The notes under the pieces were generated by a model. It ran no database searches and had not been told where the DNA came from. It saw nothing but the letters and a program-made list of their open reading frames with translations. From contig CBDCXV010000010.1 in assembly GCA_965223905.1 (NCBI GenBank), positions 928,001 to 992,000 on the forward strand: DNA of 64,000 nt. Reading direction: 5' to 3'. Shown here one piece after another: positions 1 through 64,000 of this stretch; the stretch's first letter is position 1; each line of letters starts with the position of its first letter. The translations under genes and the position numbers were made by a program. The stretch is from Candidatus Latescibacterota bacterium (GTDB lineage: Bacteria > Latescibacterota > UBA2968 > UBA8231).

Positions 1-2
1 CC

Positions 3-458
3 GCCAGCCACTGCACCGACGAGCTACTCGACACCGTCTTCGTGCTGGAAGCGGAGAAGGCGACGATCACCCTCGAGTACGAGGGGGGCGGCGCCATCGA
101 ATGGTCCGGCGGCGGGCGGGAACCGCTGCCGGTTCCCGAAGCCGCGGTCACCGACGTGCTGGAAAAGGCGGCGGCCCTCGCCACCGGCGGGCTCGACCTG
201 CCTCCCTGCCCGCTCGCCGTCGCCAGGGCCCAGACCCTGTGCACATGCGGCAGCTTCGAGTCCTCAGCGGTACACGAGCTGCCCGGCCGCGAGCTGCGTG
301 AAGGCACCGTCGTCTTCCCCGGAATGAAGGAGGCGGTGCTGCGGGCGTTCGCGGAAGCGGCGCTGTTCTCGGAGCTGTCCCTGCCCTGGGCGCGGGCCGG
401 CGACGAGGTCGACCTGCGGGGGTACGGGTACTACCCGGCCTTTCGCCCGCCTCCCTGA
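3..458 (+). CDS. 5'-partial CDS, probably the C-terminus of a Gfo/Idh/MocA-type oxidoreductase
   Basis: Frame is open from the window start (ASHCTD...) to the stop at 458; ends 'LFSELSLPWA', similar to C-termini of such oxidoreductases. Assignment is weak. Confidence 0.4.
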   Translation, partial: ASHCTDELLDTVFVLEAEKATITLEYEGGGAIEWSGGGREPLPVPEAAVTDVLEKAAALATGGLDLPPCPLAVARAQTLCTCGSFESSAVHELPGRELREGTVVFPGMKEAVLRAFAEAALFSELSLPWARAGDEVDLRGYGYYPAFRPPP

Positions 459-646
459 GTCCTCCCTCCCTCACCCCCTGCGGGCCGGACAGCAGGGGCG
501 CTGCCATTGCATCCCCGGTGGACCGTTTCAGCAACCCGCCCACCGCGCGGGGCAGGCTCCAAGGCTGACATCCGGCCGACTCTGGACAGGAACCGTGCCG
601 TTGGCATATGTTGCCGGCCTATGCTTCCAACGACGGAGAGAACCGC

Positions 647-880
647 ATGACCATCGAGCGACGCGTCAGGCTTTTCAGGAACGGACGCAACCAGGCGGTG
701 CGCATCCCCAGGCAGTTCGAGCTGCCGGGGAAGGAGGCCGTCATGCGCAAGGAAGGGGACTGCATCATCATCGAGCCGGCAGCGAAACGATCCTTGCTGG
801 AGATCCTGGCCGGACTCGAGCCCCTGAGTGAGGAGTTCCCGCCGGTAGACGACCTCCCTCCCGAAGGGGTCGAACTCTGA
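647..880 (+). CDS. vapB: VapB-type antitoxin (AbrB/MazE fold)
   Basis: 'RLFRNGRNQAVRIPRQFELPG' swapped-hairpin motif; GGAG before ATG at 647; TGATG overlap with the toxin gene. Confidence 0.9.
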   Translation: MTIERRVRLFRNGRNQAVRIPRQFELPGKEAVMRKEGDCIIIEPAAKRSLLEILAGLEPLSEEFPPVDDLPPEGVEL

Positions 881-1278
881 TGCCCTACCTGCTCGACACC
901 AACATCCTGTCCGACCTCGTCCGCAACCCACAGGGCCGTGTTGCCGAGCGCATCGGGGAAGTGGGAGACTCCGAAGTCTGCACGAGCATCGTCGTCACGG
1001 CAGAACTCCGCTACGGCGCCGCCAGGAAGGGGTCTCAACGGCTTGCGACCCAGTTGGAAGCCGTGCTCGGAGCGCTGGAGGTATTGCCGTTCGAGGCCCA
1101 CGCCGACGTCACCTACGGCCGGCTGCGCTGCCGGCTGGAAGCCAGGGGGCAGCCGATCGGGGGCAACGATCTGCTGATCGCCGCACAGGCCCTTTCTTCC
1201 GGGCACATTCTCGTCACCGACAACGAACGGGAGTTTTCGCGCGTAGACGGCCTGCTGCGGGAGAACTGGCTGCGGTAG
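880..1278 (+). CDS. vapC: VapC PIN-domain toxin
   Basis: YLLDTNILS, E in AELRYG, GGNDLLIAAQA, LVTDNEREF acidic PIN motifs. Confidence 0.93.
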   Translation: MPYLLDTNILSDLVRNPQGRVAERIGEVGDSEVCTSIVVTAELRYGAARKGSQRLATQLEAVLGALEVLPFEAHADVTYGRLRCRLEARGQPIGGNDLLIAAQALSSGHILVTDNEREFSRVDGLLRENWLR

Positions 1279-1314
1279 GCCGGCGTCCTCGCGGTCTTCC
1301 CGGGCCCCTCCCGG

Positions 1315-3813
1315 TCAGTGGGGCAGGCCGAGCTTGTGCATGCGCCGGTGGATGGCCTCGCGCGCCTCGGCGAACGGCCGCTCGAGGTAGGCGCCGTGAT
1401 CGGCTTCGCCGTGGTGGTGGGTCGCCGTCCCCACCTCGTGCTGGCGGCTGGTGTTGCGGATGTACTCGATGCAGCCGTCGACCAGGGTCAGCATGTAGGT
1501 CGCCGTCTCCTGGTCGAACATCCACCATTCCCCGCCGCAGGCGACGTAGACCGGGGAGGTGTGCGCGAAGATGCCGCGGCCCCAGCCGTCGTAATGCGGC
1601 ACCGACTGGTACCCCGGGCCGGCGACCCGCGCCGCAAGCCAGGAGTGGCCGTTGATCTCCGCCTTCCCCCTGAGGGTGAGCCGGCGCGCGCCCTTCGGCT
1701 CCGACGCCTCCGCCACCACTCGCCCCTCCTGGACCACCTGCAGGCAGTGGACGGGGAAGATGCACTCCGCCTCGGCCTCGAACTCCAGGGTGCCGCCGTT
1801 GCCCGGCAGCTCGACGGTGTCGCCGATCTCGCGGCCGTCGACGCGGAACTTCAGCATCGGCCCGCCGCTGTGGACGGTGCGGCCCGCGGCCACCGCCCGG
1901 CACCAGTTGTCGTAGGTGAACTCCTCCCCTTCGCCGAGCCTTGCGTAGGTGCGGTAGATGCCGACCGGAACGTCGCTCGACATCTTGTCGGTGCCGCCGA
2001 CCAGGGGAAGCTTGTAACCGCAGTTGAGGTAGCGGTAGTACTCGTGGTGGTTGAACTCGGCGTGGCGCAGCATCTCGACGGCGTCCGCCCTGCCGGTGGC
2101 AATCAGGGCCGCGGGCTCGCCGTTGGGGTTCGGCAGGTGGGGAATCACCACCGTCCCTCCCTGCGCATGGGTGCGGTCCGCCCAGTCCGACATGGTCACC
2201 TCGAGGGTGCCGCCCATCTCCGCCTCCCCGGGGCCGTCCGAGCACCAGGGCATGACCGGCTCCTTGAGGCCCCACAGAATCAGGTGGCCGAGGAAGTGCT
2301 GCCTGTTCTCCTGCGACACGTAGACGATGCTGTTGCCGTCGTCGGAGACGCTGGGAGCGCCGGTGAACTCCTGCTTGTCGGTGAACAGGGTCCCCCACTG
2401 CGACTGCAACATGTTGACGACGTTGAGGTCCTCGGCGTTGGCCTCGGTGTGGCTCCCCTGGGCCGACAGGAAGTGGACGTGGGAGTCGCCGCTGTACCAG
2501 CCCTCGGCGTTCATGTGGCACCAGCGCTTCAGGCGCAGCTCCAGCTCCCGCTGCCCCGGTTTCAGCTCGAGCCTGCGCCGGATCGGCTCGTACTCGAACC
2601 CCCGCGCCACATCGACGATCACCTCCCCGCGCGGCAGCCAGCCCTGGCAGGTGCCGTCGATGTAGGCGTAGGAAGCCTGGCCGAGGCGCAGGTCGCCGCC
2701 GACGTCGAAGTGCCAGGTGCCGTTGTTGGAGTTGACGTGGGCGTGGTGCCCGTGGGGGGCGTACGCCACCCCGCGCGGCGAGCGGAAGTGGATGCGGCAG
2801 GGGACCGGCCGCCCGGTGTCGTCGTCGATCACCCGGGTGTGCACCCAGTTGCGGCCATCGTCGACGACCTCGACGCGGACCCTCGAACCGGACTCCGCCC
2901 GGCCCTCGGCGAGCACCTTCCCCCAGTTGACCTCTCCCAGGGTCTCCTCCCCCTGCTTCACGGTCACCGTCGCCGAAGGCGAGGCGGCGATCTCGACCTG
3001 GGACGGACTGCTCTTCTCGTTCTGCGGCTCCCCCCACCCCTTGCGGTCGCCGGCGACGAACTCGCCGGCCGGCTTCTCGGGCAGCGGGTACGGGTAGGTC
3101 GCCACCCCGCGGTCGACCCCGACCTCGAGATCGAACGGCTTTTCCGCGTCCTCCGGCTGTGGCAGGGTGACGACGACGTCGCGCAAACCCTGGCGGCAGA
3201 CCGGCTCCTCGTCTGCGCGGCTTGTGGTGATGCCGCCGACGGCGAGGACCCGCGGGCCCGGAACCACCTCGATCGCAACCAGCTCCTTCTCCGGGGAGGG
3301 GTTCTGCCACCACCAGAGGACGAACCAGCGCGGCGACGCGCGCTCCACCTCGGTCTGGCGGCGCCCGGCGTCGCTCCAGCTTCCCTCCCAGCGCGGCAGC
3401 AGCTGATCGCCGCAATCGGGAACGGCGAGAAACGGGGAGCCCCCGTCCGGCGGCACCGTGCAGATCTCGAAGCGCTCCCGCACGGGAACGGCGTGCGATT
3501 CCCCGCCGGCGAGGTGGAAGACGTAGGAGCCGACCTCCTCGCCGACCGGACCGCCCGCGGAGATCCTCGATTCCACCAGGCGGTGGGCGAAGACGACGTA
3601 GCGCGCCGGGCTGCCCACAGGTATCGAGACCGGCTCGGTCGCGTGCCCGGGCCCGGCGGCCAGCAGGCAGCTGGCCGGCTCCGCGCCGGTGCCGCCGATG
3701 GAGAACGGCAGCCCTTGGAAGGTCCGGTCCCCGGCCGGAAAATCACCGCCTCCGAAAAGGTCCGCCCCTGCGTTCCGCACCCCTGCCAGGTCGATCGGTT
3801 CGTAGTCCCTCAT
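1315..3813 (-). CDS. CehA/McbA-like PHP-fold metallohydrolase
   Basis: Real start MRDYEPIDL after GGAG; motifs WYSGDSHVH, HFLGH, IPH, GGTD; C-terminal AHTSPVYV. Confidence 0.75.
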   Translation of the reverse strand: MRDYEPIDLAGVRNAGADLFGGGDFPAGDRTFQGLPFSIGGTGAEPASCLLAAGPGHATEPVSIPVGSPARYVVFAHRLVESRISAGGPVGEEVGSYVFHLAGGESHAVPVRERFEICTVPPDGGSPFLAVPDCGDQLLPRWEGSWSDAGRRQTEVERASPRWFVLWWWQNPSPEKELVAIEVVPGPRVLAVGGITTSRADEEPVCRQGLRDVVVTLPQPEDAEKPFDLEVGVDRGVATYPYPLPEKPAGEFVAGDRKGWGEPQNEKSSPSQVEIAASPSATVTVKQGEETLGEVNWGKVLAEGRAESGSRVRVEVVDDGRNWVHTRVIDDDTGRPVPCRIHFRSPRGVAYAPHGHHAHVNSNNGTWHFDVGGDLRLGQASYAYIDGTCQGWLPRGEVIVDVARGFEYEPIRRRLELKPGQRELELRLKRWCHMNAEGWYSGDSHVHFLSAQGSHTEANAEDLNVVNMLQSQWGTLFTDKQEFTGAPSVSDDGNSIVYVSQENRQHFLGHLILWGLKEPVMPWCSDGPGEAEMGGTLEVTMSDWADRTHAQGGTVVIPHLPNPNGEPAALIATGRADAVEMLRHAEFNHHEYYRYLNCGYKLPLVGGTDKMSSDVPVGIYRTYARLGEGEEFTYDNWCRAVAAGRTVHSGGPMLKFRVDGREIGDTVELPGNGGTLEFEAEAECIFPVHCLQVVQEGRVVAEASEPKGARRLTLRGKAEINGHSWLAARVAGPGYQSVPHYDGWGRGIFAHTSPVYVACGGEWWMFDQETATYMLTLVDGCIEYIRNTSRQHEVGTATHHHGEADHGAYLERPFAEAREAIHRRMHKLGLPH

Positions 3814-3932
3814 TTGTCCATCTCCTGTCGTATCATCGGTTTCATTGCATGAATGTCTCAGGCGCCGGGATGCCCCGGCCACTGGCCGCGGCCACAGGCC
3901 GGCCCCCATTTGCCTGCTCGTGCGCCCGGCCG

Positions 3933-4661
3933 CTACAGGCCCGCCTGTTCCAGCATGTGCCCGACCAGCTCGACCGAGCGCTCGATGCAGTCGCGTCCGT
4001 GATCCGCGGTGGCGTCGCGCGGGTCCTCGCCGCCGACCCCCTGGGGCCAGACCTCGCGGTCGGGATCCAGGGCCCCGAGGTCGACGAGCTCGGGCCGCAG
4101 GGCCATCACCAGCGACGTCTCGTTGCGGGCGGCGTGGTCGATCTGGCTCTTCCACTCCCCGGCCACCTCTTCGGTGACCCCGAGCAGCTCGAGCCCGAAG
4201 CGCGCCTTGCGCTCTTCGAGGTGGGTCACCCAGGAGCGGCGCGAGGGGCCGTGGCCGTCGGCGAAGACCGCCTTGAAGCCGGCCCGCTTCACCTGCTCGA
4301 GGACGGCGTCGACGAGGGCGAGGAACAGCCCCTGCGAGACCCAGTAGCAGCTGCCGTCGAGCTGCCGGTTCGGCGCCGTCGCCCCGGCCATGTCCATCCC
4401 CTGCAGGAAGCTGCCGTCCTGCTGCCGCGAAGCGCGGTCGGGTCCCAGGTGAATCGGCGGCAGCACGATCCCCCCGAAGCGGCGCGCGCACTCGCACATC
4501 ACCCCCTCGCTGATGATGGCGTCGCTTCCGAGCGGCAGCTGCTCGCCGTGCCACTCCAGGGTTCCCAGCGGCAGGTAGGCCAGGGGCCGCTGCGCCAGGC
4601 GTTCGCGGAACTCCTGCGGCCGCAGCTCGGCGTAGCGCACCTTGTCGGACACGCTCATCAT
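3933..4661 (-). CDS. Creatininase-family amidohydrolase
   Basis: MMSVSDKVRYAELRP start inside ORF 3933..6110; motifs PLGTLEWHGEQLPLGSD, DGHG, DHAARNETS. Confidence 0.88.
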   Translation of the reverse strand: MMSVSDKVRYAELRPQEFRERLAQRPLAYLPLGTLEWHGEQLPLGSDAIISEGVMCECARRFGGIVLPPIHLGPDRASRQQDGSFLQGMDMAGATAPNRQLDGSCYWVSQGLFLALVDAVLEQVKRAGFKAVFADGHGPSRRSWVTHLEERKARFGLELLGVTEEVAGEWKSQIDHAARNETSLVMALRPELVDLGALDPDREVWPQGVGGEDPRDATADHGRDCIERSVELVGHMLEQAGL

Positions 4662-6529
4662 CCCTCCTCGCTGACGCGGGCGAAGCCATCGGGCGCCCTC
4701 ATGTTCGCGGCGGCGGCGCGGATCCAGGCGCCGGAGCGGACGCGCTCCTCGACCCGCAGGTGGACGACCTCGCCGTCGAGGCGGCTGCAGCCGTCGAGCT
4801 CGCCGACCTGCACCCCGGCGCCGCTGGCCGCAAGGTCTCCCTTTCCCTTCGCGGTCGCCGCGAGCCGTCCGTCGATGTAGAGCCGCGCCTCCCCGCCGTC
4901 GTACACCCCGGCGACGTGATGCCACCCCGGCCCGGGGTTGCCGTTGGCGCGCGCGCTCACCGGACCGGTCTTGGTGTTGACGGTGAACACCGGGCCGGGC
5001 AGCGAGGCCCCGAGGCCGCCGTTGTGGCCGCAGTCCATGTACTTGAGCAGGAACCGCGCCCCGTCGCCGGCGGTGTCGTAGCGCAGCACCTGCCCGTGCG
5101 GAAAGATCGTGCCGTCCCCGGTCGGGTCGCCCGGCTCCCCGTCCTTGCGCCACGGCGCGAAGTAGAGGAAACGGCCGTCGAAGGCGCCGCCGTTGAAGCC
5201 GCCGGGATTGGGGGGCGCCAGCAGCGAGCCGTCCGCGGCGCTCCAGGCCTCCCCGTCGGCGAAGCCCTTGCTGGTGTCGTAGCGCAGCAGCTCGCAGTGG
5301 AAGCCGCTCTCGTCGGCGCCGCCGTTGTAGAACGGGACGAAGTACACGTAGCGGCCGTCGAACAGGGCGCCGTCGAAGCCGCGGCAGTCCAGGCCGGAGG
5401 TCCCGGCGACGTCGCGCGACTCCCAGCTCGCCCCCGCATCGAACGGGGCCTCGGTGTCGAAGCGCACCACCGCGGTGTTGTCGCCGTAGGGCACGTAGTA
5501 CACGTGGCGGCCGTCGAACACCGCCCCGTCGTAGCAGGAGCAGGCCACGCCGCCGGTATCGCCGGCGTCCCAGGTCTCGTAGCTGCCCGCCTCGGCGAAC
5601 GGCGCCGTGGTGTCGTAGCGGATCACCAGCCCGCTGCCGCCGCCGCCGTCGCCGTCGTATCCCGGGACGTAGTACACGTAGCGGCCGTCGAAGGCGCAGC
5701 CCTGGGAGGAGCGCGCCACCCCGAGATCGAAGGCCGACCACGCCGCCGGATCGCGGAAGTCGCCGTTGCCGGCATCGTAGCGCAGCATGACGCTGTGGAG
5801 CTTCCCGGCGCTGTTGTGGCGCGGCGCGTAGAAGACGTAGCGGCCGGTGCAGGCGACCCCGTAGTACCCGGTCGTGTCGAGCCCGGAGGTCCTGCCGGCG
5901 TCGTACGCCGACCAGCTTCCCGGGTCGTCGAAGCCGCCGTGGGTGTCGTAGCGCAGCGCCGTTCCGTGGCGCCCCGCGGTGTTGCACTGCGGCGAGAAGT
6001 AGACGTAGCGGCCGTCGCACATCGCCCCGAAGAACCCCCGCGTCTCCAGGCCGTCGGTGGCGCCGGCGTCGTAGGTGGCGAAGCGCTCGAGAGCGGCGGC
6101 CAGCGGCCACTGCGAGGCGATCACCTGCATCTGTTCGGCACGGGACTCCCCGGCGTGGATCCAGGATTCGACGGTCAGGGCGCTGCCGCCGCGGTTTCCG
6201 TCGCTCGATTTGTCCGTCGCCTGCGGAGATTCTTCTGAAACGGGGAACCGGCAGCTCCGGGTGAACGGGTCTTCCCGGCCTCCGGAACCGCTGCCCCCGG
6301 GCGCGGCGAAGAAGACGGTGTCGGCCGCCGCGGTCACCTCGGGCAGGAGCACCCGGACCAGGGATTCCCCGGGGGTTCCGAACGGGACGCTCGGAAGCTC
6401 CCTGCCCTGTGAGTCGGTGAAGGTGAGGCCGCCTGCCGCCGCGGCCTCCGGCAGCCTGACGACCACCGGGAAGTCCGCCAGGTCCGCGGCCACGGCCCCC
6501 GCGGCGATGGTGATGCGCAGCCGCTTCAT
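4658..6529 (-). CDS. LamG-like jelly-roll protein with an inserted six-repeat beta-propeller
   Basis: Six GxxxDGR(Y/F/H)VY(F/Y)xP...LRYD(T/A)-type repeats flanked by LamG halves (LTVESWI ... WHHVAGVYDG...LYIDG). Confidence 0.75.
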   Translation of the reverse strand: MKRLRITIAAGAVAADLADFPVVVRLPEAAAAGGLTFTDSQGRELPSVPFGTPGESLVRVLLPEVTAAADTVFFAAPGGSGSGGREDPFTRSCRFPVSEESPQATDKSSDGNRGGSALTVESWIHAGESRAEQMQVIASQWPLAAALERFATYDAGATDGLETRGFFGAMCDGRYVYFSPQCNTAGRHGTALRYDTHGGFDDPGSWSAYDAGRTSGLDTTGYYGVACTGRYVFYAPRHNSAGKLHSVMLRYDAGNGDFRDPAAWSAFDLGVARSSQGCAFDGRYVYYVPGYDGDGGGGSGLVIRYDTTAPFAEAGSYETWDAGDTGGVACSCYDGAVFDGRHVYYVPYGDNTAVVRFDTEAPFDAGASWESRDVAGTSGLDCRGFDGALFDGRYVYFVPFYNGGADESGFHCELLRYDTSKGFADGEAWSAADGSLLAPPNPGGFNGGAFDGRFLYFAPWRKDGEPGDPTGDGTIFPHGQVLRYDTAGDGARFLLKYMDCGHNGGLGASLPGPVFTVNTKTGPVSARANGNPGPGWHHVAGVYDGGEARLYIDGRLAATAKGKGDLAASGAGVQVGELDGCSRLDGEVVHLRVEERVRSGAWIRAAAANMRAPDGFARVSEEG

Positions 6530-6563
6530 GGTATCGGTGCCGCGGACCGGGTGGCCGGCTCCC

Positions 6564-7556
6564 TCAGCCCCCGACCGCCCGCATGAGAGTCTCCTGGACC
6601 AGCAGCTCGTGCTCGTACGGCCGGTCAGGCTCGCGCTCGCCGGAGATCGCCGCCAGGAAGGCGACCAGCTCCTCGTCGTAGCAGCCCTGGCGGTCGCGGC
6701 CCTCCATCTCGACGACCTGGGCTCCCTTGCGGAAGCCGCCGCGGTCCTCGTCGAGACAGAGCCGCACCCGGTCCCCCGGCTCGAACGGCTCGACGATGAT
6801 GGCGCTGCCCCGGGTGCCGTAGACCTCGAAGCGGCGCGCCATCGGCGCCGTCTCCATGGCGGCGATGTCGACTACGGCGACCGCCTTCTCGAACTCGTAC
6901 ACGCCGACGGTGTTGTCGCTGAATTCGGGGACCTCGCCGCTGTCGTTGCGCAGGAAGGCCGTGACCCTTTCCGGGCGGCCGAGCATCCAGACGATCTGGT
7001 CTAGCATGTGGCCGGCCAGGTCGTAGTGGACGCCGCCGCGGTGAGCCGCGGCGATGCGCTCGCGCGCCTCTGCCGGAACGCTCGTCGACATGTGGGCCCG
7101 CACCGAGAAGACGTCGCCGAGAAACCCCGAGCGCGCCCACTCCGTCACCTGCCGGAACAGCGGATTGTAGCGCAGCATGTACCCCATCTGCACCACCAGG
7201 CTGCCGGCGCGCGCCGCGGCGATCACGCGCTCCCACTGCCCGTAGTCGTCGCCGGCCGGCTTGTCGTACCAGACGTGCTTGCCCGCGTCGACGATCTGCC
7301 CGGTCTGGCCGAGGCTGTTCGAGTTGCGCCCCTCCGAGGCGACGGCGGCGACGCTGTCGTCGGCGAGCATCTCCTCGGCGCTTTCGTACCAGTGCAGGCC
7401 CTCGTACTCCGGGTTGCCTGAGAACATCCGGCGCTCCTCTTCATCCGGCTCGAAAACCCCGGCAACCTCGACGCCGTCGTTCGTCCTCATCGAACGCATC
7501 TTGCCGGCGGCGTGCCCGTGCCCGATGCCGAGCTGGGCCATGCGCACTTTTCCCAT
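6564..7556 (-). CDS. Gfo/Idh/MocA oxidoreductase
   Basis: N-terminal Rossmann motif LGIGHGHA, KHVWYDKP, GYMLRY, DLAGHMLD. Confidence 0.88.
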   Translation of the reverse strand: MGKVRMAQLGIGHGHAAGKMRSMRTNDGVEVAGVFEPDEEERRMFSGNPEYEGLHWYESAEEMLADDSVAAVASEGRNSNSLGQTGQIVDAGKHVWYDKPAGDDYGQWERVIAAARAGSLVVQMGYMLRYNPLFRQVTEWARSGFLGDVFSVRAHMSTSVPAEARERIAAAHRGGVHYDLAGHMLDQIVWMLGRPERVTAFLRNDSGEVPEFSDNTVGVYEFEKAVAVVDIAAMETAPMARRFEVYGTRGSAIIVEPFEPGDRVRLCLDEDRGGFRKGAQVVEMEGRDRQGCYDEELVAFLAAISGEREPDRPYEHELLVQETLMRAVGG

Positions 7557-7562
7557 GTCCTT

Positions 7563-7720
7563 CTACTCTCCCTGTGTGTCGATCAGAACCTTCATCAGCT
7601 CGCCGCCCGCCTCGATCTCCTCGAAGACGCCCTGGAGGTCGCCGAGCCCCCGGCGCGCCGAGATCAGGCGCTCGAGCGGCAGCTCGCCGGAGGCGACCAT
7701 CGCTATGGCGGCGTCGTAGT
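7563..7720 (-). pseudogene. 3' part of a Zn-dependent alcohol/sugar dehydrogenase interrupted by the transposon
   Basis: YDAAIAMVASGELPLERLIS...MKVLID joins in frame to 14720..15589 once the element and one target-duplication copy are removed. Confidence 0.9.
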
Positions 7721-7765
7721 GGAACTTATAACCCCTACTACAATCTGCTGAACGCAGAGATTTTG
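7721..7765 (+). repeat. Left terminal inverted repeat (45 bp)
   Basis: GGAACTTATAACCCCTACTACAATCTGCTGAACGCAGAGATTTTG, exact reverse complement of 14675-14719. Confidence 0.97.
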
Positions 7766-7819
7766 TGCGGGTAGCGGTTATAACTTCCGGTCGTTCTGTC
7801 AATCCCTGTTGAGCTGTTC

Positions 7820-8026
7820 TTATTCTTCCGTATCTTCTTTGTCCTTGGAATTATCGGTTAGCTTGCGTAAGGCTATCGGACCGCCGACAGCTACAGCTAC
7901 GAAAGCGGTTATGCCTAATCCGATAAGTAGTCGATCCGGCTCGCTGGAATTCCAGCTGATGTCGAAACCTGGGACTTTGAAGGAAAAGCCTTCCTCCTTC
8001 TTGAAAGCGTTCGTGAAGTCGATCAT
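7820..8026 (-). CDS. Small single-TM hypothetical cargo protein
   Basis: Likely start MIDFTNAF at 8026; hydrophobic LLIGLGITAFVAVAVGG followed by a charged tail. Confidence 0.5.
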   Translation of the reverse strand: MIDFTNAFKKEEGFSFKVPGFDISWNSSEPDRLLIGLGITAFVAVAVGGPIALRKLTDNSKDKEDTEE

Positions 8027-8269
8027 GACGTGTTTCTCGTGGCGAAGGATGTAGGTAGTTCGATAGGGTGCGGTTCGGCATCCCATCGAATGAAATCTTC
8101 GAGTATACGGAAAGATTCGAGAATTCGCAAGGCAGGGATTGACAGCTAAAAAGAACAGGGACAATAATCTATCCCTGCTCTTTTAGTCAGCGTTTATTGC
8201 CAAAGTGATTGAGCACTATCTGGATCAGCTCAAGACTAACCTCCAGCAGAATCGCGACCCACTTCGGTA

Positions 8270-8566
8270 TCATTGCCCACCTCCTTTCTTGTGAGGGTCA
8301 GTTTCCTCGCCTTTCTCGGAGTGATCCCCGTTTTTTGTGAACCTGCCGTTCTCGTCGCGTTTTTGCGCTTCCTGTCGCCGGGTTTCGTTGGGATCGACGC
8401 CGTTTTGTATATCTTCCTGCGCTTCCCTGAAATCCCGCTTCACGACATTCAGCTTGGACCGCAACCTCTCGGTGAGAAATCTTTCCACCGCAAAGCGTAT
8501 CGCGTAGACCCCGGCTTCCTTGACAACAAGAACGCCTACGGTCATGAGTATTGGCTTCCACGACAT
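8270..8566 (-). CDS. Hypothetical cargo protein with N-terminal hydrophobic segment and RDENGRF motif
   Basis: AGGGGG ribosome-binding site before ATG; 98 aa. Confidence 0.6.
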   Translation of the reverse strand: MSWKPILMTVGVLVVKEAGVYAIRFAVERFLTERLRSKLNVVKRDFREAQEDIQNGVDPNETRRQEAQKRDENGRFTKNGDHSEKGEETDPHKKGGGQ

Positions 8567-8701
8567 GATTTACCCCCTTTCATAGGAGTTTGAGAATGAA
8601 CAACAGACTACCAGACGATTTCAGAGACGAAATCGCCAAGAAACAGAGACAGGAGACTCAGAGACTACGGAAGGAGAACGCGGAGCTACGTAAGCAGGCA
8701 C

Positions 8702-8747
8702 AAAAAACCCCCGGCTCACAAGAAACCGGGGGCGGTTGTTTTTTTTT
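8702..8747. terminator. Probable bidirectional intrinsic terminator
   Basis: A6-CCCCCGG...CCGGGGG followed by a T9 run; lies just past the stop of 8767..8997(-). Confidence 0.6.
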
Positions 8748-8766
8748 CTCTGGTGGGGAAGGTGAG

Positions 8767-8997
8767 TTAGGGATTGGCCCTGGCTTTGAGCTGGCTTCTC
8801 AAAGATTCGATTTGATACTCAAGGGCGTCGAGGTCGTTTCTCTTGAAATTGATCTTCTTGATGAGGTTATCACAGAGCTCGTCGATTACTGTAGGGCTCG
8901 GGGATTGATCGATTAAATGCTTTTGTATATCATCTCTAAGCTCTGATTTTATCTTTTCTACCTCTTCTTCGAAGGCATCCCAGTAATTTCTTGTCAC
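8767..8997 (-). CDS. Small helical/coiled-coil hypothetical cargo protein
   Basis: 76-aa charged helical ORF ending just before the terminator. Confidence 0.45.
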   Translation of the reverse strand: MTRNYWDAFEEEVEKIKSELRDDIQKHLIDQSPSPTVIDELCDNLIKKINFKRNDLDALEYQIESLRSQLKARANP

Positions 8998-9117
8998 CTT
9001 TGCTTTCCCTTTCTTTGGGTTATCCTGCTAAGATTGCGGTTAGTCCGACGATTCCACAAAAAATTATGAATACCCATAAAATGCAAGCCAGTATCCAGCC
9101 AAGGAACCGTAACATTG

Positions 9118-9714
9118 TTACCTGGCTCCGCTTTCAATCAGTAGCCTTATTATCTCATCATGAGTATCGGGACCACAATTTGAGCTTACCCAAGTGTAAG
9201 CTTGGCTGAATTCTAATAGCGAGAATTCTAATTTCCTTGAATCGCTTCCTGGGAAGTCGATCCGCAAGACTGCCGTATCGTTTGAACTTTTCAAGTGCTC
9301 TATTAGCTCTTTGAATTTTCGATTGTCTATGTTTTTTTTGTGGCGCTCCCATCTGTCCTTGTCTCTGAGTAGTTCAACTCTTGCAACTCCAATAGGGGAA
9401 ACAAACCCCTTGAAAGATTTTGTTTCCGACCCAGACGTTATTTTGAATACAACCGCCTCATCTGTTTCAGACATATATATCGGTCTTGTTGGATCTTTGC
9501 GGTTATAGGTGAACGACATCCACTGTCCAGGCCAGCTTTTATGATATTCGCACTGTATCCACAATTCAGGGCTTTTTTTGTTGGTCATTGTGACGGTTAA
9601 CCTGGTTTTTCCCCATGTATTCATCCTTAGATTCCATGATTCATTAGATGGCCCTTTAAATTCATACGCGGAAGATGCAACAGTAGACAGTAGTAGCAGA
9701 GACAGTAACAGCAT
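9118..9714 (-). CDS. Secreted hypothetical cargo protein
   Basis: 198 aa; signal-peptide-like MLLLSLLLLSTVASSA; GGGGA upstream of ATG. Confidence 0.6.
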   Translation of the reverse strand: MLLLSLLLLSTVASSAYEFKGPSNESWNLRMNTWGKTRLTVTMTNKKSPELWIQCEYHKSWPGQWMSFTYNRKDPTRPIYMSETDEAVVFKITSGSETKSFKGFVSPIGVARVELLRDKDRWERHKKNIDNRKFKELIEHLKSSNDTAVLRIDFPGSDSRKLEFSLLEFSQAYTWVSSNCGPDTHDEIIRLLIESGAR

Positions 9715-9946
9715 AGCAGACTTTCCCCGCGTCGAAGAATGATAGAATTCGACTAACCCTGTAGCTCCCCAGGGTAGCCGGGTTCAGTCAACTTCCACGT
9801 AAGATTTCGGGAAAGTCTGCCTTATTTGCCACATTCGGGGGGAGATCAAACCCCCTGAACAGGAAAGTCTGGCTATTGTATTCGGGCAGGGACCCGACAC
9901 GAGAGGTTCCTACGTGAAGCTGACTAACGGGAAGAATACGAACTGC

Positions 9947-9974
9947 TTGACATTACCGCAAGGGATATTATCTT
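9947..9974 (+). promoter_or_regulatory. Sigma70-like promoter for a probably leaderless 9981 ORF
   Basis: TTGACA (9947)-16 nt-TATCTT (9969); ATG 7 nt downstream. Confidence 0.45.
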
Positions 9975-9980
9975 ACCAAC

Positions 9981-10226
9981 ATGATTGATAGAATAGTCAG
10001 ACAGACACTGCGCAAACTGCGCGGCCAGGGCATAGACAAGGAAGCTGAAAAGCTGGCTGCCACCTTCTTTGAGCCCGTGAAAAGTAGTGCTAATATGTGT
10101 AGTAAGTGCGGTGCTCGTCCTGCGTTCAAGGGCAATGATTACTGCGTTGAATGCGCTTCTACACAGTCAACTATGTCGCCACAAGTGCATCCGTCAGAAG
10201 TAGAATCAAAGGCAACGCCGGATTAG
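9981..10226 (+). CDS. Small zinc-finger-like hypothetical protein
   Basis: CSKC...CVEC in an 81-aa ORF. Confidence 0.5.
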   Translation: MIDRIVRQTLRKLRGQGIDKEAEKLAATFFEPVKSSANMCSKCGARPAFKGNDYCVECASTQSTMSPQVHPSEVESKATPD

Positions 10227-10342
10227 CCGGGGAGAGAAAATATCCCGGCTGTATAAGAGCACGGCTGGAAACTGGGTGATTCCGAGAGTCAGTTCCCACT
10301 TGCGGGGGTTAGGAGGCCCCACCGTGCCATACAATACTACGC

Positions 10343-11338
10343 CTACCGTTCCCGTATCACAAGGTCACAGTATTTCAACCGCTTACCGATCATTCGGCGG
10401 AATAGGTGTTTCATCTGTTCGTCGGTATCCTCGTTACGGATGTTCGCCTTCCCAACAAACTCGTCAAGATATTTTTGAGCATGTTCTAACGACCACTTGT
10501 AATAGGTGCCGTGGTATGCTCGCTTGACGTGCGCCCAGAAATTTTCCATCCCGTTCGTATGTGACTTGCCGTTCACCCACTGCCTTGCAGTGTGGTTGAC
10601 GTATTCGTTTTTCCGTATCCAGTCAAACCCTATGTAGGCTGTTGCGCTATCGCTGTATAGGGTCCCCTGTCGTCGCATATGTAGCTTTGCGAACGCTTGC
10701 AGTGTTTCCGCATCGTCATTTTCGATGACTTTGACGACGAACTTGCCGGTTTTCCTGTCCTTCATGCCTACGACAAGTGATTTTCCCTGTCGCCAGTCAC
10801 CGCGAAGACGCTTTTTTGAGTGCTTGTTTCCTTCCAATCCGCCGAAATACGCCTCGTCAATCTCGGCTGCTTTGCTCTTGAGCTTATCTTGATCTTCCCA
10901 CCCCTTGCGGATTCGGTGCAGCATGAACCATGCCGTTTTCTGTGACACGTCGATGTCCCGGTGTAGTTTCATCGAGCTTATGCTCTTCAGGCTGGATAGG
11001 TGCAGATAGATCGCAATCACCCATTTTTGGAGCGGAATGTTCGTCCCTTCCATTACGGATTTTGTTCTCACGCTGAAGTATCGGTGACAACCGCCGCACC
11101 AATACGGCATAGGTCGCCGGTTTTTCCGCTTGTGAACGTCGTCCATACTGCCACAATGGGGGCAATACATTCCGATTTCGCCCCATCGCACTTGCTCGAA
11201 CCACTTTTCTGCTGCTTCTTCATCAGGGAATCGTCTGAACAGTTCCGGCAGGGAGATACCCTTACGGGTGCTCTTTCCCGGACCTTCCGGTTTACGATTA
11301 CCGACGTTCGACCACTTACCAAGAAACTTCATTCTCAA
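10343..11338 (-). CDS. IS1595-family (ISXO2-like) DDE transposase
   Basis: Zn ribbon CPHC...CGGC; HTH 'SSMKLHRDIDVSQKTAWFMLHRIR'; catalytic EIDEAY, YSD, HTNGMENFW; YLDEF. Confidence 0.95.
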   Translation of the reverse strand: MRMKFLGKWSNVGNRKPEGPGKSTRKGISLPELFRRFPDEEAAEKWFEQVRWGEIGMYCPHCGSMDDVHKRKNRRPMPYWCGGCHRYFSVRTKSVMEGTNIPLQKWVIAIYLHLSSLKSISSMKLHRDIDVSQKTAWFMLHRIRKGWEDQDKLKSKAAEIDEAYFGGLEGNKHSKKRLRGDWRQGKSLVVGMKDRKTGKFVVKVIENDDAETLQAFAKLHMRRQGTLYSDSATAYIGFDWIRKNEYVNHTARQWVNGKSHTNGMENFWAHVKRAYHGTYYKWSLEHAQKYLDEFVGKANIRNEDTDEQMKHLFRRMIGKRLKYCDLVIRER

Positions 11339-11439
11339 TTTCTCCTTATTAGGGATTGAGGGTGATAGGGGAGAGGGTTTCGTTTGGATGCGGCCCTCTC
11401 CCCGCTATTCATTAGATATAGGTGCGGCACGAAACGGCG

Positions 11440-11655
11440 TCAAAACCCCTGTCCGTCTGACTTGTAGGCCAGGACAAGACCCCTTTCCTGGTGGTGAATG
11501 ATCGCTCCCATCAGACAGAGATACCTTTCGGGCATCGCTCGTTTCCCCTTCTCCCATAGGCATATCTCCGCCTCACTGACCCCAAGGGCGACCCCCAGCT
11601 CCCATTGCTTCATGCCGACAGCATCGCGGGCACACTTCAACTGCGATTGTTCCAT
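11440..11655 (-). CDS. XRE/Cro-like helix-turn-helix regulator
   Basis: LKCARDAVGMKQWELGVALGVSEAEICLWEKGKRAMP; AAAGGA ribosome-binding site. Confidence 0.8.
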   Translation of the reverse strand: MEQSQLKCARDAVGMKQWELGVALGVSEAEICLWEKGKRAMPERYLCLMGAIIHHQERGLVLAYKSDGQGF

Positions 11656-11791
11656 TTGACACGTCCTTTCTGAATGACTATGATGCTGAAAAGGGGACAG
11701 GGAGGACCGGAATCGTCCCCCCTGTCCGAGCGGAATCCGTATTCACAAACCCGGTATTTGTGACAGAACAGGACCCGCTTTCTTTCGGAGG

Positions 11792-12001
11792 CTACTTCCC
11801 ATCGCACCTAATCCAGCCTTCCGGCTTTTGAGATACGGTCGTGATTTCTGACAGCCTGAACACCAGCTCACGTATCGTCCCGCCGTGCTCCTGGCGGTGC
11901 TGCGTTGCTTCGGGCAAGGTCTCAAAACGGTGCACCTTGCTTTCTTTTACTACAATCCACCGACGTATTACCCAGCTCGGTAGGTTCACTTCATCGGGCA
12001 T
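11792..12001 (-). CDS. Small hypothetical cargo protein
   Basis: AAGGAG ribosome-binding site; 69 aa. Confidence 0.5.
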   Translation of the reverse strand: MPDEVNLPSWVIRRWIVVKESKVHRFETLPEATQHRQEHGGTIRELVFRLSEITTVSQKPEGWIRCDGK

Positions 12002-12147
12002 TAGACACTCCTTTCTATTGGGGTTATGTGGCGCAGTTCTTGTGCTGGCTATGGCTGCACAATTGGCGACAGCCCATAAAGATGAAGTGTCTTGGGCACT
12101 CGGTCTGGACCTACCGGTGAAAACATTTTAATTGCGGCTGATTAACA

Positions 12148-12360
12148 ATGGAAGAATTAATAGCAGGTGGTTCTTTTTTAATAGCTCTTATTGGATTGGT
12201 GTGGCAGATTAGATCCGGAAACAGAAAAATAATCGAGCAAATTAACACGAGTAATGTGATAATAGAGGTTCGCAATACGTCTACTGAGAAAAAGGGAGGC
12301 AATCTAAGTGCCAATATACAAGCAGAAACAGTTCATATCTATCAGGGGGGGGTATCCTAA
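12148..12360 (+). CDS. Small N-terminal TM hypothetical protein
   Basis: LIAGGSFLIALIGLVW; stop directly abuts the next ATG. Confidence 0.5.
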   Translation: MEELIAGGSFLIALIGLVWQIRSGNRKIIEQINTSNVIIEVRNTSTEKKGGNLSANIQAETVHIYQGGVS

Positions 12361-12822
12361 ATGAGCCACTTATTTCACATAGTTTTAAATACAGGGTCAG
12401 TGTCTGTTTCTACCAAGTACGAAGATATAGAGGTAATCGGAAAGATTAATCCTTGTTCTCAAGTTCAGATAGAAAACCTACAATTCGAGGGGTCATCTTT
12501 TTTTAGCTGGTTCCAAGAGAAAAATGTATTGTCGTTTGATTTGAGATTGCGCGGCAAATGTGTTGGAAACTGTTGGTGTGTTCAGAAAAAAGGGACTCAT
12601 ATAAGGAGGGTATTAGATGACATCAAACAAGCTCATCCAGGATCCTATACAGATAAGTTAGTTGACTTGCCTGTCCCTTGGATTGCTCTATGGCTGATTC
12701 AGGAAAATTGGGATAAGGCCGAAGATGCGTTCCTGATTTCTCCTTATATGTTGCGAGAGGTGCGCGACTGGATTGACAACAGAAGACGTTCGGTTAGGGA
12801 GGAGGTAGTAACTCATGATTAG
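12361..12822 (+). CDS. Hypothetical cargo protein
   Basis: 153-aa ORF in AT-rich DNA with a G-rich ribosome-binding site. Confidence 0.55.
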   Translation: MSHLFHIVLNTGSVSVSTKYEDIEVIGKINPCSQVQIENLQFEGSSFFSWFQEKNVLSFDLRLRGKCVGNCWCVQKKGTHIRRVLDDIKQAHPGSYTDKLVDLPVPWIALWLIQENWDKAEDAFLISPYMLREVRDWIDNRRRSVREEVVTHD

Positions 12823-12852
12823 TGCGGCTGATTAGCGAAACTCCCCCTTTTC

Positions 12853-12861
12853 TGGTATAAT
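12853..12861 (+). promoter_or_regulatory. Extended -10 promoter upstream of the 13015 gene pair
   Basis: TGgTATAAT, followed by hairpin AGAGGATCACGTTTAGAACGCGGTTCTCT. Confidence 0.45.
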
Positions 12862-13014
12862 ACTATAGAGGATCACGTTTAGAACGCGGTTCTCTGTTTT
12901 GCTACCTTCGATTTTTCTAACCGTCAGGTGTATAATCGTCCCTCTAATATTACGGATAAATGGTGTAGAGCGAACCTCAGTAGGCAGGTCCCCAGGTAGG
13001 ACTCGACTTCCCCT

Positions 13015-13554
13015 ATGAATGGCATAAGGTCTTATTTATCTGAGGTTTTTTGGAAAACACCTGGGAGGTTTATTTTTCTTGCAACTGCTGTCATTACAAT
13101 TGGCCAATGGTTTATTGACATTGGAGATACCTGGACGCTTGAAAGAAAGGCATTCTCATCGGCAATTTTATTCTTGGGAGTTCTGAGTTTTGGAACGGTT
13201 CGTGCATCCTATTCGATGCACACAAGAACGAATCAGATTTTGTCTGCACAAGAGACAGCTGCCTACTTGCCTGTAAAAACCATAATCTCTGGACCGTTTC
13301 GTGTTGCGGTTATTTTGGATACAAGTGATACAGTGTTTATTGGAGATGTATTAAGCATATTTAATACTATTGGAGATGCAGAGTTTCCTGTCTGCGTTAT
13401 ATCAATAGATGCTGTCACCGACAAAGGATTTCTGCAGGGGTCATTGGTTCCCCCACAAAGCGATGAATCCCTGTCTGAATTTTTAAACGAACCGGAAAGA
13501 TTAACAGCGAAACGCAGTATAACCATAAGAGATATAGAATGCCTCAACGCATAG
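13015..13554 (+). CDS. Two-TM protein with C-terminal beta-rich domain
   Basis: Two hydrophobic segments, then VILDTSDTVFIGDVLSIF; overlaps the next gene. Confidence 0.65.
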   Translation: MNGIRSYLSEVFWKTPGRFIFLATAVITIGQWFIDIGDTWTLERKAFSSAILFLGVLSFGTVRASYSMHTRTNQILSAQETAAYLPVKTIISGPFRVAVILDTSDTVFIGDVLSIFNTIGDAEFPVCVISIDAVTDKGFLQGSLVPPQSDESLSEFLNEPERLTAKRSITIRDIECLNA

Positions 13555-13967
13555 ATGTAAGACACGACGCTGTTGTTGCAAAGGCTTTAAATAATGAGCG
13601 TCGAGTTGTGCTCAATAAAGGATCAAATGATGGGATTCAAAAAGGAGATGATTTTATTGTATTCGGCTCTGGAAATGAAATTGTTGATCCAAGCACAGGG
13701 ATAAGTCTCGGCATTCTTGAAGAAATTAAGGGGAAGGGTAGGGTTATACATGTTCAAGAAAAAATGTGCACTATTGAAACTTATGAATATGATAATGAAA
13801 TTGTTTCTAACTCCCTTGGGGTATATTCATTTTTTGGCCCAAGAAAAGTTAGAGTTTATCGAGATTTTGAAGACATAGAAGTTGGCGACTTAGCTCGAAA
13901 AATTAGATATAAAACCTCCCCGAAGCAGTTGGCCACAGTGGCGGCTACTACGACTCAGGAAGATTGA
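13539..13967 (+). CDS. FlgT C-terminal-like beta-barrel protein
   Basis: VVLNKGSNDGIQKGDDFIVF...EIVDPSTGISLG...GKGRVIHVQEK pattern. Confidence 0.7.
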   Translation: MPQRIDVRHDAVVAKALNNERRVVLNKGSNDGIQKGDDFIVFGSGNEIVDPSTGISLGILEEIKGKGRVIHVQEKMCTIETYEYDNEIVSNSLGVYSFFGPRKVRVYRDFEDIEVGDLARKIRYKTSPKQLATVAATTTQED

Positions 13968-14001
13968 ATTGCCACGTATTAAACCTTCTTCAGTATCTCA
14001 A

Positions 14002-14048
14002 TTATGACGTATAGAATTCAGGCTCTTATGACGATAGAATTCAGGCTC
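14002..14048 (+). repeat. Tandem 24/23-bp duplication
   Basis: TTATGACGTATAGAATTCAGGCTC then TTATGACG-ATAGAATTCAGGCTC. Confidence 0.9.
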
Positions 14049-14164
14049 TTTCTCTTTCGCGTAGGATCGTTTATGTCGGGTTCCTGGCTGAATACAACGG
14101 GTGGCTGGCGGTGGTGTTAGAACTAACGCTTGAACTGATACGAATTATATTTAATCGGTGAAGG

Positions 14165-14674
14165 TAGGGGAGACGCCGCAATGGACGCCTCCCCGTTGGT
14201 GACCCCTTTCATTTCCTCGCTCTACGGGAGCGCCTAACCCGGAGGCAATGGTTGGGTCTGTTGCATGCAGGATGCTGCGGCTGGGATTCTGAGGCATTAA
14301 TTTCCAGAGAGAAGCGAGCTGCTTCCCTACTGGGATCTTGGCGTTTTTGTAGGAACGTGCACAAGTATCTTGTGCTGGGGTTGATGCCTCTTCCCCCGCA
14401 GTGTCTTGCATACAAAGGTCATACATACATATCTGCTTTGTGCGGGTATGTCAACTAACAACGTAGGCGAGCGATGAAGCGGCTTCAAACCGCGTTAGCC
14501 ACCTACAGCGGGCAACTGAGATACATCAACCGAGCGGGGATTTGCGGTCCCCGGATGCCTCATAGCCTGCCATAGCGGAAGTGTTCGGGGAAGGGCTAAA
14601 CCGGCGGACTCTGGACACTGAAACAGCTACCCTATCTGTGACTGGATTTCGTCAAAAATCCACCGTCGCGGGTG
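14165..14674 (+). ncRNA. Candidate large structured RNA at the transposon right end
   Basis: Long nested stems with many G.U pairs on the + strand (14261-14280/14396-14415; 14291-14307/14375-14390), further hairpins up to the inverted repeat, and no credible ORF. Confidence 0.5.
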
Positions 14675-14719
14675 CAAAATCTCTGCGTTCAGCAGATTGT
14701 AGTAGGGGTTATAAGTTCC
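14675..14719 (-). repeat. Right terminal inverted repeat (45 bp)
   Basis: Exact reverse complement of 7721-7765. Confidence 0.97.
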
Positions 14720-15589
14720 GTCGTAGTCCTCCGGCTCGTACACGCGCACCCCGCACAGCCTCAGCTCGCGCCAGAAGAAGCGGAACAGGTCGATTTTCGG
14801 GGGATCGGCAAAAATGGCGACGACGACGATGCGACCGCGCGTGCGCACCAACTCCGTCATCACCCGGGCCCCCTCCTGGGTGCCGGAGACCTCGAACAGC
14901 ACGTCGGCGCCACCCGGGCTGTGCTCCTCCACGGCCCCGGCGAGATCGCGGGCGCGCGGGTCCACCGTCTCGAAACCGAGATCGCGGGCGAACTGCACCC
15001 GGTACGGGTTGACCTCGGCCAGCAGCACCTCGGCCCCGGCGTGGCGGCAGACCAGGGCTACCAGGGTTCCGATCGGGCCGCCGCCGATGACGACCGCCCG
15101 CTCCCCCGGTTTCACCTCGCCGAGACGGACGTCGTGGCAGGCCACGGCCAGCGGCTCGATCAGGGCCGCCAGCTCCATCGAGATGCCCTCGGGCAGCCGG
15201 TGCAGGGTGTGCGCCGGCACCGTCCAGGAGGCCTGGAAGGCCCCGGGGCTGTCGATGCCTATGAAGTTGAGATTCTGGCAGATGTGCTCGTGGCCGCGGC
15301 GGCAGGCCGGGCAGCCATGGCACGGCTCCAGCGGGCGCACGACGACCCCGTCCCCCGCGGCCCAGCCGCCGACCCCGGGACCGGTCTCGGCGATCGTCCC
15401 GGACATCTCGTGACCGATCACCAGCGGCGTGCTCACGCGCTGATCCATGTGGCCCTGGAAGATGTGCAGGTCGGTCCCGCACACGCCGCACCAGGCGACG
15501 TCGACGCGGACCTGTCCGGCCCCCGGGGCCACCGGCTCACACGGCCCCACTCCGATCTTCTTGCCGCCCTCGTAGAACGCCGCTTTCAC
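14720..15589 (-). pseudogene. 5' part of the interrupted Zn-dependent dehydrogenase (sorbitol/threonine dehydrogenase-like)
   Basis: CGTDLH, GHE, CxxCxxC...C, GGGPIG motifs; breaks after VYEPEDYD at the element end. Confidence 0.92.
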
Positions 15590-15751
15590 GGTTGCCCCTC
15601 TCCTTGCGAAACCCCTGCGGCGACTCCGCGCCGCCGCAGGGGCAGATAATAGCGACGACGCCAGATGGTCTCAATCGGGACCCGGGTCCCTGGGGACCCG
15701 GCAGGTTGCGGCCCCTGTCCTGCTGCCGCAGCCGGTCCGCAGGGCAGGTAC

Positions 15752-15786
15752 AAAAAAAACAGGGGGCAACCAAGGTTGCCCCCTGT
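15752..15786 (-). terminator. Intrinsic terminator
   Basis: ACAGGGGGCAACC-AA-GGTTGCCCCCTGT perfect stem with a U8 tail on the minus strand. Confidence 0.85.
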
Positions 15787-15924
15787 CAGGGAAAAGAAGC
15801 CGGACGGGGGAGAAAATGTCCGTCCGGCGAAGGGCATCCGGCACGAGGCGACCCTGCCGGACGCCCACCACCCGTTTCCGGGTGGAATCGGCGCCAGGAT
15901 CGCTCCCGGCGTCGATGTGGGGAT
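15752..15924 (-). ncRNA. Candidate ~173-nt structured sRNA or attenuated leader
   Basis: Bounded by a promoter and a terminator; consecutive hairpins including GCGA and GAAA tetraloops. Confidence 0.6.
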
Positions 15925-15930
15925 GGGCAA

Positions 15931-15959
15931 ATCCTACGAAGCGGACCGGTGAAAGTCAA
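15931..15959 (-). promoter_or_regulatory. Sigma70-type promoter
   Basis: Minus strand TTGACT-17 nt-TAGGAT; predicted +1 A near 15924. Confidence 0.7.
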
Positions 15960-16146
15960 GCAAAAGAAAGGCCGACAGGATCGCCTCTGTCCTGCCGGCC
16001 CGGAACAAAGCTCGGCACCCGAAAGGGTGACTGGCTTTATGTTTGGAACAGCCCAATACTACTTGCATCCCGCTTTCTTGTCAAGCGAAAATCTAGGCCT
16101 AGGTCTTGTTTTTTATGCGGTTGTACCCTGTCGGTTCAAGCTGGAG

Positions 16147-16779
16147 ATGAGCGGAACCGTCTTCTACATCGGCGATCCGATGTGCTCCTGGTGCTGGGGA
16201 TTCGGCCCCGCCCTCGCCGCGGTCGAGGCGGGGCTGCCGGCTGAAGTCCCCATGCGCTACGTCATGGGCGGCCTGGCCCCCGACTCGGACGAACCGATGG
16301 CGCCGGAGGTGCGCGCCTACGTGCAGGAGAACTGGCGCGCCGTCGAGGCCGGGACCGGGGCTTCCTTCAACTGGGATTTCTGGGAGCGCTGCCTCCCTAG
16401 GCGCTCCACCTACCCCGCCTGCCGGGCGGTCCTCGCCGCCCAGCTGCAGGACGCGGGGCCGGCGATGTTCCGCGCCGTCCAGAGAGCCTACTACACCGAG
16501 GCGCGCAATCCGTCCGACCTCGAGACCCTCACATCCCTGGCCGCGGAACTCGGGCTCGACGCCGCCCGCTTCGAGCGGGATATCGCCTCCCCCGAGGTCG
16601 AAGCGCTGCTGCAGCGGGACTTCGAGACGCGCCGCCGGCTGGGAGTCCGCGAGTTTCCCACCCTGCTGATCGAATCCCCGGCAGGCTCCGGGAAGAAGGT
16701 CCTGCTCGCCCGCGGCTGGGCGGAGCCCCGCGCCGTCCTCGCCGCCCTCCGCAGGGCCCTGGGCGCCGCGGCTGACTGA
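16147..16779 (+). CDS. DsbA-family thioredoxin-fold protein
   Basis: DPMCSWCWGF and FPT motifs. Confidence 0.9.
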   Translation: MSGTVFYIGDPMCSWCWGFGPALAAVEAGLPAEVPMRYVMGGLAPDSDEPMAPEVRAYVQENWRAVEAGTGASFNWDFWERCLPRRSTYPACRAVLAAQLQDAGPAMFRAVQRAYYTEARNPSDLETLTSLAAELGLDAARFERDIASPEVEALLQRDFETRRRLGVREFPTLLIESPAGSGKKVLLARGWAEPRAVLAALRRALGAAAD

Positions 16780-16966
16780 GGGGCCGCGGCGGCTTATGTT
16801 CCCCTCCCGCCGCCAGCGGCAGGGCGCATCCGCGCTCCGCCCCTCCGGCGGGCCGGTCTCAGCACTGAGCCGCCACCCGGTCCGGATCGACCTGGTCGGC
16901 ACCGGTCGTTCGGCCTCGCCTACAGGGGGGGTTCCCAAGGCTGGCGAATTCTCCGGGAGTGGAGAG

Positions 16967-17956
16967 ATGAGCTCTGAAAGATTCCTGATCACCGGCGCCT
17001 ACGGCTGCGTCGGAGCCTGGGCCGCGCGCCTCCTGGTCGCCGAGGGGGTCCCGGTCTGGACCTACGACCTGGGCGGCGACCCGCATCGCCTGCGCCTGGT
17101 GATGGGGAACGACGAGATGGCCGCGGTCCACCTCGATACCGGCGACATCACCGACGCGGCCGCCTTCGACCGCGTCGTCGCCGACAACGGCATCACCCAC
17201 ATCGTTCACCTCGCCGCCCTGCAGGTCCCCTTGGTGCGCGCCGACCCGGTGGCCGGGGCCGCGGTCAACGTCGTCGGCACGACGGTCGTCCTCGAAACCG
17301 CCAGGCGCCGCGCCGACCAGGTGCGCGGCGTCGCCTTCGCCAGCTCCTTCGGAGTGTACGGCGACCCCGGGAACTACCCGCCCGGACCGATCGCCCACGA
17401 CGCGCCGCTGACGCCGCCGACCTTGTACGGGGTCTTCAAGCAGGCGAACGAGGGGACCGCGGCGGTGTACTGGCGCGAGAACGGGTTGCCGTCGATCGGG
17501 CTGAGACCCTGCGTCGTCTACGGCCCCGGCAGGGACCAAGGCTGGACCTCGACGCCGACCAAGGCGATGCTCGCCGCGGCGCTCGGCCGCGACTACCGCA
17601 TCACCTACGGGGGAACCCTCGTCTACCACCACGCCGAGGACGTCGCCGCGGCGATGATCCTGGGGGCGCGCACCCGGCTCGAAGGGGCGCCGGTCTACAA
17701 CCTCGGGGGCAGCACCGCCCACATGCGGGATATCGTCGCCGCCATCGAGGAGGCGGTGCCCGACGCCAGGGGCAGGATCAGCTTCGATCCTGCTGCCCTG
17801 CCCCATCCCTCCGAAGTCGACGACTCGCAGCTCAGCGCCGACATCCCCGGCATCCGCTGGCGCTCCCTCGGCGACGGGGTGCGCGACTCGGTCGAGCTCT
17901 TCCGCAGGGCGGTTGCCGCCGGCCGCATCGACGTCGAGCGCGCCCTCTCCCAGTAG
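16967..17956 (+). CDS. NAD-dependent epimerase/dehydratase
   Basis: ITGAYGCVG, VHLAA, YGVFK. Confidence 0.9.
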   Translation: MSSERFLITGAYGCVGAWAARLLVAEGVPVWTYDLGGDPHRLRLVMGNDEMAAVHLDTGDITDAAAFDRVVADNGITHIVHLAALQVPLVRADPVAGAAVNVVGTTVVLETARRRADQVRGVAFASSFGVYGDPGNYPPGPIAHDAPLTPPTLYGVFKQANEGTAAVYWRENGLPSIGLRPCVVYGPGRDQGWTSTPTKAMLAAALGRDYRITYGGTLVYHHAEDVAAAMILGARTRLEGAPVYNLGGSTAHMRDIVAAIEEAVPDARGRISFDPAALPHPSEVDDSQLSADIPGIRWRSLGDGVRDSVELFRRAVAAGRIDVERALSQ

Positions 17957-17968
17957 GCCCCCCGGCTT

Positions 17969-18847
17969 TCAGTCCGTTGCGATCTTGTAGGAGGTCCGCC
18001 CGATCACCTCGTGATCCGAGGCTCGCGCCCGCTCCAGGGCGCGCCCGGTGACCGGGAAGTAGTAGCGGGTTTCCGCCGACATCTTGATGAACCCCTCGGC
18101 GTAGGCGCAGCCCCCCGCCTGCCCGAAGGCGCCGTCGGTGGTTTCGATCCGCTTGCGCGCGTAGGCGCCGCCGTACCCCTGGCTGACCAGGGCGTCGAGG
18201 GCGGCCAGCTTCTTGTCGACGACGTCGGTGATGTCGATGAACAAGTCGTTATAGTACCCCCCTTCGGAGCCCCAGACGTCGCGCGGCAGGGAAGCGCCCC
18301 CGCAGCCGAAGAAGAAGACCTGGGCCACCTTGTGGGGCGGCCGCCGGTCCCCCGGGTCGACGCCGGCGGCGTGGGACAGCGCGTGCAGGACGATCTGCCC
18401 GGCGGTGGCGTGGGCGTTCGTTTTGCCGTCCCCCTCCCGGGGAAAGTGGGTCAGCACGACATCGGGTTTGAGCTCCCGGACCAAGCGGGCCACAGTCCGC
18501 ACCGACTCCTCGGTCACCATCAGCACGGCGTCGTCGATCCCGAGGAAGCGGACCTCCTCGACCCCGAGAGAGCGGCAGGCCCGGCGCACCTCCTCCGCCT
18601 TGACCTCGGAGCGCTCCGCCATCAACTGCTTCAGGTCCTCGGCCTCGGGGACCTCTTCGCGGTGGAACATCTCGTCGCTGACCACGGCGTCGTGCACGCG
18701 GGCGCCGTGGGTCAGGACCACGCATCCCACCCAGTCGCCGCGCGCCGCGTGGTGGGCCATGGCGCCCCCGGACTGGTCGAAGATGTCGGCCGGGTGGGCG
18801 CCGATCGACAGGATGCGCAGGGGTTCGGCCTTCTTGTCGGCGCTCAT
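17969..18847 (-). CDS. PIG-L/LmbE family deacetylase
   Basis: IGAHPAD, LTHG, KPDVVLTH, IDITDVVDKK. Confidence 0.85.
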   Translation of the reverse strand: MSADKKAEPLRILSIGAHPADIFDQSGGAMAHHAARGDWVGCVVLTHGARVHDAVVSDEMFHREEVPEAEDLKQLMAERSEVKAEEVRRACRSLGVEEVRFLGIDDAVLMVTEESVRTVARLVRELKPDVVLTHFPREGDGKTNAHATAGQIVLHALSHAAGVDPGDRRPPHKVAQVFFFGCGGASLPRDVWGSEGGYYNDLFIDITDVVDKKLAALDALVSQGYGGAYARKRIETTDGAFGQAGGCAYAEGFIKMSAETRYYFPVTGRALERARASDHEVIGRTSYKIATD

Positions 18848-19830
18848 GACCGCTCCAGGGGAATCGGGATGCGGACGTTGCCCCGGACCTGCGACTGCAG
18901 GCAGGCGAGCATCATCTCGACCACCGCCAGGCCGTCGCGGCCCGTGCAGGAGAGCTCCCCCTCGCCGTCGAGAACGCGGACCAGCTCATGGACCCCCGCC
19001 TGGATCTCCTTCACCTCCCACTGCGGCGCCGCAACCGGTTCGCGTCGCTCGCCGCGGTCGAGGAAGGCGTTCTCCCCCGCGATCAGGAGGCGCCCCTCCG
19101 TGCCGCTTACCGTGAACTCGGTCCGCCGCTGGGCCCGCTTGTCCCCCTGGTACACCCCGCGCACTCCGTTGTCGAAGCGAATCAGGGCGTTGGCGCTCGG
19201 TTCGGTGGCCGGATCGTGGCCGCCGTCCCCGCGGTACTCGCCGTAACCCTCGTACCCGTCCTCGAGCTCGGCGACGACCCACTGCGGGCGGCCGCCGGCG
19301 AACCACATGATGGCGTCGAGCATGTGAGTGCCGTTGCGGAACAGCATCGAGCGGGCGCTGTGGAACAGCAGCACGACGCTGCGCACCTCCCCTATGGCTC
19401 CGTCGGCGACCAGTTCGTGGCAGCGGTGCCAGAGGGGGTACCAATGGCGCGTGTGGTCGACGGACAGCAGGGTTCCGTTGGCCTCCGCGGCGGCGACCAT
19501 GCGGTCGGCATCCTCCAGCGTGGTCGCCAGCGGCTTCTCGCAGAAGATCCCCTTCACCCCCGCTTCGGCCGCGTCCACGGCCATGTTCGCGTGGGCGTTG
19601 TCCCCGGTTGCTATGGTGACGATGTCGGGCTTCGCCTTGTCGAGCATCTCGCGGTAGTCGCCGTACATCTCCAGGCCGGGATTCGTCGGCCGGAACTCCT
19701 CCTCGAAGCTTCGCCGCTGCTCTTCGACGAGGTCGCAACCGGCCACCACCTCGGCGTTGGCCAGCCCGTCCGCGCCCTGGGCGTGGCGGTTGCCGATCCC
19801 CCTGCAGCCGATGACTCCTACTCTGTACAT
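18844..19830 (-). CDS. Gfo/Idh/MocA oxidoreductase
   Basis: GVIGCRGIG, IFCEKPLA, NGTHMLD. Confidence 0.9.
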   Translation of the reverse strand: MYRVGVIGCRGIGNRHAQGADGLANAEVVAGCDLVEEQRRSFEEEFRPTNPGLEMYGDYREMLDKAKPDIVTIATGDNAHANMAVDAAEAGVKGIFCEKPLATTLEDADRMVAAAEANGTLLSVDHTRHWYPLWHRCHELVADGAIGEVRSVVLLFHSARSMLFRNGTHMLDAIMWFAGGRPQWVVAELEDGYEGYGEYRGDGGHDPATEPSANALIRFDNGVRGVYQGDKRAQRRTEFTVSGTEGRLLIAGENAFLDRGERREPVAAPQWEVKEIQAGVHELVRVLDGEGELSCTGRDGLAVVEMMLACLQSQVRGNVRIPIPLERS

Positions 19831-20102
19831 GGTCTCTCTCCTTTGCTGTGTGCGGCGAAACCGCCGGTCGCGGCGCCGCGGTTGATTTGGCTCACTCTTC
19901 GAGTCTGCTGCCGGTCATCCCCCCGACGCCGGTTTCGTCCACCGTCCCGGCCGACATCGGGAAAGACCCACATGGATGCCCATCCTGCCTGCCGCCGACG
20001 TACTTTTCCGACCATGAAAGATGGCCATATCCGGCTGCCGAGGGGCTCTCGTTCGCACCTCACGTACCCACTCATGCCCCCGCAGCCGCGGACTGCTCTG
20101 CC

Positions 20103-22652
20103 TCACTCTCTTTCAAAACCACTTCCACCACCGGCTTCCAGGCGGTCGAGCTCTGCCAGCAGCTGCCGCCGCGCTTCCATGAACTCGCCCGGATCCGCGG
20201 TGAAGTCCGTGAGCGAGCCCATCAGCCGGTCGCACAGCCTCCGGCCCGCGGCGCCGGCGTCCCCCTTCCGCAGGCTCAGCATCTGCAGCAGCTCGAAATC
20301 CTCGATGCCGTCGCGGACGTTCTCGAACCGGAGCGACGACACCGGGCCGTTCTCCCCTGCATATATCAGGCAACCGTCGCCGTTGGCGGTCCCGAACGAG
20401 GCTGGATTCCAGCCGGTCCTGTTCGATCCCGGGGCAGTGCGCAGCGGCGCCTCCTGGTTGGGCCAGCGGTTGAGGGTGTAGTAGAGAAACCCGGTCACCC
20501 CCCGGCGCCAGGTCATCCACCAGAGCAGCCGCGCCTCGAGCAGCGGGTACTCGATGAACCAGTTGGCGAACGGATGCGTGGGCCCGATGCAGATGTACCA
20601 CCAGACCTCCTTTCCCCGGGCGCGCGCGGCCGCGGCCGCTCCCTCGTCGTAGAACGCCGTCAGCGGCACCCAGATATCGACGACGTCGTCGAGGCCGCTC
20701 TCCAGGCCGTAGCTCGGGTCCTTTGCCGTCGTCGCCGTCTTCACGTCCGGGAAGCGCTGTTTCATGTACCCGAAAGCCCCCCGGAGATTCTCGAAATCCG
20801 CGACCGTCGCCTCGTCGAAGCCGTAGATGAAGGCCCGCGGCAGCAGCCCCCGGGAGCGCAGGAACCGCACCGTCGGTTCCAGGCTGTCGGCTATGGCCGC
20901 CAGCTCCTGCTCGGTGTAGTCGCCGGTTCGCAGGTTGACGAGGTTGGCGGCGTTCAACTGGCGGCGCGCCGCCAGCTCCACCAGCTCCGGACCGTCCGGC
21001 GGCGAGCGGCGGTACAGATGGGTGACGTTGAGCCGGTGCGCGGCGATGAAGTCGCGGAATTGTAGGTAAATCGCCTGCCCGCGGCGACTGCGGCGCCCCT
21101 CCCGGAACTCCGTTCCGTACACCTTCTCGAGCATGTTTTCATAGAGCGAGAAGGCGGTGCGGACGGTCGTCGAATCGGGCAGCACCGGATGGTGCACGGT
21201 CACCTGCAGGGGAACGGAGCCGGCCGGTTGCCCGTCCGCGGAGATCTCGACGGCACCGCGGTACACCCCCGGCGCCGTCGTATCCGAGGTCGCAAACGAC
21301 AGCCAGAGCGGCGTCGCCTCCCCTGCCCTGGCGGCGACCCTGGATACCGGCAGCAGGGGATCCGGCCACCAGCCGGCGAAATCGACGGCGTACTCCTCGG
21401 GGGCCTTCGTTTTCACGTACCCCACCAGGTCGATGCGGCAGCCCCCGGAAGGAAAGAGGGTCTGGCCGTCGGCGTGGAGCAGCTTGCCCACCGCTGCCTT
21501 CAGCTCCGCCTGCCCCCGGCTCAGCAGCACCAGCTGCGCCGATTCCCGCTCGTTTCCCGCCAGGTCGACGCGCAGCGGCGGGGCGCCTTCCGCGGGCGGG
21601 AACTCGTACACCTCCCGACCGATGCCGGGCCAGCTGTGCAGGAACAGCTTCTCCACCGAACTCGCCGCCCAGGCGGCCAGCAGCGGGCGTCCGGAAACCG
21701 GGCGCGCCCTCACCTCTCCGAGTGGGTTCTCGATCACCTGCCCCCCGGCGCTGTCCGCGGCCTCCAGCCACACCGTGTAGGTCTGGGGCGAAGCCTCGGG
21801 GGCCGGCTCCCACTCGTACTCGATCTCCGTGTCGCGGGCGCGGGAGTACCCTGCCGGCACTCCCCGCTCATCGCGGACGACGACCTCGATCGCCGCCCGG
21901 CGGTTGAATTTCGCGGCGACGCGCAGCCTCCCCGATGCCAGGGGATCGCGGCTCGCTTCGAGCTTGAGAAGCTCGAGCGGCCCGGCTTCGAGGCGGATGT
22001 CGTCGATCAGGAGGGCGCGGTCCCGGGAGGGCTGCCTCATGTACAGGTCGATCAAGCGCACGCGGCGGGTGTCGATCTCGCCGCCGATACCGGCGACGGA
22101 GACGGCGCAGGTGGTGGTGGTATCGGCGGAAACCGCGAGGATGCGGACGGCGCGGCGCCCCTCGGCGTCGTCGATGCGCAGCCTGAGATGGGCGGTTCCG
22201 CCGAGCTGCGACCGCGCCTCGAACTTCAGCGAGGAGAAGACGCTCCAGTCGCCGTCCCGGAATTCCCCGTCGCCGAAATGCAGGCGCGCCGAGGGCCACT
22301 TGCCGGCCCCCCGGGTCCAGCGGGGATACTGGATTCGGGCCGCGGACCCGGGGCCGGGATCCGCCGCCACGAGGTCCAGGCTCGCCTGGCGCAGCCGCCA
22401 ATGGCCGGCGCCGCGGTCGAAATCCTCCAGGACGCGGACGCGATCAGCCGGAGCGGAGGCCGCGGCGACAGCAAAGCCGAGCATCAGCGCCGCGACCGCC
22501 CGATTTACCCGATGCGGCAACTCGGACCCGCACCGGAGCAACAAAGATGGACTTCCACATCGAGTCCAGTAATGAAATGAGGAGCAACCTTCTTCGCAGA
22601 CGTCCCGCTGTTTCATTTTGCTCGGCAGGATACCATTCAGGCAGCTGTTCAC
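20103..22652 (-). CDS. DUF4091/GH123-like glycoside hydrolase with N-terminal carbohydrate-binding-like domain (true start probably ~50 codons downstream)
   Basis: NERESAQL, WPDPL, YGFDE, VWWYIC, GFLYY, NGDGCLIY, SSLRFENVRDGIED. Confidence 0.75.
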   Translation of the reverse strand: MNSCLNGILPSKMKQRDVCEEGCSSFHYWTRCGSPSLLLRCGSELPHRVNRAVAALMLGFAVAAASAPADRVRVLEDFDRGAGHWRLRQASLDLVAADPGPGSAARIQYPRWTRGAGKWPSARLHFGDGEFRDGDWSVFSSLKFEARSQLGGTAHLRLRIDDAEGRRAVRILAVSADTTTTCAVSVAGIGGEIDTRRVRLIDLYMRQPSRDRALLIDDIRLEAGPLELLKLEASRDPLASGRLRVAAKFNRRAAIEVVVRDERGVPAGYSRARDTEIEYEWEPAPEASPQTYTVWLEAADSAGGQVIENPLGEVRARPVSGRPLLAAWAASSVEKLFLHSWPGIGREVYEFPPAEGAPPLRVDLAGNERESAQLVLLSRGQAELKAAVGKLLHADGQTLFPSGGCRIDLVGYVKTKAPEEYAVDFAGWWPDPLLPVSRVAARAGEATPLWLSFATSDTTAPGVYRGAVEISADGQPAGSVPLQVTVHHPVLPDSTTVRTAFSLYENMLEKVYGTEFREGRRSRRGQAIYLQFRDFIAAHRLNVTHLYRRSPPDGPELVELAARRQLNAANLVNLRTGDYTEQELAAIADSLEPTVRFLRSRGLLPRAFIYGFDEATVADFENLRGAFGYMKQRFPDVKTATTAKDPSYGLESGLDDVVDIWVPLTAFYDEGAAAAARARGKEVWWYICIGPTHPFANWFIEYPLLEARLLWWMTWRRGVTGFLYYTLNRWPNQEAPLRTAPGSNRTGWNPASFGTANGDGCLIYAGENGPVSSLRFENVRDGIEDFELLQMLSLRKGDAGAAGRRLCDRLMGSLTDFTADPGEFMEARRQLLAELDRLEAGGGSGFERE

Positions 22653-22774
22653 AGGCGCTGACCGTCTAACATGTTGTTGCCCTCAATACTCCTCATCTTG
22701 AAATTTCCATCAAGACAACCCGTCGATACGGATGGAAAGCCGGCTTTGATGAAGCCCGGCATCCGTCAGGAGCA

Positions 22775-24139
22775 ATGGATATGCTGAACCACCTCAAAAT
22801 CGCAAATTTCAAGGCTTGGAAGGAAGCGGATCTGACGCTCGGAAAAGTAACCGGGTTCTTCGGACCCAACAGCGCCGGAAAGAGCAGCCTTCTCCAGTTT
22901 CTCCTTTTGCTAAAGCAGACCCGAAACGCCACGGACCGAGGCTTGGTCCTCGATTTCGGGGGGCCTGGGGACATGGTGAATCTCGGGACCTTCAAGGACG
23001 TGGTTCACCAACAAGACGAACAGACGCGCATAAGCTGGGACCTCGACTGGACCCTGCCGGAGAAGCTCGAAATAAATGACCCTACGGGACCCAGAGGCAG
23101 CCTGCTGTTCGAAGGCGATCGCCTTCGAACCCAGTGTGAGGTCGGCTTGAGACAGACACGCCTGTGGCCGCACGAGCTGGCCTATCGGTTCGCCGGAGTG
23201 GATTTCAGGCTGCAACCCGAGGATGGCTCGGAAACGGAATTCGATCTGGCCGACACCGTAGAATTCGAGTTCATACGCAACCGGGGCCGTCCCTGGCGGC
23301 TCCCGCATCCGGTAAAGACCTACCGATTTCCCGATGAGACAAGGATCTACTATCAGAACGCGAACTTCCTTGGTGACTTTGAACTTGCCTATGAAAGACT
23401 GATGGATTCCATCTTCTATCTCGGTCCTCTGCGGGAGCATCCCAGGCGGGAGTATCACTGGGGAGGTTCGAGTCCGGAGGATGTCGGGCAGCGGGGGGAA
23501 CGCACCGTAGACGCGATACTGGCCGCTACTCGTGACGGAGAGACGAGGAGTCTCGGTCATCGGAAAAGGAGGAAGTCGTTCCAGGAGATGGTCGCCTATT
23601 GGCTGAACGAGCTTGGGCTGATTCGCGATTTCCGTATCGAGGAGATCGCAGAGGGAACCAATCTGTACCGGGCGATGGTCAGGACTTCCGTGTCGAGCGT
23701 GCCGGTGGCGCTGACCGACGTCGGATTCGGTGTATCCCAGGTTCTGCCGGCCTTGGTCTTGCTCTACTACGTCCCGGAAGGTTCGGCGGTGCTGTTGGAG
23801 CAGCCGGAAATCCATCTCCATCCAGCCGTGCAGAGCGGATTCGCGGATGTCATGTTGAAGGTCGCCGAGACTCGAAGGGTGCAGATCATCCTGGAAAGTC
23901 ACAGCGAGCACCTGATGCGGCGTCTGCAACTCCGGGTGGCTGAAGAGGAAATATCCTCCGACCACGTCAAGCTGTATTTCGTCTCGACGAATCGAGGCGT
24001 GGCGAACGCTTCTGATCTTGCCCTTAACGAGTGGGGCGAGATCGAAAACTGGCCTCACCAGTTCTTTGGCGACGAAATGGGTGAGATCGCGGCGATCACC
24101 AAGGCTTCCTTGAGAAGAAAGATGGAGCAGTCCGCATGA
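22775..24139 (+). CDS. ABC-type (AAA_15/AAA_21-like) ATPase with DUF3696-like C-terminus
   Basis: NFKAW, Walker A GPNSAGKSS, DVGFGVSQVLP, Walker B LLEQPEIHLHP, ESHS, C-terminal GEIENWPHQFF. Confidence 0.88.
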   Translation: MDMLNHLKIANFKAWKEADLTLGKVTGFFGPNSAGKSSLLQFLLLLKQTRNATDRGLVLDFGGPGDMVNLGTFKDVVHQQDEQTRISWDLDWTLPEKLEINDPTGPRGSLLFEGDRLRTQCEVGLRQTRLWPHELAYRFAGVDFRLQPEDGSETEFDLADTVEFEFIRNRGRPWRLPHPVKTYRFPDETRIYYQNANFLGDFELAYERLMDSIFYLGPLREHPRREYHWGGSSPEDVGQRGERTVDAILAATRDGETRSLGHRKRRKSFQEMVAYWLNELGLIRDFRIEEIAEGTNLYRAMVRTSVSSVPVALTDVGFGVSQVLPALVLLYYVPEGSAVLLEQPEIHLHPAVQSGFADVMLKVAETRRVQIILESHSEHLMRRLQLRVAEEEISSDHVKLYFVSTNRGVANASDLALNEWGEIENWPHQFFGDEMGEIAAITKASLRRKMEQSA

Positions 24140-24630
24140 CGGCATTCGTCGTGGATACCAACGTCGCGATAGCCGCGAACGCAAGAGCAACTCACGCCGA
24201 TATGCCATGTCAATCGGTCTGCATAGAGAGGCTGGAACATGTGGTTGAACAAGGGGTTGTAGCCGTCGACGACACGGGTTCCATCCTAGATGAATATGGG
24301 AATCACCTGCAGTTCTCCGGACAGCCGGGGGTGGGCGATGCATTCTTCAAGCACGTATTCGACAACCAGCATCGGGGCGGCCGGGTGCAAAGGGTCGCGG
24401 TGACGCCGTCCGATGACGATCGGAAGGGATTTGAAGAGCTGCCCGACAATACTTTCGACCCGTCGGACCGGAAGTTCCTGGCGGTCGCGGTGGCTGCGGA
24501 GGCTGTTGTTCTGAACGCGACCGACAGCGACTGGGGCGAGCACCAGGCGTTGATGGACGAACTGGAGGTGGATGTCGATCAACTCTGTCCGCAGCACGCC
24601 TTCAGGAATTCCGCGCGGAGCCGCTATTGA
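24136..24630 (+). CDS. PIN-like nuclease
   Basis: VVDTNV, LDEY, DPSDRKFLAVA, ATDSDW; ATGA overlap with the ATPase. Confidence 0.75.
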   Translation: MTAFVVDTNVAIAANARATHADMPCQSVCIERLEHVVEQGVVAVDDTGSILDEYGNHLQFSGQPGVGDAFFKHVFDNQHRGGRVQRVAVTPSDDDRKGFEELPDNTFDPSDRKFLAVAVAAEAVVLNATDSDWGEHQALMDELEVDVDQLCPQHAFRNSARSRY

Positions 24631-25301
24631 ACGTGGAGCCGCTGTTTGACGCCAAGTATCCCAGGACCCCGTACTGGCCCTGGTCGCCGTTCATTGGGCG
24701 TGACGACGCCGTGCATCCGGACCCCCGTCGATTCGTCAGCGAGCCCGTGGTGGTGACGGAGAAGTTGGATGGCGGCAACACGCTGCTTCACGCAGGCGAG
24801 GTATATGGGCGCAGCGTGTCGGCCCCTTGCGCAGGCAAATGGATGGCGATGGTGAAGAAACACCACGCCTGGAAAGTGAGGGAGCCAGATCGGTATCTCT
24901 ACGGCGAGGATATCTACGGGGTGCACAGCATCGCGTACGGCCCCGTGCCGGAGAACCGGACCTTCTTTGCCTTTGCGCTCAGGGGCGGAGACGGCGCATT
25001 CGCATCCTTTTCGGAAGTCGAAGCCTACGCCAAGCGGCAGGGCATCCCGGTCGTCCCGGTCCTGTTCAAGGGCCGCTTCCGGTCGTTTGCCGAGATACGT
25101 GCGTTCCTGGAGCGCGCGCACGGGGAAGCCTCCCTGCTTGGAGGAGAGCGGGAGGGCGTCGTACTACGGCTGGCCCGCGGGTTCCCCGCGGCGGAATTTC
25201 AGCACAGTGTCTGCAAGAGCGTCCGCCCGGGCCACGTGCAGAGCGAAGAACACTGGACCAGGAACTGGGTCCCGTGCAAAATCGCACGGGACCCTGGATG
25301 A
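24627..25301 (+). CDS. ATP-dependent RNA ligase family protein
   Basis: KYPRTP, motif I TEKLDGGN, LYGE, FFAF, EGVV, K(S)VR..HVQ; TTGA overlap with the PIN gene. Confidence 0.85.
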   Translation: MNVEPLFDAKYPRTPYWPWSPFIGRDDAVHPDPRRFVSEPVVVTEKLDGGNTLLHAGEVYGRSVSAPCAGKWMAMVKKHHAWKVREPDRYLYGEDIYGVHSIAYGPVPENRTFFAFALRGGDGAFASFSEVEAYAKRQGIPVVPVLFKGRFRSFAEIRAFLERAHGEASLLGGEREGVVLRLARGFPAAEFQHSVCKSVRPGHVQSEEHWTRNWVPCKIARDPG

Positions 25302-25354
25302 GGGATCTTCGCTCCTTCCGGGATGCCAGGATTGCCCCCGCGAAGGCCGGGCAC

Positions 25355-26350
25355 TCAGCGAATTGCCAGGGGCCGGCCGGGAGAGCCGGTCCCGCCCTTG
25401 AAGCGGATCGGAGTGAACACGAACAGGAACTCGTAGACCTCGTCCTCGACCAGCCCGTCGAAGACCATGTTTTCGAGGTTCCAGATTCCGTGCTTGCAGA
25501 TGAGCTCGGTGTGCACGGGGAAACCCAGGCCCGCATCGGGGTTCGGGGTCACCTCGCCGTTCCACTGGTCGGACCCCCACATCGAGGCATTGCGCTCGGC
25601 GACCCAGGCCGCCACCTCGAGACCGATTCCGGGTGGGTTGGTGTTGTACTTGTCGGTGTCGGTCCAGTACTTCGACCACCCGTAGCGGAAGAAGAGGGCG
25701 TCCCCGTCCTTCAGATCCTGCTCCGACATCCCCTGGCGCTCGAGGGCCGCCCTCACGTCGGCCACGGTCACCTCGTAGCTGTGATCGAGCGCTTCCACCC
25801 CCTTTTGGCCGGCGATGTCGATCAATATTCCCCGTGTCAGGTACGGCTTCACATGCTCGATTCCGAGCTTCTGCAGGCCGTAGGATCCCTTCATCTCGCT
25901 GACCGGGGTTCCGTTGTAGAACAGATCCTGCACCGAGCCGTCACCCATGGTGGTGCGGATGCCGATGTGTCCGGGGCCGTCGAACTGGGTCCCGACCTGT
26001 CCGATCTCGGCGGTCAGGATCTCGTCGTGGTAGACGAGCCCGTTCTCTCCGAACGGGCCGCCCGTTGGGGAACCCGGGATGAACATCGAGTAGGTGCGGT
26101 CTCCGAACAGCGGCATGCCGCGCTCGTACACCTGCCCGATCTCGTACACCTTGCCCGTCTTCACGAGCTGTACCGCCTCGAGGACCTTCTCCGGGGTAAT
26201 CCAGTTCGAGCCTCCCGCCTGATCCTCGGCCCCCCACAGCGGGTGCGGCCACCACGGCCCCTTTTCGCGCGTCTGCGCGAAGCAATCGCCGGCTAGAGCG
26301 GCGATGGTGACGGCGCAGGCCAGTGCCAGAGTCAGTTGACGCAGTTTCAT
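25355..26350 (-). CDS. Secreted cyclase/kynurenine formamidase-family protein
   Basis: Start MKLRQLTLALAC (signal peptide); GTQFDGPGH, RGILID, ENM, GGTGSP. Confidence 0.85.
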   Translation of the reverse strand: MKLRQLTLALACAVTIAALAGDCFAQTREKGPWWPHPLWGAEDQAGGSNWITPEKVLEAVQLVKTGKVYEIGQVYERGMPLFGDRTYSMFIPGSPTGGPFGENGLVYHDEILTAEIGQVGTQFDGPGHIGIRTTMGDGSVQDLFYNGTPVSEMKGSYGLQKLGIEHVKPYLTRGILIDIAGQKGVEALDHSYEVTVADVRAALERQGMSEQDLKDGDALFFRYGWSKYWTDTDKYNTNPPGIGLEVAAWVAERNASMWGSDQWNGEVTPNPDAGLGFPVHTELICKHGIWNLENMVFDGLVEDEVYEFLFVFTPIRFKGGTGSPGRPLAIR

Positions 26351-26609
26351 GGTTGTCCCTCCTGTCTGAAGTGGGCGCCAAGTACCGCCAAACCGGGGGA
26401 GTCCGTCAATATCCGCGCTTCCCCGACCCTGTTCCTCAGGGGGACGCCGGGGGCACTCCGCTCTTCCGCCCCTTATATTTTGCGGCTCGGAAAAACGCTG
26501 GAAATCCAGATACGAGCACCTCAACAAAGTACCGATCCTTCGCTGCCATCGGCACCTGCCAGCCCGGAATCTTTCGGCCGGCTGAAGGATCGGTCGCAGA
26601 AAGAACCGG

Positions 26610-27473
26610 ATGCCTGAAATAGGAACCCGCGTCCTGGGCCGGACCGGCATGACGCCGAAGGCCCTCGGTTTCGGCTGGGCCCACCTCGAGACGGAATCCG
26701 ACGCCGTCGAGGCAGTGCGCGGCGCCATCGAGCTCGGGGTCGACTACATGGACACCTCTGCCGGGTACGGCGACAGCGAGCGCCTGCTCGGCCTGGCGCT
26801 CGCAGGGGGGTGGCGCGAGCGGGTCTACCTGCAGACGAAGACCGGCACCCACCCCGACAGGCGCGGGGATTACTCCGCGGCGGGAACGCGCTGGTCCGTC
26901 GAGAACAGCCTGCGGCAGTTCGGGACCGGCTACCTCGACGCGGTCCTGATCCACGATCCCGTTGACATCGAGCCGCCGCTGGCCCCCGGGGGCGCCCTCG
27001 ACGAGCTCTGGCGCATGAAGGAGGAGGGGGTCATCGGACACGTCGGCCTCGGCTGCCGCCCGCAGCCCTTTCATCGCCGCGCCATCGAGACCGGCCGGGT
27101 GGAGATCGTGCTCACCTTCCTCGACTACAACCTCATGACCCAGTCGGCGGCGGCGACGACCTTGCCGCTGGCCCGGGAACGCGGGGTCGGGGTGATCCTG
27201 GCGAGCGCCCTCGGCCTTGGCCGTCTCACCGGGATCGAGCCCGACCGCAATGCCGAGCCGCTTGCCCACCGCATGTGGCTGTGGTGCCGCGACCGCGGCG
27301 TCAACATCCGCCACCTCTCGATGCAGTTCTGCCTCGCCGCGGACATCGAGGGGATCGTGCTGGCCGGGCCGAAGGACCGGAAGCAGGTCGACGACGCCCT
27401 GGAGGCCGCGACCGCGGAGATCCCGCCCGAGGTCTGGGCCGCTTTCAAGGCGGAGTTCGGAGTGGGGCTGTAG
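26610..27473 (+). CDS. Aldo/keto reductase
   Basis: LGRTG, DTSAGYGDSE, QTK, YLDAVLIH. Confidence 0.9.
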   Translation: MPEIGTRVLGRTGMTPKALGFGWAHLETESDAVEAVRGAIELGVDYMDTSAGYGDSERLLGLALAGGWRERVYLQTKTGTHPDRRGDYSAAGTRWSVENSLRQFGTGYLDAVLIHDPVDIEPPLAPGGALDELWRMKEEGVIGHVGLGCRPQPFHRRAIETGRVEIVLTFLDYNLMTQSAAATTLPLARERGVGVILASALGLGRLTGIEPDRNAEPLAHRMWLWCRDRGVNIRHLSMQFCLAADIEGIVLAGPKDRKQVDDALEAATAEIPPEVWAAFKAEFGVGL

Positions 27474-27814
27474 GGCCATTCCCTGCCGGCTCGCGGCTGG
27501 TACGGTCGAAGGTGCGACCGGGGCCATGCCGGATCAGGGACGCATTCCGCTTTCCCGAAACCCGCGGCGAGAGGCCACTCCGATACAGCAGGCACGCTCG
27601 GGCCCTGCCCCCCCCCGTATTCCCCAGATTGCAGTATCTACGGCTCTTCCGGCACCGGGCTCCCTGCCCATGAAAGGTCCCCCGCGAAGCCGGACCCCGA
27701 TATCACAGGAAGCTTGCGGCCCGGCAGCGCTATGGATGCGCGACAGGGTTCCGGCCTGCTGCCCCCGATCGGGAATCGGACGTAGGAATCAGGGTAACTG
27801 ACCCGGCGTTCCCC

Positions 27815-28771
27815 TCACGCCTGCGACTGGAGGATGTACTGCTCCACCTCGTGGTCGAAGGTCTCCTTGAAGGTGCGGCCTTCGAACAGCTCTACGAGGG
27901 GGATGCGTTCGTCGGGGTCGACCTGCGAGTTGGCGCTGGGATCCAGGTTGGCTCCGATGAGCTGTTTCTGCACCGGGCTGCACATCTCCGCGGCTTCGGG
28001 CGACACCTCGTTGCGGTCGCTTAGCCGGGCCCACCAGGGGCCGTACACGTAATACAGATTGCGGCGGTACACGTCCGAGGTGTTGCGTGAGACGGCGTGG
28101 AAGAGGGCGTTGTGAAAGACGACGGCGTCTCCCCTTTTCAAGGTGATCTGCAGGGCACCGGGGCAGCCTTCGCAGATATCGTCGAGCTCCTGGTACGAGG
28201 CGAAGGAGGTCAGCCTGAGGACGTGGTCCAGGCCCGCAGGGATTTTCGGAAACCCCAGGCGATGGCTTCCCGGAATGACGCAGAAGTTGCCCATGTCCGG
28301 CTCGGGCATGTCGGTGAGAAACCAGCCGATCCGGAACTGCTGCAGCGGCAGCAGGCCTCCCGCGGCCGGAAATCCGTAGGGGGCCATGGTATCGCGGTGC
28401 CAGCGGCTCTTCGGCCTGGGGTCGGGAGGGCGAATCATGACCTGCGTGGCGAGGGCGTGGACGGCCGCCCCCATCAGGCCGCAGACCAGCCCGAGGTGGT
28501 TGCGGTGGTCGAGCAGATCGATGAAGACCCGGTTGGGCCGGGTGGGAAGCGGGGTGTTGCCGTTCGACCGGTCGATGGTGCGGTCGACGATGTTCATCAG
28601 GTCGAGGTAGGTGCCGGCCTCGCGCCCGTGCCGCCGGGAGAGCTTGTCGCAGCGGTCGATCTCCGCGTCGATGGCGGCCATCTCCGCCTCGGTCAGCGCA
28701 TCCTCGACGATGAAATAGCCGTCGCGCTCCCACTGCTCGCGTTCGCTGTCGGTCAGTCGGCGGAAGTCCAT
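27815..28771 (-). CDS. Phytanoyl-CoA dioxygenase (PhyH) family
   Basis: ERDGY, WHRD, VIPGSH, GDAVVFHNALFH. Confidence 0.88.
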   Translation of the reverse strand: MDFRRLTDSEREQWERDGYFIVEDALTEAEMAAIDAEIDRCDKLSRRHGREAGTYLDLMNIVDRTIDRSNGNTPLPTRPNRVFIDLLDHRNHLGLVCGLMGAAVHALATQVMIRPPDPRPKSRWHRDTMAPYGFPAAGGLLPLQQFRIGWFLTDMPEPDMGNFCVIPGSHRLGFPKIPAGLDHVLRLTSFASYQELDDICEGCPGALQITLKRGDAVVFHNALFHAVSRNTSDVYRRNLYYVYGPWWARLSDRNEVSPEAAEMCSPVQKQLIGANLDPSANSQVDPDERIPLVELFEGRTFKETFDHEVEQYILQSQA

Positions 28772-28842
28772 ACCGGGTATCCCCCCTTTTGCAACTGAAA
28801 CGGGTATTTGTCGATTCCGTCCGACGGTTCCCCGCAAGGCCG

Positions 28843-29901
28843 TCAACCGGATGCCGGCGGGTCCGGTTCGGTGGCCTGCGGCTCTCTTTCCGAGGTCCGT
28901 ATCAGCGCGCGCATGTACCCCAGGTCGAAGGCGTTGGTCTGGCGGAACTCCCCGTCCCCGTCGACCCGGGGCCAGTGCGCCGGAGCGAGGTGGGCGCCGG
29001 AGCCGGCCCTGTTGAGGGAGCGGATGACGGCGAGGAGATCGCAGTCGCCGAGGTCGAGGAAGGTCTCCCCGAAACTCGGGACAGTGCCGTTGACGGCCTG
29101 CACGTGGCCCATGAAGATCCTCTCACCCCCCAGGGAGCGGATCGCGTGATCGAGGTCGATCCCCATCGCCTGCCAGTTTCCCAGGCACATGTTGATCCCC
29201 CACATCTCGCTGCCGCCGATCTCCAGTGCGCGCAGGTGTCCCTCGAGGTCGTGGAACAGCCTCGGCACCCCTCCCATGCTCGCCACCGGCGGGTCGTCCG
29301 GGTGCACGGCCATCCTCACCCCCGCCTCTTCGCATACCGGCACGATCCTGCGGGCGAAGTACTCGTAGTTGTCCCACATCTCCTCGCGGCTGTACTCGCG
29401 GCCCCGGAACAGGGGCAGCGGCTCCAGCCTGTCCATGTCGATCCGGGACAGCAGCGCGCCCCCGCGGCCCCGGACTTCGTACGAATGGCGCCAGGATGCG
29501 CTGACCATCGTCGGGGGGTTGACCATCCAGTGGTAGGCCATCAGGGTGACCCCCGCCTTTCCCGCCAGCCGGATGTTGTGGGCGAGATTGTCGATCTGCC
29601 GGTCGCGCAGTTCCCCGCCGAGCCAGATGTGCTCCATGGCCGATGCTTCGGCCTGGCCGGCCAGCTCGAGGGTGCCCAGCTCCATGCCGAGGTCGCGGAT
29701 CTCGTTGACGAGGTTCACCAGCCTCAGGTAGTCCCAGCGCAGGCCCGGCTTGCTTCCCCCGGTCTTGCCGCCGGGATTGAGACTGGGGTCGATGCAGCTG
29801 ACGATGACCTTGTCGACGCCGAACTGGGCGAGCGACCGCAGGAGGGTCTTGTCTTTCATCACAGGCTCGAACCGGGCGTACGCCCCGAGACAGACAGGCA
29901 T
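28843..29901 (-). CDS. Mannonate dehydratase (UxuA)-like protein
   Basis: VRMAVHPDDPP, MWDNYEYF, FGETFLDLGD. Confidence 0.8.
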   Translation of the reverse strand: MPVCLGAYARFEPVMKDKTLLRSLAQFGVDKVIVSCIDPSLNPGGKTGGSKPGLRWDYLRLVNLVNEIRDLGMELGTLELAGQAEASAMEHIWLGGELRDRQIDNLAHNIRLAGKAGVTLMAYHWMVNPPTMVSASWRHSYEVRGRGGALLSRIDMDRLEPLPLFRGREYSREEMWDNYEYFARRIVPVCEEAGVRMAVHPDDPPVASMGGVPRLFHDLEGHLRALEIGGSEMWGINMCLGNWQAMGIDLDHAIRSLGGERIFMGHVQAVNGTVPSFGETFLDLGDCDLLAVIRSLNRAGSGAHLAPAHWPRVDGDGEFRQTNAFDLGYMRALIRTSEREPQATEPDPPASG

Positions 29902-29926
29902 GGAGTTCCTCCTCAGTTTCTCCGCA

Positions 29927-30439
29927 TCAGGCGGACCGTCCCCTGGCTGCGAGCACGGACATCTCCGCCAGGCGGCGGCCGAGCCGGGCCGCCCAGGCCG
30001 CGGTGTTCTCATCCAGCTGTTCGACGATGACGCCGCCGACGAAGTCGGAACCGCCGGCTTCCGGAGTGCCCTGTCCGATCACTGCCATGTTGTAGAGCAG
30101 GAACGAACGCAGGATCACCTCGATGACGGGCTCCTGGCCCCCGAAGGAGCCGTGCGAACCGGAAAATGCGGCGCCGACCTTGTAATGGAGCTGCTCGCGG
30201 ATTTCGGACATTCTGCCGATCAGTGCGCCAATCTCGGGAGAGACGGTGTGCCCCGGCATCTTCGGCGAGCCGATGGCGATGCCGCCGGCCCTGACGAGAT
30301 CCTCGTCGCTCACCCCGGAGACCGGCTTGACCGTAACCGCGGCGCCGTCGACCTCGGCGGCGCCGACGCGAATCCCCTCGGCGAGGCGCCCGACGGGGCC
30401 GTCTCCGTACGTGTGGTAGATGATCAGCACCTCGACCAT
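29927..30439 (-). CDS. Flavodoxin/WrbA-like protein
   Basis: VLIIYHT, IAIGSP, KVGAAF, GGQE. Confidence 0.8.
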   Translation of the reverse strand: MVEVLIIYHTYGDGPVGRLAEGIRVGAAEVDGAAVTVKPVSGVSDEDLVRAGGIAIGSPKMPGHTVSPEIGALIGRMSEIREQLHYKVGAAFSGSHGSFGGQEPVIEVILRSFLLYNMAVIGQGTPEAGGSDFVGGVIVEQLDENTAAWAARLGRRLAEMSVLAARGRSA

Positions 30440-30529
30440 GGCTACATTCCATCCCCTCTTCGCCGGACGCCGAAGAGCCCGCTTCGGGGCCTGTCAGCGA
30501 CCGCGGCGCAATTATAGAGGAACCCCCCC

Positions 30530-31950
30530 GTGATGCAAACCGGATCGCCGTTCAGCCTCAAGGGCCTGCTGGTCGGCACAGCACTGTCGGTCTTCATCGG
30601 CCTCGTCGGCACCTACGGCATGATGCACGCCTACGCGGAGATCGGGTTCAACCCTTCCTCACCCGCGGCCATCTTCCTGTTCCTCCTCGTCACCCTGTTC
30701 GTCAACAGCGTTCTGCGGCTCGCGGCGCGGCCCCTCGCCCTGTCGAGGGCGGATCTCGTCCTCGTGTACGCGATGATGCTGATGTCGCTGACGGTTCCGA
30801 CCTGGGGGTTCCTCTTCTTCCTGTTCGGAACAATGGTGTGGCCCTTCTACCACGCCACTCCGGAGAACCGCTTCGGCGAGATCTACCTCGACTGGATTCC
30901 CGAGTGGATCGCCCCCCACGACCTCACAGCGATCAAGCATTACTACGAGGGGCTCCCGGAGGGGATGCCGCTGCAGTGGAACGCCTGGCTGGAGCCGCTG
31001 GCGAACTGGTTCCTCTTCTTTCTCGTCATCGGCTTCATGCTGATCTGCCTGAGCGCGATCTTCCACCGCCAGTGGTCGTCCCACGAGCGCCTGACCTACC
31101 CGATGATGCAGCTGCCCGAGCGGATGATCGAGGACGGCGGCGGGCTGATCGCCCCGTTCTTCCGGGACAGGACGATGTGGATCGGGTTCTCCATCCCGTT
31201 CTGCCTGTTCAGCCTCGCCGGGCTGCACCATTTCCATCCGGTGATTCCGGCCTTTCCCTTCCACCACGCCCACATACCGCTGGCCGGCCCAACCGTAAAC
31301 CTGCCGATCGTCTTCAGCTTCGCCTGGGTCGGTTTCTTTTTCCTCGTCAACCTCGACATCACCTTCAGCATCTGGTTCTTCTTCGTCCTCTTCAAAATCG
31401 AGAAGGCGGTCTTCACCACCCTCGGGATCGCCGGCAGCGAGGTGCTGAGCGCCTACGAGGGGGGAGGGCACGAGACCGACATCACCCACCAGGCGACCGG
31501 GGCGGCGATCGTCTTCGTCCTCTTCGTCGTCTGGAGCGCGCGCCGCCACCTCAAGGAGGCCGCGCTCAAGGCCTGGTCCGGGGCCCGCGACCCGGCCGAT
31601 GCGGATGAGCTGATGAGCTACCGCACCGCGGTCGCCGGCTTCGCCGCGGGGATGGTCTTCTTCGCCCTGTGGCTCTGGCGCACCGGGGTTCCGGCCGTGA
31701 TCATCCCGATCGTCCTGTTCGTCGGACTGTGCTGGTACGTCTTCATCACGCGGGTCGTGACCGGCGCAGGGGTCGCCTCGGCGCGGGGGCCCCTGGTGCC
31801 GGAGTTCTTCGTCATCTCCGGGTTCGGCACCGGCATTCTCGGCGCCAGGGGAATCGTGGCGCTCAACTTCACCCTGGTCTGGCAGGGAGAGATGCGCCAG
31901 TCGCCGATGATCGCCTGTTCCAACGCCCTGAGGCTGGCCGAGCGTGTCCG
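30530..31950 (+). pseudogene. DUF6785-type multi-TM membrane protein, 3'-truncated
   Basis: Paralogous to 33512..35515 (YHATPEN, RQW..HERLTYP, MSYR) but lacks the C-terminal WP(L/F)HPIGF region; runs into RT sequence. Confidence 0.75.
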
Positions 31951-31990
31951 CGGATGGACGGACCGGCCGGAGTGGCCGCTGAGGCGGTAG

Positions 31991-33013
31991 GCGATTCCCA
32001 AGGGAGAGGGCAAAACCCGTACTCTCGGGATCCCCAGCATACGAGACCGCGTGGTCCAAGGGGCGCTCAAGCTGATTCTGGAGCCTATCTTCGAGGCTGA
32101 TTTCCAACTGGGGTCGTATGGGTACCGGCCGAAGCGCACGGCCCATCAGGCCATTCAGCGGGTGACGGCAGCAGTGGTTCGGAACAAGACCACGGTAATA
32201 GACGTGGACTTGGCTTCGTACTTCGACAGGATCCGCCATGACATCCTGTCAGGGAAAGTGGCGGAACGGGTTGACGACAAGCACGTTCTGAGGCTGTTGA
32301 AGTCCCTTCTCAAGACCAGCGGAAAACGCGGCGTTCCTCAAGGGGGTGTCATTTCCCCGCTGCTCAGCAACCTCTACCTCAACGAGGGGGACAAGATGCT
32401 GGAGCGGGCGAAACGTGTCACTCAACGAGGGCGGTATACCTATATCGAGTACGTCCGGTTCGCCGATGATCTTGTGATCCTGGTCGACGGCTACCGACGG
32501 TGGAAATGGCTCGCCGCGGCGGCCTATCGACGACTTCGGGAGGAATTGGCCAAGCTCGATGTACCGCTCAATCACGACAAGACGCGGCGAATCGACCTTA
32601 CCCGGGGCGAGAACTTCGGTTCCCTGGGGTTTGACTTCCGTCGAACCAAGACGCTGCGGGGGATATGGGGCGTGCGCTACGTGCCGACGATGAAGGCACG
32701 TACGGCGCTTCTGCGCAAGCTCAAGGAGCTCTTTCGACGTTTTCGCTCCCAACCGATCGATCGGGTCATCGGCCTGATCAACCCGGGGCTGCGCGGGTGG
32801 GTCAACTACGTCCGTGTAGGGCAGTCGAGTCGATGCTTTGGGTACGTGAAAGACTGGGTCGAGAAGAAGGTCAGGCGCCATCTGATGCGCGCGCGCAAAG
32901 GTCAGGGGTTTGGCTGGAAGAGGTGGAGCAGGCCGTGGCTCTACAAAGAACTCGGGCTCTTCTCCGAGTATCGGGCTGACTCCCACGGGCCGAAAGCCAC
33001 TCCGGTACAATAG
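31991..33013 (+). pseudogene. ltrA: Group II intron reverse transcriptase/maturase lacking its N-terminus and without an endonuclease domain
   Basis: IPK...RTLGIPSIRDRVVQ, SYGYRP, GVPQGGVISPLLSNLYL, RFADD, RGWVNY; in-frame TAG at 31988. Confidence 0.88.
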
Positions 33014-33104
33014 GTCCCATAACCCTTGAGAGGAAATCAACAGGAAAGCCCGGTGCCGGCAAACGGCACGCCGGGTTTGACGTGGCGGGAGGTGGAAACG
33101 TGAC

Positions 33105-33265
33105 CACGGGAGCCGGACGGAGGCCCATCGCGAAAGCGGTGGTATCGCCACCGGACCCTACCGTCGGCGCGCCAGCTCTCGACCCTCACGGGAGCCGGAC
33201 GGAGGCCCATCGCGAAAGCGGTGGTATCGCCACCGGACCCTGTCGGCGCGCCAGCTCTCGACCCT
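33105..33265 (+). repeat. Tandem duplication (82/79 bp) within intron domain VI
   Basis: CACGGGAGCCGGACGG...CTCTCGACCCT at 33105-33186 and 33187-33265; the second copy lacks ACC. Confidence 0.92.
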
Positions 33266-33267
33266 AC

Positions 33268-33379
33268 CGGAGGGCGGGATGTGGAAACAGAGCATGGGTC
33301 GGCTATCGAGGCACCGGCAGACGAAAGGGCCGGAAACAGATAGCCGAGCCTACACCACCGCGCCACATCCCGACTCTAC
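33268..33379 (+). mobile_element. Orphan domain VI / 3' end of a second group II intron
   Basis: GGCGGGATGTGGAAAC...GCGCCACATCCCGACTCTAC, same architecture as the first domain VI but different sequence. Confidence 0.7.
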
Positions 33380-33437
33380 CCCCTCCAATCACGACGGCGG
33401 TCTTGCCGGTCAGATCGTACATCTCTTTGACGGCCAT
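33380..33437 (-). pseudogene. 5' stub of a short-chain dehydrogenase
   Basis: MAVKEMYDLTGKTAVVIGG with a GGAAGG ribosome-binding site, cut at the intron end. Confidence 0.7.
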
Positions 33438-33511
33438 GAAATGCCTTCCCGCGACGCTACTGGCTCAGTTTGGGTAGAGCTTGACCAGATGCTGGTCCAA
33501 CGAAAAAACTA

Positions 33512-35515
33512 TCAATACATCCAGATCCATCTGCTGCCGCGCATTCCCGTAAAGCCGTCGACGACCATCCAGAATCCGCCCGCAACCACCTGTCCGAGGA
33601 TCAACCCGAGAAAGAACCAGCGGGTGATGCGGTAACCCCTGGGGCCGCTGTATTTCAGCACGCTGGCCTTCACAAGCCAAGCCACGAAAATACTAGACCA
33701 TACCGCTCCCAGGATCCAGGTGCCACCCGCCAGGAAGCCGATGGGGTGCAGCGGCCACCCAGGCAGTCGCTGCTTTGCCAGGATCAACAAGGCTGCCACA
33801 GCAGCTCCCACCCCGGTCCATATCCAGCCAGGCATATACGGCTCGGTCGGGGGAGAGAGCAGGCGGCTGGCGAGCTCCATCGGCTCGCTCGCCCAGCCGC
33901 CGGCGAAGTACCCCCCCAGATTGATGGCGCCGTATCGGTATCCCAACTGCAGCGTTGTGTAGAGCGATCCCACCAGAGAAATGGCCAGCGCCAGTGCCAT
34001 CATACACAGAATGCGGTAGCGGTACTTCTGTAATCCGTGCAGCATGCGAAGTCCGTTTGCCACCGGCGCCATCATGAATACGAGAAGATCACCAGCCCAT
34101 GCGAGAGTAAATCCGGTGGCGAGCATACCGGTCGTACCCAATGACGAGGCCCCCACGCCCGATACGAGAAAACCCGCTGCCGACACGCCAGCTACCGCAG
34201 AGGACAGTCCGGCCTCGACGATCACACGGGTCAGGGCCAGAAAAATGACAAAGGTACCAAAGAGGTACAGCGCCGTCGCCCAGGGCGGCATCCCACTGCG
34301 CCAGATCCACACCGCCATGACGGCGAGACCGGCCAGCAGACCGATGGCGGCGGCGCGATACGACAGGATTTCCCCGTGGTCGCGGTCCCTGACACCTCGT
34401 ACAACCTGCCTGAAGACGTTCCCCAGATGGGCCCGAGCCGTCCACAGGCCTACCGACACCACGACAATCATGGCCCCCATCGTCTGGTGGCTCAGAATCC
34501 CCATCGTGGGCGAATTATAGGTGTGACTGAACGCGTCGAGCCGTTCGGTGTTGTGGAGGCCAACAACGGAACAGACGGCTTCCTGCGATTTCGCCAGCAA
34601 GAAGAAGAGCCACATGCTGAAGGCGATCCCCGTGTTGATGAAGTAGGCCAGACCCATGATCATGAAGTTGGGCCGAATAAGGAGCTCCACCGTATTGGCG
34701 GCCATGAAGAATCGGTGCTCGATATTGAGTCTGGGCACGAACTCGTAATACCCGCTGAGGGCGTTGACGCTGTTGATCAGAAAAGGAACGGCAAACCCCG
34801 CCCACAGGACCGGATTCTTCATGAACGGCTTGATCCGTGATGACGATTCTTCCCCATCCTCGATCATTCCCAGGGGCACCTGAGTCAGGGGGTAGAGCAA
34901 CCGTTCGTTCTCCATCCATTGCCGCCGCATGATGACCATCGAACAGATGAGCACCGTGTAGAACGCTGCCATGAACAGCAACCACAGACTCAGGGGCTCG
35001 AGCCAGGCCGCCCAGGGAATGGCTTGGCCCGCAGCTATCCCCTCATGAAAGCTCCGTACCGATTCCGCATCGTGATTGACGACCCAGGTGGGGATATACG
35101 GGATGAGCTGCTCGGCCCAGTCGTTTTCCGGCGTGGCGTAGTAGATGGCGCCGGCCACCATTCCCAGGGTCGGTCCGCTGAACCCCCTGGAGGGGATGGC
35201 GCTAGCCAGCATCATCATCACAGTGACAAGGAGCAATTCTCCCCGAGTGAGCAGCCAACTTCGCCGGACCGTTCCCAGCACTGGTTGCACGATGACCACC
35301 AGTAAGAACAGCAAGAAGAGCGCGGCTGGGGTAGACGAGCTTAGCCCCAGGCGAGCTCCTTTGATCACGAATTCTCCGTAGGGAATACCGGCGGCGATCA
35401 CGCCGCTGAGCAGTACGCCCACCGCCATACCCCGAAAACGGATCGTGGAAGGCGAGATGTGTTTCTCTTCTTTCACGCGGAAAATGTTACTCAGAAAGAC
35501 AAACCTATTCAACAT
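33512..35515 (-). CDS. DUF6785/DUF6784-type multi-TM membrane protein (putative transporter)
   Basis: Many TM helices; YYATPEN, RRQWMENERLLYP, WPLHPIGF, FFLGLILG. Confidence 0.78.
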   Translation of the reverse strand: MLNRFVFLSNIFRVKEEKHISPSTIRFRGMAVGVLLSGVIAAGIPYGEFVIKGARLGLSSSTPAALFLLFLLVVIVQPVLGTVRRSWLLTRGELLLVTVMMMLASAIPSRGFSGPTLGMVAGAIYYATPENDWAEQLIPYIPTWVVNHDAESVRSFHEGIAAGQAIPWAAWLEPLSLWLLFMAAFYTVLICSMVIMRRQWMENERLLYPLTQVPLGMIEDGEESSSRIKPFMKNPVLWAGFAVPFLINSVNALSGYYEFVPRLNIEHRFFMAANTVELLIRPNFMIMGLAYFINTGIAFSMWLFFLLAKSQEAVCSVVGLHNTERLDAFSHTYNSPTMGILSHQTMGAMIVVVSVGLWTARAHLGNVFRQVVRGVRDRDHGEILSYRAAAIGLLAGLAVMAVWIWRSGMPPWATALYLFGTFVIFLALTRVIVEAGLSSAVAGVSAAGFLVSGVGASSLGTTGMLATGFTLAWAGDLLVFMMAPVANGLRMLHGLQKYRYRILCMMALALAISLVGSLYTTLQLGYRYGAINLGGYFAGGWASEPMELASRLLSPPTEPYMPGWIWTGVGAAVAALLILAKQRLPGWPLHPIGFLAGGTWILGAVWSSIFVAWLVKASVLKYSGPRGYRITRWFFLGLILGQVVAGGFWMVVDGFTGMRGSRWIWMY

Positions 35516-35708
35516 TTCAGAACGGCCTTAACCTCCCCTTTGATCACATTGCCCCAGTAGCCTCACTAGCAGATATTCGCCCGATGGAAATACGAACCCC
35601 GCGTTAGACCAAGCGGGTGCGCCGGGACCTGTGGGATCCACGCCAAAGAGGCTCTCATTCCGCAAGCGCTTCCGGACCACAACACATAACGATCGGATTG
35701 CAGAGCCG

Positions 35709-37619
35709 ATGACGGTCCCCGGATTGGTCGAGATCAGGGCAACTCAGGTATCGCCGCCCCCCGGATGGGCGCTCCTGGAACGCCAGTTGATGAAACTCAT
35801 GGAGGAAGCCGTTGCGCCGATGGTCGACAAATACGCGGAGAGAGGTGGAGCTTTCTACTACGCCGACGACGTAGACGACCTGTACGAAAGGGCATATAAC
35901 TGGGGCCTGTTCTACGCCATGGGGGCAGGCAGGCAGGTGCTCGACCTCGGGTTGCAGCAGTGGCACGCAACCACCCGTTTCTTCGCCGACGATATCGTCA
36001 GTCGCGTCCACCCCCGCTTCAAGCCTCAGATCCACAATGAATACTACAACTTGGCAACACCCGGTGGGAGTGAGTGGTACCACAAGGGCGAGGCCAACAT
36101 GGCTTTCTACCATTTCGGCCTGGCCGACCCCACCATTTCGGAAAACGTGCGCCGCGCCAGACGATTTGCAGCCTTCTACATGGACGAGGATCCCGATGCC
36201 CCCAACTACGATCCCCAACACAAGATCTTCCGCAGTCCCATGCAGTCGAGCATCGGCCCCTGGCGCCATACCAGTCTCGATAATGCGATCGGCTATCTTC
36301 AAGGAGGGGGCCAGAAGCCCCCCAAATATTACGGCGCACGGGCCACCCTTCGTCCGGTGGTTGAGGATCTAGAGCCGGACTGGTTTGAAAACCCCGAGCG
36401 TCGGGACGAAATACTAAAGCTATTCGACGAGATCGTCCTCAAAGGCGACGTCCCCCACAGCCTCGGTTCGACCGCCCTCATGACCAACGCCTACCTCTAC
36501 ACCGGCGAGGACAAGTACAGGCAGTGGGTGCTGGACTATACGGAAGCGTGGATGGAGCGCATGCAGCGCAACAACGGCATCATGCCCGACAACGTCGGAC
36601 CGACCGGCCAGATCGGCGAAAACCGTCAGGGCCAGTGGTGGGGCGGGCTCTACGGCTGGAACAGCTTCGTCGGTCACTACATAATATTCAGCTCGCTCAC
36701 CATCGCCGCCGAATGCGCCCTCCTGCTCACCGGCGACTTCAGCTATCTGGAGCTGCTGCGCTCGCAGATCAAGCTCCTCATGGACAACGCCATCACCCGC
36801 GAGGACGGCCAGCTCCTTCTGCCGGCCCGCTATGGCCCCGATGGCTGGGAGTACGCGATGGAGAATTACGACCATGAGAAGGGCCGGTTTGTACCGTACC
36901 GCATGCAGGAGCTGGCCCACCTCTACCACGCCTCCATGGCCGCCGAAGATTACGACCTCATCGTCAGAATTCGGGAGACCGACAAAATGCGCGATTGGAA
37001 CCACGTGCCGGTCCTCGGAGAAAAGAGCTACGCCGACACCGAACTGGCCCGCTTCCAGTACTACGACGGCAAGAACCCGGACTGGCCGATGAAGATCCTG
37101 CAGGCCGAGTACGAGAATGCCCAGACTGCCTTTGAGACGATACATAGTGAGACCCGCGACGCCCGGACCCTGATCGCGGACAACCCCGAATCCCCCAATC
37201 CGGTTTACACCAAGGGCTTGACGCAAGTGACGATGGGGGCACCGCAATCGGTGTACACTGGCGGGCTCCTGCGAGCGACCGTGCGTTATTTCGATTCAGA
37301 CCGAGTCCGGCCCGGCTTGCCCCCCGACGTGGCCGCTCTGGTCGACAGACTGGACGCCGAGAGTGCCGGCGTTCATCTGGTCAACTTGAACACCAGCGAG
37401 ACACGAAGTCTGATCGTACAGGCCGGGGCCTTCGCCGAGCACGAGTTTACTGAACTGACGCATGCCGATCAGACCATCCCCGTGGAGTCGAAGTACTTCG
37501 CGGTCCAGCTGCCACCCGCTGCATCCATCCGGCTGGATGTGGGGATGCGCCGCTTTGCACATCGTCCCACCTATGCCTTTCCTTGGCACGGGGACGAAAT
37601 ACCGGTGCCCTACCAGTAG
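35709..37619 (+). CDS. Conserved-looking hypothetical protein (aromatic-rich, possibly alpha/alpha toroid enzyme)
   Basis: Long ORF with normal codon bias; DDLYE, WYHKGE, PDNVG, RPGLPPDVAALV, PTYAFPW. Confidence 0.65.
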   Translation: MTVPGLVEIRATQVSPPPGWALLERQLMKLMEEAVAPMVDKYAERGGAFYYADDVDDLYERAYNWGLFYAMGAGRQVLDLGLQQWHATTRFFADDIVSRVHPRFKPQIHNEYYNLATPGGSEWYHKGEANMAFYHFGLADPTISENVRRARRFAAFYMDEDPDAPNYDPQHKIFRSPMQSSIGPWRHTSLDNAIGYLQGGGQKPPKYYGARATLRPVVEDLEPDWFENPERRDEILKLFDEIVLKGDVPHSLGSTALMTNAYLYTGEDKYRQWVLDYTEAWMERMQRNNGIMPDNVGPTGQIGENRQGQWWGGLYGWNSFVGHYIIFSSLTIAAECALLLTGDFSYLELLRSQIKLLMDNAITREDGQLLLPARYGPDGWEYAMENYDHEKGRFVPYRMQELAHLYHASMAAEDYDLIVRIRETDKMRDWNHVPVLGEKSYADTELARFQYYDGKNPDWPMKILQAEYENAQTAFETIHSETRDARTLIADNPESPNPVYTKGLTQVTMGAPQSVYTGGLLRATVRYFDSDRVRPGLPPDVAALVDRLDAESAGVHLVNLNTSETRSLIVQAGAFAEHEFTELTHADQTIPVESKYFAVQLPPAASIRLDVGMRRFAHRPTYAFPWHGDEIPVPYQ

Positions 37620-38163
37620 TGCAGATGTGCTACCTGCGGAAGGTGATCGAATCGATCGATGCTCTCACCACGCCTCCCCGCTTGCCTCCTGCCCGCGACC
37701 GCCTGAAAGCCGTCTCGACGTGACTTTCTCCGAGGAATCGCTTCTCGTGAGGGAACACATCCGCAAACGTGCCAGATGGTCGGCATCCGCATCGCCGCCA
37801 TTGCCGAGCTCAATCCCGAAAAGGCGAAAACCGCCTACGAACGGGGTGGCATCGCCAGAGTCGTGGCTCTCCCAGACGGCCACTCGCCCGCGAATCGCTC
37901 GCTTTTACGATTTCTGCCGAGAGTAAAGTCGGCGAAGGGACGACGTTGATGCTGCGGATCAGGAACTACCGGCTTGAGGCTGGATAGGCTGGTCCTCTGC
38001 TCTGACTCTCACCTTTTCAGGTGTGAAAAGATTTCTATGTCATGGAACGAGAGGAAGCCCCGCTTTTCACAAAGCCGGATGACTCGGTGCGCCGTCGTTT
38101 CCATGATCTGCTGAAGTCGGGGGACGTTAGCGCGGCGAGCGCCGTCACCAGCTTTAGCTCGAG

Positions 38164-39876
38164 ATGACTGGTAACGGAATGCCATATCGCTGTTCCCCGC
38201 GTATCCTCTTCAACACGGACGGGTGCCAGGCCTTCAAATACCTGCGTCGCCGCGATCCGAGCGATGTCACTGAGTTGATGGTACCGCTCTCCGAGACTGC
38301 AGTCGATGTCGTCTGCGCCCTCGTGGGTATCAACGACGATCTCTCCTGGCGGGGCAGCCCCTACGGCGAAGTCTGGGGGGATACCATCGGTCACAGCATC
38401 GACGATCTGATCGCAGCAGACGGCAGTTTCCGCTCGAATCTGGCCTCCGGGATCGAGCCCAGCGACCTGCTGCAGATGGGCTTGCGGGCCATGATCGATG
38501 ACGGTCACGACGTCTTCCAGCTCTACGTGGATCGTGCGCGCGAACTGGGTCTGGGAATCTTTGCCTCGTTTCGCATGAATGCAGCTAATGCCAATACCGA
38601 GCACCGCGTGGCTGACGGCCGCCGTTCCGCCATGACATTGAACCGCCAGGATCTGCTTATCGGAGCGCCGGCGCTGAGCGGCAATGGCCGCGGCTTCAAT
38701 TTCTGCTGGCAATGGGATTACGCCCACGCAGAAGTGCGCGAGCGTTTTCTCGGTCGTTTCGACGAGGTTCTCACGCGCTACGACGTGGATGGGCTGGAGC
38801 TGGATTTCTGCCGCAACTTCCCTTTCTTCAAACGCTTTCAGGGATTCAAGCATATCGAGACCATGAACGGCTTCATGGGCCAGGTCAGGGAGATCGTACG
38901 CCGCCATGCCAAACGCAAAGCAACCGAGATCAAGCTGATGTGCCGGGTGGCTTCCAGCCTGGATGCCTGCGCCGAGCAGGGCCTGGACGCGGAACACTGG
39001 ATCCGGGAAGACCTCGTCGATATCGCCGCGATCTCGTCCATGGGTCACTGGCAATTGGATAACGACGTAGCCAGAGCTGTAGCCGCCGCGGAGAAAACCG
39101 GAGCCCTGATATACGTCGGATCTTCCATGGTCCCTCCAACCTCGCCGCAGGAGGGCTACGAGACCGGCCAACCTTCGGTTCGGCGGGCGATCGCCCTGAA
39201 TGCCTACCGGCAGGGGGCAGCTGGGGTGCACCTGTTCAACTACGACTACGCACACGAGCGGGCATTGCCGGAAGCTCCCGACGACCCCAGCGACCTGCCC
39301 GAGGTGGAGTATCCGCCCATATACAACGGACGTATGGGCCTGTACGCCTCGGACCGCTTCACACGCAAGGACCTGCAGCTGTTGCGCGATCTCGCCGATC
39401 CGGAGAGCCTTGCTCGGCTGGACCGCTGCTACAACCTTAACGCCAAGAAGCTTCCCGGTGATTTCGAGGCACAGATTCCGTTCAAGATCTCGCTTCGGGG
39501 CCGGGGCGCCGGCCCCCTTCACGGCCTGCGCTTGTGTCTCGAGGACGATGTTAAGGAGGGGCAGCACAGCGGCCGCATCCACAAGACTGAGTTGCGGCTG
39601 CAGCTGACTGAACACGAGGCGAACATACAACGCCTCTCTTGCGAGGTGAACGGCAAACGCGTCGATCTCGCGAACGCCCGGACCATAAGTAATTCAGCCG
39701 GCGAATTCTGGCTTGTGGTGGACGATCCGCCCCTGAAAAACGGCGAAAACACGGTATTGATCCTGCTGGAGGGCAGCCAGTCTCCGAACGGCTGGCACCG
39801 CACCGGGTCGGGCGTGGGGCCGAACTGGCCGACCCTGGAAAAGTGTGAATTGCTGGTGATCTGCGGCACTGAGTAA
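38164..39876 (+). CDS. TIM-barrel glycoside hydrolase-like protein (GHL10/DUF187-like)
   Basis: FNTDG, ASFRMN, DYAHAEVR, YDVDGLELDFCR, GVHLFN. Confidence 0.7.
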   Translation: MTGNGMPYRCSPRILFNTDGCQAFKYLRRRDPSDVTELMVPLSETAVDVVCALVGINDDLSWRGSPYGEVWGDTIGHSIDDLIAADGSFRSNLASGIEPSDLLQMGLRAMIDDGHDVFQLYVDRARELGLGIFASFRMNAANANTEHRVADGRRSAMTLNRQDLLIGAPALSGNGRGFNFCWQWDYAHAEVRERFLGRFDEVLTRYDVDGLELDFCRNFPFFKRFQGFKHIETMNGFMGQVREIVRRHAKRKATEIKLMCRVASSLDACAEQGLDAEHWIREDLVDIAAISSMGHWQLDNDVARAVAAAEKTGALIYVGSSMVPPTSPQEGYETGQPSVRRAIALNAYRQGAAGVHLFNYDYAHERALPEAPDDPSDLPEVEYPPIYNGRMGLYASDRFTRKDLQLLRDLADPESLARLDRCYNLNAKKLPGDFEAQIPFKISLRGRGAGPLHGLRLCLEDDVKEGQHSGRIHKTELRLQLTEHEANIQRLSCEVNGKRVDLANARTISNSAGEFWLVVDDPPLKNGENTVLILLEGSQSPNGWHRTGSGVGPNWPTLEKCELLVICGTE

Positions 39877-39880
39877 AGGA

Positions 39881-40237
39881 ATGGTCATGCCTGGCAAGCA
39901 GGTCGAAAAGCTCTCTACCAAACCCAATCTGCTCTTCATTTCCACCGACCAGCAACGGTTCGACACCCTGCGCTGTTACGGCAACGAGCTCATCCATACA
40001 CCCAATATGAACGCCCTGGCGGATGAGAGCTTCGTGTTCCAGAGCGCCTATGTGACGCAACCTCTGTGTTCGCCGGCGCGGTCCAGCATCATGACCGGGC
40101 TATATCCCCACACCAACGGCTGCATTCACCTCAACATCCCCCTGCAATCCAGTACGGCCACCCTGGCCGAGATGGTCTCGTCCGACTACGTCTGTGGCCA
40201 CTTCGGCAAGTGGCATTTGGGCGACGAGATTTTCCCG
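39881..40237 (+). pseudogene. Sulfatase N-terminal fragment
   Basis: KPNLLFISTDQQR, CSPARSSIMTG, GKWHLG; truncated after ~119 aa. Confidence 0.85.
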
Positions 40238-40521
40238 TCGCTGGACATGTAGTTGAAGTCTTCGCCCAACAGGTCGGCACCGATGCCTTCGATGCGCTCG
40301 TCGTCGAGCAGGGCGCACAGGTAGGGGTGCTGGTCGATGAAGGGCACGAGCGATGAGCGCTGTTGCTGGTCGTGGGGACGATGGTAGTGGCCGCCGCCGT
40401 ACTCCGCCCACACGTCCTCGAAGGCCTGAGTGATGGCCTCGGCTTCAGCGGCGAGCAGACCTGGGAAACTCAAATAGCCGAAAGTTTCGAAGAAATTCAT
40501 CTGCTGTTCGGTCAGGGACAT
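40232..40521 (-). pseudogene. PhyH-family N-terminal fragment
   Basis: MSLTEQQMNFFETFGYLSFPGLL...YMSSDG, truncated where it meets the sulfatase. Confidence 0.75.
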
Positions 40522-40750
40522 CGACACCTCCGTCACAGGCACCGCAGTAGCTTGCTGCAGGCCTCACCGAGCGCCAACTTACCGGGCAGCAGACCGCTCG
40601 TCAATTCTCGCCAAAATGCACCACACACGCGCACCGATCGCCGAAGTGCGGTGACGAACCATGGACGATCCTCTCAAGTTTGCCATTCGGCTTCTGACAG
40701 CGCTCTTTCAAAACTGATATGAATCGACACCTGGACAGAAGGACAATCTG

Positions 40751-41830
40751 ATGAACTCGACGCAGACCAAGGCCCGCCTCGGCTTTATAGGCGCCGGCTG
40801 GTGGGCCACCAGCAACCACATGCCGCTCCTTGTCGTCCGCGACGACGTCGAACTGGTCGGCGTCTGTCGGCTGGGCAACAACGAACTCCAGCGAGTCAAA
40901 AACCGCTTCCTTCGGTTTCGGCTACGCCACGGAGGACTATCTGGAGCTTCTGGACAACTGCGAACTGGACGGTGTGATCGTCGCCTCGCCCCACACCCTG
41001 CACTACGAGCACGCGTCAGCCGCTCTGTCTAGAGGCCTGCACGTCATGTGCGAAAAACCCATGACCACCAGCGCCGACCACGCGCGACAGCTGGGGCGCC
41101 TGGCCGGCGAAAAGAACTGCCATCTCCTCGTCCCGTACGGTTGGCACTGCAAACCGTTCGTACAGCAGGCCAGAAAACTCATGGATGATTCGGCCGTCGG
41201 CCAGATCGAATTCGTCCTTTGCCACATGGCCTCCCCCATCCGCGGCCTGCTTTCGGGCGAAGGGATGCACATCGAAGCCGTATCCGGCCAGGAAGAAGCC
41301 AACCTCTTCGATCCCGACCCGGCCACCTGGGCCGATCCCGAGGTGGCCGACGGAGGATACGGCTACGCCCAGATCTCCCACTCCTCCGGCATGCTCTTCT
41401 GGCTCACCGGCCTGCGGGCAGAAAGCGTCTTCGCCGTTATGACCGCCCCCGGAGCACAGGCGATCTCTACAATGCCTTCAGCGTGCGATTCGAGGACAGC
41501 GTCATCGGCACTGTCAGCGGTGCGAGCTCGGTACCTGCCGACCAGACTTTCCAGGTCGATTTGCGCATCTTCGGCACCGAGGGCATGCTGCTGCTCGACT
41601 GCGAGCGCGCCCGTCTCCACCTTCGTCGCCACGATGGCAAGCACCACGTCGAGGAAGTAGCGGCAGACTCCGGCGGCTACGAGTGCAGTGGCCCGCCCAA
41701 CAACTTCGTCGACCTGATCTTACGAAAGACCGACGTCAATTGGGCACCTGGAGAGGCGGCCATGCGTGGCGTGGAAATGCTCGATGCCGCCTACCGCTCG
41801 GCAGCTTCAGGCCGCGAAGAGCACGTCTGA
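40751..41830 (+). pseudogene. Gfo/Idh/MocA oxidoreductase with two frameshifts
   Basis: GFIGAGWW, HVMCEKP and the C-terminal part lie in three successive ORFs (shifts near 40910 and 41460). Confidence 0.8.
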
Positions 41831-41980
41831 GATTACGTGTGGCACTGTAGAAATCGCGTGTGCCCGAACCGCGACTCTGCACAGGCCGTTAATCTGCTGT
41901 CGGTCACAAACGGACGGTCAGCCCGCGCGTCCACTCGTTTCGTGACCGCGACTGTTCACGCAGAGCGAGCCGCCGCACCA

Positions 41981-43978
41981 TCAATACACCCTGATATGAT
42001 TGCCTCTCATGCCCGTAAACGCGTCCACCAACAGCCAGAAACCGGCCGCCACGAACTGTCCCAGTATGATCCCTATAAAGAACGGTTTCGTCCGTTCGTA
42101 AAGGCTGGGCCCGCCGTAGTTCAATACGAGGAGTTTAATCAGCCAGGCGCCCAGAATCGACATCCAGGTGGCGTTCAACATCCACGAAGAGCTCACCGCA
42201 AAACCGATGGGATGAAACGGCCACCAAGCAAAGGTATGGCGCGCGATCATCAGGCCGACCATGACTACCGCCCCCACCCCGGTCCATATCCACCCACCCA
42301 TATGCGGCTCGGTCGGATTCACTAGATGATATTCGGCGAATCGAGACGCCGACATGGCGTAGGTCTGGTAGTATCTGCCATTCAGATTGAGACCCCCATG
42401 TTTGTAGCCCAGATGGATCTGAAACCACGTGGCGGCCACCATGGCGATTATTGCGGCCGCACCGATGGCGAGAAAAACGCCCCGCCGATGGCGGGTGATT
42501 TCCGAGCCCATGCGCAGCGCGTTGGCCATGGGAGCGGTGACAAACGTGATAAAAGTTCCCGCCCACACCAGGGTGTATCCGGCTGCGACTACGCCTTTGA
42601 TACCCATGGCGGTGGCGCCGATGCCAGACATCACAAAACTGGCCGGCGTCATGGCGGGGGTGATGGTGGGCACCCCAGTTTCCGCGATAACACGCGCCAG
42701 CCCGATCATGATCACGAAGGTTGCGAAGATGAAAACGGGAACGATCCAGGCCGGGATGCCCGATTGCCATAACCACAGAAAAACGAAGGTCGTGCCGCCC
42801 AGAAAACAGAGGACGGCAGCCCGGTACGATATGATCTCCCGCGAGTCATCCACTGGCGCATCTTTGTTCCACGCCTTGTGCAGAACCTCCTTGAGGTGAG
42901 GCCGTGCGGTCCACAGACCGAAGACGACTAGAACGATCAGCGCTCCCATCATTTGGTGCCCGAAAATGTCCCCCCCTACGCCCCTCGTCGCAGCTCCCGG
43001 ACCCAGGTCTTGCGCGAGGTGAATGTCGAGAATGGCAAAGATGCCGCCCTGGAGTACGCGAACGACATAGAAGAACCACATGCCGAAGGCGACGCCTGTA
43101 TTGATGAAGTATGCAAAACCGAGCATGAGGAAATTGATGCGAAAGGTCACCTCGATTTGGTCGCGAAAAATCATCGTTTCCACCTGTCCCATGACGGCGG
43201 GAATCCAGGGGAAATAGTTGTGCAGGATGTTGGTGCTGTTCATCAGAAAGGAGAAGATGAAGCCGGCCCACATGACCGGATTCTTGAAAAACGGCTTGAC
43301 AATCGAATCGGGGCTGCCGTTGTCCTGCAACATGGCCAGGGGCACTTGGGCCACTGGAAACGCCAGGCGTTCATGATCCACCCACTGGCGCCGGAGAATC
43401 ACCAGCGCGCTGAGCAGCATGAGGTGGTAGGCGAGGAAGAAGAGAAGCCAGCGCAGCAGGACCGGCATCCACAGGAGCCACGGAATGCGGTCGGCGCTTT
43501 CCCCAAGGTACAGGTCCCGGACCGCCTCGGGCTCGTCGAGTACGAGCCACTCCGCCAGAATGGGATGGATAAGCTCTGCCCAGTTGTTCTCGGGGCTGGC
43601 ATAGAAAGTACCCCCGGTGACCATCACCACGACCTTCTGCGCGACGCCGCGGTTGGGAATGTGCGTGGCTATCGCCATCATGATGAATATGACCACCAGC
43701 TCGCCGGGACGTAGATGCCAACCGCGGTTGAGCAGAGCGAGGAATACCTGGACCGTCAGGAGGAGGACGAAGAACAGAATGAAGGCGGCCGGCGTGCACG
43801 AGCTTAGGCCGATGCGCGACCCGTGGATGACGTTTATCGTGTAGGGCAGGATCAGCGCGATGCTCAACGCCGAGAGCGAGCCGATCACGAGGCTGCGGGG
43901 CGAAATCGCCCACCGATCGCCATGCTGCGATGAGCCGGTCGTCTCGCTGTGGCGCCCGTCAGAGATTATTGAAACCAC
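41981..43978 (-). CDS. DUF6785-type multi-TM membrane protein
   Basis: FYASPEN, RRQWVDHERLAFP, WPFHPIGF; probable GTG start at 43978. Confidence 0.78.
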   Translation of the reverse strand: MVSIISDGRHSETTGSSQHGDRWAISPRSLVIGSLSALSIALILPYTINVIHGSRIGLSSCTPAAFILFFVLLLTVQVFLALLNRGWHLRPGELVVIFIMMAIATHIPNRGVAQKVVVMVTGGTFYASPENNWAELIHPILAEWLVLDEPEAVRDLYLGESADRIPWLLWMPVLLRWLLFFLAYHLMLLSALVILRRQWVDHERLAFPVAQVPLAMLQDNGSPDSIVKPFFKNPVMWAGFIFSFLMNSTNILHNYFPWIPAVMGQVETMIFRDQIEVTFRINFLMLGFAYFINTGVAFGMWFFYVVRVLQGGIFAILDIHLAQDLGPGAATRGVGGDIFGHQMMGALIVLVVFGLWTARPHLKEVLHKAWNKDAPVDDSREIISYRAAVLCFLGGTTFVFLWLWQSGIPAWIVPVFIFATFVIMIGLARVIAETGVPTITPAMTPASFVMSGIGATAMGIKGVVAAGYTLVWAGTFITFVTAPMANALRMGSEITRHRRGVFLAIGAAAIIAMVAATWFQIHLGYKHGGLNLNGRYYQTYAMSASRFAEYHLVNPTEPHMGGWIWTGVGAVVMVGLMIARHTFAWWPFHPIGFAVSSSWMLNATWMSILGAWLIKLLVLNYGGPSLYERTKPFFIGIILGQFVAAGFWLLVDAFTGMRGNHIRVY

Positions 43979-43991
43979 CCCCCTTGAGTTT

Positions 43992-45990
43992 TCACCACCG
44001 GTGGAGCCAGTGCGACACCGGAAGCCATATTCGATCCACACCCCTCGCCAGGACGACGCCGAACACGTAACCTACTGTCAGCCCGTAGAACAGGGGCTTT
44101 CCGGCCGCGTAGAGTCGCACACCGCCGCAGCGCAGCAGATAGTACTTTGCTATCCACACCACCAGCAGGCTGAACCAGTAGAACCGCACACCTACGCTGT
44201 ACTGAAACGCAATTCCCACCGGATGGAAGGGAAACCAGTGAAAGCGCAGCCGCAGCCAGGCGATTCCTGCAGCTTCGAAGAAACCCGTTAGCCATACGGC
44301 CCACTTGTCCACCGCCGCCACAGCGGGTTGGCCGATCAGTCGCACCATGTCGTCGAGGCTTCGGTCGTTTCCGCCCGCACCCGTGTTCGTGAAACCGTAA
44401 ACATAGTCGATGGTGGTCCCCGCTATGGCGAGAAAGCAGATGCCAAAGGCGACGAGCAAGGAAGCCGTAACCCACACGGGCTGCCGTTTGATTGAAAAGA
44501 TCCGCAGGTGGTGTACGATCGCGGGCCAGCCCGGAATGCGTCCGCCGGAGCCCATGAACAAATTGCCGGTGATGAGTTTGAAGCCCACGACCGAGCGCGG
44601 CGACAGGTGCTTTGTGCCCACCAGGTGGAGAATGAAGGACTCTCCTTTGAGATGGGGGTGCGTGGGAATGAGATAAGCAAATCCGGTAGCCGCCATCAGC
44701 TTGACTGTGACGAAGTGGGCGAGGGTAACCAACAGCAGCAGACCCACTGCCAGAAGCGGGCTTGCCCCCAGTGCCATGATCCAGCCCGTGACATAGATTC
44801 CGGAAACCCCCAGCCCGAAGAGTGCCCTCGGTACTGCCTCGTGTCGCTCTGGTCTCCTTCTCCGGAGAATGCCTGTCGCCAGATGGCACGAAGATGCCCA
44901 CGTGCCAACCAGATGGACCAGAGGGCAATAAAGATGAGGGCCCCGTAGCCTTCCATTTTGAGGATATCGACAACACCCAGCTGGTCCGCTTCAGAGCCGC
45001 CGACCGTCAACCCGGTCCTGCTCATGATCCACTCTTTGGGCAGGGTCAGCCAGTAGAAAACAATCAAGCTGGCGAGAATATCCAGCGGGCACAGATAGGC
45101 GACGGCGAGAACGAGGGGCAACAAGCGAATCGAGATACCAATGTGTTCGTCCAGTTCGACGCTATACTCTTCGAAGAAGATTTTCGTTTTCGGCAGCCCG
45201 GGCAGAAAGTACCCCGCCGTGTTGTAGACGGCGGGCAAGAAAACGGCAACGACGCCCACCCAGAAGAGCCAGGATTTGAATATGTGGGGAACGCGTCCTG
45301 GCCCTTCGCAGCCAGTTGTGAGATCGAGCGGCATCTGGGCCAGAGGAAATGCCAGTTTTTCCCCTTCGGCCCAGTGGCGCTGAAAGAGCACGAAGATGCA
45401 AAATCCGAATACCATCATGCCCATGGAGACGCTGAACCACTGGCCAATGGCGCCAACCCATCCTCCCCACGGTACCGTCTCACCCTGATCGAGACCGTAC
45501 CAGAAACCATTGATGACCCTCGGCTCGGTGCTGGCGAACACGTGCCAGGGCAAGATGTCGAAGAGGACCTCTTCCCACCGGTTTTCAGGTCCCGCAAGGT
45601 GAGTCGGGAGCGGCAGCATTGTTACGACATCCACCATCCAGCCATTGAGGGGCATGGTGCCCGCTACCCATCCCGTGGTAAATATTGTCAGTAGCTCGCC
45701 CCTGCGTAGCGCCAGGCGGGGGACGAAGGTTCTGAGCAGGGAGTTGAAGAAGAGCCAGAAGACGAAGGAAATGAGGACCATCAACGGGAGCTGGGAACTC
45801 ACCGAAAGTAACAGTAGCTGCACCACTAACCAGAAGGAGACGACACCCAGCAGCACAGCTCGCAGGGGTAATGGCGGGACCGGACTCCTCCGCCTCTTCC
45901 CCCCGTAGGTCGAGTGTGCGCTCCTTCTGCTGGTGATGGTTCGCCGGGAACTGCGTCTGAAACTATTCTACGTCCTTCATCCGCCACCAT
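43992..45990 (-). pseudogene. DUF6785-type membrane protein with several frameshifts
   Basis: Pieces 44696..45856 (PEN, EKLAFP) and 43992..44777 (FPFHPVG); 5' shifts in C-runs near 45866-45904; start uncertain. Confidence 0.7.
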
Positions 45991-46642
45991 GCCGGCGGCC
46001 CCCTTGAGTTTTCACTATCATCTGACATGTAATGCGTCCGGACCGAATCTCATTCACAGGCATTTGGTTCGGTGAGGGCGTCCGCTGTCGAGACAATCGC
46101 AGAGGTCATCGTCACGGCGGCCTGCCGTACTGGGTGAAGTCGACGAGGGCGCGAATGAAGAACGTCCAGGTGTCGAATTCCCTGAACCTTTGGAAGTCGT
46201 CGTCTGGAAGTCGTCGTCGTAATCCTGGTTGTCTACCGTCAGCGCCTGGTATCGCCGTCAGGCTCGCGCCATAGGGTACTCCCAATCCCGGTGCGTCTTG
46301 CGCCAGTGCAGCAGCTCGTCGTCTTCGGCGGTGGCGATCCACGTACCGGCCTTACAGCCGTGGTAGCTGATCGTCGTCACTCCCTCGTTATTGACAAACG
46401 CCCCGCCGCTCAAGATGCCGCCGGGCTTCCCAGCGCACCTGCCCCCACCGCGTAGCCCGACGGCGGACACCGCTGGCGGCACCGACCTGGTGCACTGGAC
46501 GTTCCACCGGCCGGCCCTGGTCCCGGCTCCGGGCGATCCTGGAGGTGCGGGTCAAATGGCCGTGGTCAAAGATCGGGTCCATCAAGTGGTGCCTGGATGC
46601 GCTTGGCTTGTCTGTCCCCTCAACACAACAAGGTAAAATCTC

Positions 46643-47593
46643 ATGAGCTCACACGACTTCAGACTCTCCATGTACCTTACCGAAACGCAATTGCCCTTTG
46701 AGGAAGCCCTGGACCTGGCCGCCGAACTCGGAGTCAAATACATCTGGTACATGTGCAACGGTGAGGTCAGCGGTAGGGCAGAAGACAAGGCCCTCGTCGA
46801 CATGAGTGACGCCGAGCTCGACGGGATGCAGGCGAAGGTGAAATCCCGAAACTTGGAGTTCTTTCTGCTTCTGAACAGGCCCCACTTTAAGGGCATCCAG
46901 CTCAACGAATTCGACCTCGACAACATGGAGGAGCATCCGACCTTCAAGCGGGATTTCGACGAACTGGTGCGCACCATGGAGATCGCTGGCTATCTCGGCG
47001 TTCCCGCCGTCAACATGTATTCCTTTCTGTGGCCCGGCGAGCTCGCTGGCAAGCAGACCTGGCCGATGCGCTGGATGACCCGCGGTGGTATCATCTCGGA
47101 TTTGGATATGGACAAGCTGGCAAAGGCGTTCTCGCTCGTAATGGAACAGGCTGAGCGCCACAACGTCGATGTCGCCCTATCCATGATGCCGTGGAACTAT
47201 ACCAACACCACCGGCAACTTTCGTCGCATCGCCGAGCGCGTCGGCTCCCCTCGCATGAAGGTGATGTGGGGCCCGGCCGACAACACCAACTGTGGTGAAT
47301 CGGACACGGCCACCGCCGGGTTTCACAATCTTCGACCGTATCTCTACGGCTTGCACATTAAGGACCTTCGCGTCAACGACGGCTTGAGCCTCGATTTCGA
47401 GTATTGTCCGTTTGGCGAAGGAGACACCGATTATCCGACCGTCTTCCGCAATCTGCGGGACCACGATTGCGACGTCTTCGTCTCCCTGGCAACCCATTTC
47501 CAACCACCGGGCGGCACCACCGTGGATGCCATGCGCATCAACGCGGCCAATGTCAAGAAGCTTCTCGAGCAGGTGGAGGACGGCGGAGACTGA
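46643..47593 (+). CDS. Sugar phosphate isomerase/epimerase (xylose-isomerase-like TIM barrel)
   Basis: FEEALDLAAELG, LHIKD, PFGEGDTDY. Confidence 0.8.
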   Translation: MSSHDFRLSMYLTETQLPFEEALDLAAELGVKYIWYMCNGEVSGRAEDKALVDMSDAELDGMQAKVKSRNLEFFLLLNRPHFKGIQLNEFDLDNMEEHPTFKRDFDELVRTMEIAGYLGVPAVNMYSFLWPGELAGKQTWPMRWMTRGGIISDLDMDKLAKAFSLVMEQAERHNVDVALSMMPWNYTNTTGNFRRIAERVGSPRMKVMWGPADNTNCGESDTATAGFHNLRPYLYGLHIKDLRVNDGLSLDFEYCPFGEGDTDYPTVFRNLRDHDCDVFVSLATHFQPPGGTTVDAMRINAANVKKLLEQVEDGGD

Positions 47594-47957
47594 CTGTTCC
47601 AGCGCCATGTAAGAGCGGGTCGTCGATGATCGCACGGGGGCGGCAGATCTTCCTCGCGCATGCGCCCATCGCCAGTGGCGGGGGGAAGGTGGCCGGGTCC
47701 TGGTCGGCGATGTACGGGTAGACCCTGTGGTCGTGAATCCGAACACCGGCTGCGGTTGAGATCACGAACGCCAGAATCTCCGAGAGCCGAAACTCGAAGA
47801 CCAATCACTTCGATCGGGGTACTGTAACCAATGCTACCCATTAACGCGTCCAAGTTCTCACAGCAAACACCTGCGCCAAGAGATTCTCCGCCAAAAAGGG
47901 TCTTTGTAAGTCCTATCCGTCACTTTTTTCTGCTCCGTAAGCCCGGGGGTTATCTCG

Positions 47958-49160
47958 TCAATTTCTTTTGTGGAGTCCCCCCTCGTGTATATTCATAGCA
48001 AGATTTCGGAAGTCGCGGATACGATGGACCGTGCACAGGTCGGCATCGTGCTGGTTGCCCGCTTCATAGCTCGTACGGGACAACATGATGATGTCGTCGC
48101 CGGCGATCACGGGGCTTGGGTACATGAAACTCCGTTTGATGTGGCCGGGCCAACAAGCCACGCAACCGGCAGGAAACCAGTTGAGACAGTCGATGCTGTA
48201 ATGGAGAAAGAGCCAGCGGCGCTCGTTGCCGGGACCTCCCATGAAGCCCGACTCACGCATGCGATGGCCCCAGCCGAGAAGATCGTGGGAGTTGGTGGCC
48301 AGATTGCCCAGCAGCCAGTACATCTCGTTTGGCTGGTCGTGCATGACGAAAAACTTGCACTGACCTCCTGGCCAGGAAACAAATTGCTGGAATTCCAGCC
48401 GATCTGTATCCGGTTCGTATTCCAGCACGCCGGCAATATTCGTGCTGGCATAGTCGTCTATGGTGCAGCGGTTGAAAACGCGGATGCGCCCATTGACTTC
48501 CACTGTATTGGGTTCGACCCACCCGAACGCGCATGGCGGGTCGCGGGAGATCTGCGGGGTGCGACCCGGCGGAAAATGACTGCCCGTCAGCGAGTCGGGC
48601 AGTTCGGGCCGCGGCACGGCATTGGAGTAGCTCCAGGCGTCGGGATCCAGCGGCGAGCCGCTGCGGTCGTACTTCACCATTACCATGCAGTTGCGGCTTC
48701 TCTCGTCCATCTCGCCCTCGATGGCGTAGTCCATCGCCCAGTACAGCGCTTCCGGCCGGGCGACCATGGCGGTAGAGATGTTCCAGAAGGAGCCTTCCAG
48801 TACCATCTGCGCCGGGCTCCACGTGCGTCCACGGTCATCGCTGGACACGATATGAAAATCCCGATGACTGGTATGCTGGACGAACATCAGCAGCTGGCCG
48901 TCGAGAACGAAGGGTGTGGCCTCCTCGTACGGAAGGGGCGACAGTTCCTCCCAGGTTTGACCTTCGTCCCGGCTGAGCAGCATGCGAACGGTGCGCTCGA
49001 CCTCTGGCCGATCGCGACCCCACTGCGGCGCGGCAATCAGCAGGCTGTCGTCGTCCAGCCGGGTCATATTGGGGTCGTGAAAGAAGTAATTTTCCGGGTC
49101 GGGAACCCGGGCAGCTACGGTGTACTTCTGGGCAAGAGGTTCCACGTTTGGATTCGGCAT
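47958..49160 (-). CDS. BNR/Asp-box sialidase-like beta-propeller
   Basis: SRDEGQTW, SDDRGRTW, SIDCLNW; no FRIP motif. Confidence 0.7.
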   Translation of the reverse strand: MPNPNVEPLAQKYTVAARVPDPENYFFHDPNMTRLDDDSLLIAAPQWGRDRPEVERTVRMLLSRDEGQTWEELSPLPYEEATPFVLDGQLLMFVQHTSHRDFHIVSSDDRGRTWSPAQMVLEGSFWNISTAMVARPEALYWAMDYAIEGEMDERSRNCMVMVKYDRSGSPLDPDAWSYSNAVPRPELPDSLTGSHFPPGRTPQISRDPPCAFGWVEPNTVEVNGRIRVFNRCTIDDYASTNIAGVLEYEPDTDRLEFQQFVSWPGGQCKFFVMHDQPNEMYWLLGNLATNSHDLLGWGHRMRESGFMGGPGNERRWLFLHYSIDCLNWFPAGCVACWPGHIKRSFMYPSPVIAGDDIIMLSRTSYEAGNQHDADLCTVHRIRDFRNLAMNIHEGGLHKRN

Positions 49161-49510
49161 GGAATTCAGGCCTTCACAGGACGGCCATCGAGACTTCCAA
49201 AGTACGACCGTTCAAAGGGACGGACCAGCATTCCAGATGCGACCGGCGGCCGCCGGAGATCGATGGCTGGGGGTCGACGAGCAGGTCGTCGGTCACATTT
49301 AGACGAAATGCCTCGACGCCGGCGGAGGTTGCCTGTCGTTGAGATCTTTTCCAGCCTCCCGTATGAAATGGTCGATGGGCTGTTTTCGGACTATCCTTAC
49401 TCTGACTAACGATTTTGGCCTATGCTACTGCTCGTGTCCCCGAGTTAGTGCTCTCTGCTCACAGTTTGCTGGCTGCCAGCCCTGGAAACCTCATCGCGGA
49501 AGGCCTCATC

Positions 49511-49655
49511 ATGGACCGTGAGAAATTGAATATCGGCATCATAGGGTACGGTTTCATGGGCCGCGTCCATTCCAATGCCTACCGTCAGGTCACGCGTTTC
49601 TTTGACGTGCCGTACGAGCCCGTCCTCAAGGTGGCTGCGGCGCGCTCGTCGGAGC
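49511..49655 (+). pseudogene. N-terminal fragment of a Gfo/Idh/MocA oxidoreductase
   Basis: [24 protein letters not shown]...VLKVAAAR, then fuses out of frame to another gene. Confidence 0.75.
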
Positions 49656-50146
49656 GATACTACGTCACCCCTGCGCATAGGGTTCGTCGGCTGCGGTCGT
49701 CACGGAGCCGAGCGCATCTATCCGTCGCTGAGCTCTGCCGGCCTGCAACTCATAGCTACCTGTGACCTCGACCGCGAGCGGGCAAGACTCTATGCCCGGA
49801 GATTCGCGCCCGAAGGCCGAGAGATCCCAACTGACTATTCCGACCATCGTGAGATGTGCGAAAGCGAGGAGCTCGACGCCGTGCTCGTCGTCACGGGCCC
49901 GCAGGGACATTACGAGATCACGAGAGAGGTCGTTGGGGCCGGCCTGCCTGTGTGAGAGGAAAAACCACCGGCTCCCACAGCAGCACAGGCGCTGGAGGTG
50001 GCCGCCGCAGCGGAGAAGGCCGGCGTTCACGTGCAGGTGGGTTTCAACTATCGGTATACGGCGGGTGTGCGCCGAGCGCGGGCACTCATAGACTCCGGCG
50101 AATTCTCGACACCGCGAGCCGTGGCGGTGCGCTGGTGGCTAGGCTA

Positions 50147-51310
50147 GTGTGGTGTCCGAGAAATAGGTTTCATTAACTGATTCCCCCGTATTATCTTTCC
50201 GGTATGGCCCGACCCATCTCCAAAGTGGACCTTACCGAACCGGAAAGACAAGAGCTGGAAGGCCGCGTCAAAGCGTCGACCGCGTCGCCGCGCGATAGCC
50301 TGCGCGCGGCGATTATCTTGCGTCGCGCCGAAGGGATCAAACAGGCGCAGGTGGCCCGGGAGCTTGGGGTCAGCGTGGCGTGTGTGAACAAGTGGTCGCA
50401 ACGCTTCGAACGCGACGGTTTGGACGGGTTGCAGGATGCGAAGGGCCGCGGGCGACCGCCCTCTCTTCCCTCCGATAAGGTCGAGCAGGTCATCACCGGT
50501 GCGACGCAGCCGCCGAAACCGCGTACGCGGTGGACGGTTCGCACCATGGCTCAAGCCGTGGGGATGTCGCCGGACAGCGTGCACCGCATCTGGCAGGCCA
50601 ACGACATCAAGCCCCATTTGACCAAGACCTTCAAGGTGTCTGATGACAAGCGCTTTGAAGAGAAGTTTTGGGATGTGATCGGACTGTATCTCGATCCCCC
50701 CGAAAAGGCCCTGGTCCTGTGTTGTGACGAGAAGTGCCCGTGTCAGGCGTTGGAGCGCAGTCAGCCGGGCTTGCCTTTGGGGGTGGGGGAGCTTCGCACC
50801 AGGACGCACGACTACAAACGCCACGGGACGATCACCCTGTTTGCCGCGTTGAACTACCTGGACGGCAAGCTCATCGCGCGCACCGAGGAGCAGCACACCC
50901 ACGTGGAGTGGCTGCGCTTCTTGAAACAGATCGACCGAGAAACCCCGAAGGAGTTGGATCTGCACCTGATCGTCGACAACTACAGCACGCACAAAGAAGA
51001 CAGGGTCAAACAGTGGCTGTCTCGGCACCGGCGCTTTCACCTCCATTTCACTCCGACCAGTTCGTCCTGGTTAAACCTGATCGAACGCTTCTTCGGCGAA
51101 CTGACGCAGGACGTGATCCGCGATGGCAGCTTCTCCAGCGTCAAAGCGCTGGTGAAAGACATCGAAAGCTATCTGGCCGAGAGGAACCGGAACCCCAAGC
51201 CCTACAAGTGGAAGGCGCGAGGCGAGGACATCCTGCGCAAGATCCAACGCGCCCGGCAGGCGCTGGAAGCCCAAGAATAGTTAATTCCATCCATTTAACG
51301 GACACTACAC
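50147..51310 (+). mobile_element. IS630-family insertion sequence
   Basis: Ends GTGTGGTGTCCG / CGGACACTACAC (imperfect inverted repeats), flanked by TA within CTAG on both sides. Confidence 0.9.
50204..51280 (+). CDS. IS630-family transposase
   Basis: GRGRP, CCDEK, YKRHGT, IVDNYSTH, FTPTSSSWLNLIERFF. Confidence 0.95.
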   Translation: MARPISKVDLTEPERQELEGRVKASTASPRDSLRAAIILRRAEGIKQAQVARELGVSVACVNKWSQRFERDGLDGLQDAKGRGRPPSLPSDKVEQVITGATQPPKPRTRWTVRTMAQAVGMSPDSVHRIWQANDIKPHLTKTFKVSDDKRFEEKFWDVIGLYLDPPEKALVLCCDEKCPCQALERSQPGLPLGVGELRTRTHDYKRHGTITLFAALNYLDGKLIARTEEQHTHVEWLRFLKQIDRETPKELDLHLIVDNYSTHKEDRVKQWLSRHRRFHLHFTPTSSSWLNLIERFFGELTQDVIRDGSFSSVKALVKDIESYLAERNRNPKPYKWKARGEDILRKIQRARQALEAQE

Positions 51311-51988
51311 TAGGGGACCGGGACGGAAGTCATTACGTCGAACACTATCTCTGCCACGCGATCGACCTGCTCGCCTACCTCGCAGGCGGCCTGGACGGGA
51401 TGCATGTCCACAAGGCGGAGGGGGAAGACTGCTTCTACTATCTCACGACCTTTGACGGTCGAGGATGTACCGCGACTCTCGAGGCGAGCAACAATATGTA
51501 CATCGGCGCGACCTGGTGTCGGATAGACTGGCTCGGCAAGTCCGGGTTGCTCACCTGCGAAGGATTCGAGGAGCTGAGCCTGACGTCCGGGAAGGAGGAC
51601 GCAAAGAAAGCGGAGGGGCTTGGCGATGGCGGAGCTATAACTCGATGGGTGCCTCCAGGCAGCCTACCGCGGCCCGAGAGCTCCCTGCACGAGCGCTGGG
51701 GATACGTTCCCGAATTGAGGCTGTTCGCCGCCACCGTTCGCGGCGAGGCTGAGCCAGAGTCCACGATCGCCAAGGCAGCCGACGCAATGCGGATCGGCGA
51801 GGAGATTGTTTCAGTGAAAGCGTCATAAAAGGCAGCGCTGTTCGCGTACCGCGACTAGCTTCTGACCATGATTCCGGCGTCGCAGCGGTAAACGGGGTCA
51901 CGTGTCGCGCGACTACCTGACTTGCGGTTTCAGATACACTACCCAAACCGAGCCCCAGTAAACGGTAGCGGACTCAAGGGGAATCAAC

Positions 51989-53233
51989 ATGCGAGCACAG
52001 ATCACCCGGCACGCCCTCGATCGAGTTCCCCTATCCATCATCATCGACGACTCCACGGTACTGGTCAACGTCAACTACTTCTTCATGCGCGACCGGAATC
52101 GGGTCGATGATGGGGGACGCCGCTGGGAACACGTACCTGTGGTACACCCCGAGCATTTTACCCGAGAGTTCGCCGAGTACTGCCTGGATCACGGCGTGCG
52201 CGGGAAATTCAGCGTCGTGCCCTGTCCGGCAGGGCTGGGGCGCATAGACGAGGGCTTGCCGCTGTTCAGCACGGCGCAACAGGACAGCTGGCTGCAGATG
52301 TGCCGGGAACTGATCGCTCCGGCTTTCGATATCACGCCCGAGATGATCACTCACACAGTGGTCGTCGATCCGGTGACGATGGAGCCCGTGAAACCGCAGA
52401 TCTGGGAGCAGTATGATTGGGCCACGCTGCCCAAGGAGGAGGAGGAGGAGGAGATCGTCGAGTATGTGGCCACCGCATGCCGGATCCTGCAGAGCGTGGG
52501 CCTCTCACCACAGGGGGTCACTTCACCTGGCGAGTTCGGCAGCAAAACCCTGGAATTCTACGCCCGAGCGGTCGGCAAAGCGGTGCGTCAGGTCAGCCGT
52601 AACCCGGTACCGTTCTTCTTTCTGCGCACGAGTCGCGAAGGCGGGGTAGAGACCCCGGTATGGTATGCCGACCGCGAGGCCGGGACGGCGGTCGGGGAGA
52701 TCATAGCCTCGACGGGTGATTGCACCGGGTCCTGGACGGGCTACGGTGAAGTGGATGCGGATAGCTACATCACGGCCGATCTGCAGGGCGGACGGCTGCC
52801 CGCACTGATCGACGCTGGAGAGCCGGCGGTGATGATCAGCCACTGGCAAGGATTCTACGGGCTCCACGACGGTGACCGTCGCGGGTTCAAGGCCTTCAAG
52901 AAAGTGGTGGAGCGCTTGCGGGATCGAGACCCTCGCGGCGAGCGGACCCGGTGGCGGAGGTGCAGCGAGATTACCACCTACGCATGCGCCCGCACCATGG
53001 CGCAGCTGCACGTGGACGACGACTCGGTAACGCTGGACCTGCCCGTGCTGACCCGAGAGTTGACGCTCGAGCTGGCGGCCGTTGAGGTGCGCGGGATCTT
53101 GGTCGACGGTGAGGCTCTGAACCGGGCGTGCAGCCGTGCAACCTTCGAGAGCGGTACCTTTCTGAAGGAGGCGGATTCTACCTTGATCGCCTTCGATCCC
53201 CAGAGGCGCCGAACCGTCATACAGGTGGAATGA
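51989..53233 (+). CDS. Hypothetical protein, possible polysaccharide-deacetylase-like fold
   Basis: IIIDD, GKFSVVP, PEMITH, GVTSPG, SHWQ. Confidence 0.55.
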   Translation: MRAQITRHALDRVPLSIIIDDSTVLVNVNYFFMRDRNRVDDGGRRWEHVPVVHPEHFTREFAEYCLDHGVRGKFSVVPCPAGLGRIDEGLPLFSTAQQDSWLQMCRELIAPAFDITPEMITHTVVVDPVTMEPVKPQIWEQYDWATLPKEEEEEEIVEYVATACRILQSVGLSPQGVTSPGEFGSKTLEFYARAVGKAVRQVSRNPVPFFFLRTSREGGVETPVWYADREAGTAVGEIIASTGDCTGSWTGYGEVDADSYITADLQGGRLPALIDAGEPAVMISHWQGFYGLHDGDRRGFKAFKKVVERLRDRDPRGERTRWRRCSEITTYACARTMAQLHVDDDSVTLDLPVLTRELTLELAAVEVRGILVDGEALNRACSRATFESGTFLKEADSTLIAFDPQRRRTVIQVE

Positions 53234-54392
53234 GCTGGTCCTCTCCCTGGGTCAGCCACTCGAGGTTGAAGCGGGCCAAGGCGAGCTGATCGTACGGAAG
53301 ACCCTTCTCGCCGCGCTCGTACAGACAGTTGATGGTGCCGTCGGGAGCGACCGCCAGATCTGAATAGGCGGATGGCCCGTCGTGAATGAGCCGCGACACC
53401 GGCCAGGTGTGACATTCGTCGTACGTGAGCCGGACCGTGAGCCTCCTGCGCCCTCCGTGACCGCCCTCCGGTCCCTCCGTACAGGCGGGATTGGCGAACA
53501 GAATGCGATTCCGGTCCTGCACTCCCTCGCGAGTACAGCGCACCAGGCTGCCCTGGCAGGGCGGCTCGACCATGACCTCCTCCCGGCCGACTTCCCCAAA
53601 CGACTCGCCGCCGTCGTAGCTCCAGGCCCGGGCGCGGCGATAGGGAGCCAGGGAAGGCTCTCTCTTGTTGCGGCAGTTGATATAGACCCCACCGCCTGCT
53701 GTTTCCACGACGGCGCTCTCGTTGGTGCCCTCGTCGACGATGCCACCTATACGCCAGCTAGCTCCGCCGTCGTCACTGAGCATCACGTGCCCGTGGAAAA
53801 TGGCCGACGCCTCGTCGAAAGCGGGTGGAGTCTCGTCAGGACCCGGCCGAGCGCCATTCAGTCGCATGTGGTCGCAGGGGATGACGAGCCGGCCACTGCG
53901 CAGCTGTATCCCGTGGCCGGGTCCTGACGCGAACCAGGTCCAGGATGGGTCTTTCGCGGCGGCCGTGATCTCGACGGGCTCGGCCCAGGTCTGTCCCTCG
54001 TCCCGGCTGCTGGTGATCCAGACCGTGCGCTCCGCCTTGCCCTGAAAGATCGCATCAGTGCCTTCGTCGTCTCGCTCGTTCTTGCAGAAGGGCAGCCAGA
54101 TTGTTCCGCCGGACTGATCCACTACCGGACACGGATTTCCGCACGTCATGTCTCCATCTTCGACGGCGATACGCTCTTCCTCCCAGCTCTGTCCGTGGTC
54201 GTGACTGCGTTTCAACAACAGATCGATCTTGCCCGCATCGTGGGAGTGAAATTTCCGACCCTCGCAGAAGGCCAGAATCGTCCCTTTTGTCGTCACCACC
54301 ATGGCGGGAATTCGGTAGGTGTGGTACTCACCTTCTCCGGCCACCCATAAACCGGTCTGCTCGAAATACTCTCCTCCTTCGCCCATCGTCAT
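53217..54392 (-). CDS. Exo-alpha-sialidase (GH33)
   Basis: YRIP, EGR, Asp-boxes SHDHGQSW, SRDEGQTW, SDDGGASW; SAYS, LYE. Confidence 0.9.
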   Translation of the reverse strand: MTMGEGGEYFEQTGLWVAGEGEYHTYRIPAMVVTTKGTILAFCEGRKFHSHDAGKIDLLLKRSHDHGQSWEEERIAVEDGDMTCGNPCPVVDQSGGTIWLPFCKNERDDEGTDAIFQGKAERTVWITSSRDEGQTWAEPVEITAAAKDPSWTWFASGPGHGIQLRSGRLVIPCDHMRLNGARPGPDETPPAFDEASAIFHGHVMLSDDGGASWRIGGIVDEGTNESAVVETAGGGVYINCRNKREPSLAPYRRARAWSYDGGESFGEVGREEVMVEPPCQGSLVRCTREGVQDRNRILFANPACTEGPEGGHGGRRRLTVRLTYDECHTWPVSRLIHDGPSAYSDLAVAPDGTINCLYERGEKGLPYDQLALARFNLEWLTQGEDQLIPPV

Positions 54393-54411
54393 CCGTTCCT
54401 TTCCGGGAAGC

Positions 54412-55548
54412 TCACCCCAGGCGGTCTTCCCCTTCGCTGACCCACTCGATGTCGAACCGGGCCAGCGTCAGGTTCTTATAGGGAAGCCCGCTCTCACTGC
54501 GCTCGTACAGCAGGCAGATTGTCCTGTCGGAAGCGACCGCCATGTCCGAATAGGCGGAGGGTCCGGCGTGAACGAGCCTGGCTACCGGCTAAGTGCGACA
54601 CTCGTCGTAGCTCACCCGAACCGTCATCTTCCTGCGCCCTGAATGGCCTCCTTCGGGAGCCCTCCGTGGAGGCCGGATTGGCGAACAGGACCCGGTTCCT
54701 GTCGTCCCTTGCGGCTTTCGTGAAGCGGACGAAGCTCCCCTCGCAGCTCGGCTCGATGAGCGCATCCTCCCGGCCGAACTCGGAGAACGTCTCGCCCCCG
54801 TCGTGGCTCCAGGCCCGTGCCCGCCTGTACGGCATGAGGGATTCATCTCTCTGGTTGCGGCAGTTGATGTAGACCGCAGCCTCTGCCGTCTCTACGACCG
54901 CGCTTTCGCTGGTCCCCGCGTCCAGGATTCCGCCAATCCGCCAGCTTGAACCGTGGTCGTCGCTGAGCATCAGATGCGAATGACTCGGATCACTCCAGTC
55001 GAAATCCACCCCCACCATGTCATGTGATGGCAGGGTATGATGAGCCGGCCGCTGCTCAGCTGAATCCCGTGACCTGGCCCAGTGGCGACACTCGTCCACG
55101 ACAGATCCCTGACATCGCTCGTGATTTCGGTGGGCTCCGCCCAGGTTACACCGTCGTCTCTGCTGCAAGTGATCCAGTGAGTCCGCGACGACTTGCCCCA
55201 TACGATGAGGTCTCCTCCTGTTTCGTCGTCGCGCGGGCTCTTGCAAAAGGGCAGCCAGATCGTCCCGTCAGTCCTGTCTACGACAGGACAAGGGTTCCCA
55301 CACGTCATGTCCCCGTCATCCACGACCACGTCTGTGTCCGTCCAGGTCTGCCCGCAGTCCGAGCTTCGTTTGAGGAGCAGGTCGATCTTGCCCCCGTCGT
55401 GAGAGTGAAATTTTCGGCCCTCGCAGAAGGCCAGAATCGAGCCTGTGGTGGTAACGACCATGGCCGGAATTCGGTAGGTGTGATACTCCCCCTCTCCGGC
55501 GCTCCAGAGCTTTCGCTCCTCGAAATTCGCGCCCTCACGCTCCGGCAT
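54412..55548 (-). pseudogene. Second GH33 sialidase paralogue with multiple frameshifts
   Basis: YRIP and Asp-boxes closely match 53217..54392 but are spread over several frames. Confidence 0.85.
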
Positions 55549-55739
55549 TGCCGCGACTCCTCCCTCGCAAGTGTGCTTCCAATGGCGGCACCGGCTCGAC
55601 GATCCCTGGCCCGTCCGGAGAAAGACCGATCCGTAATGCCCATCTCCACGGTGACGTCCGTACATGAGAACCGGGCAGGCGCCGTGGAAGCGGTGCCTGC
55701 CCGGTGGAAATGGATGAAAGTTGGGTTAGGAACGAATCC

Positions 55740-56645
55740 CTACTCGATGAATTGCCCTTTTATCCGACCCCAACTCTCAGCTTCAACAGATGTCTGAGCG
55801 CCCCAACCGATGGTATCATCGTCTGGCGCCAGAAATAGATCCTGGACCGTAGAGTCTGTTGGAGAAAGCGACCACATTCCGATCCGGGCGTTTGGCTCGT
55901 CCGCCGGGTTGTCCGCCTCGTTGATAAAGATGCCGATGTGCACCGTTCCGCCCACTTCCAGGTCGCCGATGATCACCTCGTCTTCCGTCGCGTTATCGTC
56001 AATCGGCATTGAGTCGATGGGGTGTAACCGGATTTCGTAGTGGTAGGTGCTCTCGCCGAACTCCTCGCCCTCGAAGCTCCACCCGATTTGCACCCACTTG
56101 CTGCCGTTCTTCATCCACGGAAGGTTGACGACCGGGCGGAAAAACTCGAAGGCACCTTGGAGGGGGGGGAGGGCGTACTTGTAGGCGAAGCCCCTCGCTA
56201 TCCCGTCCACAGAGCCGGCGTCTTCCGAGGATATGTGGGCGAACATCAAATAGAATTCCGGACCATCGTCGAAGAAGAAGAGGCCGGGTTCCTCACGGGC
56301 GGTCACGTGAATATCGTCGAAGACGCTCGTCAGGTAGTAGATATTATTAGACGTGTCGTTCCAGCCGAACTTGTGCCATATCTGCAGCGACGCCGGATCC
56401 GGCAGGTTGTTGTCCCCCACAGTCCCCCTATCCTGCGGGATTCCGTTCGAAGGAACGTGGTGCTCCGGTCCCGCCCCGTACACGTCCCTGTCCACGGCTT
56501 CCCAGTCATTAATCAACCCGTCGATCACCGGGCGGTGCGTATCCGGGAACTTGACGGCATTGAGGGGCGGGCTGCCGTCATGGGCGAGGGCACTGCTGGT
56601 GAGAGCGAACGCTATCGCACTCACGATCGCCAGGTATTTCTTCAT
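55740..56645 (-). CDS. Secreted protein, CBM9/DOMON-like, with C-terminal 'TSVEAESWGRIK' motif
   Basis: Signal peptide MKKYLAIVSAIAFALTSSALA; PVIDGLINDW, VFDD, YEI. Confidence 0.7.
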   Translation of the reverse strand: MKKYLAIVSAIAFALTSSALAHDGSPPLNAVKFPDTHRPVIDGLINDWEAVDRDVYGAGPEHHVPSNGIPQDRGTVGDNNLPDPASLQIWHKFGWNDTSNNIYYLTSVFDDIHVTAREEPGLFFFDDGPEFYLMFAHISSEDAGSVDGIARGFAYKYALPPLQGAFEFFRPVVNLPWMKNGSKWVQIGWSFEGEEFGESTYHYEIRLHPIDSMPIDDNATEDEVIIGDLEVGGTVHIGIFINEADNPADEPNARIGMWSLSPTDSTVQDLFLAPDDDTIGWGAQTSVEAESWGRIKGQFIE

Positions 56646-56834
56646 CACACAAACACCTCCTGCTCGGTGGTCTCTGCCACTCATGGGGTGATCACTGCGA
56701 TTTCGCAATTGCGACCGCAGTGTGATTTGACTCCTGCCCTCGTAAAAACAACAAGTTATGTCACTCAGAGGGCTGGATCCTTGGCTCTATTAACTGCTTA
56801 CGGTACGAAATCCGTCACCGAATGTCAAACGAAT

Positions 56835-59573
56835 TCAGAAGTACGCTCCTGGAGCCGACACCGGCTTCCCGAGTCCGGCGTAGACCGTTATGAAGGACTG
56901 CGTCGTCGTCGTCGCCTCCAGCCCTTCGAAATCCTTGCGCTCGATCACCGCGCCGGCGAGGGCCTGAATTCGATATCCCAGATACTCCGACGAGGTACTG
57001 AACTGGAGTCCGTAGCTGATCGAGTCGAAGTCCTCGGCATCCCGGTCCACATCGTTGAAGTAGACGTACTCCACCCCGGCCTGGAGCCGGCTCCGCCGCA
57101 GGACCGGCACGGTCACCAATCCCGAAACCAGCTCCATCAGACTGGTGTGCTCCTGGGCGGCGAACAATCCCCGCGTCTGCTTGCGGAACTCGCTCTTCCA
57201 GCGCGGCTCGAGAGTCAGCCGCGCGAGTCTGTACTGGTAGCTCGCCTTGTTGATGGCGCCGAAGAAGGAATCCGTCTCATCCAGATTGAATCGCTGCCTC
57301 CGAGATGTGCTCATGAGCTGCCGAAAGGACACCCAGTTGAGCTGGTTCGACACATTCAGGGAGCCGGTCTCGAAGCGGTGCCCCACGAACAGCTGATTGA
57401 CCCACGTATCCCGTGCCAGCAACGGATCGTCCACCGCGGTCAGCGCGCCGCCCCGTATCGTCGTATCAGGCACCCACTGCAGGAGCGGGTTGGCGATATC
57501 GTCCTCGACGAGTTTCGACATTTCGAACACGCGCAGCCGGCCGTAACGGGCTGACTCGCCGTCGTAGTTCACGACGGCGTAGGTGCTGTGGTTGTGCCTG
57601 TCGGTGGATATCGACTCTTCCCTCAAGGCCCCCACCGACAACCTGAGCCCCGATGCGGCATCGAGCCCGATGTACATGTTGGCGCCACGGTGATCAATGG
57701 GGTACGGGTAGTCGGGCTGGTCGTCATTTTCGTAGAGATCTACCCAGAAGTTGTTGTTCATGTCGACGCCGAAGAGGAACTCGGGCCGGTCCACCGAGAA
57801 CCTGAGAAAGGGTTCCTCGAAATCCGGGATCGAGTTCATCTTGACGCGGTTGTCGTTCTGGTTGAAATCCGGCACGAAGTCGAGGTTCCGGTCCCACCCG
57901 GGGAAGACCTGGCGGTCCCGCGTGAACCAGTCAGCGCGGAAACTGTCCGGAATGCGGTCTTGGTCGTCGTTGTCCTCCACGAAATCGACGCGGTACCGAT
58001 CTCGCTCGTAGTCTACGATCCCCGACTCGTCCGCGGTGACGAAGGTCTGGGTATTGTAGGCGGGGTCCATGCTGTACGCCTCGCTGAACAAAAACCAGGG
58101 ATCGGCGCGCTTCGACAGGTTGACCATCCAGGCCGGCGCTCGTCTGTCCCCGCGGATGCCGGAGGCTGCGTCGTGGGTCTCCCTGACACGGTTCGGGTAC
58201 TTCCGATAGCTCCAGCTCAGATCGTACTCCGCGTACAGGTGCGCTCCCAGCACGTCGCTCACCCGCACACTGCCTCCGAGTACGTGAGTGCCCGTGGGGA
58301 GTCCGTACTCGAAGCTGACCGTTCTGAGATTGGAAATATCCTGGACGTTTCCCTCCGCGCTCGTCACCTTGAGGAACACCGGAGCGCTAGACAGGTCCGT
58401 CTGTCGGTCCGAGGAAATCCAGATCTCGTAGTCGTTGGCCAGGACGAGGCGAAATTCCACCTCGACGATCTCGGCCTTGTCGTTCTGGGCGCGGTTCACG
58501 AAGGCCGGGTCCTCGAAGTCGTAAGTCAGCCGGATCTCTTCTGTACCGTCGGCGACGATGAAGCCCTGCCTCCGTCGTCCTCCCTGGATCAGGGGTGCGA
58601 AGCGCAGCTCGTCGCCGGTGTCCACCGTGCCGTCCCGGTAGGTGACGATCACATCGGAGCCGGCCGGGAAGTACACGGCTCCACCAATGCCGTCCTCCGG
58701 CGAGTCGTCGCGCAGGATGACCTCGATGGTGGATACCGTCCGGTTCTGGCCCTCTGTGAGTGAGCCGGTCAGGAGATCCCCTAAAGGCTTGTCGACATTC
58801 GAGTTGGACTGATGGCCGTGAACGGTGTGGACTCCCAGTTCCACGAAGTCGCCGACCTGCGCCGTCAGCCGGCCACCGAGCAAAGTCGTGCTGTTCGTCA
58901 GTCGCCGCTCCCCCCCTTCCGTTTCTCGCGTTTGGTTGAACTCCGATTCGGTTCCTCTCGACGCGGTGAGTTGGGAGTAGATCAGGGTCGCCCGGTACTT
59001 GTCTGTGGCCAGATCGAGCTGCACGCCGTTGAGGCGCGGTTTGGACAGTACCATCGGAGTGAGCGTGGTGCGCAGATCGCTGCTCGCCGTCAGGGCGTAG
59101 CGGTATTGACCTTTCCCTTCCGAGGCCACGACCACGTTGTTGAACCATCCCTGGAACCTCACATCCCGGAAAATGGACGTGCCGGAGCCCTGGTTGTTCG
59201 CCTGTGACACGTTGTATACGAGCCATCCTCGATCCAGGAGGCGGCCGTACAGGTCGTAGAAGTAGTGTCCCTCGATGTCGGTGGGTACGTAACGCTCGTA
59301 GTTTCTTCTGGCGTAATTGGTGGACGCCCACTGCTGCCATCGGTGCTCCTCGAACAGCTCTTGCGGCACGTACCAGTTGCGCACCGCGGGATCGAGGGCG
59401 CCCATGCTCACGTAAGGCCCCTGGGCGAGAAAGTGTGTCATTCCCGCCTGCTGGAGGCCCAGTCTCCGGCCGTAATCCGGCTGACCGGCAGCCTCCGTCG
59501 TCATCCCGCCTACGCAGGCGGTGAGGAAGAGGAGACCGGAAACGGACCTGATTCTCGATTTCATCACAGACAC
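56835..59573 (-). CDS. Large secreted / outer-membrane-like hypothetical protein
   Basis: Signal peptide, amphipathic beta-strands, Asp-rich DNDDQD and DMNNN loops. Confidence 0.65.
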   Translation of the reverse strand: MSVMKSRIRSVSGLLFLTACVGGMTTEAAGQPDYGRRLGLQQAGMTHFLAQGPYVSMGALDPAVRNWYVPQELFEEHRWQQWASTNYARRNYERYVPTDIEGHYFYDLYGRLLDRGWLVYNVSQANNQGSGTSIFRDVRFQGWFNNVVVASEGKGQYRYALTASSDLRTTLTPMVLSKPRLNGVQLDLATDKYRATLIYSQLTASRGTESEFNQTRETEGGERRLTNSTTLLGGRLTAQVGDFVELGVHTVHGHQSNSNVDKPLGDLLTGSLTEGQNRTVSTIEVILRDDSPEDGIGGAVYFPAGSDVIVTYRDGTVDTGDELRFAPLIQGGRRRQGFIVADGTEEIRLTYDFEDPAFVNRAQNDKAEIVEVEFRLVLANDYEIWISSDRQTDLSSAPVFLKVTSAEGNVQDISNLRTVSFEYGLPTGTHVLGGSVRVSDVLGAHLYAEYDLSWSYRKYPNRVRETHDAASGIRGDRRAPAWMVNLSKRADPWFLFSEAYSMDPAYNTQTFVTADESGIVDYERDRYRVDFVEDNDDQDRIPDSFRADWFTRDRQVFPGWDRNLDFVPDFNQNDNRVKMNSIPDFEEPFLRFSVDRPEFLFGVDMNNNFWVDLYENDDQPDYPYPIDHRGANMYIGLDAASGLRLSVGALREESISTDRHNHSTYAVVNYDGESARYGRLRVFEMSKLVEDDIANPLLQWVPDTTIRGGALTAVDDPLLARDTWVNQLFVGHRFETGSLNVSNQLNWVSFRQLMSTSRRQRFNLDETDSFFGAINKASYQYRLARLTLEPRWKSEFRKQTRGLFAAQEHTSLMELVSGLVTVPVLRRSRLQAGVEYVYFNDVDRDAEDFDSISYGLQFSTSSEYLGYRIQALAGAVIERKDFEGLEATTTTQSFITVYAGLGKPVSAPGAYF

Positions 59574-59609
59574 CTTCGGGCGTCCTTCAGCGACATCCTG
59601 AAAAGGGCC

Positions 59610-61748
59610 TCAGTACGCGAGGGAAACCACGCCGGTAGCCACCTGGCGCTCCTCGTCCGCATCGACATCGACGGCGAAGAGGTAAATACCCGGCGGCACC
59701 GGGCGGGCGGCAGCGTCCTTCCCGTCCCAGGATTGCTTTCCGGGTAGCTCCACGACGAGTTGGCCCGACAGCGTGTAGATCTTCAACGCGGCCTGTGTTT
59801 CGACGTTGCGCAGATTATATGAAAAGGTCACCTCGTCGTTGATCCCGTCCCCGTTCGGCGTGAATACGGCCGGGGTCGCTGGCAGCCCCAGAATCAGGTC
59901 GCCGCCGATGGGGGTCTTCACAGTGAGAACATCTCCGCCGACATCGACCGTGGCATTCCCCTCGTTGATCCGCTGCTTCACAAAGGGCGCATCGCTGTCG
60001 TAGACCCAGCCGGCGAATTCCGCGCCGTAGCGCAGTACCTTCGCGTCGAACACCACCTTTACGATCTTGAAATTGTCCCGCCCCGGATCCCCCCCCAGGG
60101 GGTCGAAACCCACGATGATGCGGTCGTCCTGGATGTCATACGGTACTCCCTGACGGAACTCCACTCCGGCCAGGTCTTTTTCCAGGTCTTCCTCCGGCCA
60201 CGCACCGATCAACTCCGCCCCTCCCACGTTCACCGAGTCCACCCGCCCCGCCCGGACTCCGGTGAGGATCTCGAGTCGGTCGAACCCCGTGACCTCAGAG
60301 TCAGAGCCCGGACGGCCGAAATAAGGGCTTATGAAGTAAGTGAACGTGTGCGGCTCGAAACTGTCCGTCTCGATCGGCCAGATCTCTCCGGTCACGTCCT
60401 GCGCTGCCGGCTGGTCGCTGAACAGAATCGACAGTTCGTCCAGCCGTGGGGGGTCGCCGCCGCGATCCGCGATCATGACGATCTCGAACTGGAGGAACCG
60501 ACTCGGACTGGGGGAGAGTACGGGTGTCCCGTCGGACCACTCCTCGGCCGGCACGGCCGGATCGCGCAGTCCGGCCTCGAAGTCGTAGGGCTCTGACCAG
60601 AACGCCCAATTGTCCACATCGGGGGAACTCTTCAGATGAGCGAACGCTTCCCCTCCAATTCTGTCGGTTGTGTAAGGTTGGACACCCCTCCACTGCTGCA
60701 GGTAATCTTCGGCAGTCACCGGCTCGAACGTGCCGGTATTCCCGAGTGCGAAGTACAGGTTCGGATCGTCCGTCTTCCCGGTGCGGGTTCGGAAAAGCAC
60801 GCTCGTGCCTGGAGGCTGCTCGCCATCCCAGCGTATCTTGCTCCAGGCGACGGGCCTGTCGGAATCCCCGCCGAAATCCAGAATCCCGCTGCGGTAGAGT
60901 GTCCGGGTCACGAACCCTTCGCCGTAAACCTCCAATTCGGCGACCTCCCAGTCGCGCTCCGGATCCAATGGACGCAGCGCGACCCAGCGCACGTCCCGCG
61001 TGGGAAAGGTGAGGTCCACATCCGCATCCAGGTTCTCCCGCGTGCTCGCCAGGATGTCGAGAGACGGATCGTTGGGCTCACCGATGGGGATGCTGTCGAA
61101 GATCCTGCCGCCGATGTGGCGATACCAGTGCCTCGTGGGGCTCACCTCGCGGTGCGAACGCACGAGAGGCGCCGAATCGGCGGCAACCCCGATCTCGTAC
61201 CACTGGAGATAGTTGTCTTCGAAGCCTGGCCGCGGGTAGAAGCGAATTCGATTCACCGGCAGTTCGACGCCGAGGTTGAGCACACTGTTCTGGATCCACG
61301 CATTGTTGATTCCGTCTACGAACGGAGAGACCGGCACCGGCCTGAACATGGCCGTCGTCGGATCGCCGTCGATCATATCCCGGAGCGTCTTCGACTCCTC
61401 TTGTACGTACGCGCGGTGGCTACTCGGCATCAGATGGCCTCCCCGCCCCTCTGCGGAGAGAGCGAGGTTTTCGTCGGGAAAGATTTCCAACGGCCGGATG
61501 GAACCGCCCGAATAGTCGAGCACGGTGGCTTCGCCCGGGTAGGCTTCGCCCGGGTGCTCGGGTACGGTGGTGACCTCCACGGATTTCAGGACTCCCCCCT
61601 CCTCATCGACGAGGACATAAGTGCCCGTATGCTCTTCCATGAACTCCCGCCACCCGATGCCGTCTCCACCCAGTCTGAATTCAGCGCGCCCTCCCCATAC
61701 AGCGGTGTGAAAGGCGATTACGACCAACAAGCCGAGAAATAGTGCCAT
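59610..61748 (-). CDS. Secreted protein with discoidin-like region and FlgD-Ig-like C-terminal domain
   Basis: MIDGDP, NRIRFYPR, ELEVYGEGF, RTRTG, FTPNGDGIND, WDGKD...PPGIY. Confidence 0.72.
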   Translation of the reverse strand: MALFLGLLVVIAFHTAVWGGRAEFRLGGDGIGWREFMEEHTGTYVLVDEEGGVLKSVEVTTVPEHPGEAYPGEATVLDYSGGSIRPLEIFPDENLALSAEGRGGHLMPSSHRAYVQEESKTLRDMIDGDPTTAMFRPVPVSPFVDGINNAWIQNSVLNLGVELPVNRIRFYPRPGFEDNYLQWYEIGVAADSAPLVRSHREVSPTRHWYRHIGGRIFDSIPIGEPNDPSLDILASTRENLDADVDLTFPTRDVRWVALRPLDPERDWEVAELEVYGEGFVTRTLYRSGILDFGGDSDRPVAWSKIRWDGEQPPGTSVLFRTRTGKTDDPNLYFALGNTGTFEPVTAEDYLQQWRGVQPYTTDRIGGEAFAHLKSSPDVDNWAFWSEPYDFEAGLRDPAVPAEEWSDGTPVLSPSPSRFLQFEIVMIADRGGDPPRLDELSILFSDQPAAQDVTGEIWPIETDSFEPHTFTYFISPYFGRPGSDSEVTGFDRLEILTGVRAGRVDSVNVGGAELIGAWPEEDLEKDLAGVEFRQGVPYDIQDDRIIVGFDPLGGDPGRDNFKIVKVVFDAKVLRYGAEFAGWVYDSDAPFVKQRINEGNATVDVGGDVLTVKTPIGGDLILGLPATPAVFTPNGDGINDEVTFSYNLRNVETQAALKIYTLSGQLVVELPGKQSWDGKDAAARPVPPGIYLFAVDVDADEERQVATGVVSLAY

Positions 61749-61771
61749 GATATGTGCTCCTGCTTCGTCGC

Positions 61772-63967
61772 TCAGTACGCGACTGCTATGGTGCGCATGA
61801 CCTCGCTCGAGCGGGAGTCGCCGTCTACGGCGACGCGGATCAGATACAGTCCGGGCGGGACGACCCCACCCTGCTCATCCGTGCCGTCCCACGCCAGCTC
61901 GGGGAAGAGGTCCGAGGTGTACAACCCGTTCTGATCATCCAGCTCGAGAAGCTGACGCACCCGTCGACCGGACAGGTCGAACACCTCCACGGCGATGACG
62001 GATGTGCCGACGACCTGCAGCACCTCGAACTCCAGATCGAGGCCGTCGTTGACCAGATCGCCGTTCGGAGTCACCACCGGCGAGCCGAGTGCTAAGTTGG
62101 CGATGAGATTTTCGCCGGCCACCGACGGACTCAACACCGTGGCCCCTGATTCGGTGGAGATATCGGCCTCGTGCAGCTGTGTCGCGTCACCGGAAACGGC
62201 GCTCTGGAAAGCGTCCTCTGCCCGCAGGATGGCGCGGCTGTCGAAAACAGAGCTGTAGGCCAGCGCGCGGGCCACGAAGTGCAACTTGATGACGGTCCCG
62301 GATTCTCGGATGTGGGGAAAGCTGACGGCAAACCCCCTCGCCGTGAACGACGTGATCATCGGCTCCCCTTCCTCGCCATCAATCGTAGGACCGTCCTGAG
62401 TTTCAAAGACGTGGTCGATGTCCTTGCTGCTATCCCGATAGAGGATTTCGATGCGCTCCAGCCTGCTCACTGGAGCGCCGGTGAACAGCTCCAAGCCGTC
62501 AAACCCCTGAAGCCCTTCGCTATCCATCTCCGTCCGCAGCGCGTAGACGAAGGAAACATCAGTCGCCGGACTCACTCGACGGGGGAAAATTTCCCCTACG
62601 AGCGCGCCGGCCAGGGCCGGTGTTGTAAAATCGAAAGCCAGATTCCGCAGGATGTGGGTCGATTCCAGATCGGTCGTCAGAAAATCGACCCGCACATGAA
62701 AGTATCGGCGCGGTCCCGGTGAGACGATCCTCGCCCCGGTGGGACTCGTGCCTTGTTCGGACCGGTACGGGGGCGACCACGGGCTCCAGTTTTCCAGATC
62801 GTCTCTCACGGAGCCGCGCTCCCATTCGTCGTCCGACCTCCCCTCACCCCTCGGGGAAAGTCTACGGTATTCACTCCGCTCGAGCGGTTCGTCGGGACTT
62901 TCTACAGATTCGGAAAACTCGGGCGCGTCCTTGAGCCCGACTTGCTTCCTCGTATAGGAAAGGGGGGTCTCGTCCCGTCCCGTGCGCGTGCGGATTTCCA
63001 GCCTGGCCTGTCTCGGATCGCCTATCGTCTCCTGCTCCCATCTGAGCTGGCCCCAGGCCGCCGAAGCGGTCTTTATCTCGATGATCGGTGAGTAATACCG
63101 GGCCGCCGGGAAGTACCCTTCGCCGAACACCTGCAGCTTCTCGATCTCGAAGGGGATGGAGGACGTGGCCTGTAAACGGATGAAGCGGATGAGGCGAGGC
63201 GGGTCGATGTCGACTACGGCAACCGGGTCGGGATTGTCCGTGACGCTTGCGTAAGTCTCCCAGATCGGGTTGCCCGCAGCCGTCAAGTTCACACCGTCGT
63301 TGATCCTGAGGTCGAAATTCCTCAGAAAGTCGTCGTGAAACGGAGCGAGGGGATTGGGGAACTCCGTGTTGCGCGGAAAGAATCGGACTGCATTGACGCC
63401 CACACGGCTGCCCAGGTCGAGGATGAGATGGGCACCGTTGATGGGATACGCTTTGCGTTCGAAAGCCACTCCGGTACCGGTTACGTCGGCTTCCGGGGAG
63501 ATCACCTGTTCGAGAAGCCTCTCGAGCCTGTCTCGCTCGCTCCCCGACGCCACGCCGGCGAAACTGCTCGGAGAGGTAATCCCGCCTCCCCGGTTTTGGA
63601 TTTCGGCGGCCAGATTCTGACCCTCCCCTACTCGTTTGGGCAGGATGCCCTCGGGAAAATCAGCGCTCTCGAAATCGATCAGCGGCTCGACGAAAGGACG
63701 GTCGCTGGCGGACCGCGGCAGGGTGTACCCTACCTGCGAGAAGTTCGGGTCGACGGGTGAGCGGTACTCGGGCTCGATGGCCGCGATCGCGTCGTCGGCG
63801 ACCTCGCCTCTCCAGGTGGTCCGACCACTTGGCCCGAAGGTCACGACTTCACGAGCGCCCAGAATCTGCAGCGACAGGAGGACCAGGAGGAGACTGCCCG
63901 CCAAGACGCTCTCGGGAAAACACCGCCTCGAGCGCTGGCCGAAGAGCATGGGAACGCGGCTTTTCAT
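61772..63967 (-). CDS. Paralogous secreted protein with FlgD-Ig-like C-terminal domain
   Basis: LDLG, AVRFFPR, QVFGEGY, RTRTG, TPNGDLVND, WDGTD...PPGLY. Confidence 0.72.
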   Translation of the reverse strand: MKSRVPMLFGQRSRRCFPESVLAGSLLLVLLSLQILGAREVVTFGPSGRTTWRGEVADDAIAAIEPEYRSPVDPNFSQVGYTLPRSASDRPFVEPLIDFESADFPEGILPKRVGEGQNLAAEIQNRGGGITSPSSFAGVASGSERDRLERLLEQVISPEADVTGTGVAFERKAYPINGAHLILDLGSRVGVNAVRFFPRNTEFPNPLAPFHDDFLRNFDLRINDGVNLTAAGNPIWETYASVTDNPDPVAVVDIDPPRLIRFIRLQATSSIPFEIEKLQVFGEGYFPAARYYSPIIEIKTASAAWGQLRWEQETIGDPRQARLEIRTRTGRDETPLSYTRKQVGLKDAPEFSESVESPDEPLERSEYRRLSPRGEGRSDDEWERGSVRDDLENWSPWSPPYRSEQGTSPTGARIVSPGPRRYFHVRVDFLTTDLESTHILRNLAFDFTTPALAGALVGEIFPRRVSPATDVSFVYALRTEMDSEGLQGFDGLELFTGAPVSRLERIEILYRDSSKDIDHVFETQDGPTIDGEEGEPMITSFTARGFAVSFPHIRESGTVIKLHFVARALAYSSVFDSRAILRAEDAFQSAVSGDATQLHEADISTESGATVLSPSVAGENLIANLALGSPVVTPNGDLVNDGLDLEFEVLQVVGTSVIAVEVFDLSGRRVRQLLELDDQNGLYTSDLFPELAWDGTDEQGGVVPPGLYLIRVAVDGDSRSSEVMRTIAVAY

Positions 63968-64000
63968 ATTCCTCCGTCTCCTCAGGAATAACGCGACACT

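What the first reader, a model, noticed from the sequence alone, without database searches (positions are those of the whole stretch)
7713..14727. Intact 7-kb IS1595-family cargo transposon with 45-bp perfect inverted repeats, central transposase and orphan cargo
Seen: perfect 45-bp terminal inverted repeats and an 8-bp duplication GTCGTAGT. The Zn-dehydrogenase re-joins in frame (YEPEDYD|AAIAM) when the element is removed, so the insertion is recent and the whole 7 kb moved as one unit. The single ~1-kb transposase sits mid-element with no nearer IS ends visible. It is surrounded by ~10 small low-GC ORFs (XRE regulator, Zn finger, small TM proteins, a secreted protein) and several structured non-coding segments. 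Known: IS1595 members make 8-bp duplications and some subgroups (ISNwi1, ISNha5) carry passenger genes. Inference: this is an undescribed member whose cargo looks phage/defence-like rather than resistance-like.
Basis: partly seen in the sequence, partly recalled or inferred. Interest (0 to 1): 0.8.

Follow-up and report, generated by a model that had tools for sequence, protein, structure and literature searches.

The report
IS1595 cargo transposon splitting a dehydrogenase gene
This is a real, recently inserted 7-kb jumping gene of a known type (an IS1595-family insertion sequence that carries passenger genes); it is a clean example, not a new kind of element, and one pair of its passenger genes is otherwise found mostly in dormant viruses of bacteria.

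Summary
Perfect 45-nt inverted repeats (7721-7765, 14675-14719) and an 8-bp duplication, GTCGTAGT, bound a 6,999-bp low-GC insert in a zinc alcohol-dehydrogenase gene. Removing the insert restores a 339-aa frame. Two genomes of the same genus carry the uninterrupted site with one GTCGTAGT. Contigs from the likely source sample also contain the exact empty joint.

The only transposase (10343-11338, minus strand) has the IS1595 DDE domain and zinc ribbon. No inverted repeats lie close around it, so a nested IS is not supported.

The element is a passenger-carrying IS1595 member, a "transporter IS". Its transposase is distant from everything found: at most 58% identity. This scan has reported the same kind of element before on other DNA.

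New here:
- The genome holds three more duplication-flanked IS1595 cargo transposons (4.6, 10.7 and 25.9 kb). Their ends are related, and some carry SIR2 or TIR genes.
- Two adjacent cargo genes (13015-13967) form a conserved cassette: a two-helix membrane protein plus a FlgT-like beta-barrel protein. Elsewhere it sits mostly in prophage lysogeny or moron regions. The two proteins are predicted to bind each other. An anti-phage role is inferred, not shown.
- The other cargo genes are orphans.

Verdict: new member of a known kind, modest interest.

The parts
7713..7720 (.). Left copy of the 8-bp target-site duplication GTCGTAGT
   Evidence: A single copy stands at the empty site in G002 and G001.
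7721..7765 (+). Left terminal inverted repeat, 45 nt, beginning GGAACTTATAAC. It contains a 5-bp-stem hairpin followed by a T-run at 7744-7758.
   Evidence: pair I1, 100% complementary; 0 expected by chance; terminator-like hairpin; the number of such sites in the region is not above chance.
7820..8164 (-). ORF of 114 aa with a C-terminal hydrophobic segment (read by eye). No homologue found.
   Evidence: No family in Pfam, PHROGs, PADLOC or NCBIfam. Only itself in its own genome. Open frame only.
8270..8566 (-). ORF of 98 aa: N-terminal hydrophobic segment and a charged tail. A module shared with related elements.
   Evidence: 41% identical homologue in the 25.9-kb sister element and a 54% N-terminal fragment in the C9 remnant. 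A second member of its 90% cluster sits on another assembly's 536-kb contig.
8707..8733 (-). Strong terminator-like hairpin (11 pairs, 7 G-C, then a T-run), just downstream of the 76-aa ORF on the minus strand. It lies in a stretch (8574-8777) that is 82% identical to the sister element.
   Evidence: It argues that the minus-strand ORF 8767-8997 is the real gene and the overlapping plus-strand ORF 8590-8916 is not.
8767..8997 (-). ORF of 76 aa, coiled-coil-like. Only sub-threshold family hits.
9118..9714 (-). ORF of 198 aa with a signal-peptide-like N-terminus (read by eye). An orphan.
   Evidence: Only itself among 89 candidates from 5.8 billion proteins. The Atlas gives only unnamed clusters at 0.93. 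No family hit.
9981..10226 (+). ORF of 81 aa with a CxxC...CxxC zinc-ribbon pattern.
   Evidence: Sub-threshold Pfam zinc-ribbon hits, E 0.002-0.04.
10343..11338 (-). IS1595-family DDE transposase, 331 aa, intact frame. N-terminal zinc ribbon. D161, D230 and E265 are invariant among 8 paralogues.
11440..11655 (-). XRE-type helix-turn-helix protein, 71 aa, 101 nt upstream of the transposase gene on the same strand. The gene recurs at 75-86% protein identity in other low-GC islands of this genome, and at 80-88% DNA identity in at least 4 and 6 places in two same-genus genomes.
   Evidence: (weak HTH hits), and 84 (two further members of its 90% cluster on other assemblies' contigs).
11792..12001 (-). 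ORF of 69 aa, upstream of the XRE gene on the same strand. A shared module.
   Evidence: Two homologues (68% and 82%) in the 25.9-kb sister element. One further member of its 90% cluster.
12148..12360 (+). ORF of 70 aa with an N-terminal hydrophobic segment. Its stop abuts the next ORF's start.
   Evidence: Only sub-threshold hits to small holin-like or type I toxin models.
12361..12822 (+). ORF of 153 aa. An orphan.
   Evidence: Only itself among 44 candidates. No family hit.
13015..13554 (+). Cassette gene 1 ('A1'), 179 aa: two N-terminal membrane helices and a C-terminal beta-barrel.
   Evidence: 13 relatives among 1.84 billion representatives. Model pLDDT 81.7. Foldseek finds nothing at E<=0.001.
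13539..13967 (+). Cassette gene 2 ('A2'), 142 aa: soluble FlgT_C/TsaP-like beta-barrel. It overlaps gene 1 by 16 nt.
   Evidence: 23 relatives. Its profile hits the TsaP chains 6ve2_O (9.7e-9) and 3jc8_Ta (9.7e-6). Foldseek hits the LPHT ring (5.8e-5) and FlgT (2.7e-4). Predicted complex with gene 1.
13968..14674 (.). ORF-poor right end, 707 nt. Two exact 17-nt direct repeats at 14011-14027 and 14034-14050. One unconvincing 91-aa ORF at 14151-14426 on the minus strand. Predicted to fold unusually well.
   Evidence: family D7; z -4.1 and -3.7, 20 shuffles each. No Rfam match. No relatives, so covariation cannot be tested.
14675..14719 (-). Right terminal inverted repeat, 45 nt.
14720..14727 (.). 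Right copy of the target-site duplication GTCGTAGT.
14728..15589 (-). N-terminal 287 codons of the interrupted zinc alcohol-dehydrogenase gene. The open frame runs on 33 codons into the element.
   Evidence: Pfam ADH_N 1e-29 and ADH_zinc_N 3.3e-20. 100% identical to the intact gene of G002.
7563..7712 (-). C-terminal remainder of the same dehydrogenase gene.
   Evidence: Rejoined frame of 339 aa. Collinear with the intact genes of G002 and G001.

Best explanation
The stretch 7721-14719 is one autonomous transposon of the IS1595 family that carries passenger genes, a 'transporter IS'.

How it works (inferred). Its single DDE transposase, with an N-terminal zinc ribbon, binds the two identical 45-nt ends. 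It moved the whole 7.0 kb into a zinc alcohol-dehydrogenase gene, and staggered cuts 8 bp apart gave the GTCGTAGT duplication. The insertion is recent and is still polymorphic among close strains.

Gene layout. A small XRE-type regulator sits directly upstream of the transposase gene. Together with two small shared genes it forms a backbone that recurs in related elements. The rest is variable cargo.

The cargo cassette (inferred function). The cargo pair at 13015-13967 encodes a membrane-anchored protein and a soluble FlgT-like barrel protein. They probably form a complex on the cytoplasmic face of the membrane. Because the cassette elsewhere lies in prophage lysogeny and moron regions, the most likely role is exclusion of, or defence against, incoming phage.

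Shown versus inferred. Shown: the ends, the duplication, the empty sites, the transposase family, single copy in this genome, the conservation and contexts of the cassette. Inferred: that this transposase acts on these ends, the mode of transposition, regulation by the XRE protein, the complex, and any anti-phage function.
For: Boundaries:
- 45/45 inverted repeats, 0 expected by chance.
- 8-bp duplication.
- The host gene rejoins to 339 aa.
- Empty sites with a single GTCGTAGT in G002 (flanks 96.5-98.8% identical) and G001 (about 92%).
- A joint from 7711 to 14719 that skips 7,007 nt, with 9 letters fitting either side, in contigs of runs X1 (depth 25.3) and X2 (5.9), which are one sample.

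Transposase:
- PF12762 at 3.4e-29 and PF12760 at 1.4e-6.
- NF033547 at 150.3 bits against a cut-off of 75.
- D161, D230 and E265 are invariant in 8 of 8 paralogues of this genome. A lysine lies 7 residues after E265.

One unit, not a nested IS:
- No inverted pair lies close around 10343-11338.
- There is only one transposase gene between the ends.

The ends fit the family:
- They begin GG.
- A remnant at C9:822186 has a related end (19 of 26 positions identical) next to a homologue of the 98-aa ORF.
- Three other IS1595 elements in this genome carry related ends (GGGAATTATA...ACTACGCAAG, or for the 10.7-kb element GGGACCTA...) and their own 8-bp duplications: AACGCCAC, ATCGAGGC, GCTGAAAC.

Backbone versus cargo:
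- The XRE gene, the 69-aa ORF and the 98-aa ORF have relatives in sister elements and further members of their 90% clusters on other assemblies.
- The 198-aa ORF, A1 and A2 are alone in their 90% clusters.
- In X1 the shared segments show extra contig depth, and contigs diverge at 8606, 10692, 10936/10942 and 14461.

Cassette:
- In 61 of 96 loci that encode an A2 relative, an A1-family ORF lies on the same strand. The gap was -17 to +13 nt in the six cluster examples printed.
- Of 16 loci inspected (14 without an A1 hit, plus L110 and L104), 11 have a tightly coupled upstream ORF with 1-2 hydrophobic segments.
- Among 12 diverse loci with neighbours scanned: Cro/C1-type HTH genes in 7, integrases in 3, antirepressors in 3, portal or terminase in 2, AbiEii in 1.
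- Complex prediction on A1 residues 78-179 and A2 residues 1-126: score 0.61, best of 3 controls 0.02. That mark was reached by 116 of 157 solved complexes and 2 of 215 mismatched pairs. The three runs agree in at least 90% of contacts and the partner's pLDDT is at least 80. My own alignments were used, so these counts hold only roughly. The interface includes the near-invariant DPxTGESLGxLE stretch of A2.
Against: - No listed contig bridges either junction. The contigs break at the 45-nt repeat and at the filled/empty branch. The junctions therefore rest on the assembly, the duplication and the empty sites.
- The empty joint has only 21 letters on its shorter side. The tool warns that a side under 30 can come from other organisms. 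Both runs are one sample and probably the source of the assembly, so they are not independent support.
- There is no second copy of the element anywhere (own genome, 40 relatives). Activity of this transposase on these ends is therefore inferred from one insertion.
- In the sister elements the transposase gene lies 0.4-0.6 kb from one end and reads outward. Here it lies 2.6 and 3.4 kb from the ends, so a rearranged origin cannot be excluded.
- Against an anti-phage cargo: 0 of 23 A2-family members and none of the element's 13 non-transposase ORFs give a PADLOC hit above noise. 7 of the 13 context loci came from a viral collection, which biases the context. The 63-member cluster is mostly near-identical gut contigs. 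An A2 paralogue lies in ordinary high-GC host DNA. The FlgT/TsaP/MreC-like barrel is a generic fold.
Confidence: 0.9

Rival explanations
1. The 45-nt ends belong to a non-autonomous cargo element, and the transposase gene is a separate IS or a decayed IS remnant that landed inside it. The 7 kb would then have been moved in trans by a related enzyme encoded elsewhere.
For: The transposase is central, unlike in the sister elements, where it sits 0.4-0.6 kb from an end. The genome encodes at least seven other IS1595 transposase paralogues. A 266-nt non-coding gap (9715-9980) lies where an old IS end would be expected. It holds one arm of a 23-nt, 83% inverted pair (7807-7829 with 9930-9952).
Against: No inverted repeats or duplication lie around 10343-11338. 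By my own estimate a 23-nt pair with 19 matches is expected about 0.4 times by chance in a region of this size, and it does not bracket the transposase gene. No other transposase in the genome is closer than 57%. No other copy of these ends exists in the genome, so no trans-acting partner with matching ends is visible. The closest paralogue is also central, within a region that shares the same flanking modules. That points to an inherited layout.
Confidence: 0.06
2. The insert is an assembly chimera, in which low-GC foreign DNA was joined into the contig at a repeat, and not a real insertion.
For: The GC jump is sharp. In run X1 the element's contig depth (9-16) is lower than that of the flanks (24-52). 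No listed contig bridges the junctions.
Against: A chimera would not create an exact 8-bp duplication of the target, perfect inverted ends and an in-frame rejoin. Nor would it match the single-copy site in two other genomes to the base. The lower depth is explained by the co-existing empty allele at depth 25.3. In run X2 the element (8-11) and the flanks (10-12) have similar depth.
Confidence: 0.02
3. The element is the remnant of a small integrative element or phage satellite. It would use the DDE enzyme as its integrase and still have an extrachromosomal life, so it would not be a plain transposon.
For: The cargo includes an XRE-type regulator and a cassette typical of prophage lysogeny modules. 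The element is low in GC.
Against: No replication, packaging, capsid, relaxase or recombinase gene was found in any of four libraries. No tRNA or att-like target is present. The ends and the 8-bp duplication are those of DDE transposition.
Confidence: 0.02

Closest known systems
Passenger-carrying IS1595-family insertion sequences ('transporter IS', tIS; Siguier, Gagnevin and Chandler 2009). I did not read that paper. It is cited from passages in PMC11891212 and PMC9330008. The family definition is taken from a passage in PMC8101967.
   Same: DDE_Tnp_IS1595 domain with an N-terminal zinc ribbon. One transposase gene. 8-bp duplication. Ends that begin GG. Passenger genes inside the inverted repeats, among them a transcription regulator; PMC11891212 names ISNha5 as a member that carries regulators. 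The size is within the range I recall for the largest ISfinder subgroup (recalled, not checked).
   Different: The transposase is only 32-58% identical to the relatives found. It lies mid-element with cargo on both sides. There are about 12 passenger ORFs, mostly without any relative. Subgroup assignment could not be tested without ISfinder.
Sister IS1595 cargo transposons in the same genome: C11:1961238-1965811 (4.6 kb), C2:410023-420751 (10.7 kb), C11:1182940-1208810 (25.9 kb)
   Same: Same transposase family at 42-57% identity. Low GC. Own 8-bp duplications. Shared small modules: the XRE gene, the 69-aa ORF and the 98-aa ORF with its upstream region. The 4.6-kb and 25.9-kb elements have GG-AT-rich ends with an ACTAC core like this one; the 10.7-kb element begins GGGACCTA.
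   Different: Different end sequences. In the 4.6-kb and 25.9-kb elements a transposase gene lies next to one end. Different cargo: SIR2_2, TIR_2, DUF4145, WD40, SWIB/DnaJ. The 25.9-kb element has about 520-bp inverted ends, made of one whole and one truncated IS copy.
Prophage superinfection-exclusion genes of lactococcal phages: Sie2009, and the two-component SieF7/2AB (passages in PMC7693887)
   Same: This is a likeness in how it may work, for the cassette at 13015-13967 only. Both involve a small protein with a hydrophobic N-terminus encoded in lysogeny modules. A two-component form, a membrane protein plus a second protein, is known.
   Different: No sequence relation was found or is claimed. 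The second component here is a FlgT/TsaP-like barrel, not a zinc-binding protein. No experiment exists. Here the cassette rides on a transposon, not a prophage.
Composite transposons (two IS copies flanking captured DNA)
   Same: Moves several unrelated genes between inverted IS-type ends.
   Different: There is only one transposase gene and no IS-sized terminal repeats. The ends are 45 nt.

Membership tests
IS1595 family (as defined in PMC8101967, passage seen) | C-terminal DDE_Tnp_IS1595 catalytic domain | tested here: met
   PF12762 at 3.4e-29, 102 bits against a cut-off of 27. NF033547 at 150.3 bits against a cut-off of 75. D161, D230 and E265 invariant in 8 of 8 paralogues.
IS1595 family | N-terminal zinc-finger domain Zn_Tnp_IS1595 (all groups except IS1016) | tested here: met
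   PF12760 at 1.4e-6, 28.6 bits against a cut-off of 25.4, residues 38-86.
IS1595 family | 8-bp target-site duplication | tested here: met
   GTCGTAGT on both sides. A single copy at the empty sites.
IS1595 family | A single transposase gene between terminal inverted repeats that begin GG | tested here: met
   One transposase ORF. The 45-nt ends begin GGAAC.
Transporter IS (tIS): an IS derivative with passenger genes inside its ends (PMC9330008) | Genes unrelated to transposition between the inverted repeats, moved together with the transposase | tested here: met
   About 12 further ORFs lie inside the ends. The empty sites show that the whole 6,999 bp is the inserted unit.
ISfinder subgroup (ISNwi1-like or ISNha5-like) | Subgroup-specific end consensus and motif around the catalytic residues | not testable with these tools
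   ISfinder is not available. The paper with the table was not held. From memory only: the ends (GG, then an AT-rich TTATA core) and a lysine 7 residues after the catalytic E resemble the ISNwi1 group more than ISNha5.
Composite transposon | Two IS copies, whole or partial, at the ends | tested here: not met
   The only long inverted pair is the 45-nt ends. There is no second transposase gene or fragment.
Known anti-phage defence systems (PADLOC-DB 2.0) | A cargo protein matches a defence-system model | tested here: not met
   0 hits for 12 of the 13 non-transposase ORFs. The XRE protein gives only weak HTH-region hits. 0 of 23 A2-family members hit.
FlgT_C / TsaP-type beta-barrel domain (for the 142-aa cargo protein) | Sequence or fold match to the FlgT C-terminal barrel | tested here: inconclusive
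   Pfam FlgT_C is below its cut-off (18 bits against 27) and matches 7 of 23 members at E<=0.01. The family profile hits TsaP chains at 9.7e-9 and 9.7e-6. Foldseek hits the LPHT ring at 5.8e-5 and FlgT at 2.7e-4, but with TM only 0.45-0.47.

The most novel reading that the evidence does not exclude
The cassette at 13015-13967 is an undescribed two-component anti-phage system, acting by superinfection exclusion or abortive infection. It pairs a two-helix membrane protein with a FlgT/TsaP-like cytoplasmic barrel protein. Temperate phages carry it in their lysogeny modules, and here an IS1595 transposon has picked it up. In this genus the IS1595 cargo transposons (4.6 to 25.9 kb, others with SIR2 and TIR genes) would then act as mobile carriers of defence genes.
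Probability: 0.3. Interest if true: 0.55.

Novelty: new member of a known kind. Interest (0 to 1): 0.33.

Why it matters
This is an unusually well-bounded example of an IS that moves a 6-kb load of passenger genes. Both ends, the duplication, the empty site in sister genomes and the co-existing empty allele in the same sample are all visible. It can therefore serve as a reference element for a poorly sampled, uncultured lineage; earlier notes of this scan call the genome Latescibacterota, which I did not check.

The more useful lead is the cargo. A conserved membrane-protein and barrel-protein pair, absent from the defence and family libraries searched here, recurs in prophage lysogeny modules of many bacteria and is predicted to form a complex. 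It can be tested cheaply in laboratory strains.

Four duplication-flanked IS1595 cargo transposons in one genome, some with SIR2 or TIR genes, add to the picture of insertion sequences as carriers of accessory and defence genes.

Tried and rejected
- **Nested IS.** I searched for inverted pairs bracketing the transposase gene with word size 7 and a minimum of 11 nt, in addition. Only chance-level pairs appeared. The 23-nt, 83% pair 7807-7829 with 9930-9952 does not bracket the gene, and by my estimate is expected about 0.4 times by chance.
- **Other copies of the ends.** Exact, 3-mismatch and 7-substitution searches of the window and genome found only the two ends and one related remnant on C9. 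A genome-wide regex search allowing indels timed out with no output. I replaced it with blastn-short, which found no partner for the remnant.
- **Inner element in the 25.9-kb island.** I looked for ends around its central transposase, the closest paralogue at 57%. None was found.
- **C2:484079-492285.** It has related ends but no matching 8-bp flanks. I do not count it as an intact unit.
- **RNA families and tRNAs.** Rfam gave two matches far below gathering scores: SymR-like at 11327-11406 (E 0.68) and a lncRNA model (E 0.93). I treat both as chance. No tRNA or tmRNA was found.
- **Promoter-like sites.** 8 found against 8.6 expected. They carry no weight.
- **Atlas search for the 198-aa ORF.** Only unnamed clusters. 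The nearest named ones (YfjT, TagO/VasI, IalB) score 0.88-0.89 and are leads at most.
- **Foldseek for the A1 model.** Nothing at E<=0.001.
- **The plus-strand ORF 8590-8916.** Its match to the sister element breaks into two frames and is less conserved as protein (62%) than as DNA (82%). A strong minus-strand terminator lies inside it. I read this stretch as intergenic.
- **The plus-strand ORF 11841-12131.** It overlaps the 69-aa minus-strand ORF and looks non-protein-like. I rejected it as a gene.
- **Read laying.** No listed contig bridged a junction. A second joint (10714 to 10914, skipping 199 nt, X1 only, side 23) probably comes from a paralogous transposase. Parts with lower cover are not evidence.
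- **Literature.** The 2014 review with the IS family table was not held, and the 2009 IS1595 paper was not available. I made no search for prior descriptions of the A1/A2 cassette, so I do not claim that it is unpublished. What I can say is that the 23 A2-family proteins carry no informative name and no family library holds them.

Full report

Yes, in every checkable detail.
- The repeat finder reports one outstanding inverted pair: 7721-7765 and 14675-14719, 45 nt, 100% complementary. The next best pair is 23 nt at 83%.
- The 45-mer matches exactly twice in the window even with 3 mismatches allowed, against 0 in 100 shuffles.
- It occurs nowhere else in the 7.9-Mb, 11-contig genome.
- Directly outside the repeats stands GTCGTAGT on both sides, at 7713-7720 and 14720-14727.
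- Removing the element and one repeat copy gives a continuous 339-aa minus-strand frame with both Pfam zinc-dehydrogenase domains. It reads ...YEPEDYD|AAIAM... at the joint.
- GC is 0.38-0.56 inside and 0.70-0.74 in both flanks. The contigs average 0.63-0.65.

**2. Empty sites**

I used the N-terminal 287 residues of the split dehydrogenase to search 40 relatives. The two other genomes of the genus hold the orthologue at 100% (G002) and 94% (G001) identity in an uninterrupted frame.

At the DNA level the left and right flanks of the window align to adjacent stretches of both loci. The stretches overlap by 9 nt: the 8-bp target plus one chance base. The printed junctions show a single GTCGTAGT in both genomes.

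Two public runs from one sample, probably the source, hold 97-98% of the sampled words of the stretch. Their contigs contain a joint from 7711 to 14719 that skips 7,007 nt, with 9 letters fitting either side. Its depth is 25.3 in X1 and 5.9 in X2. The element stands at depth 9-16 in X1 and 8-11 in X2.

So filled and empty alleles co-exist. In X1 the left-flank contig differs from the window at two positions, which suggests that the empty allele there belongs to a very close strain.

Caveats:
- The joint has only 21 letters on its shorter side.
- No listed contig bridges a filled junction.
- The runs are not independent of the assembly.

**3. The transposase, and whether it is nested**

The 331-aa ORF at 10343-11338 (minus strand) matches the following:
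- Pfam DDE_Tnp_IS1595 at 3.4e-29 and Zn_ribbon_IS1595 at 1.4e-6.
- NCBIfam transpos_IS1595 at 150 bits against a cut-off of 75.
- PHROG 25593 at 1.1e-27.

Aligned with seven paralogues of the same genome, D161, D230 and E265 are invariant. A lysine follows E265 by 7 residues.

A dedicated search for inverted pairs bracketing the gene found only 11-24-nt pairs. These lie far from the gene or inside other ORFs. Nothing resembling the terminal sequence recurs inside the element. The 7 kb is one unit with one transposase.

**4. How distant is it?**

- The element is single-copy in its genome.
- No full-length match turned up in 40 relatives. 10 of 41 genomes, counting G000, have partial matches, almost all to the transposase or the XRE gene. 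At most 7 candidates per genome were scored.
- Among one genome per species, 360 stretches encode relatives of the transposase. The best 80 are 32-58% identical, and the 58% hit covers only residues 18-148.
- In 72,556 plasmids, 405 records match, all below 60% and the best about 35%. Where annotated, they are called IS1595 family transposase.

It is a divergent member. Whether ISfinder already lists it could not be tested.

**5. A family of such elements in this genome**

tblastn finds seven further full-length or nearly full-length IS1595 transposase genes at 40-57% identity, plus fragments. Several lie in low-GC islands.

Three islands are bounded by inverted ends with their own 8-bp duplications:

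| Element | Size | Duplication |
|---|---|---|
| C11:1182940-1208810 | 25.9 kb, about 520-bp ends at 90% identity | AACGCCAC |
| C11:1961238-1965811 | 4.6 kb | ATCGAGGC |
| C2:410023-420751 | 10.7 kb | GCTGAAAC |

A fourth candidate, C2:484079-492285, has related ends but no duplication.

The ends of the 25.9-kb and 4.6-kb elements begin GGGAATTAT... (GGGGATTAT... at one end of the latter) and carry an ACTACGCAAG core. The present element begins GGAACTTATAACCCCTACTACAATC. The 10.7-kb element begins GGGACCTA. A 0.7-kb low-GC remnant at C9:821500-822186 ends in a sequence identical to ours at 19 of 26 positions. It sits next to a fragment homologous to the 98-aa ORF. The ends thus vary together with the transposases, as expected for cognate pairs.

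Pfam finds the following in the sister elements: SIR2_2 (two proteins), TIR_2, DUF4145, WD40, SWIB/DnaJ and DUF1232 (70 ORFs of at least 90 aa scanned).

**6. Backbone and cargo**

Three small genes of the element recur in the sister islands.
- The XRE-type gene has four further copies at 75-86% protein identity.
- The 69-aa ORF upstream of it has two copies.
- The 98-aa membrane ORF recurs together with about 200 nt upstream of it, at 82% DNA identity.

The similarity around the XRE gene ends sharply at the gene's borders. The gene appears at least 4 times in G001 and 6 times in G002 at 80-88% DNA identity. These three proteins also have further members of their 90% clusters on contigs of other assemblies. 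The 198-aa, 179-aa and 142-aa cargo proteins are alone in theirs.

In run X1 the shared segments stand at higher contig depth than the right-arm cargo (20-25 against 9). Contigs diverge from the element at 8606, 10692, 10936/10942 and 14461. This hints that the community holds relatives with other cargo.

The XRE gene lies 101 nt upstream of the transposase gene on the same strand. Regulation of transposase or cargo by it is an inference. A review passage names transcription regulators as passengers of an IS1595 member (PMC11891212).

**7. What the cargo is**

Pfam, PHROGs, PADLOC and NCBIfam give nothing above threshold for any cargo ORF. There are only weak HTH hits for the XRE protein and weak zinc-ribbon hits for the 81-aa ORF. 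The 198-aa signal-peptide-like protein and the 153-aa protein find only themselves in 5.8 billion sequences.

The overlapping pair at 13015-13967 is different.
- **Relatives.** The 179-aa protein (A1) has 13 relatives among 1.84 billion representatives. The 142-aa protein (A2) has 23 relatives at 31-61% identity. A2 also has 143 relatives in metagenome contigs, of which 80 were kept, and 16 in viral contigs.
- **A1 model.** pLDDT 81.7: two N-terminal membrane helices and a C-terminal barrel.
- **A2 model.** pLDDT 82.1: all-beta. Its best Foldseek matches are the LPHT ring (5.8e-5) and FlgT (2.7e-4) at TM 0.45-0.47. Its sequence profile hits the TsaP chains at 9.7e-9 and 9.7e-6. Pfam FlgT_C stays below threshold.
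- **Linkage.** In 61 of 96 A2 loci an A1-family ORF lies on the same strand. The gap was -17 to +13 nt in the six cluster examples printed. Most of the 15 loci without such an ORF in the two largest clusters have under 260 nt of upstream sequence. Counted by cluster at 70% identity, 6 of 21 clusters have an A1 hit.
- **The remaining loci.** Of 16 loci inspected (14 without an A1 hit, plus L110 and L104), 15 have a closely coupled upstream ORF. 11 of those have 1-2 hydrophobic segments.
- **Complex.** Complex prediction on the A1 barrel and A2 gives 0.61 against a best control of 0.02. That mark was reached by 116 of 157 solved complexes and 2 of 215 mismatches. The runs agree in at least 90% of contacts and the partner's pLDDT is at least 80. 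My own alignments were used, so these counts hold only roughly.

**8. Context of the cassette elsewhere**

For 13 diverse loci I scanned 70 neighbouring ORFs, chosen from the 119 listed. One short contig had none to send. Among the 12 loci with neighbours:
- 7 have Cro/C1-type HTH genes.
- 3 have integrases.
- 3 have Rha/Bro-ANT antirepressors.
- 2 have ImmA-type M78 peptidases.
- 2 have portal or terminase genes.
- 2 have DNA methyltransferases.
- 1 has AbiEii.
- 1 has DUF4041-T5orf172.
- 1 has an IS4-type transposase.

This is the neighbourhood where temperate phages keep genes expressed in the lysogen. Lactococcal superinfection-exclusion proteins are small membrane proteins with a hydrophobic N-terminus, encoded in lysogeny modules, and a two-component form is known (passages of PMC7693887).

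The likeness is one of place and architecture, not of sequence. 7 of the 13 loci come from a viral collection. An A2 paralogue also sits in ordinary host DNA. I therefore give an anti-phage role about 0.3.

**9. Right end**

The last 707 nt before the right repeat hold no convincing ORF. They carry two exact 17-nt direct repeats 23 nt apart. They fold better than all 20 shuffles on both strands, with z -4.1 and -3.7. There are no relatives, so this stays unexplained.

**10. Verdict**

This is an IS1595-family transporter IS: real, intact, recently inserted and still polymorphic. It is a new and distant member of a known kind.

The scan has reported the same kind before on other DNA. Those notes agree with this reading and were not tested here.

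What raises it slightly above routine is the completeness of the evidence, the family of four such elements in one genome, and the uncharacterised two-protein cassette.

Noticed in passing
G000 C11:1182940-1208810 (loci L200, L201): A 25.9-kb low-GC transposon bounded by about 520-bp inverted ends at 90% identity. The ends are one whole IS1595 copy on the right and a truncated copy on the left, flanked by the 8-bp duplication AACGCCAC. It carries a SIR2_2 protein, WD40, SWIB/DnaJ, DUF1232, two XRE copies and a second, central IS1595 transposase. That central transposase is the closest paralogue (57%) of the one studied here.
   Followed up: partly
G000 C2:410023-420751 (locus L204) and C11:1961238-1965811 (locus L202): Two more duplication-flanked IS1595 cargo transposons. 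The 10.7-kb one has the duplication GCTGAAAC, two transposase genes, TIR_2, DUF4145 and an XRE copy. The 4.6-kb one has the duplication ATCGAGGC.
   Followed up: partly
window 11458-11655, with copies at G000 C11:1162261, C11:1201708, C11:1203610 and C2:417034, and in G001 and G002: The 71-aa XRE gene behaves like a sharply bounded module of about 210 nt, at 80-88% DNA identity with unrelated flanks. It is present in at least 5, 4 and 6 copies in the three genomes of the genus. What keeps so short a unit conserved and mobile was not worked out.
   Followed up: partly
G000 C9:821500-822186: A solo remnant of about 0.7 kb from a relative of this element. It has a related end (19 of 26 positions identical) and a fragment of the 98-aa ORF. 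No partner end was found.
   Followed up: yes
G000 C10:637662-638270 (outside the window): A 202-aa paralogue (35% identity) of the 142-aa barrel protein lies in ordinary high-GC host DNA. So the domain is not confined to mobile elements.
   Followed up: no
window 13968-14674: The ORF-poor right end has two exact 17-nt direct repeats (14011-14027, 14034-14050) and unusually stable predicted folding on both strands. A contig in run X1 shares only the last 260 nt or so, from 14461, and then diverges.
   Followed up: partly
window 7744-7758, and its mirror inside 14675-14719: Each terminal repeat contains a small hairpin followed by a T-run, facing inward. It could stop transcription entering from the host gene. 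The number of terminator-like sites in the region is not above chance.
   Followed up: no
window 3933-6529: Upstream of the element several very long overlapping ORFs lie on both strands in 72-74% GC DNA. These are typical high-GC artefacts around one real gene of about 620 aa.
   Followed up: no
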